A DNA stretch of 59,806 bases, counting the filler, from Dirinaria sp. TL-2023a (taxonomy: Eukaryota), in NCBI GenBank assembly GCA_051941275.1. It is 2 parts of 2 records of this genome, joined end to end, with 100 filler letters (N's around TTAATTAATTAA, not from the genome) between each part and the next. Parts side by side here need not be neighbours in the genome. Positions count along the whole stretch, not along the records: positions 29,956 to 59,806 come from JAVEBF010000110.1; 1 more part is not named here. The stretch is one strand, 5' to 3'. The notes beneath the pieces were generated by a model. It was given only the letters and a program-made list of their open reading frames with translations. It searched no databases and had not been told where the DNA came from. The translations under genes and the position numbers were made by a program. This document shows, in pieces, positions 1 to 59,806 of this stretch (its first letter is position 1; each line of letters opens with the position of its first letter).

Positions 1-486
1 GGGGGGGTGAAATGAGACAAGGAGGGCAAGGCAAAAAATAGCTAGGAGGAAAAATTGATTGGGACATCTTAACTTCCAGAGACCAGGCAGCTTTGTGAAT
101 GGGAGAAGAATCTGATTCAGGGATGTATTTATATAGAGAAAAGGTTTTGAGGATCCGCTATGTTTTGATATGACTACTTGAGTTTTCTAAACTAATAATG
201 ATAAGTACTCCTTGAATGAGGAATGAGATGGGGGAAGCCTGGTATGCTACACACACACACTCGTGGTTTCGTAGTGAAACCATTCGAGGGCATAGAGTTA
301 GAGAGGGATATGGATAGGGATGATAGAGGGCAGTAAGCCCCGCCCTCCCCCACCAAATACAACAGACTGATTCCTGCTCTCGTAGTAGGCACATGAAGAT
401 GGGTAAAAAAAAAAAAAATACGCCCAGGGTATACTTCTAGCAATGGTAAGGGAAGCGCTTGATTTGTGAACGGGCTTTAAGCTCCC

Positions 487-2794
487 TCAGCTGTAAGCTC
501 GATCGACCTCCTTCTGATACTTGCTCAGTATACCCTTGCGGTTGATCTTTTGCGCTGCGGTGACCAGGCCCTGCACAGAAGATTTAGCTAAGTGCGATCA
601 CACCTTGGATGAGTTGGTCGCTTCGACTTACATTGGCGGAGGTCCACTCCTCGTCGGCCATGACAACACCGCTGATGATCTCAATCCCGCTGAGACCACC
701 TTGCCTTCCGGCGTTTTGCAAATCTTTCAAGACGATTGTATTCAGTTTCTTGTTGTTCACAAAATCTTCGAGCCCGTGGCCTTCGATGTTGTTCTCGCTG
801 GCAAGCTTCTTGAGAGCCGGCTCTGCCGGGACAATGATCGCGATGGGTGTTTGCTTGTCGGTTGCGGCGTACACGCAGATGTTCGCCACGACGGTAGCGG
901 AGCGGTAGATGGACTCGAGCTATTGTCCAAGACAGTCAGAATCACCTCAATCTGGAAGTACTGGGTGGAGAAGAGAAGTGCCAACCTTTTCAAGAGCGAT
1001 ATATTCTCCGTTTAGTGTCTTGACAAGGTTCTTCTTGCGGTCAATTATTCTCAAATGGCCATTCTTATCGAATTCGCCAATGTCGCCAGTCTTGAACCAT
1101 CCTTCGTCAGCAAGTGCCTCCCGGGTCTCCTCGTCGTTCTTAAAGTAACCCTCCATTACACTGTCACCCCTAATCCAAATCTCGCCTTGCGGTGGCTTAT
1201 TTGTAGAGAAATAGCCAGCGTCGGGGAAATCTACAAGTTTCATTTCTATCGAGGAAGGAATGTCGCCAATCGCCGTGTCAGTCCAATGCATCGGATCCAT
1301 CAGCGCACCCATAGCTGTGGTCTCTGTAAGGCCATAACCTGAGACCATCGGCGTGATAGCCATCGATATAAAGCGCTGGGTGTCCTTGGCAATGGGCCCG
1401 CCACCGTTCATGCAGAGTCGCAACCTACCGCCAGTAGCGTCTTTTATCTTCTTGAAGACAACTGCGTCCAGTATGGCAGTACCTGGTAGACCGGTGGACA
1501 TGAGGAAACTCTTCGTAGAGAGCGCTCCCCAAAAGAGATTCTTCACCAATGGACTACCCTGGTTGACTTTGGCAATTATGCCCTTTTTCACCGATTCCCA
1601 GACTGCCGGTACACCGACAAGAATTGTGGGCTTGAATTCACGTATGTCACCTTTGCAATTACGAACTGACTGATCTGACAGCGTTCTTGGGCTACCGTAG
1701 CCCATGGTACCACCCCAGTATAAGCACGCATTCTCGAAAACGAATTCGAGAATGTGAGCGAGGGGTAAGTATGTAAGAAGAGCGTCCCCGGGACCGATGT
1801 ACTGGCCTATGATAGTCGTCACGCCAGCAACTAGGATATGGTCAGCGATTGTTCCTGAGGTGCATATAGCTGTGACATACTCGATGCAAGTACAGCCTTG
1901 TGTTTGATCGGTACCCCCTTTGGGGGGCCGGTTGAGCCAGATGTGTACATGATGCAGCACAAATCTTCGGGATTCGGCGGCACCGGGTCCACGGGGTTCT
2001 CTTCGCCCAGCTTTTGCAGCTCATCGAAGCTGACGACCGTGAGATATGGGAATTTAGATTTCAGTTGCTTAATGTCCTCTTGCTTGACCTCCGGATCAGT
2101 ATTGTAGATGACAAATTTGACCTCTTTGGCTTCTTCTAAAGGCTTCGTAAGCAAGTTTAATAAGTCTGGGTTGCAGTATATAGCTTTGGACTGTGTCTGA
2201 ATCAGTGAGTGTTTTAAACCTTCTGCGCCGAGGGTATCGTAGGCAGTCGCAATCGGCATGGACTGGGAGACTGCGCCGTGAGACATAGCAAGCCAGTGTG
2301 CGCTGTCGAGTTTTGTGTTAGCATCATAGTTTCTCGATGCTCAGGAAAGCTTACCTGGTCGCAGCGAACAGATGTAATCTATCGCCCTGCTGCAGACCAA
2401 GCTTCCGCAGCCCACAGCCAACAGCAAGCACCATCTTCTCATACTCCACGAAGCTGATATAGCTGTACTCGCTTAATTCGAAATATGTCCATTTCTTGTC
2501 GACTTCCTTCGTTTCTCCATCCACTACCTTTTTGACCTTTTTGTTCTCCGTATGCGTTTTGACCAAGCGCCTTGTGCCGAGAGCTTTGGCGTTTCCGAAT
2601 CTGTCCGCGCTGCGCTTGAGGATGTCAAAAATGGTTTTGACGTCTTCTGAGGGAGTCGTGATGAGCTTGTCTTTGGCAGTTGGATGTCTTCTCGGTATCG
2701 TCTCGCCATCCTTCTTCTGGTAGCCTGGAGCTTCGATAGTGAACGGTCCGCTTTGTTGGATCTTAGGATATAGAGCTTGAGATTTCTTCGACAT
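487..2794 (-). CDS. FAA1: Long-chain fatty acyl-CoA synthetase (Faa1/Faa4/FaaA family); exons 2794-2355, 2302-1881, 1830-986, 919-632, 570-487
   Basis: AMP-binding motif IMYTSGSTGPPKGV, plus YLPLAHILE, GYGLTET, GWFKTGDIG, IIDRKKNLVK and C-terminal GLVTAAQKINR. Four GT-AG introns join the ORF-track pieces in frame. Confidence 0.95.
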
Positions 2795-2978
2795 CGTGGC
2801 TTGGAGTGGTATCTTCGGTAAATGACCGGTAGGTTCAGGGAAGCTAATGTAAGGTAGTCAGGGCAGCGAAGAGGAATAGGGATAAGTTCGAAATGAGGGA
2901 AAGGGTTGAGATAAGATCGAAGATCAAAGATCACGTCTTTCTGTTCTTGAAAATGATATCACTGGTGATGAGAGGAGA

Positions 2979-3027
2979 GCTGCTGGAGCTGCTGGTGCTG
3001 CTGGTGCTGCTGGTGCTGCTGATGCTG
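2979..3027. repeat. 9-bp tandem microsatellite (GCTGCTGGT)~5
   Basis: gctgctggagctgctggtgctgctggtgctgctggtgctgctgatgctg upstream of the FAA1 start codon. Confidence 0.85.
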
Positions 3028-3384
3028 AGAACGCGCAGCCTGATCGAATGAGGAAACATGATGATTAGGCGCCAAAGTGAAGTCATACGACGCACGCACG
3101 AGGGGCAGTCTTGGCACCGTCCAATATCTTCAACTACCTACATGATCTTCAACTATCTTCATCCCTCGATCTCCACATCAGGCATTTTTCTCACCTGTTT
3201 TTCTAACTGGAATTGCAACTTCATCTGAGCAATCACGCATGTTCTTACTCCTCAGCTGAATCTCCGATCTTGTTGTTCTTACTTTGGAACTTCAATTGAA
3301 TCTCGCTTTAGCTGCTCTGTAGCTCAATAAACCCCGCCGTAATCGGCAACTTCGGTCCGCCTGACGAAGCCAAGTAGAGGGTGA

Positions 3385-4179
3385 ATGTTATTACCAAAAG
3401 AGCTTATGATGCACATGGACCCGCAAGCACAAGCAGGTGCTTGCCAATGCCCTGCGAAGAGCCCTACGTTCGATGACGATATTGGACTGTTCACGCGCGT
3501 CTTTGCTCTTCAATTAATACTCGCTTTTCCCACGAGCATTGTGGTGTTTTTCCTGTTGAAAAGCGTTCGAGCTGTCCTAGACCCGCTTCTTCTCTATGCA
3601 TCTCCCGAACCAGTACGCTCCAAGGTTATGTTGCAGTCACGGGAAGAGGCCGAGAAAGCAGCAAGGCTATGGTCGAACGAACTATGCATCGCCTACGGTT
3701 TAATCAACATTGCGTGGGCTTTATGGTATCCGAACCCCGGTTATTTCAAACCCCTTCTGGTCATACTCGGGATGATGCTCTTGGTCAATCTTGCATCGTT
3801 CTCCGCGGCGCTCGCCACTATTTTGTTTCGTCGCCTCTCAAGCGCCTACGGATCCACGCCGGCTACACCGACGAAGGACGGTCCTCAACTTCCACAGTCC
3901 GGGGATAACCTCCGGCATGCGGAGAAGGAGACAGCAGCAGCATCGCCGCCGCCACCGGACACCATCTCCCCTTGCGCAACGTCAACACAGCTAGAGCAGG
4001 ATATGGACGCTGCCCGTACCATTGAAGTCGAATTTCCGGAGCCCCATAATGCACCTAATGCTGGCAATGGCAATCGTGCACTTCAGGATTATCATTTTCA
4101 GCTGGCGTTACTGGAGGAGCAGAACAAGAAACGCCTGCTGATGGCAAAACAGGTACAAGACGAGATGATTGCGCAATGA
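3385..4179 (+). CDS. Hypothetical membrane protein (2-3 hydrophobic helices) with a C-terminal Som1/Flo8-like motif
   Basis: 264-aa open frame with hydrophobic segments (LFTRVFALQLILAFPTSIVVFFLL; LLVILGMMLLVNLASFSAALATILF) and C-terminal ALQDYHFQLALLEEQNKKRLLMAKQVQD. Confidence 0.7.
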   Translation: MLLPKELMMHMDPQAQAGACQCPAKSPTFDDDIGLFTRVFALQLILAFPTSIVVFFLLKSVRAVLDPLLLYASPEPVRSKVMLQSREEAEKAARLWSNELCIAYGLINIAWALWYPNPGYFKPLLVILGMMLLVNLASFSAALATILFRRLSSAYGSTPATPTKDGPQLPQSGDNLRHAEKETAAASPPPPDTISPCATSTQLEQDMDAARTIEVEFPEPHNAPNAGNGNRALQDYHFQLALLEEQNKKRLLMAKQVQDEMIAQ

Positions 4180-5796
4180 GAAGGGTTTCGGCGCAATGGT
4201 GTGCCAACAACGAAACAAGACGCCCTCGGTCCTGCGTCCGTTTCTGTAGCCAGTCCCTTCCAGCACCTCTCCCACCATCACCCGAGAGATTGCGCGCTGC
4301 GAATTACAAGGAGAATCCAAAAAGCACCTAGCGGACGCACGAACGAAAAACCGATATACGTCTCAAGGTCTGAGTAACGACACTCTGTTGTAGCAGCGTT
4401 AGCCCAAGACCGCTAGACAGCATCACGATTTTACGAATCTCATACTCCCAGTTTTACCCCCCTTCCTTTTCAATCTTCAAAGCCAGTCAAATTCGACGCA
4501 GCACACATGACCGCGCTGATGAAATCATATCCCTCTCTATTAGAAAAGAGCCAGATGGGTATAGCGAGGTCCTCCAACGATATTAATGTAAGAACCCAAC
4601 ATGTCGCCATATTCATGATTCCTATTCTGTATTCATCAGCCAAAAAAAACCCCCCAGCAAAAGGAACAGAAAAAAGGCAGGCAATCAAATAGAAGAGGGA
4701 AGGAGCGGGCTAGGTCTCGCGCATTGAATTCCTCGTAGATGGTCTTCGGTTCCGCGAAAGGCACCGGGTGGGGAAAGCATGAGCAAGTGAATCCATGAAA
4801 AGTAACGAACGTATGTATCTACTTATGTAGTCTCAAGCACGCAAATTCATTGTGTAGACCGTTCCGGTATTCGAAAATCAAGGTACTCGCGTCGCTTCAA
4901 CATTTTTTTCATGACACACTAATATGCTTCTCGAATCCCGACCCTCATCAAGCGCCTGCAGACTAACGTATCCACCCTAACTTGACCTTACACCTCCGAC
5001 GAACACCTTTTTCCACTCCCTTCTTGAGAAGAAAGATTTGCAGATTTTATAAAAAAAACCGACTACCACCTTGATCCTTTAAGCCGCCTATCACTCCTCC
5101 TCGTAGAAAGAGAAGAGAAATACTGGTGAAAAACTTAAGGGGCTTTTGAGGACGCTTGGAATCATCCAGCTACGCCGCGGCCTTAAAGAAGCAAGGGTTA
5201 AGAAAGAATTTTTTTTCTTCTTTTTTTCAAAGTCCATCGATAGATAGATCCTTGTATCTCATCTCTGCGGCTCCAGCTACGGCTGGTACTTAGGATATGG
5301 GGTGGCTGGATGCCAGGCTCGAGAAGTCTCGTAAGAGGTTTCTCGTCACGCGACGCGTTTTTTTGGCGTTAGTGCGATAGGCTTCCTATATTTCCTGAGC
5401 TTTTTTTCTTGAAAACGAGACTAAGTCCAGGCCGGACGGCGGGCGTTGTTGGTGTCAGAAGTAGATTTTACTTGTGATCGTTGAAGGTAGGTTACCATAC
5501 CGTAGGGACTTTTCGTTGGATTAAGGTATGCTCTTAAAGAGTTGATGGCTTTCATAACGGAGTCGGAGTCGGTCATGAGGCTTCCCAGGTCACCGGTCAA
5601 GGGCAGTGTATGCAGGCTTTGACTCGTGGCGTACTGGGATTGATAAACCTGCTCCGGTCGTAGAATAGGTGACCGGAAGTAATAAAGATAGACCGTCCGA
5701 GCCTAGTTATACGGGGTATCTTCTAACTTGGTTATTTTGGTTGGCAAGGTGTATATATCTTCCCTGTGTCATTGTAGAGCGTTAGTCCACTAATTG

Positions 5797-6762
5797 TTAC
5801 CAATCAACTGCCCAGCCGTTTTCCTCGAGGAAGTTCTCACAAGCCTCTTTCAAAGCGAGATTAGGCCTCAGGTCTTGAATTTGCAGGGGCTCTCTTGTCA
5901 ACGGGTCGGTTTTGGATCGCCGTAAGTGATCGAGGACAGTGGAGCGATCGTACGAATGCCCGTTCTTGGTTATGACTGGGTCATGCATGACCGTAAAAGA
6001 TATGTTATCGATCAAATAGTCTGGCACCTCCTGATTGCGCCGGTCAGTAGATACGAAATTTGATACTCATAAATAAGGTGCTGTACCCTCTTCTGCATGT
6101 TCTCGGGGTCTGCAATAGCGAAGACGCTGCGCAGTTCATCCAGCTTATGGCGCGTCGAAGCCTCGAGCTCGTCCTCCTCTTCCCGCGCATCGCTCTCGGA
6201 AAGCTCGCCGTTTTCCTTCCGAGCATTGATATTCTTCCTCTCGTAAAGCGCAACCTGCTGCAAGCCATCTTCAAGCTCTCGCAACAAATCGCTCCGCCTG
6301 CGTATGCGAGCACGCTCTTTCGCTTCCCATTTCTCCTTTTTTGCTTGCAGAACTAGCGCGGAGACGCTGGCGGTGCTTGAGCTTCCAGTCTTGATGCACT
6401 GGTGGTAGGCGGTCACGGCGGAGTTCATGGCTTCGTTGGGATGGTGCAACGCCAATTGCGCTTGAGCGAGGTAGTAATAACCCTTCATGTTATCGCTGTC
6501 TAGTTCAATGGCTTTGATACAGTCATCAATGCAAGCGTCCCAAGATTGAAGCTTGAGCCGGGTCATGGCTCTGTTGGTAAAGAACTTGGCTTCAGTTGGG
6601 TCTTTGGAGATAGCTTTGGAATATAGCAATTCCGCTTCCTTGTAGTCGCCATCTTGAAAATGTCTAAGATGGTTGTCAGCAATTCGTTGACAGTGGTGAG
6701 TAAAGGACTCACTTGTTACCTTCCTCCTTGAGCAGATTAGCTTTAGCTTTACTGGCATTCAT
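5797..6762 (-). CDS. TPR + U-box E3 ubiquitin ligase (CHIP/STUB1-like); exons 6762-6713, 6663-6087, 6030-5797
   Basis: TPR segments (LKEEGNKHFQDGDY..A..LYSKAI, FFTNRA, KGYYYLAQA) and U-box VPDYLIDNISFTVMHDPVITKNGHSYDRS...DPLTREPL...LRPNLALKEA; canonical introns. Confidence 0.93.
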
Positions 6763-7606
6763 AGTGAAGATGTGACGGTCTATTGTCAGTCAGGCATACG
6801 ATGTAAGCTTTTCAAGATAGTGAAGCGCCTGAAGGTTGCAGAACCCATGGCTTATTTGTGGTGAATGGAATATATGTACCTTACCTTACGGTCTTTGTCA
6901 GCAGTACGGCAAGATAGACCTTTTGTCGGTATCGGGGACATCGGTTTCGGAGAAAATATTCTCCGAGATATTTGACCGGGCAGGCCGTGGTAGGAGTGGC
7001 GGCTCCTTTGACCTAATTGAGATGCCTTAATCCCCTTGATCAAGAATTGAAACTTATGATCGACGCTGCCTGAAGTCTGACCCCTCCGCTGGCATGACCA
7101 CCTTTAGTGCCTTCACCATCAAGCTCGGCTGCGTATCTCGCAACATCCTCAACGCTAACCTGCCCCTGAGGCTCTTATAGAGAGGTTTGTAACTTTAGAC
7201 ATCCTGATACAGCCCAGTGAGCCTTTTCAAGGTATGTTGAAGGTGAAAGAACAATTAAATGGTCAGCAACTATTGAGAATTGTGAAGTATGAGAATATAT
7301 GAGACAGAGAACGCGTGAATAGACATGCACAGATTAAGCTTGAGGCGGTTGGTATGATCAAGTAAAGCCAAAAGACACACATGAAAGGCTCGCAAGGAGG
7401 CTGAAACCCAAAAGAAGATGAGAATCAACCAAATAGCAGTAGACACATCAAATAGAAAGATAGAGCGCGTATCAAAGCTATCAATCCTTAATTGATATCT
7501 GAGTAGAGCGCCCTGACGGAGCTAGCGGCAAGTCCGATCTGTTCGACAATGTTCCAGTAAGCACGCCCAATGCTTGTGCGTATCGCAAAATATGATTATA
7601 TATCGA

Positions 7607-9752
7607 TCATCGTCTATTAGTCTTACCAACACCACGCTTACCAGAGAACTGTAATATCATCAGTAGATATCCGAGACAAGAAATTCTGAATTTAAAGACT
7701 CACCAAATGCTTTGGAAGTGCCGCTGTGGTATGCCGATCGGCCTCACCTTGTCTTGCCATCCTGTTCATCTTCTTCTGGCTCAGCTTCGCCAGTCTCTCG
7801 GCTTTACTTCGTGCTGTGACGTCGGTCACGCCATCTTCTCTCCTATTGCTCTGGCTCCTTGCTCTACTCTTGGCTCTTAAGATGCCCCCTTTCATCGGTT
7901 GGTCCAAGTCCATCAAGTCCTCAGCCGCGGTCCTGCTACGCATTATATTTCGCCCGCGCGACTGCGGGCGAGCACGAGCCGAAATAGCGGTTGTGTCAAA
8001 GCCCAGGCTATCAAGATGACTCTCCATTTCCGATAATTTCTTTGCCTTAGCTGTTCGAGGTATGACAGCTCGATTTTTGAGCGACTTCCTCATCTTGGCT
8101 TCATTCATGATCAGAACTCGTTTCTCTCGGATCAAGTCGGCCTTTATGCGGATATCAGCTTCTTCTGCATCTTCTAAGCTTTCATCGGAATCATAGAAGC
8201 CGTCCGCTTCAAGCTTCTCTTCCTCTGCTTCGAGTGCAGCGAGCTTGGACTCGATGTCCGGATCTACGAAATCGTAGACATTCTTGCCATTCAACATTTC
8301 AGGTACGCGATCATGTTTCCAATCTTCATCATCGAGAATATAATCTTGCTTCAGGTCGACATTGTAGACTCCTGCACCACCATTTTCTTCTTCGATGTCT
8401 CGCGCTAGGCGACGGCGGCTAGGATCGGTTCTCTTAGCTTTTTGAAGCTCTTTGATGGCTTCAGGGATATGTGGTTCATGGACAATGCCACCCAAGGGCT
8501 GAGCGACATGGATCCGGGCGAGAACATCGCCTAGGCGACCGCCAATAGTGCCACTGCTATTGGAACCAGATTTGAACTTTTGGGCGACACGGTCTTGGAT
8601 TAGACGCTCGCAAGCTGCATTCTTCACTTCTGTAACGCCCTCAGTAGTTGTACACGACAATTGCAACATTTCCACCCCTCCAGACTTCAGAATTGAATCT
8701 AGCTTCTCTTTGGTTTCGCTGTCGAGATCCTCTGGCCGCATGATATCGATTTTGTTGAAAACTATAAAGACGAGCTTGTTGGCGAATAGGGGCTTAATGC
8801 TCTGAAAGAGTTGGATTTGGGCTTGAACGGAGTACCCACAATGCTCTGATAGATCCATAAAGTAAAGGACAGCGGAGCGGAGATGGGCGATAGCGGTAAT
8901 AGATTGCATCTCTATGGTGTTCATCTCTTCTAATGGATGATCGAGTATACCAGGAGTGTCTATAGCTTGAAAGCGCAGGTACTTGTAGTCGAAATGTCCC
9001 ACAAACAAGCTCTTCGTAGTAAAGGCATACGGCTGGACATCCACATCTGCTCTTGTGACACTCCTGAGAAAGCTCGACTTGCCTACGTTAGGATATCCGC
9101 AGATGAGGAGGGTCCGTGTGTTGGGATCGATTGAAGGAAGCCGACCCAAGTGCTGTCGGACTTGCTCCAAGTAGACGAGAGGATCTTTGAGTCGCCGGCA
9201 AATGGTCGCCATGCGTCCCAAGGCAGCGCGCTTGAGCTGTTTGCACTGGAAAAGTGATTGGGCATATTTGAGTAGGCGGACATAGTCTCTTGAGACAGTT
9301 TCAATGAGGTGCTTCGCCGTCGAGAGCTGTCCGAGTGCGATGCGGAAGTGGTCTGCATCGTACAGAGTATTCAGGAGATCTTTGTCTGTATGAGAAGTGC
9401 AATTAGTAAACGATCTTTCATCGGAACCCGCGCGAAACGGCAAGACGAATGTCTGGGAGAGATTACTTACGGAATGGATGAATGTCTTGCAAGCGCGGGA
9501 AACCCTCAAGGATGGCGGAGAGCTTTTCAGTGAAAGTTTCCTGAGTGTATTTCACTTTTCGAGTATAGAAGGCTTTCGCAAGTCAGCGAGCATATTCTTC
9601 AACTCTTCATCATGGTTGCTACCTCTTATTCTACTGATCTTGAATCCCGATCGAATCTGGGTGGGGAGGCGACGCTGGGTCCGGCTCAGCACGACATCCA
9701 GGAACTCCTGGCTTGTAGGGACCGGAGCGATCTCTTTCCAAGTGGTCTTCAT
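7607..9752 (-). CDS. NOG1: Nucleolar GTP-binding protein Nog1; exons 9752-9623, 9572-9471, 9385-7704, 7648-7607
   Basis: N-terminal [19 protein letters not shown]1 [24 protein letters not shown]-terminal [17 protein letters not shown]. Confidence 0.97.
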
Positions 9753-9855
9753 GCTTGAACTCTGAACGGGGAATTTCGCTGGTGTAAATTGCGCCAGCGC
9801 TTTAAAGCACAACCTGCACCTTCGGTAAGGTATTTTAGTTGCGGTCTCGTACCCT

Positions 9856-9864
9856 AAAATTTTT
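9856..9864 (-). promoter_or_regulatory. RRPE-like element (AAAAATTTT) upstream of NOG1
   Basis: Reverse complement of aaaattttt, ~105 nt upstream of the NOG1 ATG; RRPE is typical of fungal ribosome-biogenesis promoters. Short motif that could be chance. Confidence 0.4.
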
Positions 9865-10040
9865 GTGGGGCTCGCGAAAAGCTGCCTTCCACGGAATTAT
9901 CTAAAGCTAAGGTACCTACCTACCTGAGGTACGAGTACCTTACGAATCTCTCCAGCTCCCGAAGCAATCATTGAATTGATCAAAACTAATCCCAATATGA
10001 TACCGCAATAATTCTCCTTCGAGCCACTTGAACGGCTACA

Positions 10041-10719
10041 ATGTCCATACACTCCCTCCCCACCCTTGGCCGCATCTCGCGTGAGCGTCTCTCCTCCCTT
10101 ATCCTCTCCCCCACCACCGCTCCCAGCGTGGCTATAATCGATGTCCGGGACAGCGACCACGTCGGCGGTCATATCTACAGCTCGACTCATGTCCCGTCTT
10201 CCTCTCTCGATTATCGGACGCCCGAGCTCGTGCGCAAATTGGCGGACAAGCAGATCGTAGTCTTCCATTGCGCATTGAGCCAGCAAAGGGGGCCAAGTGC
10301 GGCGCTGCGGTACTTGAGAGAAAGGGAGAGTAAAGGCTTAGCTACAAACGATATGAGCGCGGCCAGTCCAGCAGGGGACGACGAGGGAGGGAAGGTCGAG
10401 GGAGCGAGAGAGGATATTGTCAAGAATGTTGGGGCCGAAGGAGATGAGCAAGGGGACCGGGAGACTGCAATTTTAAAGGATGCATTTCCTCGCCTGGGAC
10501 CGAGACACAGGGAAACCCAGGAGGTTTATGTCTTAGACGGTGGCTTTGTGAAATGGCAAGAGATGTAAGTTTCATTCATTCACACTTTTATGCTCCCCAT
10601 CCTTCGCATCGCCGCCGAATGCTTGACATCCTCGAAATGCTAAAATTTACGTACCTAGTTATGGTCATGATAAACGGCTGACGGAGGGTTACGCACCCGA
10701 TATATGGATAGACTACTAG
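10041..10719 (+). CDS. Cdc25-like rhodanese-fold phosphatase/arsenate reductase (Ych1/Ibp1 family); exons 10041-10564, 10659-10719
   Basis: IIDVRDSDHVGGHI, catalytic loop FHCALSQQRGP, VYVLDGGFVKWQE, and spliced tail YGHDKRLTEGYAPDIW. Confidence 0.92.
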
Positions 10720-13598
10720 ACCACCTTACTAGACGGGATCAGCATTCCGAATTAGGGAACTAAGCTCAGGATGAAAGTCAATTCAGAATCCTACGTGAGG
10801 TTGGCCTGACGAGTGCAAACATCCTCTATACACTCTTGGCAAGGGAAATCCCATATTACTTACTGAAATAACCTTATTATCAGCTGATAGACGACATTTG
10901 AATTTTGCTTGCCAATCTGCATTCATATTCACATCATCTCTGGAATTACTACGACAACACCGTGCCCAGAGGGCAGGGAACCGGCAAGACTTACAGCCAC
11001 CATGTCTGTACAAGCGCAGCGTACCCCAGAAGCAACCGCTCAAACACCTTGCACAAAAGAAACAGCAATCCTTGCAGATTATATGCAACTTGTCTCGATT
11101 TGACAACAGACCTTCAGGCTGAAGCATGAGCCATGACCCCATTATCACAGACTGTAAATTCAAATTTGGAGACGAGATTCGCAGATGATAATCTTGTCAC
11201 ACTTCTAAGTGAGACACGTATTCGGGAGGCTCGCCCTGACCGCCAGTTCACCAGGTTGTGAGCGAACAGATTTCTGCGCTAGGAAGTACATCATTCCCGG
11301 AGATCGAATTGCGTAGATATGACTGCTGCTATTACTGTGCACTGCATCGATAGTCTTGCATTATCTCATCGTTGCTGCCACACGACGTTTTGGTCGGGTG
11401 CAACGTGCAACGTGCAACGATGGGCTTCGCCACTTGCTTTTCTCCCCAAAGCTGTCTGCCGTTGGGCATCGCCGATCCCTAACATCTTTGCGTATGACCA
11501 CGCAGCTTTGTATCGGCCGTGGGTTGAGTGTCTCGATAACAACATTCCATGAGCTGGAGATCGGAGAGCTGTAGCCTGGTAGGATATGATTCTTTTTTCG
11601 ACCGGAGAATATCTTGAACGATTCATGAGTAGAGACCCGGATCGAGACCGCTATAGAAGGATTAGATCGACGTCTCGGGTAAGGGATCCGGGATGGCATT
11701 TAAACTTCAACCTCATGGCGTAGGGCGGTCGAGAGAGCGGTTCGGTGTGGATGACCGGTGCGCCACGCAGGAATGGGTTCCGGGTCTCTGGAAACGGCTA
11801 TGATGTCCTCAGCAAAAATCAATCTCATCCAACAACGTGGTGGCGAGCTGGATACTCAGGCTGCTCACCGGGTTCAATGTAGCCATCCACCTGTAACCCT
11901 GAACGCCACAATATGCCCTTGACAGAAGCGAGACGCACCCCCCCTTCGCAAGCTTTGCTCATTGGAGCAGCTCCACCGACGTTACACGAACTGCGCCTTG
12001 GATCGACAGGGGAAGAAGCGTTGAGATCCGTCTTGACTCCCATTGCGCTGGGGATCTGGTAGGTGCCCTTGGAGAGACCATGAAGATCATAAGGTAGACG
12101 TCCACTCAAGCCCAAGACTCCCGGACAGCTCGGGCAGCGTTTGCACACGTCCCTTCTCCGCGCTGCTCGCTGCTGCTGAAGGCGAAAGTCGGCGGCCATG
12201 CGAAAGTCTGCAATTGAGAATTAGGCGGCTTCGCAAAGCCGCAATTTATAGGATGAGCCTTCCTTGATGACACGCTTCGAGGGGCCAGCATACTGGCGGT
12301 TAGAGAAAGTAACAAGTCAGACCTCGCGAGCTTGTCCTGACTGTGGTCGAGGATTAGAATAGTTGGAGACGGTTACACTACCGAGGACAAGCGAAAGATC
12401 AAGCTCAAGTCCTTACAGCCGCTGTTTGAACAACTCCACGGAACATTTGGAATATGAATCAGCGGCTAAGTACCTACTCCGGCAGATGAGCTTACCGAAG
12501 CAGCGTGAAACGGCTTCGGAAAACTCGGTCCAAGGATCAAGTAATGAAGGACCAGTCAGGATGTGAATTACCAGAGCCATGTCGTCGGGTAGTGAGGCTT
12601 GGGACTAAAATACCTGTCACGAAAACGAGACAAAAAGCATCAGTGATCGACAGAGTGCGTTAGAGGTAACCCCTTAATGCCTAATTATTCTTCTGGCAAC
12701 CAGTACTAGCTTGTACTTAGTTGCGTTCAGGGAGGGTGTGAAGATGACAAAGGCGTTCCAGAAGAACCATATCAAGCCTAGACCCTGGGTGTGCTCGGCC
12801 TAAGGTTGAGCACTCTTCGCTGTTAGGACACCAGTCACAGGGTCACGGCGCAAGGAAACCGTCCCCCAACTTACTACTGCAACGGCAGCGCTAGAATGAT
12901 GGAGCCAGCTGGGAATAAAGGCCATGTGGCAGCACTTTACCCTGATTGGAACACTACATCGAGGCGTATTCCATTCTTGCCGATTCGATGACCAATTCCT
13001 ACTCGGGTTCCCATGCGGTATCTGGGGCGGAGTAAGCCTACCGTCCGCGTCTGAAGCTGATAGATACGAACGGAAAAGGGAAAAGGTATTTCGACTTTCC
13101 TTGCCGGGTGTATGGGAAAGTGCCCGGTGACTGATATGGAGCGCCCCAAAGCCTCATGGTTCATTCTGCAGCCCTAGCTCTGCACGAGCAAGCGTCGTAT
13201 AGGTGGCTGCACAGTTAGATACCAACGTCGATCCAGCGATTGCATCTGAACAGACACCGTCCCAGCTATTGGGCACACGTGGCGGCGGCGCGATACTAGG
13301 AATCTCAAATTGTCCGTTATCCGATCAGCATCCTCCAGAGGCTTTTGAAGTCTCTATCCTCGATTGCAGAAAGGGGATCGCATAATGGACCTTGTATACC
13401 CGTTGTAGCTAGCCTGTTGCTCGGCCATCGAGTTCCATCAATGTAGTGAACGATATATAAGACCCTTACCCAAGCTCAGCAACACTGATAAAGCCTGCGT
13501 TCAGCTCTATTGTTAAGTCGATCTGATCCGCAACCTAACGTTCTCATTTACCGAGAAGCGAGCTTAGCCTGAGACCAGAGCATATCAAGCTATCAGCA

Positions 13599-15186
13599 AT
13601 GGCGTTAAGTCTTTTGCAAGAATTCAGATCTAAAGAGAACACCCATATTCCTAACAAGAGATACAGTGACCCACAAGCAGGTACTACAGCGGTCCCTGCG
13701 CAATACTTGGAGACAATCACCGTCCATGGTCGAGAGTATCAGAAGTACTCCATTGACAACTCCATTCATTTCGTCCCTGTGGACGAGGTAAATGGTGGTC
13801 CTGAGCCAGATTGGCTGGACGGAAAACCTGACGTGGCTTAGGAAGAAGCTGATAGACTCGAATCGCAGCATCATATGCTGGATACAGTCTTCGACCGCAG
13901 ACTTATTTTTCCCCCGGTGGCAGCTGTGCGTGATGTTCTCGACTGCGGTTATGGCGCAGCATCGTGGGCAATTGAGGTTGCGGAGACTTATCCCGACTGC
14001 ACGGTATGGGAGACCCCCGTATACTTTTAGGGTAGCAGTGCTAATAACGCATAGGTTGTTGGTGTTGATATTTCCCCTCAAATGAAACCCGACGATACCC
14101 CAGAGAACTTCTGGCCTCAGGTGGGTTAAATAGCCATACAGCCCCTATGCGGAGCGAAGGCTCGCTAGCAAAGTTTGAAGGCTTCCAAAAACTTGCGATG
14201 GGTCGCGCAAATTCAAACATGAGCGCCTACCGTTCACGAAGCATTGTGTCGCTTTGTAGCTAAGATCATAGTGGACTGGATGAACAATCGTCATATTGCT
14301 AGATGAGGTGGCAGAACAAAAAATAGTTATCACCTTCATCTTGGGTTTCTGTGCTGTTTGAGGCTGACGCGGCATCAATGCAATGTAGCTTGACGACATC
14401 AACCGACCCTTTACGTTCCCATCAGGTTCATTCGACGTCGTCCATTCGCGGCTGGTGGGGGGAGGTATTAATTACTTGCGATGGCCGGCATACGTGCGTG
14501 ATATCAAGAGGTAAGTGGCGATAGCCTAAAGCTTTGTCAACGCCCCATTACCTATACTTGCAAATGAGCTAACCTTCTTGAAGAGTCTTGAGACCAGGAG
14601 GCTGGGCCCAAATGGTCGAACTCTATTGGCAGTGTCAATCTGACAGTGGCTCACTAACAGCATCCCATGGACTTCGCCAATGGAGCGACAAGTATATCCA
14701 GTCACTTCAGGGCCTGAAGAACCCACGTGCGGCAATGCAATTACAGAGTCTTTTGAGTGACGCAGGTTTTGTGGATGTCGAGGCCAGAATGATACAACTA
14801 CCTACGTGTGCTTGGTCGAATGGTGTGTGCCACAATTTTATTAATCGAGTCACTAATGTAGACGGCGTCTAATTTTCCAAGCGCCATGAAAGTCCTCTAC
14901 TCATAGTCGGACTAATTTCGTCAGCAGATCCTACGCAGTGTCGGATTGGTAATGAGAACAAAGAGAACATCCAAAAGGCTCTACGTACGTTAGCTTTGTA
15001 TCCCTTCACTAGACACTTGGGCATGACTATCGAGGCCGTCAATACCCTCGTTGCCCGCGCTCGCGCTGATGCAGCCAATCCTAGCCTTAGAGCGTACTTC
15101 CCACTGTATTTGGGCATTTATCCTCGTACGCACAGTAAGGTGCTAACGGTCTTAGGTATGTTTGCATTGGAAGGAGGCCCCGATAA
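13599..15186 (+). CDS. SAM-dependent methyltransferase, LaeA-like/TAM-domain family; exons ~13599-13603, 13661-13787, 13842-14003, 14055-14120, 14389-14510, 14584-14822, 14928-15105, 15156-15186
   Basis: Spliced product has FVPVDE|EEADRL, VLDCGYGAASWAIEVA (motif I), VVGVDISP, SFDVVHSR, VLRPGGWAQMVE, AGFVDV, YVCIGRRP*. The first 57-nt intron is uncertain because the frame is open either way. Confidence 0.9.
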
Positions 15187-18100
15187 CTGAATACGAGTTG
15201 GCCTGAGCTACTGGCGTAGCCGTTGACAGACATGACCGTCTCTTGATGTAATATTTTACGCTGCTGTCCGTGCCATCTATGAATAATCTAGGGCTGGGTT
15301 AACAATGAGAGCTCTTGACTCCGCTTCTGCTAAACCCGTCCACCAATGCATGATCGCCCATGGTTGCATCCATTTTCTTGCTTAGCTCCTGATGCATGCT
15401 AGTGTCTCTTAGTTATGAGCGTGAGGACATCTTTTAGGCACCTGTCGTGTCTTCTCAATCGGTCTTTCTCGTTTGTATCAGAGAATAGGCTCAAGGGTTA
15501 GTGAGCACAGCAGACTGTGAGGTGGGTAGATTCTAAAGCATTCATAACCAATCAATGTGTCTTATTTCAGACTGAGGTTGCTGCTGCAGCACTGTCAACG
15601 TCGTGGTGCTCGAGGTCGTTCTGCCTCTTCATGGTACAGCGAATACCGATGCTGTGCTCGACTGTATCCCAATTAGGCCAATGGAATATGTCTTCGTTGA
15701 TGTGTTCAAGAATGCCACGTCGTTTTCCTATGGCTTAGAGCCCGTGACCGAGCGCGAAGACCGAGTCAGTCCGTAGCTATGGGGAGCGAGAGATCAGTGA
15801 GTTCGACTGATGGCGTGGCTATTACCACCGAGGAAGGGCCCGCGGGATTCCAAGGCAGCCTTACAAACAGGAGGTGAGCACAACAGACATGAGCTTCAGT
15901 GGGTTGTGGAAGGGGCAGGTCAATCTTGATGAGAGGAGACTAAATGAGGAGTGAAAAGGGCAAGAGGATGAAGTAATCAATCAGTGGTCAGATCTGGGAA
16001 TCTGACCGGAAAACAAAGGGGCAGTACCGAGAGTCTGGTAGCGAGAAGGGAACTATGGAAACCTAAAAAAGTGAACCATTTAACGGCCGACACCTGCCAA
16101 AAGGGACGAAGACATCCTCCTCAACCAGGGTTCATCGCTGATACAAGCCTCGCCGCTTCTGCTTGCGTACATGGACGCTGCCGTGGCACAGCCGAGTCCG
16201 CCGGGGAAAAGGCTTGAGCATATATAAAGTTCGTCCGAAGGTGGCAAGGCATGGCATTGTTACCGGGTTGTTGTTGGCACTACCTGAGGTCAGGGATCAT
16301 GATCGTTGCCCGTGTGAGAAGACTTGTGGCAACCAAGTTCAGCATCCCTTGAGTAGCTTACAAAGGCTGACGTTTATCCCAGGAAGTGTGTTACAACAAT
16401 CACAGTGTCTGGATGGCCTTGATCCAATTTTTCTTTCTCCGAAATCATTGTACCTATCCACCACAAGTTACGATGGTTATCTATACGAATGCATCTACTT
16501 TTTTTGGACCAGGCCGGCGGACAACTCCATCTCTAAGCCGACATCGTTACAATAGCCATACGAAGCTCCCAAGCGCCATTGAGACAGCGCCAATGGTCTA
16601 GGAAGATCAATATAATAGGACTGCCACAATGGTGGGTTTTCCTCCTACAGTCCCCAGGCGACTGAGAGAATGATGGACCGAGTGGAAGGCTTAATTAACC
16701 ACAGAAAAGAAGAAAACGGACGGGCAGCCATACCTCACCTATATTAAAGTATGTAGGCGGCCCAGCACTGACCCTTCTATGAATAATGCACCAATTAGGT
16801 CGAGATTGCATATCAATAATATCGGAAGTATTTCCCTGATCATCTGCTAGTTCCTTTCGTCCCTGCATTAGCCCGCCTGTCGTGCAAGCCTCAATAGATC
16901 GCCTATTAGCGCAGGCTAACGCAATACTTGGATAGTTGGATAGGCGATCTCGCGATCTCATAATCGCCGCTGGGGGAAGTCATAATTGACTCGCTATTAT
17001 TGGCAGCGTGCTGTCAAAAAAGCTCACCCGAGCTGGGAGTTCACATATATCTCGCTAGCGAGTATCATCCTTCGCTGCAAAATTGTCAGAGTAAAAATCC
17101 ATTTAAGACGAGGAGGTCGCATAAATCGGACTGCGTCAGGCACCAACAGCTCCTCCTCGCAGCTTAATTTTGGACTGCCGTTGTTGTGAGTCGGATAGTC
17201 AGTAAGCGACCGGTTTTCGTCTCCCCAGACTCTATGCGTAATCAAATTCCTCTATCGCTTCTAATGTGAGCTTGGTTTTGAAGTGGCATTTTGGTTATTT
17301 GAGAGCACTTCTTATTTTATGAGAGTGTACGATACATGCTCACTCCATTTGATCAGTGTTACCAATACGTAGCCGATTGCTCCGATTCTGACCTTACCTT
17401 AATGGCGGTCTATCACCAAAGCAGAAACCGTGGGAGTCAGCATCGCACTCAGACTGTAACCGGACTGAAATCTTTCTTGCGGGTGGATTTTACCAAGCCT
17501 CTTGATCACTTGCTATTCCAACAAATGATTTTGGCGCAAGTTCTTGCATTGCTACAAAACCAAGACATCTTGTCCAAAACCACGCTTTCGTACCTTCGAA
17601 CTCTAATCTACAAGGGTTTAGGACACCTTGTCAGGACAGGGTCTACTCTTAGTTCTGTACACTAGTGTTATCTACGCTACTGATGGCAACTTCCAGGGAA
17701 GTCCCCCGGAGAGCCAGGAAGGGTTCACATATCCAGGCAACGGAAAGCATGATGTCAACAAAGGTAAAATGCGACAGCAGAAGGAAGCAAAGTAGCCTCG
17801 ACGAGCAAATGAGTCGGTTCAAACCTTATGGAAATCGTCTGTCTGGTGAACATGGCGGCTATTGGATTTACATGTAGGTTGTCGCTCGACTATTAACGCG
17901 AAATACCATTGCAATAGAAGAGTTTCTCCTCAGAAACCTGCAGTGACAACTCAACAACCACCCGTATCCTTTGAGTATTAGGCGGTATATTCTGGGCAGC
18001 CAGGTTGGTACAACTCTTGCACGACTGGTGGCAGTTGAGAACAGGGCTCCAATTCTCGACATTGCGTAACCTGTCTGCTGTCTCCAGAAACATGGTCGCT

Positions 18101-20541
18101 TCAAAACCCGTCTGATTGTCAACAGCTGATAGCAAAGCCTACAGCCAGCATGACGTGACCACGATATGGAGGCGCGACTTCGGCCAGTATCATTACTGTA
18201 CTCATGTTCTCTGTTGGGGGAGAATTACTTACGCTGGATCCGCCCGTCATTTGTTGAATCGAGCCCAGCATTTCACTCTCCGTCATACTCTTCGCTAAAT
18301 GAGAGACAATACCTTATCGAAGCATACCGCAGTGGCTTTCTTGTAACCTTTACTTTTCATATTCAGAGATTCTCGTCCGTCAGCGCAGAATGCATCTCCC
18401 TTGCACTTGCCGTACCAAACAGGCTGGCTCGCGTCGTATGATCACATCTGGATCTGGCTTGCATGTTACGATCCAAGCGTGCGGGCTTTCACCATAGTGG
18501 TACCATGAGTATAAGAAGCTGCGTCGGTGCGGGCATTTGAGCTGGTCGAGGGCGATTGGCCGATTAGTGTACACTTGAACTCGTTTCGCTAAAATTGGTA
18601 AGTCTCTAGACATCGTAACCCCCTTTGACGGAGACTATTATCGGTATGATTCAAGAATTAGTCCACGATTCAGCCTACACCCCTACAAAGCTTGCTTGTG
18701 TAGAGTCTTTATTGCAAATTCTTCATTCCTGTTCTACCGTGGAGCTCCTTTTCGACTGTCGGTACTGCGCCTAGTGATTTGTTGGGTCTCGTCATCCCGA
18801 CACTCTACTTTATATTGAGGAAGGTTGCCAGACAAGCGCAGTGTATTGCCAACCCGGTAAAACAATACAGAGCAATGTAGGTCATCATCTTGTCTACCAT
18901 TTCGTGACTTAAGTCTTTGCATAGGAATTTTCAGAGCTATGCAGCTGAGCTAGAAATCTAATATAGGACTACGTCTCGCTCTCATTGCGCCCTCAAATTC
19001 ATACTTAGATCACAGAATATGCCCCTACAGACCCGTACACTCGTTTTATTTTAAGCCAATCCTTGCGCCGCAATATCACCTCTCATTTGCTAGTAAAAAG
19101 TCTCAAAGTAATGAACGCTAGCAGCAGCCATGGTCCGATGAATGTGTTATCTCACGCACCAGCTGTTACGAAATCTGACTTCTGCAGCAATACTTTCGGG
19201 AATAGACGGACTGAGGCACCCAGTACCATTGGAGCTCAAGAAGCATAGGGCTTCCTCACTTCCAATGACATATGTCAGGAACCCGGGGCTGCACCGAGAG
19301 AGAGTTGGCGCAGCACATTGTCCAAGACGAGCAGCAGTGAAAGTATCCCTACCGAACAGGGACCCGACTTCTTGAACAGAGACTTAGATGATGATCAGAT
19401 ATATGATCCGCAAGATGTATAACATTGATGAAACCTTCCATAATAAAGATTAAAAGCTGCGAGAAGCTGAACTACCTATATCTACTTTTTAGAATCCCAT
19501 AATCAAATTTACAGCCGGAATAGTAGATCTAGAGCGGGATCGCAGTCACAGTCACAGTTCTCGGGCGCGAAACCGGAAAAATCGACATGATCCCCCGAAA
19601 ATCTGAGACGGACGGCAAGGTGGGTTCTACATGGGTGTATTTGAAGGCGCATGAGTGGTGGTTTTGTCACACGCAACAACAGCAAGTCCCATGAACCACC
19701 TTCGACGTACCAAGGATGCGTGGTAGCAACGGAGTCATCTTTGGGGTGAAGTCTTCCCAACAAGGCGATTCAGCCGCTGTTGGAGACATCCATGTGCGAT
19801 GAACGATCGTTGTGGTTGGTGAAGCAATTGTTCGAAGGGGCCGCTACCGGCTCTGAGGTGACGATCTCAACCAATCAGAACAAAAAAAATATCAAATGGT
19901 CGGCGGCTTCATCTTCACATCAATCCATTGAGAGCTCTGGAAAATGCCACTCAACAAGCAAGATTTTGCTTGACTTAACAAAAAGCATTTAACGTTTTGC
20001 AAGTCTCTACTTTAGGATGATAGCGGCCGTCCAGTGAACCAACAGATCGGCGCGTGGTCGGTGCATAGGGTCTAGCGAAGAATGCACTGGATATTTGACA
20101 AATTCATTAAATGAAAATCATGTTTGACAGAAATTGCTCAGATGCCCTGTTAATGTAGGAGTTGGTTTGTGAGCTCGTTCCGCCATATAAAATTCGCAGC
20201 TTTTCGCCTGTACAGTAGAATAATTTTCCTGCATGCTTTAGTTGACATCCTGCTGAGTGTGCAGTAGTGAGACGATAGCGAAAGAAGAACGTCAGGATAT
20301 AATTTGGGTTTTAAGGGAATTTGATGTTGATCGAAATAAATTTGACAGTGCCCAGGCCGAGGGCTCTTTGGTCGGTAGAATTGGAGACTTGCATCTGCCG
20401 AACGGTCACGTGCTTCTACTTACATACTCGGATCGGTTCAATATCCATCAACCGCAAAGAGTATTATATTGCCTCCTCTCTCAAGCTCTCCACAACAGCA
20501 AGCAAACAAATGTGAAGGGTCCCAAGGGACTGTAACGCACA

Positions 20542-21739
<1,198 letters not shown>

Positions 21740-22194
21740 TTTCTGAAAGGCATCAAGTAAGAGATGAGTCTGTTAGCTAAGCCGTCTTTGCATGGACTGC
21801 GGTGAATCTATCTAGGATACCTAGGCAAGACACGAATTAAGGTACATGCAAACGACTGGCCCTCCTAGCTAAAGGGTGAAAAAGAAGGCATGTAATGAAT
21901 AGTTCCGACTGCCCCCCTTATCCATCCATCCATCCATTCCATTATTGCCCACAATAACCAGCTCAAACCTGTGGGGGGTGGCCATGTAGCAGCGAATTCC
22001 GAATTAATAACTTTTAGTGGTGATTGGGGGGCAGGCAGGCAAAACAAAACTGAAATCGGCGAGTTGAATGTGCAATCTCGTTCCTTTTTGTGTTCCTTTG
22101 TCAACAAATTGATCAAGCGGATCTTTACTCTTTAAGTCTCTCACACACACAAATCTTTTGTTGAAGGGAGCCACACACAAACTTTCACAGAAGG

Positions 22195-25014
22195 CTAGGT
22201 AGGGCTCGCTGGGGCGACAAGGATATGTGAATTGCGCAGATGGCTGAGCATGGATAGAGTCGGATTGACGCGGGCGCCGACAGCGGTTTGACACCTGTTT
22301 GTTTTTTTCACACACACACACACAAGTCAGTTGGACCATGGAGGACTAAGGATATGTTTTGGGGGAGGAGGGGGAGAAGCAGCAGCAGCAACTTACGGAT
22401 CAGGGAAAAACTGGAGATTGGCTCCCTCCCAGTCCTCACGACGGCTCATTTCTGTACGAAAAGCGACTGCGTCACGGATATTGCAGAAGTGGAAAATCGC
22501 CGCGGGATGCTAGGTTTTTCATCATCACGATCCAGTCAGCAACAAAGCCAAGTTTTCGGATTGAGGGAGGGAAGTTTTTCGCCTTACACCCTGATCACTG
22601 AACCCGTGTTCGACACACTCGAATTCCCGCGCTGATTTCCCTTGCGCAGTGACCTTGCCACCGGCCAGCAGCATCATGTCGTTGTTTGGTATGCCTCTCG
22701 GGAACCCAATAGCGCTGACGCAGCGGGTGGCTCCCTTTTCCACGTAATGTTGAACCAAGCTGCTCGTTGGAGTCACGTCTTCAGCCATGCGGACCTCAGC
22801 ATAGTGTTTGCCAGTAGCGTCTTGACGATACAAGATGCCATTCGCGGTAGCCTCGTGGTATTTCTTCGCGTCCGCCGCGTTCAGGAATGTCACTTCGGCC
22901 GAGTATGGGAGGCATCGGATTTCCTCCAAGGGGCCACCATAGACGAGTTTGGTGATAAAGAGTGCTTTGGTCGACTTGGACGGCCAGACAGGATTCCCAT
23001 AGATGATCACTTTTCGGATTTGAGCTGCTTGGCAACAATGGTTAGCCATCGAACACTGGAGGAGGAATCAAAGTGGTGCTTACCGGTTTCGAGGCGGACT
23101 TCAGGCTTGCCCCAGGCCTTGAAGTAGACCTCTTTCTCGCGATTCTCGCCGCGGCCAGGGAGAGATTTTGGGCCGGCAATACCGTGCTCGGCAACGGAGG
23201 CTGGTGAAGCAAGAGTGAATACCATTGAAGAGGGGGTGATGGTTGAAGAAGACTGACCAGAAGTACGGCCGGAAGTCTCCTTGCCATCATCCATTGCTGA
23301 AGTCTTGACCTGCAGATTCGGGGTAACAGTCTTGTCAGTCATGGAATCAGCTTTGGCAGCTGAAAATGGGGTAGCTGGCAATTCGGCGACTCCTTTGGGT
23401 AGTGTTATAGTCTTCGAACCCCAAGATCGAGAGTTGTAAGATTTGGCAAATTTGAGACCAGCGGCTACAACATCACTAGGTGAGACGCCTCCTTTGACTG
23501 TCGTGGTCTTGGTTCCAACCTGCTTCTCAGACCCTGAAGTTGCTGGAGTGGACACCTTTTCCTTTGGCATCTCTTTCACAGCTTCGAGACCAGCAGCGAC
23601 AACATCACTGGATGAGACACCTCCTTTGACTGGCTTGGTCTTGGTGCCGATATCTTTCCCAGGCTCTAGAGATGCTCCAGCGAGCACATTTCCCTTTTGT
23701 GTTTCCTTCACAGCAACGACATGAGTGTTTGCTGGAGATGCTTGAGCAGACACATTTCCCTTTGGCACTTCTTTCACAGCAGTTACAGACTTGTCTGCTA
23801 GTGAATCCTTCTCTGCCGGCTGCTTTACAGTCGAAGGAAGATATGCCACAAAAGCAACACCATTCACAGTGACTGCTTGCTCCTTCAAGATTCCCATGTT
23901 AACCAGCCTCTCTACTACCTCCTCCTTTGAAACAGTCGATTTGAGCAGCTCCAGAGCTCTCTCATGAGCTAGTTTTGCTCGCTGGAAATGCGCGTGGATC
24001 GCCTCTTCAATGACGAAGTCCGGTGGAAGCATAGAACTAGCCCAACTGACCTTGACCCAGCTTTTTCTAGCGTCACGGTGTTCCTGACGGCTGTCCGTAG
24101 AAAGTTTGGGTTCCGATACGAAAACATACTCGTCAGTCTCCGTCTGAGTCCCAACAGAGTAATGACGGTCTTCTTTGGCTCCATTAGATTCGGATGCTGA
24201 TGATGGTAAATGTTCGGAGCTGAGCGTATTCCTGTCACTCAGGGGGGATGTCAAGGTCTTGATGATCCCCGAGGAAAAACCCTCGCCGAGAGCCTCTTTG
24301 TAGGACGGCTGTTTTGTCACTCGTGGCTTCTCAGCAGTGTAGCCGTTGTTGTCCGACTTCGCAATGGGTTTGCTAGCAAATGTCTTTCCGTGAGATGGAG
24401 CTTCCGCAATCTTGAAAGACATGCGTTCAAAATTCTCATTGTGCTCCTGTGAGCGCTTTCTAGCTTCTTCTGCATTGACTTTCTCTCCTTGTTTCGTACC
24501 GGGTGCGATGGACTTCTTCTCGACGTTCGGAGCAATGCTCTTCCGCAAAGGCCCTTCTTTGTTGGCCCAAATCGAAGCCTCGAGACCGCCAGAGGTTGGC
24601 CAGGCCATAAGCGCCTTTGTCATTGCGAGGTGGATCTCGTCGTTGGAGAATTCGGACGGGTCCTCCGCGCCAACAGATGGAGACGGACGATGAGACTCTG
24701 GGGTAGGGTGCGGGGCTCGAATACCTTTCAACTGTGGGCTCTCGTCCATTACTTGCTGAAGAGCGCGAGGCTGGAGGGGAATGCGGCCACCCTCGTCGAA
24801 GAAACGGTGGCGATACTCGTCGTCGGTATGGTTCTCGTTGCCAGAAGCAGAGGCAAAAGCTGCTCCAGAAGTGGCTTCCGGACCGGAAGGGAAGGCTGGC
24901 TGGCCTGAAGCTCGACGGATTTGAGCCGTAAACTTGCGGATGTTCTCAGCCTCGTCATAGCGAGGTGGAGCACCATGCTCATGCGGATTGGTTTTCCCCA
25001 TCTTCTTGTATTTC
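22195..25014 (-). CDS. Hypothetical protein with a long low-complexity N-terminus and a C-terminal divergent tandem RRM (Nrd1-like); exons ?-23084, ~23027-22588, 22509-22397, 22294-22195; 5' end unresolved
   Basis: Spliced C-terminus RKVIIYG...VYGGPLEEIR...AEVTFLNAADAKKY...KGATRCVSA...FHFCNIRDAVAF...FFPDPC resembles paired RRMs. A likely acceptor at 25015 implies an upstream exon; the first in-frame ATG in this exon is at 25001. Confidence 0.75.
23450..23785 (-). repeat. Intragenic imperfect tandem duplication (~132-bp unit x2 plus a partial copy)
   Basis: AVKE..KGNV/KEKV...GTKT..VKGGVS.SDVVAAGL occurs twice; AVKE..KGNV occurs a further time. Confidence 0.8.
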
Positions 25015-25827
25015 CTAAGCAATAAGCAAGGTCAGCGAACAGCTTCTCATTATCCAGCAAGCAATAGAGAGGATCTGCTGTTTGAAAAGACTCTCTGCAA
25101 GCAGCACAGGCACATCCGCAGTCAAGCAGATAGCGACTGAATCATAGACTGCACTCGGTGATACTAGCTAGACATCAAGTCATCGAACAAGGCACTCCAC
25201 AGCTTCGATGTTCCTGATGACATTGCTGACTAGCCTAACAACAAGTCCCTACAGCCCACCATGAACAGAGACTCCGAGAAGTCTCTGTTCTACTGTGTAG
25301 AGGGTGGGTTACAAGAACACAGCTTTGGATGGGAAAAGAGTGTGTGCTCGGCTCAGATGGCTCACTCACCTTCACGATCACCAACCTACGATCACCAACT
25401 GCCGCTCTGTTGTGGAGGACTATGTATGCTTTGTAAAGCTATTTCGAATAAAGAAAGAATGCACTGAATATGCAGCAAGCCTGTCAAGAAAGACACGCTC
25501 AAGATAGAAGTGTTGATAGCAGAAGATTACGAAGTGGAGGTTGAACGAGTGTTGTGGCGAAGTAAGGTAAGAATCATCAAGAAGAGTGAGCTACCATTTT
25601 AAGCGAGGCACGCCAAAGGCTCATATCGAAGATCATTCACAGAGTCAAATGAATCATGGCAATCGTAACACACTGCTACCATTGGCCAGAGCCAGGACCA
25701 AAAGAAATCAACAAAAGAGTAAGTATACTTCTACATGCACCCATACTATCGCCATCCAGGGGTATCTACCCAACCTAACTCCTTCCTCTGTGCTAAGTCA
25801 CGTAATATATTCATCCACCCTCCATAT

Positions 25828-27411
25828 CTATCCGGATGGTATTGATACGGTTTCCCAGTTCTTCTCCCCCCGCCGGGGAGATTCGAGGAGCAATTGCAGT
25901 GTCTTTATGCCACAATAACCGTCTCCCGTATGTTCGATATGCTCCGCATTCGAATCATCAAGCACCTTACTTGCTTCGCCTTCCGTAAAAGCCTGCTCAC
26001 GACGTTCGTTATACCAAGGCAAGCCGACAAGATGATTGACGAGATTGTGTGGTATGCTATACAGGCGTTCCCAACGCCGAGTGATTGGTATCCACCATAA
26101 GGTCCAAGAGTCATAAGCGACACGCACATATGGATTTTGATATACTCCACTGTCTTTCCAAGGCTTCGAGTTCGAGCCCAGTAAGTCCGCGTGGATCAGG
26201 CAGCATTCGGATGCGTCCCAATCCCGATCTGGGAGGGCTCGGAAGCGGAGTGGTTCAGAGCGCTTTTGGACATGGCCACCAAAATCTCGCCTGTTTCCTG
26301 ATGGCTGCGCGTGCAAGAAGAATTTTGCATCAAATGCCACCATGCCACTCCAGCAGCTCTTCACCCGCACAGCATCCTTGCCGTCAAGGACATCTCGCCT
26401 GCTCAGGCCCATGCCTGCATTAGAGAACCAAGGAAAGAACGGGACACCCATGCTATAGCCCTCTATATCTCGAGTTGCAAAGGTGTCGTAGAATTTGAAT
26501 GGATTGATGAAATCCACAGCACAGGCAGCGTCAAAGGAGGCTCTACCAGTTTCGTCCATGTTCGTGGAAAAAAGCAGTTGTACCGCGTCAACGGGATTGA
26601 AAATAACATCATTAAGGAAAAGAATCTTGTCAAATATAACGTCGGGGTCATCATTTAATGGTTCCAAGGCCTGGTTGCGCACTTCGGCAAGGTAGGCAAT
26701 GCGTTTGATGCGTTTTGAACCGTCTTGTAATGTCACATTCGGAAGGTATTCGAGAGGTAGATGCTCCTCAAATACAAATTCTTTGTTGCACTCCACCTTC
26801 TCCTTGAACTTTTCCAGAGCATCGCTTGCGGCCGAGTCACCGTCGTTCTCATAAATGCTGAGAAACGCATTCCTGTTTCCCAGCAGGTTTAGAAGTTGGA
26901 TGACCCTTCGACCCCATTCGCCGTCGACCAGATGGCCCCCTTTGTCATAAATGCTTGCTGCTATGAAAATTTTTTGATTATCAATGTTTGCCCTTCCAGG
27001 ATCGTCGCTCGCCTCAATTCTCTTTTGCAATGCTTTATAATGCGCTGGAGGATCATTGTAGGAAGGCCAAAATATCGCCGTAAGGATTATCAGGACGAGT
27101 AGGCAAAATAAGACACTTTTGAAGAGAAGACGAAGCCGCCGCCCAAAGAATGAATGCGGCGTTGGAAGTGGACTGGACGACTGTTTGGCACCCCATCCTC
27201 TGTAGCGTCGAGGCAGCAGCCGTCTCAAACGCAATGGCACAAGCTTCCGGAGCAAACGTAGTCCGGAGGCAGACGGACGAAGGACTCGTGATCGATGGGT
27301 GAGGCTATGGCTTTCAAAGTTTGTATTATCGAGATGAAGCTCATCTTCATAATCGGAGAGATCCGACTCATTAGAGTTAGCGTCCGTGGGTTGTGAATGG
27401 CGAGAGAACAT
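25828..27411 (-). CDS. Glycosyltransferase family 69 (Cmt1/Cap59-like alpha-1,3-mannosyltransferase), type II membrane protein
   Basis: 527-aa intronless ORF; one TM segment, FLSIYEND, RIAYLAEVRNQALEPL, ILFLNDV, ACAVDF, FYDTFATRD, VKSCWSGMVAFDA, ASECCLIHADL. Confidence 0.92.
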   Translation of the reverse strand: MFSRHSQPTDANSNESDLSDYEDELHLDNTNFESHSLTHRSRVLRPSASGLRLLRKLVPLRLRRLLPRRYRGWGAKQSSSPLPTPHSFFGRRLRLLFKSVLFCLLVLIILTAIFWPSYNDPPAHYKALQKRIEASDDPGRANIDNQKIFIAASIYDKGGHLVDGEWGRRVIQLLNLLGNRNAFLSIYENDGDSAASDALEKFKEKVECNKEFVFEEHLPLEYLPNVTLQDGSKRIKRIAYLAEVRNQALEPLNDDPDVIFDKILFLNDVIFNPVDAVQLLFSTNMDETGRASFDAACAVDFINPFKFYDTFATRDIEGYSMGVPFFPWFSNAGMGLSRRDVLDGKDAVRVKSCWSGMVAFDAKFFLHAQPSGNRRDFGGHVQKRSEPLRFRALPDRDWDASECCLIHADLLGSNSKPWKDSGVYQNPYVRVAYDSWTLWWIPITRRWERLYSIPHNLVNHLVGLPWYNERREQAFTEGEASKVLDDSNAEHIEHTGDGYCGIKTLQLLLESPRRGEKNWETVSIPSG

Positions 27412-27729
27412 GCTGTGTCATGATGATAGGAATGGCTGATAGTAATGATCCGCTGAAAATGCACGGGAAAGGAGCGTCAGGCATAGATTGAACATTGTAC
27501 GAACCAAAGGGATGCCGAGGATGCCAAGTGAAGCCAAGGATCCCCTCGATCCAAAGTTGGTTGGGGTTTCGTCAATCTTCTCGACCGCAGACATGTGACA
27601 TGTAATTAATTAGCGCTAGTGTAAGATCTCGGTAGATTACACGCCTATGACTCCATCTCATTGGGTTCACAGCCCAAGTACGCATTTCAATGCGACGACG
27701 AGGATTTACAGCCATTGAAGCCCCCAAAC

Positions 27730-29594
27730 ATGGCTACAGCATCCAGACATGTATACATCGATGAAGATGTCGGTAAAGATGACTTCTCCGCAGCCGGTAC
27801 CGAGCAGTCTCCCTACAAAACCCTCCTCTACGCCCACATTCAGCACCCTCCAGCGCAAACCGATGGACCCCAGTACTTTACACGTAAATCGCAAACAGCA
27901 CCCATACCAGAGGGTGGAGACGAGAGTTCAAGGCTAGAGTACAAGGCTGCAACGAAGAGCGCACTGAAAAAAGCCGCCAATCTCTATGATTCACACAAAA
28001 AGAAGGCCGCGAAAGGGGACGAGCTGGCCTTGAGAGAAAAGGCAGAAGCAGAGAAGCGCCAAATAGCACTGGAACATGCGAAAAAAATCAAGCTTTCTCA
28101 AGATCCTTCATTACCTAAAGCACTCAAAATCCGACTCAACGAGAAAGACCCCAACGTCATCAAGCTTCGCAGCGGCGATAGCAAAAAGGATGTCGACTAC
28201 TCCGAAGGCCGCGGGACACGAGTACGGGTCACAGGCCGAGTGCATCGCCTGCGCTCCCAAAAGGACGTCATATTCCTTACGCTGCAGGACGGCTACGGCT
28301 TCCTACAATGCGTCCTGACGGGTGACCTGGTCAAGACATACGATGCCCTGACAATGACACTCGAAACCGCTCTTGAAGTCTGGGGCGAGATGTGGGAAGT
28401 CCCGCCCAAGCAGCACGCCCCAGACGACCGGGAGCTGCACGCAGATTACTACGAGATCATCGGGCGCGCCGCGGGCGACAAGGAAGCCATCACCACCATC
28501 GTCGCGCCGGACGCCGATCAGCAGACTTTGCTCGACAGTCGCCATCTCGTGCTACGCGGGGAGAACTCCTCCTCGGTCATGAAAGTGCGCGCGGCGGTCC
28601 TACGCGCCTTCAGACAGACGTACGAAGAGATAACACCGTCATGTCTGGAGGTGACGCCTCCATGCATGGTGCAAACCCAGGTCGAAGGCGGCGCCACGCT
28701 CTTCGAATTCAACTACTACGGCGAAAAAGCCTACCTCACCCAATCCTCCCAGCTCTACCTCGAAACGTGCCTGCCGTCGCTCGGAAACGTATTCTGCGTC
28801 GCCCCCAGCTTCCGCGCGGAGAAATCGCTGACGCGGAGACACCTGAGCGAATACACGCACATCGAAGCCGAGCTCGACTTCATCACCTTCGACGACCTAC
28901 TCGACCACCTCGAGCTGGTCATGTGCTCCGTCGTCGACATCGCGCTCTCGAACGCGCAAACCGCAAAGCAGATCCAGTCCCTCAACCCAGGCTTCCAAAG
29001 ACCCGAACGGCCCTTCAAACGCATGCGCTACGCCGACGCCATCGGTTGGCTGCGCGAGCACGAGATCCTGAACGAAGAAGGCCAGCCGCACACCTTCGGC
29101 GACGACATCGCCGAGGCCGCGGAGCGCAAAATGACCGACATCATCAACCGCCCCATCTTCCTCACGCATTTCCCCACCGAGATCAAGGCGTTCTACATGA
29201 AGAAAGATCCGCAGGATGCAAGGGTCACCGAGAGCGTCGACTGCCTCATGCCCGGGGTCGGGGAGATCGTAGGCGGCAGCATGCGTATGGACGATTATGA
29301 AGAATTGATGGCCGCGTACGGGCGAGTCGGCATCGATCCCAAACCGTACTACTGGTATACGGATCAGAGGAAGTAAGTTTTCTATACCTCCCCTCTCACA
29401 TCCCCACAAACAGTACAAACTATATCTCAATCCATGTCTCACACACACTCACTCCCTCTCAATATAGGTACGGCACATCCCCGCACGGCGGCTACGGCCT
29501 CGGTCTCGAGCGCTTCCTGGCCTGGATGTGCGGCCGCCACACGGTCCGGGAATGCTGCCTATACCCCCGGTTCGCGATGAGATGCACGCCTTGA
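27730..29594 (+). CDS. DED81: Cytosolic asparaginyl-tRNA synthetase; exons 27730-29372, 29468-29594
   Basis: OB-fold RVRVTGRVHRLRSQ, QTQVEGGATLF, YLTQSSQLYLE, FRAEKSLTRRHLSEYTHIEAE, GEIVGGSMR, and spliced YGTSPHGGYGLGLERFLAW. Confidence 0.97.
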
Positions 29595-29855
29595 ATTTTT
29601 TTTTTTTTTATTTGTTCATCACGCTCGAATCTCGAAGATGGGTTCGAAGAATAGATCATCATCACTTCCCTCACAACAGCAGCGAAGCAGAAGTAAAGCG
29701 AATACTTTAATTTAGATCCTCTTTACAATTAGAAAATCCAAATCAATAGACGAGCATGTGCTGCTCTTTTTTGCCCCCCCCTTTTCTTTTGCCCACAAAA
29801 CCCTTCCCTCTGTAATTCTCACATGTACATGTAGATGTAAATCCCACTCCGTCCC

Positions 29856-29955
29856 NNNNNNNNNNNNNNNNNNNNNNNNNNNNNNNNNNNNNNNNNNNNT
29901 TAATTAATTAANNNNNNNNNNNNNNNNNNNNNNNNNNNNNNNNNNNNNNNNNNNN
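29856..29955. other. Artificial assembly/concatenation spacer: 44 N + TTAATTAATTAA + 44 N
   Basis: Exactly 100 nt and symmetric; the central 12-mer places stop codons in all six frames. Confidence 0.95.
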
Positions 29956-30186
29956 GGTGTGGTTAGAGGAAGGTTTGTGACTTTGTGGGATTGATTGGGG
30001 AAGGACGGATATAATGCGGAGTTTAGCGAGGTTGGTTGGACATTAGTTTTGGACCTTGCAGGTTTCATAGGGAGTGAAGACTCAGATTGTTATATAGAAG
30101 GTAGCTCTCGTCTGTGGCTTGCGGATGATATTTTTTTTTGCTAAAGAATCCTCCATTACAATTTTTACCGCAATTGAGCTCTTCTA

Positions 30187-32113
30187 TCATCTCCCGAAAC
30201 CAAACCATCCTTTCTTCGCTTCCTTCTTTGGCGGAGGCGCGCCCGCTCCTGCATCCACTGCTCCATTGATAGTTTGTTCGGTTCCCTTCTTCGATCGGCC
30301 TGGGTAATCGATGTAGTTCCAAGCGACGTCGAGGAAAAGCGGTTTCACAGGGATGGGCTGCAGCTTTGGTGGATACGTGACGAGTTTGGTGAGATCGACG
30401 CCGTTGGCCGGATACTCGTCGAGCCTCTCAACCATAGGCGGCGCATACTTTGCCTTGCTTTCGGCTTCCTTGACGGCTGCCTCGTTCAGATTGTGCAGCT
30501 CTACCAGTGCGCGATGCTGAGCGACCAGGCCACTCAGCAGGTTGTGAAGGTAATCTGTTTGATCGGTCTTGACTTCGATATTTGGTGGCTTGTGCAATCC
30601 TCCTTCGTCTGGTGATGCAGATGACTTGCGAGGGCATTGCTCCAATGCGCGGGCAAAAAGCGCAAGCGCGTTTTTGGTATTGGACAACAGAGCATGTGAG
30701 CGAGCGATGGCCAGGCATCGTAAAGCCGAGAAATATGCTCGCTTTGTGTCGATTTCTTGGATCAGCGCTTGGTCTGCTGCGACTCCCGGAAGGTCCTTGA
30801 CTGAGTCTAAGCTTTGCAGAGTAGCGTCGTAGAGAACGACTCGCTCTCTTAGCCTGGAAAGTTTGCGTCCGTTGCTCTCCTCCTTGATCTTTCTTGGTTT
30901 CCCATCTTTTCTGGGTTTGGATAGCCTCCTTGTCTTCTCCTGCACCAGTGTTGCACCGTCATGCTCCCCGCAAAGTACTCGATTCCTACCGATCCGCCAG
31001 CCAATTAAGGCATAATTCACCGCCGTCCTTGTGATCTGTAATGCCTGCATACGGGGATCACTTTGTGGCACACCTTCTGAAGCAAGCTCATCAATTGCTG
31101 TCTTAGTGGCATCTACCGCATCCTGGCTCGGTATAAGGACTCCATCGTAAGCAGAAGCTTTGGCTTTTGCTTCTACGTGCCTATGCGAATTCAAGAACGA
31201 CGATAATTTGACTTCAGCTTCTGAGACAGCAGCAAGCGCTTGCGCAGTCGCTGCATCTTCAAGCTTTACCTCTCTCGACCTCCACCGTAATGTCTTCGGT
31301 ACATTGTCAGACGCTCCGCTTGTGCCTTGTTTCTGCCCTGAGCCACCACGGCTCAAAGCGTCAGGGTTAGCTTGTAGGATCTGTTGGACATAACTGCTAT
31401 CGGTTCGGTGTACGTAGCGCTCTACTATAGTATCGATGGTCGTTGTTCGCGGTAGCTTTAGCTGATAAGCGGCATACCGTATGGATGGATCGATGTTCGT
31501 AGAGAGGAGATCTCGGAAGGTATCATCTCGTTTGGCGTTCCCAGATTTGGCCAGTGAAGAATAGATCAGCCTCGCTTCCGAGTATACATGCAGACACGCC
31601 TCCCAATTCCGCTTCTCAAACTCGACCGCTCCCTGTAAAGAGACAAGGTAGGCGCGTGCCTCAAGTACGTTATCGGTAGTGGCTCCAGATTCCCGATTCC
31701 TCAGCAGCTCAAGCAGCTGCTCAACGTATACGGCAGCTTTGCGCAAGCGAGAGTTGATGTGTCGCCTTGTTGAACCTGTTATTGCTTTGCCTCCAGACTC
31801 TGCAGAGTGGGTGGATTTCATATGCATTGCTTGTGCCCAGGCCCGTTCAGCGGTGAGGAGTAATAAGTGAAGGAATCTATGCTAATTCAGCAAGACACAT
31901 GTATGATGATTGATTGACTGACTCATGATTGCTCTTAATGTCTTCCACTGAGATTGGAGCCTTTGAGGCGTACTTGTGGCCTTTGACCGATGTGTAGTTG
32001 AGCTTTCGGCGGACTGTGAGTAAGCGTCTGGACAGTTGTGTGCGGTATGATCCATAATCTCCAACCAGCAAAGCCTTGTCCCTTTGTGCTACAACAAATT
32101 GTGTGACTTCCAT
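30187..32113 (-). CDS. SRP68: Signal recognition particle subunit Srp68; exons 32113-31923, 31876-30187
   Basis: GDYGSYRTQLSRRL..VRRKL, LLLTAERAWAQAMHMK, IDPSIRYAAYQL, YPPKLQPIPVKPLFLDVAWNYIDYP, KKGWFGFGR. Confidence 0.95.
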
Positions 32114-32595
32114 CGTAGATGTGCTTGCTTATGCATTGAATGCCAGAAGGTATGTCTGCGCCAAAGTTCAATATCCAATCCTGAGGTGAGGGGTTCCCGC
32201 CTGGGGTTCGAGGTACCTTACTAGCTCACCTGGTATGATAAGAGGAAGGTTCCCTCGGTAAAATATTGTGCCAAGAATCGCGAAACATCTCTGGCGACCC
32301 AAACTATTTCAGGAAAGGTTGGACAGTGGATCGCATCAGGTAAGAAGACGTAATGATAAGAAAACTCGTTCACTATTTAGCTTGTTCTATTATCAATGTA
32401 GCTGTGCAAAGTTCACGCTTATTCCGCGTATTGGTCATGTTGAAGGAGTGTTTTAACTATAGCAGCAACACAGCCGATTCGCGCAATGTCCCACTGATCG
32501 TGGTACAGATAAGTTCTATAACCAAAAAAACGAGTATCTACAACTGTACCACGAATTGAGGCAAACGGCATATCTCTAGGCTCATATACTATGGG

Positions 32596-33084
32596 CAGGT
32601 CGTTTGCAATGCTTGTCGACAGACGAAATCGGCAATTCGTCCCACATACCAATTTCTGCGTAGCCTAGCGTTATAAATGCTTCAATTCATGAAACATAAG
32701 CTGTTAGTGCTTTTGCGGCAGTGGGGTGGCAAGGCGCCCTGCTTTCGATGCATTGAGGCCCGCTCAGAGTACATTTTTGGGCCGAAGGCCGAGTTCGATC
32801 GAATGAAAGCACAACGTCTTGATGAGGATCTCAGAAGAGAAAATTGCGTACTGATCAAGATCATAGACCCGCTGAGGCCAATGCCGCAAGCTTCTATTGA
32901 CCTGATTTACTCTGAATGTGTACATCGGAGTCCGGTCCCGAGAGAACTCTTCTTATGTCGCTACCATCACCTCCAAATTTTGTCAGCCGCGGCAAGGCTT
33001 TCTGAACCAAAGCTGTTGTTGCCTGATGTAGGCGTCCTTGTCCTCAAATTTTATTTCTCGGATCTTCAGCCACGTACTGCTTAA
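32596..33084 (+). pseudogene. Degenerate Zn(II)2Cys6 transcription-factor N-terminal fragment
   Basis: VCNACRQTKSA (~32602-32634), a degenerate donor (ATTCGT), acceptor at 32721, then WGGKAPCFRCIEARSEYIF and a coiled-coil (RLDEDLRREN). Two of the six Cys positions read W and Y. Confidence 0.6.
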
Positions 33085-33168
33085 ATGGCGTTTAATACAT
33101 CTTCCCAGTCTGTTCTCGCTGTACCGATCCTCTCTTCTAGCGCAAAGGCTGATTGATCTCCCTTAAAA

Positions 33169-35282
33169 ATGCGTCTATTGAATGTACTATATCTCGGTCT
33201 CGGCACTTTGATCCTCACATCATCAGCAGGTAGCGCTCCTTCGACAAATGACCCTCTCAACGGACTTGACAGCACAAAAGACCTGGCGTCTCGACAGCTG
33301 TCCGACCCATTCACTACTACGAATTTCTTACGTCGGGGATTCCAAACCTGTAGGTCACCCATCCAGATGTGATCATTAACACTATGATTTCCTTACCCTA
33401 GTTCAAAATACCTTAAGCTAAACAAAATTCTCATAGCTGTCATTGTCAAAGACTGGGTCTATCTTGACGGTGGCGATTTTGCCTACCTAGAAAATGGTGT
33501 CCCGAACTATTATCATTGTGGGCTGACATGTGATACAAGTCAGTGAGCTGCGCCTTATGCTAACTGGACCTTATAGCTACATCCTTGTCAGCCATCAGCC
33601 TCGCTAGAAATTGGACTAATGCGACTATTTCGATAAAATCTAGCCCCAAACCATATGGAGTTCCAACCCTGAACAATCCCTCACTCTGGTATCATGAAGA
33701 AGAAGATTCACTATATACCGGTTTTGCTGGGTGGAATTCGTCTTTTAGTGATCTCAGCGGAAATCCATCTTTATTGCCTCCATTGTCACTGTGGTCTTTA
33801 CGACTCGATGGAAATGGGTCCGGCGATTGGAATGAAGTACTCAGCCCTTATTCGAGTGTCTGGCAATCATTGAAACGCCCAGGCACCCCGCTCAAAGCAC
33901 AAAGTCCCGAGACTGCATTCATTCTTGGAGGGACTGATGAGGTGCAGAAGTCGGAGCTTCCATTTGGGGGCATGGTACAATTCAATCTGCATTCTCACAC
34001 ATTCCTGAATAAGAGTGCAGCATGCTGCGATGCTACCGACGGTATACACAGAGGTGTGATGCATTTTATCCCATCGTTCGGTCCTAGCGGCCTCCTTATC
34101 GCAATGGGAGGGCAAAACGGTATTGGCGCTCGAGGTGATCTCAAAACATTGATCGACTTCAGCGTAGTCTCTGTCTTTGATCCCACGAAACAGGCGTGGT
34201 GGAACCAAACAACTACAGGAACTCCCCCAGCATCTAGGATCGAATTCTGCACTGCTGGGATTGATTCGACTAACAAGACGTACGAGATGTATGCCTAACC
34301 TTGCTGTCTTTTCCTTCCGCCAGCCGGGCTGATGCTTGTACTAGATTTGTGTATGCAGGCTGGAACACTGAATCAGGCTCTGCAGCTATCCCCCTCGATA
34401 CCATTCACGTCCTCACATTGCCCGCGTTTCACTGGATTCAGGTCCCGTACGAACCGCGGTTTCCCCGACATGCCCATTCTTGTATCTCCGTTGGAGGCAG
34501 TCAGATTCTAATTATTGGAGGTTTGGATACGAATACAGCAGGTACTCTTCAGGCGACGTTTAGTACTCCCGACCCTTTTGCGCAGGGACTTGCGATCTTC
34601 GACATGACAGCGCTTCGTTTTGCAGATCAATTCACTGCTACAGCCCCTCCCTATGTGCAATCTAACCGAGTGAAGCAATTTTACTCTCAATCATCGCGGT
34701 AAGATCTACTTTAATATTAGGGTTCGAAAAGCTGATAATTGCTCAGGACATACGTCAAGAATTTAGACCCCAACGTCGCATCGTTGATGAGAATAACCCA
34801 CTTTCCCAACAGCAGTATGTGTTCTCTTATATAATATGACATAGATTATCCACAAGACTCATTGATAATCAGCCGCTTCAAGCCCAACGTCCAAGCAATC
34901 ACCAGCCTCCAATGAATCCACAGAACCCACTTATACATCTACTTCTACAGCTCATGCCCAACAGAAGCAGCACTTAGGCGCCATCCTAGGCGCGGCTATC
35001 GGCGGAAGTGCCACACTGGCGTTGATCGCAACAGGACTCATTTATTACCGCCGAGGGCATAGAAAGTCCAAGAGCAGCAGCGCAGGACACTCTCCGCAGC
35101 AGCAAACCGATAGCGTGCACGAGCTGCACATGGACTCTCGACCGCTCGAAGCTGATGGGCGCAGCCTTTATATGACTCATGAGGAGCCACACAGAACAGA
35201 ACTGCACAGCAACCCGCTGCGCCAAGAACTCCAAGTTCCTCATGTGGAGTTATGGGCTCGATATGATGACTATGGAAGATGA
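33169..35282 (+). CDS. Kelch-like beta-propeller cell-surface protein with signal peptide and C-terminal TM helix; exons 33169-33349, 33437-33517, 33577-34288, 34345-34698, 34747-34814, 34873-35282
   Basis: Signal peptide MRLLNVLYLGLGTLILTSSAG; VYLDGG, WWNQTTTGTPP, IFVYAGW, IHVLTLPAFHWI, HSCISVGGSQILIIGG; S/T stalk, then GAILGAAIGG...IYYRR; five in-phase introns. Confidence 0.88.
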
Positions 35283-37228
35283 CCGGAAAATGATCGCCTC
35301 GGAACCCCGACCTTCTGGAGGGAAGACCCCAAGTTTCCTTAGGCGGAATGCATTTTCCGGCGCAGAATTTCTTCTTCGCCTTAGAAGAATCTGAGTACTG
35401 AGGCAAGGAAATAAGTAGAAGGGACTGATAGGTTCAAGAAGACTGAACGTGACACAGCCAGATCTAATTTGTCCATCCAGCTGGAAGGAGAGCCTAGAAA
35501 TGCTGCTAGCGCAATCAGTGCCATTAGCAATAGCATTGGAGGAACTACTGCGGACGAACACATTGTTAATCCCTTTTTCCTCCCCCAAAACCATTCGAGT
35601 CGACAGATCTTTTGAAGCGCACAGTCTCTAAGCAAGAAGCTCTCCTTATATGATATTTCAATTAGATTCAGTAACTCTGACTCTCGGTTCTGGGATTTCA
35701 TATCTCTGTTGACTGATTGAGGTATCTACTTTGCAGTGGAGTAAAATTTAAAAAAAGAAAAGGGGGTTGTCAAATTAGAGAATTGATATCTTGTGGCTTT
35801 GATCTCGATCAACTTTTTTTTTCTTTCTTCGATAAGTTATGTTTTTCCTTTTTTGAAATTTTTTGAAGTGAACGTCTTGTAATCGGAGAATACTATGGAA
35901 TCCTAACAAATCCAAGGTGGGTCGTAGTAGAAGAAGGTTTGGCAGAGATTGATAGTGATTGTGTAGCTTGGTTAAGATAGTCAATATGCATAAGGGTTAG
36001 AAAGGCGAGGTGCGTCTGGATTAAAGTTTTAGCTACGCTGGACAGAATGCTCGAAGAGCTGGATATCTGGAGTGTCTAGAGTGTAGGGATGAAAAGCAGT
36101 ATATAAATAAATCTCGAACTCAAAGTCCTTCTGACTTCGCACTCAAAAACCCACTGCTCTCCTATGTCCCAGGACCCCGAATTTAGGTTCGATAGGTTTA
36201 CTCAGGTTCATGAGTTGACAGACGTGTTACCAAATGGCCAACTAAACCAAATCAGTGACTTGGTTTCCTAGCTTACTACTTGATGTTCCAGGGTCGTAAC
36301 ACTATGAAGCTATCTTCGTAACACATTTGCCTTATCCGTATCATTGTCCATATAATCCTCCCCACCAAGCCGAAGGAGCCATTAAAATTTCTCACAGCAA
36401 TCATCAAATATCAGGAAAAACAGCACACACTATCTCTTCGATAAATACCCAAAGCAATACCATGTAAATTAATTCCTCTCTTGAGAACTCTGAGTACGAA
36501 GTACTACTCAACGCACGGAGCAGATGTCATATTATGAATTCGCAAGGTCGTCGTTGCATTATCTACATATCTGTTATCTCTGAGTATCATTCCTTCATCG
36601 CGAAGTTCGCACTAAAGCAAGAGGTGGGTTTACAATAGACAATGCAGAACACTATGTTTTTAGTGGACGAAATTCAATAGAATAGATGAGTGAGTCCAAC
36701 AGGATTCAATTGCTGAATTCCACACCAGATTGTGCTGATTCAATGGCTGAATTGGTGTTCTCTCGACAACAAATGCAGGCTATCTATCAACCAGAGGGAC
36801 GAAGAGAGACCGCGCAAGGCTAGAGGTGCTCCTGACAGAGTGAGCTGGGCAATCTTATTGAAAGATTTATGTATGGACCATTCAGAGCGAGTCAAGAAGT
36901 TTTCCACCGAGCCGCATCGCGTATGCATAATGTCAGACACTTAGTTGATATCTTCTTGAACATTGAAACCGTGCCACCAATTAATCTGCATGCTGCAGCC
37001 GAGGCGGCAAACGCCCGATTTCTTAGGGTGATAACAAGTCATTGGTAAACTTTGTTTGGCCGAAGGTTCAGGTGACTGAAGTTTTTGAATTCCTGCAAGC
37101 ACCCTGTCTGATGACTACCCAATCGCCGTTGACCACATCGTCGACGGCTCGCAAGCTGAAGAGACGTGTAATCCAAGTGGAGGTCAGGGAGCACAGTCAG
37201 CTGAAGTTAAGAATTATGTCTCGATCAG

Positions 37229-38389
37229 ATGATGAACATACTTGGTGCCGTTGCTAGTGTTACTCAGCTTGCTGCCTGCAGTCAGTTAGTCTCCAAGCGA
37301 CTCAGGCAGCTCCATAGAGCCGCACATGAAGGCCCATCATTCTGTAGAGCCTAGCTCTTGAACGTCCGCTTTCTGCTTGAGTCCATTCAACGCATTTTTG
37401 CTAATGAAAGTCCCAATGGGGACTCAATCCTTCCTTTGTTAATCACCACTGTAAGTGTTGCCATACTGCTTCTGAAGTTGCTGAAGCTCAATGGTAGTTT
37501 CTACAATTATCTGATCTGGGCGAGCAAAGATCAAGAGATCGAGAACGCCCTCCGTGCTCTGAACGACAAAACATGTCTGCTTCAGTTATATATCTCAGAG
37601 AGAAACTACAATCTCATTAGAAACATGCAGCGAGACAACAAGACCATGAATCAAATCGTCAAAGCCCGTCCATCTCTAGATGCTCACTCTGTATGCATCA
37701 ATCCACAGCTTCAAGAGTATGGCTTTTGTTGGGAATTAGCCTTACCATAGGGCTGAGTCGGTGATTACCCTGGTTTGGTGTTTGCATGCTAGATAGTTTT
37801 CTTTGATTTCTTTCATTGTCTTTGCCTCTATGGCAAACAGGTAGGCAATCAGGTAAGCAAACACCTAATGCCTATACAGGTACCTGGTTATGCCTCCAGA
37901 TAGACTTCCAACAGTCAGTGCTATTAAATGCTATTTCAATAGCTTTCCACTGACGTCCTGATCTTTTTCCACCACATTGAGCTTCTCACCATGGGGAAAA
38001 AGAAACGCGCTGCCCGCAGCTCCGGGTCTAAATCTAAAGGCACAAATCCCACCGCCGATAGTACAGGTAGCAACACGGAACAAGGGCTAGTGAAAATTGT
38101 TTCGAACGGGAATGAGTCAAACAACAAGAGTCAACTAGCTGTAGCCAATGGCTGGCTCAGCCGGCAAGATCCAGTGGATATCAATGCGAGCGATAACAAA
38201 GCGGATGATAGTCAAATCTTTGTGGCGAATGCGAAAGAATGTCCCACGCAAAATCATCAAGAAGCGGGTGTTGAAGATCAAAAGCCTTCAACAACATCGA
38301 TAGAGCGTTGCGAACAATTAGCGCCGGATTTACTTGGTCGTATCATCTGTACAAAAGAAATGCCTGACAAATCGTGTTCACGCTGCTGA
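37229..38389 (+). pseudogene. HeLo-like/SesA-type N-terminal domain gene with an in-frame stop, probably spliced to an exon with a two-repeat amyloid-like motif
   Basis: MMNILGAVASVTQLAACSQLVSKRLRQLH...RA*LLNVRFLLESIQRI...LIWASKDQEIENALRALNDKTCLLQLYIS (TAG at 37352). Phase-0 donor GTATGC at 37691; phase-0 AG at 37980-37981 (GAG context, CTGAC branch ~37950) in frame with ORF 37991-38389. Confidence 0.6.
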
Positions 38390-38479
38390 AGCCTGATCAC
38401 GATCGGAAGAGTGTTGATGATTGTTTCAAGAGAATTCAGCGATGTTTCGATGTTGAGGGCGTCTAGCTCAAGCTGTGTC

Positions 38480-39300
38480 GATGCGGATGCTGAAAGAATG
38501 ATCTTCGCACTACACTTTGAAATTCATGTTACATGTAAGGAAAGGTGTGATAGACAGTCAGTTTAGGGACTGGATGATAGATCCTTCCACATCATCTGCT
38601 TGTGCTTTTCGCTACTAAATCCCTTCTGTATACCTCATATCGTATTCTGATTCCTCTCTCATCTGAGCTTGTAACTTGTGCCACTCAAGAAGCGTCTTGT
38701 CTTGCCGCTTTGAAAACAAAGTAACATGTTTGGACATGATACTCCGTGCTCGCTCTCTTCGCTGAGAGAGAGAGACATTACGCACCGCGGCGGTTCGATG
38801 CATATCACAACATCACAAGAGGTAAAATCTATGCCTTCCTTGCAAGCGCTCGTCGCAAGGACAAGATTCTGATTTCCATTTTCAAACTCACTTAAGGTCT
38901 TTTTCTGTTTAGCTGACGTTGATGAGGTCACTGATGTTTTGAAGCATAAAAATGGTACTTTGATGTGCTAACGACTGTTCCAGGCCGTAGCTCGGACGTT
39001 GGAGTCTGAAATCCCTACTGAACTGCCCTAAAGCAATGCACCTCGAGCAGACGTCGCAGACTTGATACCTATCGAGAAGAACGACTCCATCACTTGCTTC
39101 CGGTCGCATGGCGAAAAGCGAGAAATCAGGTCGCTGCGTTAGGAGATTTTTGGTCAAGCGATGTCTGACGGACGACATGTAAGCTAGCAAAGCTGGCAAC
39201 TCCAAGCCCTCTCTGAGACAATTACTAGGACGCGCCAACATCTTACCAGATAGTGAGAGGCAATGATTTGCTGATGGGGGAAAAAGTTGCACCTGACTCG
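38480..39300 (-). pseudogene. Dicer-like 2 helicase-C-terminal relic (boundaries approximate)
   Basis: TLSEFENGNQNLVLATSACKEGIDFTSCDVVICIEPP, frameshift ~38785, then SLSQRRERARSIMSKHVTLF...LLEWHKLQAQMRE; parallels fungal DCL2 NLLIATSVLEEGID..CNLVICF...SFIQRRGRAR. Confidence 0.75.
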
Positions 39301-41094
39301 GTCAACTCTTTCTCGAGCTGTAACCAATTGTACTCCGTAGTCCCCTAGTCGACAGTCTCTTGGCATACATTGCGCCAGCCTGGACTTGTGATGTCGTACT
39401 CGATACATATATTGGATACCAGCCGCGGATCTTCCTATTAATGTTGAGTAATCATTGATGCAATATATAATCATTATATAGATAAAGGGGATGCAATCTA
39501 CATGGTGGTCTGGGTCTAGGGGTGCGGGTAGAAGTAAGAGAAGGCCGGGGTTATCCCCTACGTCCGACGCTAAACCTGACCGGGTATGGCCGACGAAGGT
39601 GCCATAAGGTAGGTACCTTAGCAACAGATGGAGAAATAGATAGCACTTGCTGATTGGCAGTCAACCATCAGACGGATTTCGAGTGCTCATAGCCACTTGA
39701 GCCCGATTGAATCACTGTTTTTCATTGTTAAGACTTGGTGTTCAAGACATAGCATTAACCCTGAGTACCTACAAGTATTAAATGCCTCTTTTGTTCGAAT
39801 CTGCAGCAATGAAAGACGCTATCACCGGCGACGAAGAGCTGGAAGGTCATAAATGAGCTCCTTCAGAATACCTCCTACTTCTACTTGCTTGCAGCGCTTC
39901 ACACAATTTCAACGTGATGCGCACCTGTGGCCCCTGAAGCTGTTCGCTGAAACTCTTACCCCGAGGCCTCAATGGCGAATCAGCCCATACGCTTAAGCGC
40001 CACAATGTAATACATTAGGCCATATTGACGATGCCACTCATGGATTCGAAACGTAAATTGGCCGCCTCCATCACTTACAATTTCATAATACACTTCGTAC
40101 CACTGAGTCAACGCCGTCAATGTTGGCCCGGGGAAGCTGGCAAAGGGGGAAGATACAGCCTAAAGACGGCCGTAGCAGCGAGGTACTAGTACACGAGCAT
40201 GATGGAACACAGAATGGCTATCGACTCAGCCGAGCAAAACTTCGAGCTCAAGAATACCTGAAATTTAGATACGAGTGCCGCTATGTTGGATTAATGCTTA
40301 CATTGAAGAGCTTAGACTTTACTCCCCCAATATTCCTTCATAATTGCGAACGATTACGAATGATTTACGACACTGCCATCAGGATACAGTCCGAACAGCC
40401 ACTACTTCTTTCGGCCAGTGATACGAGGGTAACTTATGGAAAGGAGCGGTCTGCAATGGAAAGGTTCACTTTCGCTACCTTGCTTACCTAGGTATGCTCG
40501 CCGATCATCATGTGTCAAGCAACATAGCCTCACTGTCGATCCCAGGCACATTAACTTATATTATGTAGGTATTATCACTTCCCAAGTGTAACCACGCTAT
40601 ACTTGAATGCGGGCATTGAATTGGGTCCGCTCCAACTTGCCGCCCACTTGACTTTCAGGCGCGAGGGGGGCTACCTCATAAGCTCAGTGCCCACCACGGA
40701 ACAGGGGAAGGGTTTCGCTATCTACTTTACCCTGTTGTTTCGCACCCTCTCCTTATCAAATACCTTACCACCTCTCTTACTTTCCAGTGACGAAGGCCAA
40801 TCTCTTCGTCATCACCATTGGGAACAGATCGAAGCTTTTTCATTCTTTGATCCTTTTGATGCCAACCGCCAAAAAACTGTTTTATCTCTTCGCACTCAAT
40901 TGGGGGAGTCGAATTTGAATATGATGATCTCTTCATCATACTCGCACTTGTCAAGGCTTTCTGTTATTCTGTTATCATGTGAAGGTAAACTCAGAGTGAT
41001 AGAGCTGGATTCTCTCTTCGGCATTCTCCTTGATCTTGGTTAGCTGTACGTATTTATTCGCCTGATCTTGGCTGAATTTGTCACGCTCACCTTT

Positions 41095-42019
41095 CGTCTA
41101 GTAGAAAGTCTTGGTTTTGGTCGGCATCTTATTGACCTGGACCAGCCAACGGACCACTTATTGGCAAGGTTGATTCCTTAGCTTTGACTAGATCTCAGGG
41201 GCCTGACTTTAAGAGGCTGCAGTGACTGCCTTGGTAATCTTTCTAGTGGCTACGTACTGCATTAAGCTTTCGGTTTTATGTTTTTACAATCGCATATTCG
41301 CCACTGCTCGTTCTACTAAAATAGTTCGCGCAATTGGTATAACCACTGGGACTTTCTGCATCGCCAATTTTCTGGATACGAGATTCGAGTACGTACCGGT
41401 AGGAGCACAGTTGACAGGAAATCCACGCCATTGTTTCAATCTGGATGCCAAATATACGGCGTTGAGTTTCATCAATGCTGCTTTTGATTGGATGCTCCTA
41501 TTGCTGCCTTTTTCCATGATCTGGAAGTTCCACACGAATAGCAAGAGAAAACTGCAGCTTCTGGGCATGTTTCTGTTAGGCGGTCTGTAAGGGGGTCGCT
41601 TTCTTGCCACCAAGATTTCATGGCTGAAATCAATGGCGCTTACATTGCGAGTATCACACAGTATAGACACAACATGTTCTTGGATCCCCGACCTTAGTAG
41701 CCAATGGGGGTGTTACTTACGCTTGGAACGCTAACGCTTGGCAGATCAAGGTACAAGAACCGCTATATAGACTACTGTGGATACTAGTCTCTCCATAGTG
41801 AGCGCATCTCTTCTAACTCTGCGGCCATTGATAGAGCGGTTGATTCACGGCAAGATATACAAAAGTTCATCCTATCTCATATATCAGTCTTCGAAGATCA
41901 AGATCGCAGGAGATCTCTTCTCATCGACTGAGCTCCATGTTCTCGATACTGAGACGAAGACGATTCGCTGTTTACACAGCTACGATCAGATAACGCTTCG
42001 ACGAATACGGAGACTATGA
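41095..42019 (+). pseudogene. PTH11-like / fungal rhodopsin-domain integral membrane protein relic
   Basis: LGFGRHL, IKLSVLCFYNRIF, DWMLLLLPFSMIWK...KLQLLGMFLLGG, then AI*TTVDTSLSIVSASLLTLRPL with TAG (41768) at the conserved Trp position. Confidence 0.75.
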
Positions 42020-42228
42020 GCATCAAGTACCCCCCAAGCGTAGTATGAAGATCGGCTTGCCATACATAGCGGTTGGTCGATGCTTGTCCAAATGACGTCT
42101 CAGAGCCGCACTCTTTTGTGTGTCTTGTCATGGCACATGGAAGATTCGATCTATATGTGGTTGACTGACGCTTGGCCCCAAAGGCTTTCCGTTCGATGCA
42201 GACATTACTTCCAGACTATAGAAAGCTA

Positions 42229-43204
42229 TTAGATGAACTCCTCAACCTTCTCGTCACACCATGCTCGGAAGTCAGCAGCGCGCCCGTTTCCTCCTTCCTC
42301 GGTGGTTTTCAGGCAAGCCAACAGGTCGTTACGCGGAGCTGTATGCCACCTTCCCCATGGTATCACGTAGTCACCATTATGAGCAGCAGTGACTTCCGGC
42401 GAGAGACCCGCCCAAAGAGCCGTGTAGGCGCCAAACCTCGCTTCGTACAGCAGAGGATTCAGGAACCAAACCAACCATTTGTTGCTATATCTCCATATAC
42501 CGGTCTTAAGGTTCCCAGGGTTCTGCGCAATGCTTACAATGCCGGCAGAGGCATTCTCGTGACCGAACTCGGCAGCGAGGAACCAATTGCCGACCTTTGT
42601 CATAGCATACTTCTTTTCTTGATTTGTGGCTTCTGGTGATGATAGCTCCGCGATGTCCAAACCGTTTTTCGGCGCCAGTGTATCAACGAGCATAGAACTT
42701 GCCCACACCACACGGACACAATCTGCAGCGGCGGATTTCGCACCGGCATGCAATTCGGGTAGGAGAAGCTTTGTGAAGAGCCAAAGGGCCCAGACAGTTG
42801 GTGGCGACCTGCAACTCGTGGCCCTGCTTCGATTTGGTGCCTGCCGGTGGCACTCCCACGCCGGCGTTGTTCCAGAGGACATCGAGCTTCTTTTCCTGCG
42901 ATCGGAATGCGTGAACGGAGGCTTGGATACCCGCTAAGTCCTCCAAATCAAGGTAGAGGAACTTCAGTTGGCCTTGAGAGCTGGGGCGAGATAACTTGAT
43001 CGTCTCGACGGCCTTCTGTGCATTGCTCTCCGATCGACCGGCAATGTAGACTTTCCCACCTGCTTCATACAGAATGGAAGACAGTTCATAGCCAACCCCA
43101 GAAGCGCCTCCAGTGACCAGGAAGACCTTACCTTTCTGGCTTGGAAGATTTGTCTCTGTAAGGCTGGGTCGGGGCGGAAAAAACTGAGTCCAGTAGGCAC
43201 CCAT
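42229..43204 (-). pseudogene. Short-chain dehydrogenase/reductase (retinol-DH/WWOX-like), interrupted by one frameshift
   Basis: VTGGASGVG, LWNNAG, RVVWASS, YAMTK (YxxxK), NPGNLKT. An extra T at ~42783-42785 shifts TNCLGP/WLFTKLLLP; real lesion or sequencing error. Confidence 0.85.
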
Positions 43205-43724
43205 ATCGAATCGGTCTCTATAGGAGGGCCGGAGTGTAGCACTCTGGGAACCAACACAGCTCTACCTTATATAACGGCAGCAGCTTTGGGAGAGGACGAG
43301 GGTGCTCGACAAAATCACGCTAATTTTGGTCAAATGGAAGGGCAAACCGTGCAAGTGAGTTTTGAGACCATTGAAGTACTGAGACACGGGACTTGGGCAA
43401 TAATCCCTCTGCGTGACTCAGAGTGCAGATCGATGGAACCTCAACTTAAATAAACTGCAACTGCGATTTCAGAGGATGCAGACATCGAACTGATATCACT
43501 CCATAACGCTTGAGCTACTGAGGCACTTGACGTGCTAATCACGAAATATCGAGCTGGGTTGTTCTTCGAAGGGCTGTGCGCTACGGCGGTACCTTAATGC
43601 TGCACGCCAATCCTCCGCCCCGCATACTGCGCTTACTGTACTCTTACTGTATGTAAGAATCCCTCATGCCATTAACGTGGACCACTCCCGGAGGATTTTC
43701 TGTACACACTAAACTATTCGCGGC

Positions 43725-44038
43725 TTAAGTCGGTCGCTGACCAGCTCCCTGATCTGCGTCAGCCCCCATATCAGGAAGTAAGGCAACCGTCGCTCGTGTC
43801 CGCATGCTGCAGCTAGACGTAAGGCAACGGCACCAAAATTGTCGTAGGTCTCGCAGCATGGTCGACCCTCCAGCAGCGAGTGCACCATGGTTTGGTCGCC
43901 CTGTTCCTCTGCCAAATGGAGAGCTGTTTGACCCTCATCATTTGCAATATTTGGACTAGCTCCTTCACGAGCGATCAGCAGCTGCGCTACATCCGTGCGT
44001 CCAAGTCGAACTGCTTGATGCAGTGGAGTATCCCCAAC
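43725..44038 (-). pseudogene. Ankyrin-repeat relic (three repeats)
   Basis: GDTPLHQAVRLGRTDVAQLLIAREGASPNIANDEGQTALHLAEEQGDQTMVHSLLEG...ALRLAAACGHE, frameshift ~43793, then ATVALLPDMGADAD. No in-frame ATG upstream of the first repeat. Confidence 0.8.
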
Positions 44039-45528
44039 ACATGCCTTCCCCCCTTCGAATGGTCTCCATCGGTCCTTCGAATTCCGAGTGCGTCTCTAGC
44101 TCATGCTCAATGTACTCTTGCGTCTTTAAACTTCCTAGATCAAGGAATTCTCCGTGATCTGCGACCAAAGGTAGGCGTCCAGTATCTTGAAAATCCCCCG
44201 GCACAGGATTAAAGGCCACGTGCGAGCTCGCGGACGATAGACCTCCCAGTTAGGGCGACACAAATGTGGAGACCTCGTGTTCTGTGGTGCTTGGATAATA
44301 GCCCCCCAGACTCCAATTAAGGTCATGTGCTGGCTGCTCGACCAGCTGGGACATCACCTTCAGCTCTAGAGTTGTGTTCCTTAATTGGCTGGGTCCCTCT
44401 TGTCGTCTTTGACTTGGACCCCTTCAGAATGTCAGCATGCGAAGTTCGAAGCTAAGCGGCTCCTACATGATCTGACTATATTTGCGCTGTGTCATTCGAT
44501 TTTGAGCCTTTCTCCGACCTGTCGTTTTCTCCGTTCGAGTCCAATCATCGCTGCATAAATATCTCACAGAGCAGTGCTTTCGATACCTCATGAGCTCGTG
44601 TTGCAAAAGTCATTGTATTAAGTTTTGTGTGTTGGCGCCAAATGCGTCTATCTAGCAAGCAAAAAGCTGCCTCAAATCATGCTGCCAACCGCATCTGGAA
44701 ATCTTATGCTTCTATGCTTCTGGGTCAGATATCTGCATAGAAGCAATCATATATCTATCAAATGCGCACCTGAGGAGGCATCGATGGCTTCTATAAGGTG
44801 GCATCATGGCATCGATGGTCTGTATGAGGTGATAGTAACCTTCATGAGGTGACATCGCAAGCATCTAGACACTTCCCCTTTGTCTTGCAAGGCCATGGAT
44901 GGCGGCATTGTGGACGAACAATTGACACACTGCTCGGTCGAAGGTGAATATGCAGCTCATCCGGCTTTCCTAATCGTGTGGCAACTTTGGGAGGCAATGG
45001 AACGTCTTGAATCTTTCGAGGCAAGGCAACCTCTTCAAGCTCATCCTTGATAGGGTGGAGGCCACTTCATGCAAAGCTGAAGGTGCCAAGGTTTAATTTG
45101 GGGTTCTATGTTTCTGCCATCTGCGAAAAGCATCATCGAACACACATACCGTCCAGTGGCTTGTGTTGAGCAGTAGAATTTTGTGAGTGGCCGAGATATA
45201 TCCTCGATGAAAACGAAGTCCCGCTTACGACGGACATACACTCCTGCACGACATACTCAGACCGTGCAGCCTGTGATGGCTTCTTGGTTAGCCTCCACGA
45301 TTGGCCGCATGGATATATCTACCTTTCCAATTCCGACTTTAGCAAGATAGCGCGATATCTTTCATTGACGCCGCACCAAGATCTTCCGTTCTAAATTGAA
45401 TATCATCAAGCCGTTCCTACTAAATAGGAGCTATGGCTATGCAAATTTCAGCAGAGCTTCTCATTCCTTCTGCCTGCTGAAATCTTCAAGTGATTGTCCT
45501 ATACCTTCTCAGTGTTGATCACTTCAAT

Positions 45529-46295
45529 ATGAAGCTTATTTGCTTCGCTATCGCATTTGCCTTGGTTAATATGGTCTTGTCGCTGGCCACTCACTCAAAT
45601 AGCTCATTCTCCTTGTATCGGTGTATATGTTCAGATACTTGTTGGCCAAATCGCAGCGCAGGGCAATCTATGAATATCAGTATTGGTGCAAGACTTGTTG
45701 CGACCGTACTTCTGGGCTCGCGGTGCCATGCATCATCTTATAAAACGGTAGACTGCGCGTTCTTAAGAAATTTGTTGGCCATACCCACAAACTCAGTACA
45801 TTTGCCCATGTGAGAACCAGCCTGTTGGGCAAGCTAAACCCTCTTGCGGCTTCGGATCGCCACCTTTTTTGGCTCCCTACTTTCAAAATCGATCTTGCGA
45901 GCTCTTTACTCCGGAAGGCGCCCCATGCACTATTGGTAATCATGTCGACTTCGCTAATTAATGTGAGCAGTGCCGCAGATATTGCAGCAGGTCTTAAATT
46001 GGCTCAAGTGGACAATATCCGCGGAGCCATCGAGAGTACACGCCACGAGTAAGTGCTTGTTTCAAAGAAGTGTTTTCCTGATGCACAGCTTAATAAGTAC
46101 CAAAGTCTGTTAGAAAAGACCATCGGAAAGGGGTGCCCTTGGGATCCAGGTTCATAACCTCAAATCGATGAGACTATGAAAGCAGACATTATGAAGGGCG
46201 CGCTGTGAGTGCCGCCGCAGGCGTGCAAGCGTTTGAGGCATTTTACGGTGCTGAGCAACGAATTCTTACCATCGTCGGTGGTATCTGTCCAACAG
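45529..46295 (+). pseudogene. Secreted FAD-linked oxidoreductase (berberine-bridge/isoamyl-alcohol-oxidase-like) 5' relic
   Basis: Signal peptide, RCICSDTCWP..., GARLVATVLLGSRCH, INVSSAADIAAGLKLAQVDNIR..IESTRHE, AGVQAFEA...IVGGICPT; frames broken and 3' half not recognisable. Confidence 0.78.
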
Positions 46296-46762
46296 CTTGC
46301 GATTGTGACGAACCCCGATAGATATGGCAAGGCTGCTTATGGTCATGTAGAAAATTAAGCACAGAAAAGCCGGATCCAAGCGGACCTAAGTACAAATTAT
46401 ATATGCGCTAAGAAATCCTAGCCTGCTCCAGCGCCACATGCAGCTTTGAAGGATTATGCATGTAGCTTACCACCCGAACCCTCAGGCGGACACTGGAGTA
46501 TCAGGTTTCGGATAGGACTTTCGCTCGGAAGGATCACCATCCTAAACGTTTGTCGCACTTGTGTCTTATTTAAAGCGCTACTATAGTAAGCAGTCGACTT
46601 CATTTGCTTTAATGTCGAACTGAACTGACTGACCTGTAGTCCGCAGACACCGTTCGAATCTCTGAAAACCTCTGGATACATAATTTAAGATCTGCATCTT
46701 CGAATGTTTCTCTGAACTTCATATCTATTAAAATACCCACTGCGCCTCGTACAGAAGTCGTC

Positions 46763-48153
46763 ATGCCAACCCTTGAGGAAACATTTCAAGCTGCTTGTGA
46801 TGCAGAAGTCATACTAGGCGTTGTACTAGTTGCCGAAAACAAATCGGGTATAAGGCTCGATAAGCTGCCAGTCATTCACTGCGACGATGGCTACTGATAT
46901 CGGCCAGGGAGTCTCAATTTTGGCCGGGCGTTCGGGACCCGTTCCTTGAAAGACCCGTCGTCACGTCCACCGATGGCGCTGGATACAGTAATACGCATCG
47001 CCAGCTCTACGAAGCTAGTGACCAGCGTAGCTGCCATGCAATGCGTCGAGCGAGGCTTGCTCAACCTAGATCAGGACGTAGTCGAGGTCTTGCCGGATTT
47101 TCGGCATCTACGGTTGCTGGTGGACTTTGATGCAGATGGCAAGCCAGTGACTGAGAAGGTGACTCAGCCGATTACTTTGAGGTTGGGGGTGCCCATCAAG
47201 ATTTTCTTAAACTGCCGTGGCTACTAATTCATCGATAGACGCATGCTTTCGCATTCTTCGGGCTTCTGTTATGATTCCATGTCACCGCTGCTAACGAAAT
47301 GGCGGGCCTCACGAGGCGAAGATTGCCAGCCGGGAGGACAAAAGATCGACGACAGATTTCTCTATCCGTTGGTGTACGAGCCAGGATCTTCGTGGACGTA
47401 TGGACCCTCGATTGACTGGATTGGGAGAATCGTGGAGCGGGTGAACGGCGGCATGTCGCTCGAGAATTACATGCAGAAGAACATTTGGAAGCCGCTCGAC
47501 ATCACAGACATGACATTCTTTTTGCAGCGGCGACCGGATCTGTTGGCCCGACGAGCAGATCTCAGCGATCGAGTCGGAGACGAGAGTGGCAAGCTCGTGT
47601 ACGCAGACGCTCAGTACTGGCATGAGGATTACGAGGATTGCTTCGGAGGCATGGGCCTCTTCGCGACGCCGGCGGAGTTCATGAAGATCATGCACAGCCT
47701 GGTTTCCGACGATGGAAAGCTGCTGAAACCGGAGACCGTGGAACTGATGTTTCAGCCTCAGTTGACCGGCCGCAGCCGTGACGCTTTGATGAAGTTCTAC
47801 AACGACACCTCCACGAACGAAATGATGGGTACCCTGGCCCCCGTGGGACTGAAGAAAGATCATGCGTTGGGTGGGTTATTATTTATGGAGGACGTTCCCA
47901 ACGAAAAACGGAGACGTAAAGGTACCATGACTTGGAGCGGCTTACCGAACGTGTTCTGGGTAAGATTTTTGAGCTTTCAACCTCTACCTTTTTTCTATCG
48001 CCCAATGGACCATTGACGGATGCTCACTAGTTTATCGATCGGGAAGCAGGACTATGTGCTATGTATGCTTCACAGGTTCGACCGCCAGGCGATAAGAAAT
48101 CATTGGAACTAGCTGCGCTTTTCGAAGAGACGATATATGAGCGGCTGTTGTGA
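46763..48153 (+). CDS. Beta-lactamase/transpeptidase-like serine hydrolase (LovD/EstB-type); exons 46763-46847, 46908-47181, 47239-47959, 48031-48153
   Basis: SxxK motif IASSTKLVTSVAAMQCVERG, ITLRRMLSHSSGFCY, PLVYEPGSSWTYG, WSGLPNVFW|FIDREAGLC; intact frame across three introns. Confidence 0.92.
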
Positions 48154-48999
48154 AGCCTGAACATCCATGTACGAGTACGAGTACAGCGGCTCCCAATGCA
48201 CGACGGAAAAGGGTAAAGACGCGTAAGCATGGAACTCATTCTCAACAAACCTGAGCGAATAGCCGAAGCTTGTGCTTTAGCACTGGCACTAACAATTCCT
48301 GGCGAGTAGCCGTTGCTTGTTTGATCATAAGCTGGAGATGTGGCAAACCGTGCCCTATTTGGAAAATATCTCAAACCGACGTCAGTGCTCTTCGTGATTA
48401 CTGAGCTCGATCAACTCTTGCCCCTCGAAGAACAACTTCGTGGTTTGGAAATGCTTTCTGACCCTCAGAAGTGCCACATATAGCCCGGGAAACGCCATAT
48501 GGATGTTTCTCAGTGGCTTGAATTTTTGACGCTTTGATGCGCTTGCAGATCGATTTCGTACTGGGTGTAGTGAAGTAGTGTAGGGGCGAGCTTGGGTATA
48601 GTGACTCAGCAACGGGAGGAGAAGTTAGTCAATTATGTATGTCGTAATCACGAACCGTCTAGTTTGGTGAGGCCCTAAGATGAAAATTTTGACACGGACG
48701 GTGGAGGACGGGCTGCTACTGGGTTGTTGCTGAAAGTTTCTTTGACCTGACGGATCTTCGGCGTTCTAGTCGCCTTCTTACAGTATTGGGGTTCATTGCA
48801 GTAGCTTTTCGGTTTACAATGGTCCAGGTTTCATTACTTGAGAGACGAGTGTCTGTAGGCAGGCTAATATGTCTCATATTAACCGTCCTACTCAAGCGGA
48901 TGTAAACTCTGATGAATGTTCAACTCGAGGGTTACTCTTGTATTCATCTAGCCAATCAATTGAATTTCCAGGAGAAGCATCAATGAAAGGACATCAGGC

Positions 49000-50682
49000 T
49001 CAACGGAGAGCTTGTAGCATTTCATTCACGCTAGTCAATTTCTCGCGCTCCTTGTGCCGCTTGAACCCTTCAAGCTTTTCCGCAGTATCAATTTGTTGCC
49101 AGCCTTTCCAATTCACCGTTCTCGGTGCACCAACTTTGACTTCGTTCGCCAAGGACTGCCAACCATCGCCTCCCTTCAAGAATGGGGCTTTCGTCTCCCA
49201 ATCCTCGGTGATTGCTTCGGCTGTCAAGAAAGCATCTTCCATGGTGCTTGCAATGACGCCTGTAGGGCCGCGCTTGACCCATCCCGAGCAGTACATGCCA
49301 GGCAGAGTTGTTACACCTTCATCAGTCTGAGTTATGATACGTCCAATACCATCATTTGGAATAATGCCACGTTGACTATCGAAATTGACACCAATCTCCA
49401 GCATGCCTGGTATTGCCTCAGCTCTGTAGCCAATACTCCGAAAGGCTAGGCAGGCAGGTAGCAGAGTATGTTCTTCGGTAGCAGAAACTCTTGCTGATCG
49501 ATCAAAAGGGTCTCCCTCGCTAATCTGATTCTTGACAAAGGTCATCGAGCCTATTCGGTCTGCAGAAGGGTGAACAGGGTTGAAGGAGACAGGGGAAAGA
49601 AAGAAATCAAGCGACCACGTCCTCAAAGCTTCAATATGAGATACAGTGGAGCCTTTTGATAGGAGTTCCATCAATCGCATGGGAGTCCTAGGTAGTGCTT
49701 TGAGGTTGGGAGGGAATAGATGTGGACTGATCTGCTCGAAGCTGACCGAAGGGAGCTTCATCAGCTCGCGGACTTCTTTGATAGTGAATGATGCCTAAAT
49801 TATCATGAGTCTCATAGATAATCCGAGCAGCTTGGATGTATTACAAACCTGCATAGGGCCTCTTCGACCGACCACCCGTACCCTTTTGATCCTACTTTTT
49901 GCGAAAGTTGCAATGGCCTGCTCCGTCATATCTGTCTTTTGAAGACGGTCAATGTCACATAGCAGTGTCCGCGCAATATCCAGCGCAACATTTCCTTGGC
50001 CAATAATGACTGCCTCTTCACCAGCCTCGAGATTTGGCGCCAAGTCCGCATACTCAGGCAGACCATTGTACCAGCCCACAAAAGCCCGAGCGGAGTATAT
50101 CCCTTTCAAATTGTCTTCACCTGGGATGCCCAGTTTGCGATCTTTCGAGGCACCATATGCGAATACCACGGCATCATAATGGTCACGGAAGGAGGTCAGT
50201 GGCAGGTCGCGGCCAACGTCAATGTTTCCAATGAAGTTGAAATTGGGAGAAGAGGCAACTTCGGAGAATTGATCCTGGCAGTTCTGCGAAATGATCGTGT
50301 TAGTGGGTATTGCACTTCCCCTGACACCAAGCGGCGGCTAAACGTGGATAGCGGGAGACAGAAAGAGAGACTGCCTTACTTTGACATCAGGATGATCGGG
50401 TGCAACACCGAAACGGACAAGCCCAAAGGGCACCGGCAGCTGCTCGTACATATCCACCGATGCATCTTGAATATTTTTCATCACCTTATAGGCCGTGTAG
50501 AAGCCAGCTGGTCCGGACCCGAGAACGGCCATTCTAAAAGGTTTGCGACCTTGGACGACATGATGTGAATGCCGCCGGGTCTCCGCGTGTAAAGCATTTG
50601 CGTTGCAGACTGCACTTGACACTTTCGGGAGAAGCTGCCAGATCTTGGACGGTCTCCTGTGGGCAGCGCGCAAAGATATCAT
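49000..50682 (-). CDS. ARH1: Mitochondrial NADPH:adrenodoxin (ferredoxin) reductase; exons 50682-50380, 50283-49849, 49794-49000
   Basis: Arg-rich presequence, VLGSGPAGFY, PFGLVRFGVAPDHPDVK|NCQ, IIGQGNVALD, VGRRGPMQ|ASFTIKE, GWVKRGPTGVIASTM. Confidence 0.96.
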
Positions 50683-50971
50683 AGGGTTGTCTTCAGTTTG
50701 CGCAAGTCTTGAAAGTTTTCGCGTGATGGCAGACGAGTGACGTCTGGACCGGCGGAACCTCGGGATGGCGACCCAATCGATAGTTGCCATGAGCAACGGA
50801 TTCCTATTTACACACCACCCACGTGAGACTACCTCTAACGCAAGCGACGCTTCCCAAGGTACATGTTTCAGAACCCTCGAATAATAGTATTGTTCAGCAG
50901 TTGCTACCCGAAGTCTTTCATTAAACCACATTCTCATTCTAGGTACTCATAATAAATACACTTAATTGATA

Positions 50972-52796
50972 ATGGGGATCGAGCCCCCTTTTATGTACGA
51001 CCACCCGTCGAAGTACACTTTCGCGAGTCCGAACGATAAGAGCTTCAACCCCAGGGCGGCAACTCAAGCCAGCTGGGCTCCACCAGTACAGAGACCTAAG
51101 CATGAAGGGCCACTGATCGAGTCGAAGCAGTTTAATAGGCATCCTGATTCCTATTTTGTTGTGTACGCTGCTTACCTATTTGCTGAAGAACTAAGCACAA
51201 CATGCGCTGACACTATTCATCTAGTCCTTATGGAAACCTCAACTGGAAGCCCATGAGCCCTCGCACCAAGGTATATGTCAAGAACGTGCGATTGGTCCAG
51301 CTTGCTCTACGGATATGTGCGCTTCTTGGAGCGATGGGAATGCTGTTCTGTGTTATATGCATCAAAAAGACCGAAAGCACGGTTGGATGGGTATTGAGAG
51401 TAGCTGTAAGTCTTAGCTGCTTCGAGACCAGGTATACCGCTGACTCGCTCAATAGCCTGCTATTGCAACCGTACATACTGTTTATGCCGTCTACCATTTT
51501 GCACGTTCATCCAAAGCACGTACTCCGGCATCATCAGCCAGCTACATGATCTTCGCTGCTATTGTCGACACTGGACTAGTACCTTTCTACGTGTTTATCG
51601 CTTTAATGGCAAGAACTGAATATACCGAAGGAAGTGATATCGCAGGTCGCTGGCAGACACTGTTCGGTACAGAGGTTGCCACGTACAAAATCTTCTACGC
51701 TACATTCCTGCTCAGCGTGGTGGATGGAAGCTTGCATTTATGCTCTCTAATAATATCTATCTATCTCGCCACAATTTTCCGGAAGATTTCCAAATTACCG
51801 CCAGATATGAATCCGCTCGAGGACAATCTCACGTCGAGAGTGCACAAGCGCAACAAATCATCTATCGTCGACAATCGGACAAGCCAAGTGACAACGAGCA
51901 CAGCGAACAGCAAACGCGAGTCAGGTGTCGAAGATCCTTTGATCTCGCCGACCCGCAATGTCCCTTTTATGCACACGCGTACAGACTCTACGGCCGACCT
52001 TAGCAATACACCGCATCCGCATTTCAGCCCCCGAGGATCCCAAACGAACGTCTCCGCCCCGTTCTATGATCAGCCGTTCTCTCAACGTTCTTCCCGCGCC
52101 AGCGTCACGCAGGCACAGGGTAGACCTCGCACTTTCTATGGCCAGTCAAACTCAGCGCGCACCTCTCGCACTGCCATCGCTTCACCGTACGAGCGCCCAC
52201 AGTCCGTGTATGAGCAATCACCCGCAGAACGCTCGTCCCGTGCCGAGGTGAGTCAAGATGCAATTACTCTCGCCCCTACAATGTCCCCATCTGTGTATAC
52301 AAATTTCTCTCGAGCGCCTTCGACACGACCTACATCCGCTCGGCCGCCATCCACCCGCCCTCGTTCGACTGCACCGACAGAATCCGACTGCAACTGGACC
52401 GTTCACCCTTCGCCGCCTCCTTCGCCGCCTGAAGAGTTCAAACACCTCCGTACGATGGATGACAAAGCGTACGCTCCAGTGCCTCAAAGCGTGCCAGCGT
52501 GGAACATCGAAAACTTCAATCCCCTCGAATTGAATCCGCCGACGCCACCGAATGCGGAGAGAAGGCCAATGACACAGCAGAGGCCGCTGGTGCCAGGGAC
52601 AGGGAACTCGCTAGGCTTCGGCATGGGAAAGCTGAGAGATTATGAGGGCCTGAGAAGGGGATATGGAGGGCACAGAGTTGTGAGCTCGGGCATTGAGGAA
52701 GGGAGAGTGGGTGGTGAAGTGAGGATGAGGGGCGTTAGTGGGAAGGTGATTGAAGAGGGAAGAGGAGGCACGTGGTTTGCGAAGAGTGAACGGTGA
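50972..52796 (+). CDS. Conserved fungal hypothetical protein, ~4 TM helices plus Ser/Pro-rich tail; exons 50972-51162, 51225-51405, 51456-52796
   Basis: In-phase GT-AG introns join FNRHPDSYFVV|PYGN and LRVA|PAIATVH; hydrophobic helices followed by FRKISKLPPDMNPLEDNLTSR. Confidence 0.85.
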
Positions 52797-54246
52797 AGTT
52801 CGGTTAATACAGGCGGTGGAAAGTTACCATGGGCTTCGGAGATGGGTATGTAGGGTAGGCGTTAATGTTATAGATAGCATCGGAAATAAAACATTTCTGT
52901 AAATCTAGAAAGTAGATAGCACGTGTATTGTCCAATCCAAAAGTCTTAATTACTGGCTTTTTGCTTTTCTTTGCAAGGGCAGCGCATGCCATATACCTTT
53001 TTTCCTTGGAGGTAGACAGTTGAGGCTAGCTGGTACAATAAACATTCTAAAGAATTTCGGGAGATGGCTGGTCTTTCACAGGAACTATCTCGATATCAGC
53101 ATGTGGACTTCTATTCGATGGAGTTTTTTTTGTTCCCTTCTTTTGATGATGGCTTGTACGCGGGAGTACCACCTAATGTACATAAAGTACATACATGACA
53201 CAAGACGGAAATGCAGCCCGTTCCATCCCGTCGAAGATCACTAACATACTGTTGTTCCGTAGAGCTCATAAACAATGTGTTAATAAGGACATCCTATATT
53301 AAACAGTGTCCGCTGCATCTTTTTCTGAACTTTGAACCAACCCTAAGCCATTTTCTACGTCGAAAGATTAACAGTAGCCGAAAATACCGAAGCACCGCTA
53401 ACGGTTTACAATCTGACAAAACCCTCCCCTCAAACCCGGAAGCGGTTAGCTTTCTTCCCCTTTTCTTCACCACCTCTACCTTACCTTACCTTAAGGTCCT
53501 CAACCCTAGATTATCTTAAACCGCCCAGATCTCATTGCCTTTTCCCTCCATCTATCAGATTTTCGATGGGCTATGACTGCCACTGTACCATACCACGCCG
53601 AAATCGATTTTCGGTATCCGAGTGAAATCCATGCGGGGGACGAAAGAATACTGGAATTAAACAGAGGCAGGAGATACGAAATCATCTCACAGACTCGACT
53701 GCATCTAAGCTTTATTCAAAAGATTACGCTCCTCTCGGTCCATAGCGCGGAGGGATGCTATTCTACTCGATTCGATCTGAGAGAGGGTTTCCTAAAAAGT
53801 ATGCGATCTCTATCGATCGTGGGTGCTATTATTGGAAAAGAAGAGAAGGGGCGTGTACTTTCCTTAATTGTTGTGGCTAGAGGCAATTTGCATCAACTGG
53901 CCCTTCTTCGCTGAGCGGATGAGGGCTTTTTTTTATAATTTTTTGCTTTTTGATTTGGACGTTGATCAGGTTAGCTTGGTCAACGGATTTAGAAGAGCAT
54001 ATTTTCTTCTAGAATCGTTATTCTCTCGCGTGGAATTAGGTGTAGCAAGCTGGATTAGGTTACTAAACATCAAGGGGAGTCTCATGTTCGATGGCCAGAT
54101 CGCTCTAGAGAGAGCAAAGTATAGTGACGATTTCGTCCTTAAAACCTGCCGTGTATGTATCAAGACATCAATATCTGCCACATAGCTAAAACAGTTATAC
54201 CCAAAAGTTTCGTATGTTCTCATAGACTGCGCGAAGATGCGCTCGG

Positions 54247-57200
54247 CTAGCCGTCGTGGGCAAATCGTTTTCGCAAATCCAGACCCGAGTTAACTTCTTG
54301 GTCATCTTCCTCTGTAGAGTGATTATCGTCCTCTTGGTCATTGTACATGCCCTCGCTCATCGGCTCTTCTTCCTCTTCTATTTCGCCTTCAGAGCCATCA
54401 GTCTGGACTTGATCTTCATCTGCTCTGTGCATGGCCTGCAGCCAACTTCTCCAGTCGATTGCCTGCGGAGAGTCATTTTCTGCCATTCCCATCATGCCCA
54501 CCCCCTCAGTCCAGCCCTCCCACTCTGCCAACCCAAGAACGTGTCGCATAGTCGGCCTTCCATGTGGGCAATTCCACGGCTTATCGATTTCGCCCATCCT
54601 CCTCACCAAACCCTTCATCTGCTTCATACTCAAGCTTTTGCCGATCATGATACTGCTTCTGCAAGCTCTCATGGCGAACATTTTCCTCACTTTACTGGGC
54701 CTGGGACCGTCCGTTGTAGAAGTTGGACTTTCGGCGAGCAATGCGATTAGTTCTTCGAGATCACTGGTGTCGAATGTGACTTCTCTGCTCATAGGCAAGG
54801 AGACGAGTCTACAACGTTGACCTACCATTGAGTCGCCAGATGTGTCGACCTCGACGAGGAAGCCGTTTTTCAACAAAGCAGCTTTGTTTTCAAGAACAAT
54901 TTCTTCTTCGATTGCGGTGAGGTCAAGTTGGCAGGGGTGGACCGATCGCTGATTTTGGACGACCGTCGTCGCTTGGAGGCGCTCGAAATTGAATTTTTCA
55001 TCCGAGGCATGCTGGTCGATGATAAATAATTCGTCTGAGGAGGCGGAGGAACTAGCCGGACGCAGGGCGAGGACGAATCCGAGGTTGAACTGCCCGACGA
55101 CATGCATACGAGCAAAATCTTCTTTAGAGACTATGAGTGAAAGACGTTCCTCAGGAGACGGCTCATCCAGCTGAGCAGGCAGCGGGAGCTGTTGACCCCC
55201 CTCATCCAAACTCTTCAGGCTTGAATCTAAGCTTTGTAATCGCTCATAGATACGAGTAATTGAGGTATCAACGAGCTGAATCAATTGAGTGGTTGAGTCT
55301 CTATGGCTTCCGCCTTTCAATATGTCGTGGGCACGTTTGAAATTGTCCTCAGACGGCGTAGCAGCGGCTTCTTCGGCTTGCTGTATAAGTGCAGCCACTC
55401 TCGCGTCTTCTCGAGCTTTCTTGCCGTGCTCATCTAAATACTCTTCATCTGACTCATCATCTCCTACGGTCTCGGGCAGGTAACTCTTGCTACTAATTTC
55501 GACTTGGGAAGGGTTTGAAGGAATAGAACGCTCTGTCGTCAAACTGATGTTGTCCTGAGCAATTGGACTTGATGGATGATCCGCGGGGCTGTCCTCTTCC
55601 TCGGATATTTGCTCTGCCTCGTCTCCGGTAGCGTCATTAATGTCTTCTTCGAATTGTGTCCCAGGAGCGGCAAAAGTCCGCATACTACTGGTGAATATTT
55701 GGGATGCAGGCTTTCTCGCATTTCGAGAGACCATTGGATTTTCAATTAACCTTTGCTTCCTGGATTCTGTCGGGCCGAGGACGGTCGTTGTGGTTTTGTC
55801 GCCAATTGTAACCTCTGCAGTTTCGATAGGGTTACGCCTTGGACGCATTCGGTCAAAACCAGTCGGTACAACCCCTGGCGAGGGTTTGGCAGGGGCAATT
55901 GAGGCAATAGGGATGCCTTCCTCGGGCTCGCTAATGGGGGAGCGCTGTAATGTAGGCTCGTGTCTCAGCAATTTCTGCTGCTCGGCCAATCGCTCATTGA
56001 AGTCAAGAACATCAACATCCTGTCCCTTCAACGTATTATGCGCGAGGGCGGGATCATGGAAAGCCTCAAATCCATCGCTTTGTCCACTTCGGGCAGTCTT
56101 CGCGTCCTGACCCATCACAAGCAGTGGAGCCTTGCCTGACTGCGCGCCATTGCCATCTTTCATCCGTGTGGGAGGCCTCCTCTCATTGTTACGCTCTTTT
56201 GTATCTCTAGCTGCAAATCCTTCGATAAGACTTGGTCGGTCTTGCCCATCAGTTATAGTTGCATTTGTATTAGCGGCACCAGAGCTCTCCATGGCATCTT
56301 CTTGCATGTCCTCACTGGTTTCTGCGTGGTCGCCCAGGTCCGAAGTTGATTCTGTGGTGGATGTTTCGCGACGAACGCTGAGCCTGTTTATTGATGGCAA
56401 TCTATGTAAAGTTGGTTGAATTTGGGGTACCGTCTGATCTTGTTTCTCAAACAATTCAACCAAGGAATTCTAATTCGGTCAGCAGCCGCGAGTAACCCAA
56501 TATGCTGTCTTACTCTCAAATTTTCAAGAAGGACACCCTGATCGTGCAGCAAGATCGTTCGTTTATCCGGAGAAACATTAACATCGTACGCATCTGGTGG
56601 TGTTAGCAAGATTCACCAAGGCAGCCGAGGGCATACTCGTGTCAAGAATGATGTTTGCGAAAACAAATGGAGACTGAGATACATTAAATGATTTGTAAAC
56701 CTCGTTGAATACTTTAGCAACCTGCGGAAGTCCGCAAGGTCTTGCATTCACGAAAAACGTCTGACGATCTGGAGTTTGCCGTCCCTCACCAAATATTGGG
56801 CGAGAAACGTGACCAACGATACGTACTCGATTCTCCCTTCAAATCGAGTGTTAGCGATTTCTTTCCGGTAGGCTCTCTCTACGAACTTTTCACATACTCT
56901 GCTTCATTTTGAGCCGTCCATCCCTGGATTGGAGGTTTGCGAGACTCCTGCAATTCGAAGCTTAAATCCATTACGGCCAGGCCGGGCAGCACTTTAGCAC
57001 CATAGACGTTGGCTATATTTTCCCGTGTCGATCCATTGGCTTTGGTCGCAAACACGGTAGCTTTCTTTCCCTTGGGCATAATATTGCTAACACACAACTT
57101 GACTTGCGTACTGATACAAGCGTACGCTTGAAGAATGGTAAGCACCTTTCCATACTCTCTTTTTATATTTTTTTCTAACTCCCGTCTTCGCACAGGCAGA

Positions 57201-57836
57201 GCGGCGAAGAGATTTTCCACGGCCACAGTTGTGCCTTTCTGACTGGCAACAATCGAAGTTGCCTTCAACTTTCCGGAATGTTCGAATTCCAGCCGATTGC
57301 CTTTTGGTGCCTCCTCGGCGCGTGCGGTGATGATATGGAAATTAGAGAGAGCACACAGAGAAGACAACGCTTCCCCTCGAAAGCCAAAAGTTTGCAAGGT
57401 CGTAAGATCGTCATAGTTCGAGATTTTGGACGTGTAATGTTTCAAGGCTGGAATGAGCATTAAGCATGACAACTCGAACTGGCTTGATGGTAAGCCCTAC
57501 CGACAGTCTCGTAGTTGTCCTTCGAAATTCCGACACCATTGTCTTGCACCTCAATGGACTCAAGCCCATTAGCTTTAAAGCGGACATCTATAACAGTCAT
57601 CCAACTGCTGGTTCGTCATAGCCAGCTTCATGGATTACCGATAGTGGTGGCCCCAGCATCTAGGCTATTCTCCACCAGCTCCTTCACTACAGAGCAGAGG
57701 TCGACGATGACCTGTCCTGACTGAATCTGGTGAACCTGCAAGTTTTTGCGTTCAGCCCTACTGAAGCTCTACGCGCCTCGTAAGAAGAGGTGTTTGTACC
57801 TACAGTCCGACCTTCGAGAGCTTTGATGGTGGTCAT
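54247..57836 (-). CDS. PMS1: MutL-alpha mismatch-repair endonuclease subunit Pms1; exons 57836-57804, 57735-57639, 57587-57501, 57447-56898, 56836-56637, 56593-56514, 56469-54247
   Basis: GHKL ATPase [44 protein letters not shown]; endonuclease [27 protein letters not shown]. Confidence 0.97.
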
Positions 57837-57869
57837 ATCATATCATGCCATGGCTAATACACAAAGTCA

Positions 57870-57875
57870 ACGCGT
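57870..57875. promoter_or_regulatory. MCB element (ACGCGT) upstream of PMS1
   Basis: Exact MluI box 34 nt upstream of the ATG; MCB control of repair/replication genes is known in fungi. Single hexamer only. Confidence 0.35.
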
Positions 57876-58647
57876 CAAAGTGTTCGACAATAACAGCAGA
57901 TCACAGTGTTCTCCTAGACCATTTTTATCTCAAGCCTTTGAAGTCTAGGTAGTTAAAAACTTCGCGCTTGGAATATTTATTTGTTTGGAGGCGATGTAAA
58001 AACACGGTCTACCTTAGACGAGCCTCGTAAGGTTATTTAGCAGCGCCGATAAAATTATTATTGATCGTGCAGGCATGCACAGATCAAGATGCGATGAGGT
58101 AAAGTCAGGCGGTAATATTAACGTCGATGTATTCGATCGATTGGAATAAAAATAGCAATGATCGTATGCGGGATTGTGGATTGGGAAATTGCAGTCGCCC
58201 GCACGGTGGTTTGGGACTCTGGGAGTAATTTCAGCCCCAGCGGTATCGCGATCCTTGACCCCCTTATCTGAACCCGATCTCTCTCCCTTTCCACCGGATA
58301 ATAATCAACACTACTGATCCAAATCACCACTCACGAATTTGTTCTTGTCGCTTGTCTGTGCTTCTTCTGTACGACTACTCAATTAACGACATCTGCTTCA
58401 TAATAAGGGCCTTCGTGTCCTGTAATTGTAATACTTCCACGTCAACACGCTCATCCTTCTCACCCCAAATCCCCGACTCACACCAGTTGAAACACCTGTG
58501 TTGCTTCACTCTGCCTTCCGAGAACCTAAACTTTGGCAATAATTCGCAAAGAATTTGCCTTGGACCGGAGGCTCCTCGCTCTCTCGCTGCTGTGGTGCTA
58601 CGTTTTCCTCGCAATCGAACAGCTCAAATTCCTTTCTAAACGCAAAC

Positions 58648-59806
58648 ACGGCTTCAACTTTACCACCTTTGACCTACAGGGCATCGCCCATTGACCCTAC
58701 CCTTCGCCCACCCTCTACCTACTCAGTCCGGAGCTCTAGCCTGTACACGCTGGCTCCATCAGCGACGGATGACAGGGCGCCTTCGCCCTTGCCTTATTCA
58801 ACGCCTGATATATCCCAAAGCTCGACCTCTTCGGCGTATCAACCGCAGCAGACCAACGGTGCAAACGGCAGCCTGCCAGCGCTGAACACTCTAGCTTCGG
58901 TAGCTTCGGCTCCAGGCTCGCAATTGAGGTGCGTTGACATTGTGCAAGAGTTTGGAGCGCCGGGGAGAAGACGCGTGGTGGTCGGTACAAACGCTGATTT
59001 GCCGGTGCTGAGGATACAGATCGTTCAACAATGCGAGCCAAAGCATGACATACGCGAGCGCATCTCCGGCTGCGACGACTGGTGGACCAGGCAATATTCC
59101 GGTAAGATCCTGTCTGGTGCAAACAGCCGTGTCCTCGTGTCCTCGTGTCCTTTCCTTAAGTCAGACGGGAGTCTTGGCAGTCCCATTACTGCCATAACAT
59201 AATACCTGCCCCTTATCGCACCACAAATCCCCGAACCCCCGAAACCCTTATCCCTTATCGCGCTCATCCTTCCCCCAAATCTAATCGGCACCCCAAAACC
59301 ATGGCAACGTTTACTGACCCCAGCGGTTTCAACATACAGCCTGTATGCCAAAATTGTCAAACTTCCACAACCCCCTTGTGGAGGCGAGATGAGATTGGCT
59401 CGGTTCTCTGCAATGCGTGCGGCTTGTTCCTCAAGCTCCACGGTTCTCCTCGACCGATAAGCCTCAAAACAGACGTGATCAAGAGTAGGAACCGTGTCAA
59501 GAGCTCTCAGCAAGCGCAAAAGAAAAAGGTTCGCTGCCACGACAATACTACAAAAGCCTTCCCGCTGACCACTCTTCCCTACAGTCATTGTCCGAGGCCA
59601 ACGGTCACACAGTAAACCACGCCGATGGCCCCCACACAACAACTCCTTCACACCAGCACAGCATCCACCGTCGAACTTCCCAAAAAACCTCCCCAGGCAA
59701 CTCGAACAACTCCAACTCTCCCGTCTCCCGAACCGTCACGCCCGCCATAAACCAGCCCTCAAACATCGCCCCCCAGCACATCTTCGACGGAATCTCCCTC
59801 CCGAAC
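58648..59806 (+). CDS. areB: GATA zinc-finger factor AreB/Asd4/Gzf3 (3'-truncated). Short isoform from ATG 59301 (exons 59301-59528, 59585->59806); long isoform exons 58648-58928, 59020-59101, 59340-59528, 59585->59806
   Basis: [53 protein letters not shown] and downstream [10 protein letters not shown]; upstream exons splice in frame to PVCQNC. Confidence 0.92.
59212..59259 (-). promoter_or_regulatory. Cluster of three GATAAG sites upstream of the short-isoform areB ATG
   Basis: CTTATC at 59212, 59247 and 59254, 40-90 nt upstream of ATG 59301. Confidence 0.6.

Follow-up and report, generated by a model that had tools for sequence, protein, structure and literature searches.

The locus at positions 37229 to 38389 of a 59,806-nucleotide stretch of Dirinaria sp. 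TL-2023a DNA (the whole stretch analyzed, hereafter the window) is a single two-exon gene with a putative splice, and it belongs to a conserved, unnamed family of filamentous ascomycetes whose nearest members come from lichen-forming fungi. The encoded architecture is an N-terminal bundle of helices spanning about 150 amino acids, a disordered linker, and a pair of pseudo-repeats of 21 amino acids with a short joining loop. We give a probability of roughly 60% to the reading that this gene has a HET-S-type effector mechanism, here putative, and that the copy in the window is most likely inactivated. Amyloid signaling between NLRs and cell-death effectors is known from a few motif families, and it was mainly Sordariomycetes that served to define them.

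Table 1. Features of the two-exon locus, in window positions
Feature	Positions	Strand	Evidence or signals
Exon 1, N-terminal helical domain, about 150 aa	37229..37690	+	14 homologues, profile search, tblastn, AF2 model of homologue P0019
Premature TAG, codon 42	37352..37354	+	Homologues carry Gln; frame open on both sides
Putative phase-0 intron, 291 nt	37691..37981	+	GTATGC donor; acceptor AG 37980-37981
Exon 2, with linker (unconserved), two-repeat motif, and 50-aa tail	37982..38389	+	Leave-window-out HMM, tblastn
Repeat 1, 21 aa, VKIVSNGNESNNKSQLAVANG	38090..38152	+	Alignment to repeat 1 from 11 homologous clusters
Loop between repeats, 7 aa, WLSRQDP	38153..38173	+	Homologue alignments
Repeat 2, 20 aa, VDINASDNKADDSQIFVANA	38174..38233	+	Aligned with repeat 2 of homologues

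Exon 1, the GT at 37691, the AG at 37981, both repeats, and their seven-codon spacing all lie where the initial annotation had placed them (Table 1). Exon 1 starts at ATG 37229 or 37232, with homologues opening with MDILGG or MNILGG, and the frame over 37229-37690 reads MMNILGAVASVTQLAA...WASKDQEIENALRAL...LLQLYI with an in-frame TAG inside. Only three phase-0 acceptors could join exon 1 to the downstream open reading frame (ORF); the one at 37981 has the best signals and is alone among the three in combining a good branch point (CTGAC, lying 29 nt before the acceptor AG) with 11 of 15 pyrimidines. Where ORFs of other assemblies were called without splicing, the conserved part stops at an invariant Val that is usually followed by Cys, which corresponds to the GTATGC donor when translated. 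An intron of 291 nt would be long, given that two homologues appear to read through an in-frame intron of about 80-90 nt. The flanks claimed for a 12-nt microexon at 37841-37852, AG and GTAAGC, are both present, and microexon and two-intron models would be no more than possible. Exon 2 opens with a linker (the MGKKKR region) that is unconserved among homologues and stops at TGA 38387-38389.

Exon 1 has 14 homologous matches (E 1.5e-64 to 1.9e-31, identity 48-71%), and a profile search with it reached 133 representative clusters at E≤1e-3. Annotated full-length proteins that combine the domain with the repeats occur in Loekoesia, Villophora, Dirinaria, Viridothelium, and Bathelium. Such homologues correspond to the two window exons in the same order and carry the repeats in pairs, which bears out the fused architecture that had been proposed. 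When homologues were searched against the window by tblastn, exon 1 was matched by P0017 (E=1e-39) and P0019 (E=8e-33), and exon 2 by the same two proteins (E=1.6e-4 and E=0.004, respectively) in the same order as the exon 1 matches. Two unspliced ORF calls, P0020 and P0021, extend from the domain into the repeats along a single strand. A word-indexed protein search returned no longer relatives of exon 1 and no relatives of exon 2; the latter was a failure of sensitivity, as conserved relatives did emerge from the profile search afterwards. JGI metagenome contigs scanned with an alignment (A1) and with P0020 yielded no confirmed locus, and a second paralogue sought in the window by tblastn was not found there.

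Compared only with each other, the two repeats of the window are at chance level, with a best internal score of 31 that was matched in 36 of 300 residue shuffles. Conservation across species gives a different answer. An HMM of the two repeats, made from six homologues with the window left out, recovered the ORF at 37943-38386 at E=6.5e-9, whereas the runner-up among 1887 six-frame ORFs reached E=0.89. Across the family, paired endings of the form h-[GA]-N, spaced 24-48 residues apart, were present in 9 of 125 tails (mean 0.57 and maximum 4 in 200 shuffles). On these sequence comparisons, the window repeats exceed chance by cross-species conservation, though not by mutual comparison. The repeat consensus has a hydrophobic residue at position 3, Ala at 5, Asn at 8, and small residues at 10 and 14, followed in its C-terminal half by Gln or Leu at 16, a hydrophobic residue at 18, Ala or Gly at 19, and Asn at 20; the family pattern is h-x-h-x for positions 1-4 and Q/L-x-h-[AG]-N for 16-20. 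Gln occupies position 16 in 14 of 24 repeats, and position 19 is divided equally between Ala (12/24) and Gly (12/24). The loop in close homologues is Gly-rich (WG..) and 7 to 10 amino acids long, and in five distant homologues it is shorter, at 4-5 amino acids.

We compared these repeats with the HRAM motif as defined by Daskalov et al. 2015 (PMC4518210). There, an HRAM consists of two pseudo-repeats of about 21 amino acids near the C terminus with a loop of 6-18 amino acids; Gly19 is perfectly conserved, positions 5, 8, 10, 16, and 18 are hydrophobic, Arg or Lys is preferred at 15, and charges are complementary between equivalent repeat positions. The same paper describes an inward/outward pattern at 3, 5, 8, 10, 16, and 18 with an arc at 19-20, reports that the PF11558 profile matches only 38 of 155 HRAM proteins, and places the HRAM gene beside an NLR with a single cognate motif (r0) in most, not all, cases. 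The window falls within this definition in repeat and loop length and departs from it at position 19, which is Ala in both repeats, and at position 15, which is Gln in both (the family mixes Q, E, K, R, G, and others). Its core residues in repeats 1 and 2, respectively, are S/A at 5, N/N at 8, S/A at 10, L/I at 16, and V/V at 18, so that the hydrophobic character holds at 16 and 18; Ala is the usual residue at position 5 across the family, and position 8, Asn within the close subfamily, is M, V, or T in members from Trypetheliales. PF11558 matched neither window exon 2 at E≤10 nor any of 131 representatives at E≤0.01.

The HRAM table in the supplement of PMC4518210 lacks the strings NGWG, ANGW, INAS, IANG, WANG, and ANGY, while VANA occurs there only inside a loop, VANG once in an r0 motif, and GNGW solely in loops, in two Sphaerobolus proteins. 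Similarly, 11 supplementary files of PMC9815663 contain none of ANGWG, GNGWG, NGWG, and INASGN, and a search of literature listings on HRAM variants and on amyloid signaling in lichens or Lecanoromycetes turned up no account of the motif. Judged by its residues, the repeat is a divergent HRAM-type motif, of a type that appears uncatalogued. The Ala-for-Gly ending, which had initially suggested an undescribed variant, is a true trait of the family, whose signature strings are missing from the published table.

Co-evolution of the two repeats can be read from the alignments, in which opposite charges are opposed in register as in the HRAM definition. In 12 proteins, in-register pairs of repeat 1 and repeat 2 residues comprise 31 of opposite and 2 of same charge, a value that none of 2000 shuffles reached (0/2000), and shifted registers give 3-14 opposite versus 2-8 same. 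Cognate repeats have 2.58 opposite versus 0.17 same-charge pairs per repeat pair, compared with 1.02 versus 1.07 for non-cognate combinations. A set of seven proteins gave 20 versus 2, and the window itself retains three opposite-charge pairs and no same-charge pair.

Modeling the repeats as a β-solenoid had been suggested as a check, and the models agree with that fold. AlphaFold2 (AF2) predicted two stacked three-strand rungs for window exon 2 (P0002; pLDDT 71-87 over residues 31-80), with repeat 1 strands at residues 33-38, 41-43, and 47-50 and repeat 2 strands at 61-66, 69-71, and 74-77 stacked onto them. The repeats of homologue P0019 again gave a two-rung model (pLDDT 82-85 except for one 10-residue block at 66). 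Searched against 48,161 PDB representatives, the repeat model had a single match at Z of at least 2, the HET-s 218-289 amyloid (2kj3_A), and that match is weak (Z 3.9, rmsd 5.4, 52 aligned). The top two Foldseek rows were HET-s (2rnm, E 2.4) and HELLF (6eka, E 3.7), neither significant, and an ESM Atlas search with the C-terminal part of P0019 was uninformative (best score 0.76). We infer from these models that the repeats probably fold as a two-rung HET-s-type β-solenoid.

The N-terminal domain had been called HeLo-like or SesA-type. Its helical nature shows in the AF2 model of P0019 (helices over residues 2-145, pLDDT 83-94), in which a short conserved hydrophobic N-terminal helix precedes a helical bundle. 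A Pfam assignment did not follow: the window protein matched none of PF17111, PF17107, PF14479, and PF11558 even at E≤10, and no family member among the 131 representatives searched reached the threshold of any Pfam family. The link to PF17111 and PF17107 consists of sub-threshold matches in 5 of the 131 representatives, aligned from profile position 1. Four representatives matched PF17111 (best P0142, 23.1 bits, E=5.4e-5; gathering score 27.2 bits) and two matched PF17107, or SesA (best P0145, 21.0 bits, E=3.8e-4; gathering score 26.3 bits); the remaining sub-threshold matches are four, each to a different family. The ESM neighbors of the domain (score 0.94-0.95) are clusters with PF17111 or PF17107 in 11-28% of their members, and UniRef gives one member of a match's 90% cluster the name 'Fungal N-terminal domain-containing protein'.

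Structural comparison of the domain does not discriminate. The model matched MLKL (4btf_A) at Z 11.4, rmsd 2.2, and 96 aligned, which designed bundles equal (top Z 11.8), and it matched 6ux8_A at Z 10.7; such values are common for helical proteins. Foldseek gave nothing for it at E≤0.001, and a profile search of the sequences of solved structures returned designed helical bundles only, at E≥0.099. We regard the domain family as effectively a branch without a Pfam model, apparently near PF17111 and PF17107.

In the HET-S/NWD2 and HELLF/FNT1 systems, templated solenoid conversion frees an N-terminal helix, leading to membrane attack and cell death. By analogy, the repeats modeled here as a two-rung HET-s-type β-solenoid would take their template from a copy already in that fold or from a cognate NLR bearing one repeat of the motif. 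The conversion would free the hydrophobic N-terminal helix of the HeLo-like/SesA/MLKL-type bundle, and the freed helix would attack the membrane and kill the cell, as in those two systems.

With its TAG in exon 1 and no NLR elsewhere in the window, this copy is most likely a young pseudogene or an allele that has been inactivated. The initial annotation treated this codon as the reason why the ORF track misses the gene; the TAG is indeed in frame, but it is more than an ORF-calling nuisance, because 13 of the 14 homologues keep a Gln in its place (P0016 has H), which makes the copy probably non-functional. Less probably, though by a smaller step than for the readings that follow, the same gene and mechanism are intact in nature, and the TAG at 37352 stems from an error in sequencing or assembly or represents a rare allele in this isolate. 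In keeping with an intact gene, the TAG is the one disabling change, both exons being otherwise open and free of frameshifts; the repeat block is still recovered by the homologue model and keeps its three opposite-charge pairs; and there is no RIP signature over 35.7-41.2 kb. RIP was also rejected as the origin of the stop, with TpA/ApT at 0.76 and (CpA+TpG)/(ApC+GpT) at 1.31 over that interval, like the rest of the window. Against it, the window copy is the most deviant of the set, departing from 15 of 70 conserved columns compared with 0-8 across the 14 homologues, and a partner NLR is absent from the window.

The single-repeat copy on an NLR that had been predicted did not materialize within the window. 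NACHT and NB-ARC domains were absent from 88 ORFs of at least 102 amino acids across the 59.8-kb window and from 60 ORFs of 55-158 amino acids within 35.3-46.8 kb, and the window holds no third copy of the motif (best other ORF E=2.1). An ankyrin ORF at 43712-44095 on the minus strand was considered as the tail of an NLR and rejected, as its neighboring ORFs have no NACHT or NB-ARC match. In published cases, effector genes of this kind mostly adjoin their NLR.

A distinctly improbable alternative to the effector reading holds that the repeats are a small monomeric β-structure or binding module with another role and that the N-terminal domain is not a membrane-attacking executioner. The failed HRAM hallmarks and the lack of a PF11558 match would suit it, as would the weak structural match to HET-s and the lack of an NLR neighbor in the window. 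The Pfam family PF17111, formerly Helo_like_N, is moreover now PigL_N (pigment cluster protein), so that even true relatives would be without a settled function. Yet the 21-amino-acid period, short loop, inward/outward pattern, [AG]19-N20 arc, and in-register charges are all HRAM features according to PMC4518210, and the only PDB chain to reach Z of at least 2 is an amyloid. It is very improbable that the locus is two unrelated genes, the second starting at ATG 37991 (MGKKKR...) and exon 1 forming a separate short gene: that ATG has a good context (caccATGG) and the proposed intron is long, but annotated homologues hold both parts in one protein, P0020 and P0021 span them in one ORF, the tblastn matches keep the homologues' order, and the supposed new N terminus is unconserved.

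Returning to the effector reading, we tentatively propose, at a little under even odds, a broader one in which the Lecanoromycete subfamily that includes the window is an uncatalogued sixth HET-s-related amyloid class. This class would be marked by Ala19, an Asn ladder at 8 rather than 3, a HeLo-like/SesA branch without a Pfam model, and its own prion specificity; it would serve NLR-controlled death in lichen-forming fungi, with the window as a silenced allele. A family that keeps the 21-amino-acid period, the inward/outward pattern, and the salt bridges between repeats, yet swaps Gly19, regarded as "invariant," and has its Asn ladder shifted, would show which features the HET-s fold needs and would provide a natural test case for cross-seeding barriers. 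Such effectors are missed by PF11558, PF17111, PF17107, PF14479, and the published HRAM table, and in lichen-fungus genomes they are mostly entered as "hypothetical protein." A nonsense allele without a nearby NLR would be one example of how death effectors may be lost.

Among known systems, HET-S/HET-s with NWD2 from Podospora anserina (HRAM1, PF11558) shares with the family a helical N-terminal domain, a disordered linker, a pair of pseudo-repeats of 21 amino acids, and a short loop. HET-s also shares the conserved inward positions 3, 5, 8, 10, 16, and 18, the x-N arc at 19-20, and the in-register charge complementarity between repeats. The family differs in having a hydrophobic residue at 3 and Asn at 8, where HET-s has Asn at 3 and a hydrophobic residue at 8, in the replacement of Gly19 by Ala, and in lacking Arg/Lys15, a PF14479 or PF11558 match, and, for the window gene, an adjoining NLR within the 59.8 kb. 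In HET-s the aromatic Trp comes after repeat 2, in the family within the loop that follows repeat 1. The second system, HELLF with FNT1 (P. anserina; HeLo-like plus HRAM5), has, as the family probably does, a bundle of HeLo-like type rather than a HeLo domain, and its strongly divergent HRAM still forms the solenoid backbone that is predicted for the family. HELLF has Gln at core position 16, as do 14 of 24 family repeats, and the HRAM5 hallmarks, QxFG at 1-4 and QG(QI) at 16-18, are absent from the family. PF17111, PF17107, and MLKL share the short hydrophobic N-terminal helix and the helical bundle at the same position in the protein, although no family member reaches the gathering score of either Pfam model. 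In architecture and proposed mechanism, the family follows the HET-S and HELLF paradigm and introduces no new principle.

Our analysis supports the reading of this locus as a HET-S- or HELLF-style effector gene that carries a divergent, uncatalogued double repeat of the HET-s-related amyloid motif (HRAM) type. The initial annotation had proposed a HET-S-like gene here; its coordinates all proved correct when re-read from the sequence, its observation was confirmed, and its interpretation is supported overall. Going by the HET-S/HELLF paradigm, co-evolution and structural models, amyloid templating would activate a membrane-targeting bundle, and cell death would follow.

Features of the effector locus and its surroundings
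Feature	Position	Strand	Remarks
Exon 1	ATG 37229, frame to 37690	+	begins MMNILGAVASVTQLAA
In-frame TAG	37352-37354	+	single stop within exon-1 frame
Second open frame	37943-38389	+	contains both repeats
Repeat 1	38090-38152	+	VKIVSNGNESNNKSQLAVANG
Spacer between repeats		+	7 codons
Repeat 2	38174-38233	+	VDINASDNKADDSQIFVANA
Helicase_C fragment	38662-38967	-	102-aa ORF, E=8.1e-9
Fungal rhodopsin-domain protein (PF20684)	41213-41587	+	downstream Pfam-matched gene
Short-chain dehydrogenase	42686-43261	-	downstream Pfam-matched gene
Ankyrin-repeat ORF	43712-44095	-	128 aa, isolated; Ank_2, E=3e-16
Beta-lactamase-family protein	47228-48013	+	downstream Pfam-matched gene

The sequence evidence marks exon 1 as genuinely coding and conserved. 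Fourteen homologous proteins of 160-296 aa came from a word-indexed search (48-71% identity, E 1.5e-64 to 1.9e-31); they carry no precomputed Pfam domain. A profile of the exon-1 homologues matched 133 clusters at E≤1e-3 among 1.84 billion representatives (87 at E≤1e-10, 16 at E≤1e-30), and the domain is almost always N-terminal in them. Three of the homologues (P0017, P0018, and P0019) are NCBI-annotated proteins from metagenome-assembled Loekoesia, Villophora, and Dirinaria genomes; P0031 comes from Viridothelium virens and P0043, P0044, and P0048 from Bathelium mastoideum. All seven are annotated as "hypothetical protein," and all five genera are lichen forming. Remoter family members occur in Alternaria, Plenodomus, Bogoriella, and Apiospora.

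In the 15-row alignment, an invariant Val, mostly followed by Cys, marks the end of conservation. Because Val-Cys is the GTATGC donor translated in unspliced ORFs, this is evidence that the exon ends at 37690; in the window, GTATGC starts at 37691, directly after the exon-1 frame. The column of the TAG holds Gln in 13 of 14 homologues and His in P0016, so the stop is a nonsense change inside coding sequence and not part of an intron; we infer a CAG-to-TAG change as its origin. With the standard code, the frames of the neighboring housekeeping genes stay open, and TAG therefore reads as a stop here. The window copy also deviates at 15 of 70 conserved columns (those where 90% or more of the other sequences share a residue), compared with 0 to 8 in the 14 homologues. 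This suggests relaxed constraint, though some of the deviation could reflect lineage divergence. No RIP signature was found at the locus. The window copy has probably been inactivated, unless the TAG is erroneous.

Only three acceptors (37942, 37981, and 38002) keep the frame from the donor at 37691 into the repeat ORF. For the 37981 acceptor, a CTGAC branch point lies 29 nt upstream and 11 of 15 positions are pyrimidines, and these signals make the 291-nt intron first proposed (37691-37981) the best single-intron model of a splice that is still putative; two-intron models are possible. Searches of the window by tblastn placed exon 1 and exon 2 in order on the + strand with both P0017 (E=1e-39 and 1.6e-4) and P0019 (E=8e-33 and 0.004), and neither query found a second gene copy. 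The unspliced ORF calls of two relatives, P0020 and P0021, continue out of the N-terminal domain, cross 25-30 junk-like residues, and enter the repeats. This points to an in-frame intron of roughly 80-90 nt in the same place, well short of the 291 nt in the window model.

The claim of two repeats in exon 2 stands on conservation across homologues, whereas internal similarity alone is not significant: 36 of 300 shuffled exon-2 proteins also reached the best internal score, 31. The word-indexed search found no exon-2 relatives. Six proteins of the family (P0017 to P0021 and P0034) share a C-terminal block, the first half of which reads h-K-I-x-A-x-x-N...Q-x-h-A-N-G-W-G, followed by a loop, and the second half x-x-I-N-A-S-x-N...Q-x-h-A/G-N-A. 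An HMM of these six, built without the window, matched the ORF at 37943-38386 with an E value of 6.5e-9 (runner-up among 1887 six-frame ORFs, E=0.89), and the more distant P0031, P0032, P0043, P0044, and P0048 align across the same block. Among 125 family tails, 9 have a pair of h-[GA]-N endings spaced by 24-48 residues (shuffles: mean 0.57, maximum 4, n=200), a fraction that may differ from the true share of members with the motif, since many of the remaining tails come from gene calls made without splicing and read into introns.

HRAM repeats carry complementary charges at equivalent positions, as expected of in-register stacking, according to the definition paper (PMC4518210). Across 12 family proteins (two near-duplicates dropped), in-register pairs comprise 31 opposite-charge and 2 same-charge pairs, compared with 3-14 and 2-8 in registers shifted by 1-3 positions. 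Cognate repeats average 2.58 opposite and 0.17 same per pair, against 1.02 and 1.07 for non-cognate repeats, and none of 2000 shuffles reached the observed excess. The counts are 20 versus 2 in a 7-protein set, 11 versus 0 in five distant members alone, and 3 versus 0 in the window copy. AlphaFold2 (14-row alignment) predicts strands at residues 33-38, 41-43, and 47-50 and then 61-66, 69-71, and 74-77 of the window's exon 2, with a pLDDT of 71-87 over residues 31-80 and the remainder disordered. The model of full-length P0019 has the same two rungs after a disordered linker (pLDDT 82-85, except for one 10-residue block at 66). Together, charge complementarity and the two predicted rungs back the proposed beta-solenoid-type stacking. 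Compared with 48,161 PDB representatives, the window repeat model reached Z≥2 only with the HET-s(218-289) amyloid (2kj3_A), a weak match (Z 3.9, rmsd 5.4 over 52 residues); Foldseek gave only five matches at E≤10, led by the HET-s (2rnm, E 2.4) and HELLF (6eka, E 3.7) amyloids. These weak matches of a predicted structure are consistent with such stacking.

The proposed HeLo-like/SesA identity of the N-terminal domain is suggested by relatives, but the window protein itself has no Pfam match at E≤10. Of 131 family representatives, five have sub-threshold matches, all from the profile start, to PF17111 (P0066, P0126, P0142, and P0145) or PF17107 (P0071 and P0145); the other matches at E≤0.01 number four, one in each of four unrelated families. 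No match among the representatives reached a Pfam gathering score. In the nearest ESM Atlas clusters (score 0.94-0.95), 11-28% of members carry PF17111 or PF17107, and a cluster-mate of P0126 bears the UniRef name "Fungal N-terminal domain-containing protein." The AlphaFold2 model of the P0019 domain has high-confidence helices at 2-32, 36-57, 63-84, 93-99, and 101-145. VIA-align placed MLKL (4btf_A, Z 11.4, rmsd 2.2, 96 residues; 6ux8_A, Z 10.7) and, at Z 8.6-8.7, the N-terminal regions of plant NLRs (9fyc and 7x8u) amid many designed bundles with equal scores; Foldseek gave no significant match. Our reading is that the domain is a candidate member of the HeLo-like/SesA superfamily, forming a distant branch without a Pfam model.

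No NACHT or NB-ARC domain was found in 88 ORFs of at least 102 aa across the whole window or in 60 ORFs of 55-158 aa within 35.3-46.8 kb, and the window holds no third motif copy. The neighboring genes are ascomycete housekeeping genes of the ordinary kind (asparaginyl-tRNA synthetase, SRP68, KRR1, and NOG1), and the effector gene is flanked only by the Helicase_C fragment and the ankyrin ORF. Since the ORFs beside it lack NACHT/NB-ARC, the ankyrin ORF is not evidently an NLR tail. Upstream of the Helicase_C ORF on its strand, overlapping ORFs in other frames (38912-39301 and 39187-39660) have no Pfam match; 38662-39660 (-) has the look of a broken-up or decaying helicase gene in convergent orientation to the effector gene. 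The ~5.5 kb at 35700-41200 have the lowest G+C in the window (0.449 versus 0.49 overall), normal RIP indices, and no long intact ORFs apart from the effector gene.

By the published definition (PMC4518210), HRAMs have a perfectly conserved Gly19, hydrophobic residues at 5, 8, 10, 16, and 18, a preference for Arg/Lys at 15, Asn, Gln, or His at 3, and a loop of 6-18 aa, with Gln18 in HRAM4 and Gln16 in HRAM5. HRAM5 (HELLF) is marked by QxFG at 1-4 and QG(QI) at 16-18. Anchored on Asn20, the window's repeats 1/2 carry I/I, S/A, N/N, S/A, Q/Q, L/I, V/V, A/A, and N/N at positions 3, 5, 8, 10, 15, 16, 18, 19, and 20. In the 24 family repeats, position 3 is hydrophobic (23 of the 23 with a residue there), position 14 small (24), position 16 Gln (14), position 18 hydrophobic (22) or Ala (2), position 19 Ala or Gly (12 each), and position 20 Asn (19). 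The Trypetheliales members, with M, V, or T at 8 and G at 19 in repeat 2, resemble the canonical pattern more closely, and the family thus shades into the classical HRAMs. Tails of the distant P0103, P0111, P0116, P0102, and P0131 (Apiospora and others) hold other paired h-x-h-G-N/D motifs (e.g., ...IVGN...KVGN), and the N-domain family may thus go with several HRAM-like variants.

The strings NGWG, ANGW, INAS, IANG, WANG, and ANGY are absent from the 155-protein HRAM table (PMC4518210), where VANA lies inside a loop only and GNGW only in loops of two Sphaerobolus proteins; the family strings are likewise absent from the 11 supplementary files searched of PMC9815663. Among the papers listed by literature searches, none concerned an HRAM6 or a lichen-specific motif. 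The missing signature strings and the frequent Ala19 uphold the suggestion of a possible undescribed motif variant. On the HET-s residue numbering used for this mapping, the family conserves the same inward-facing positions as HET-s but has the hydrophobic residue at position 3 and Asn at position 8, the reverse of HET-s, and its arc Gly is often Ala.
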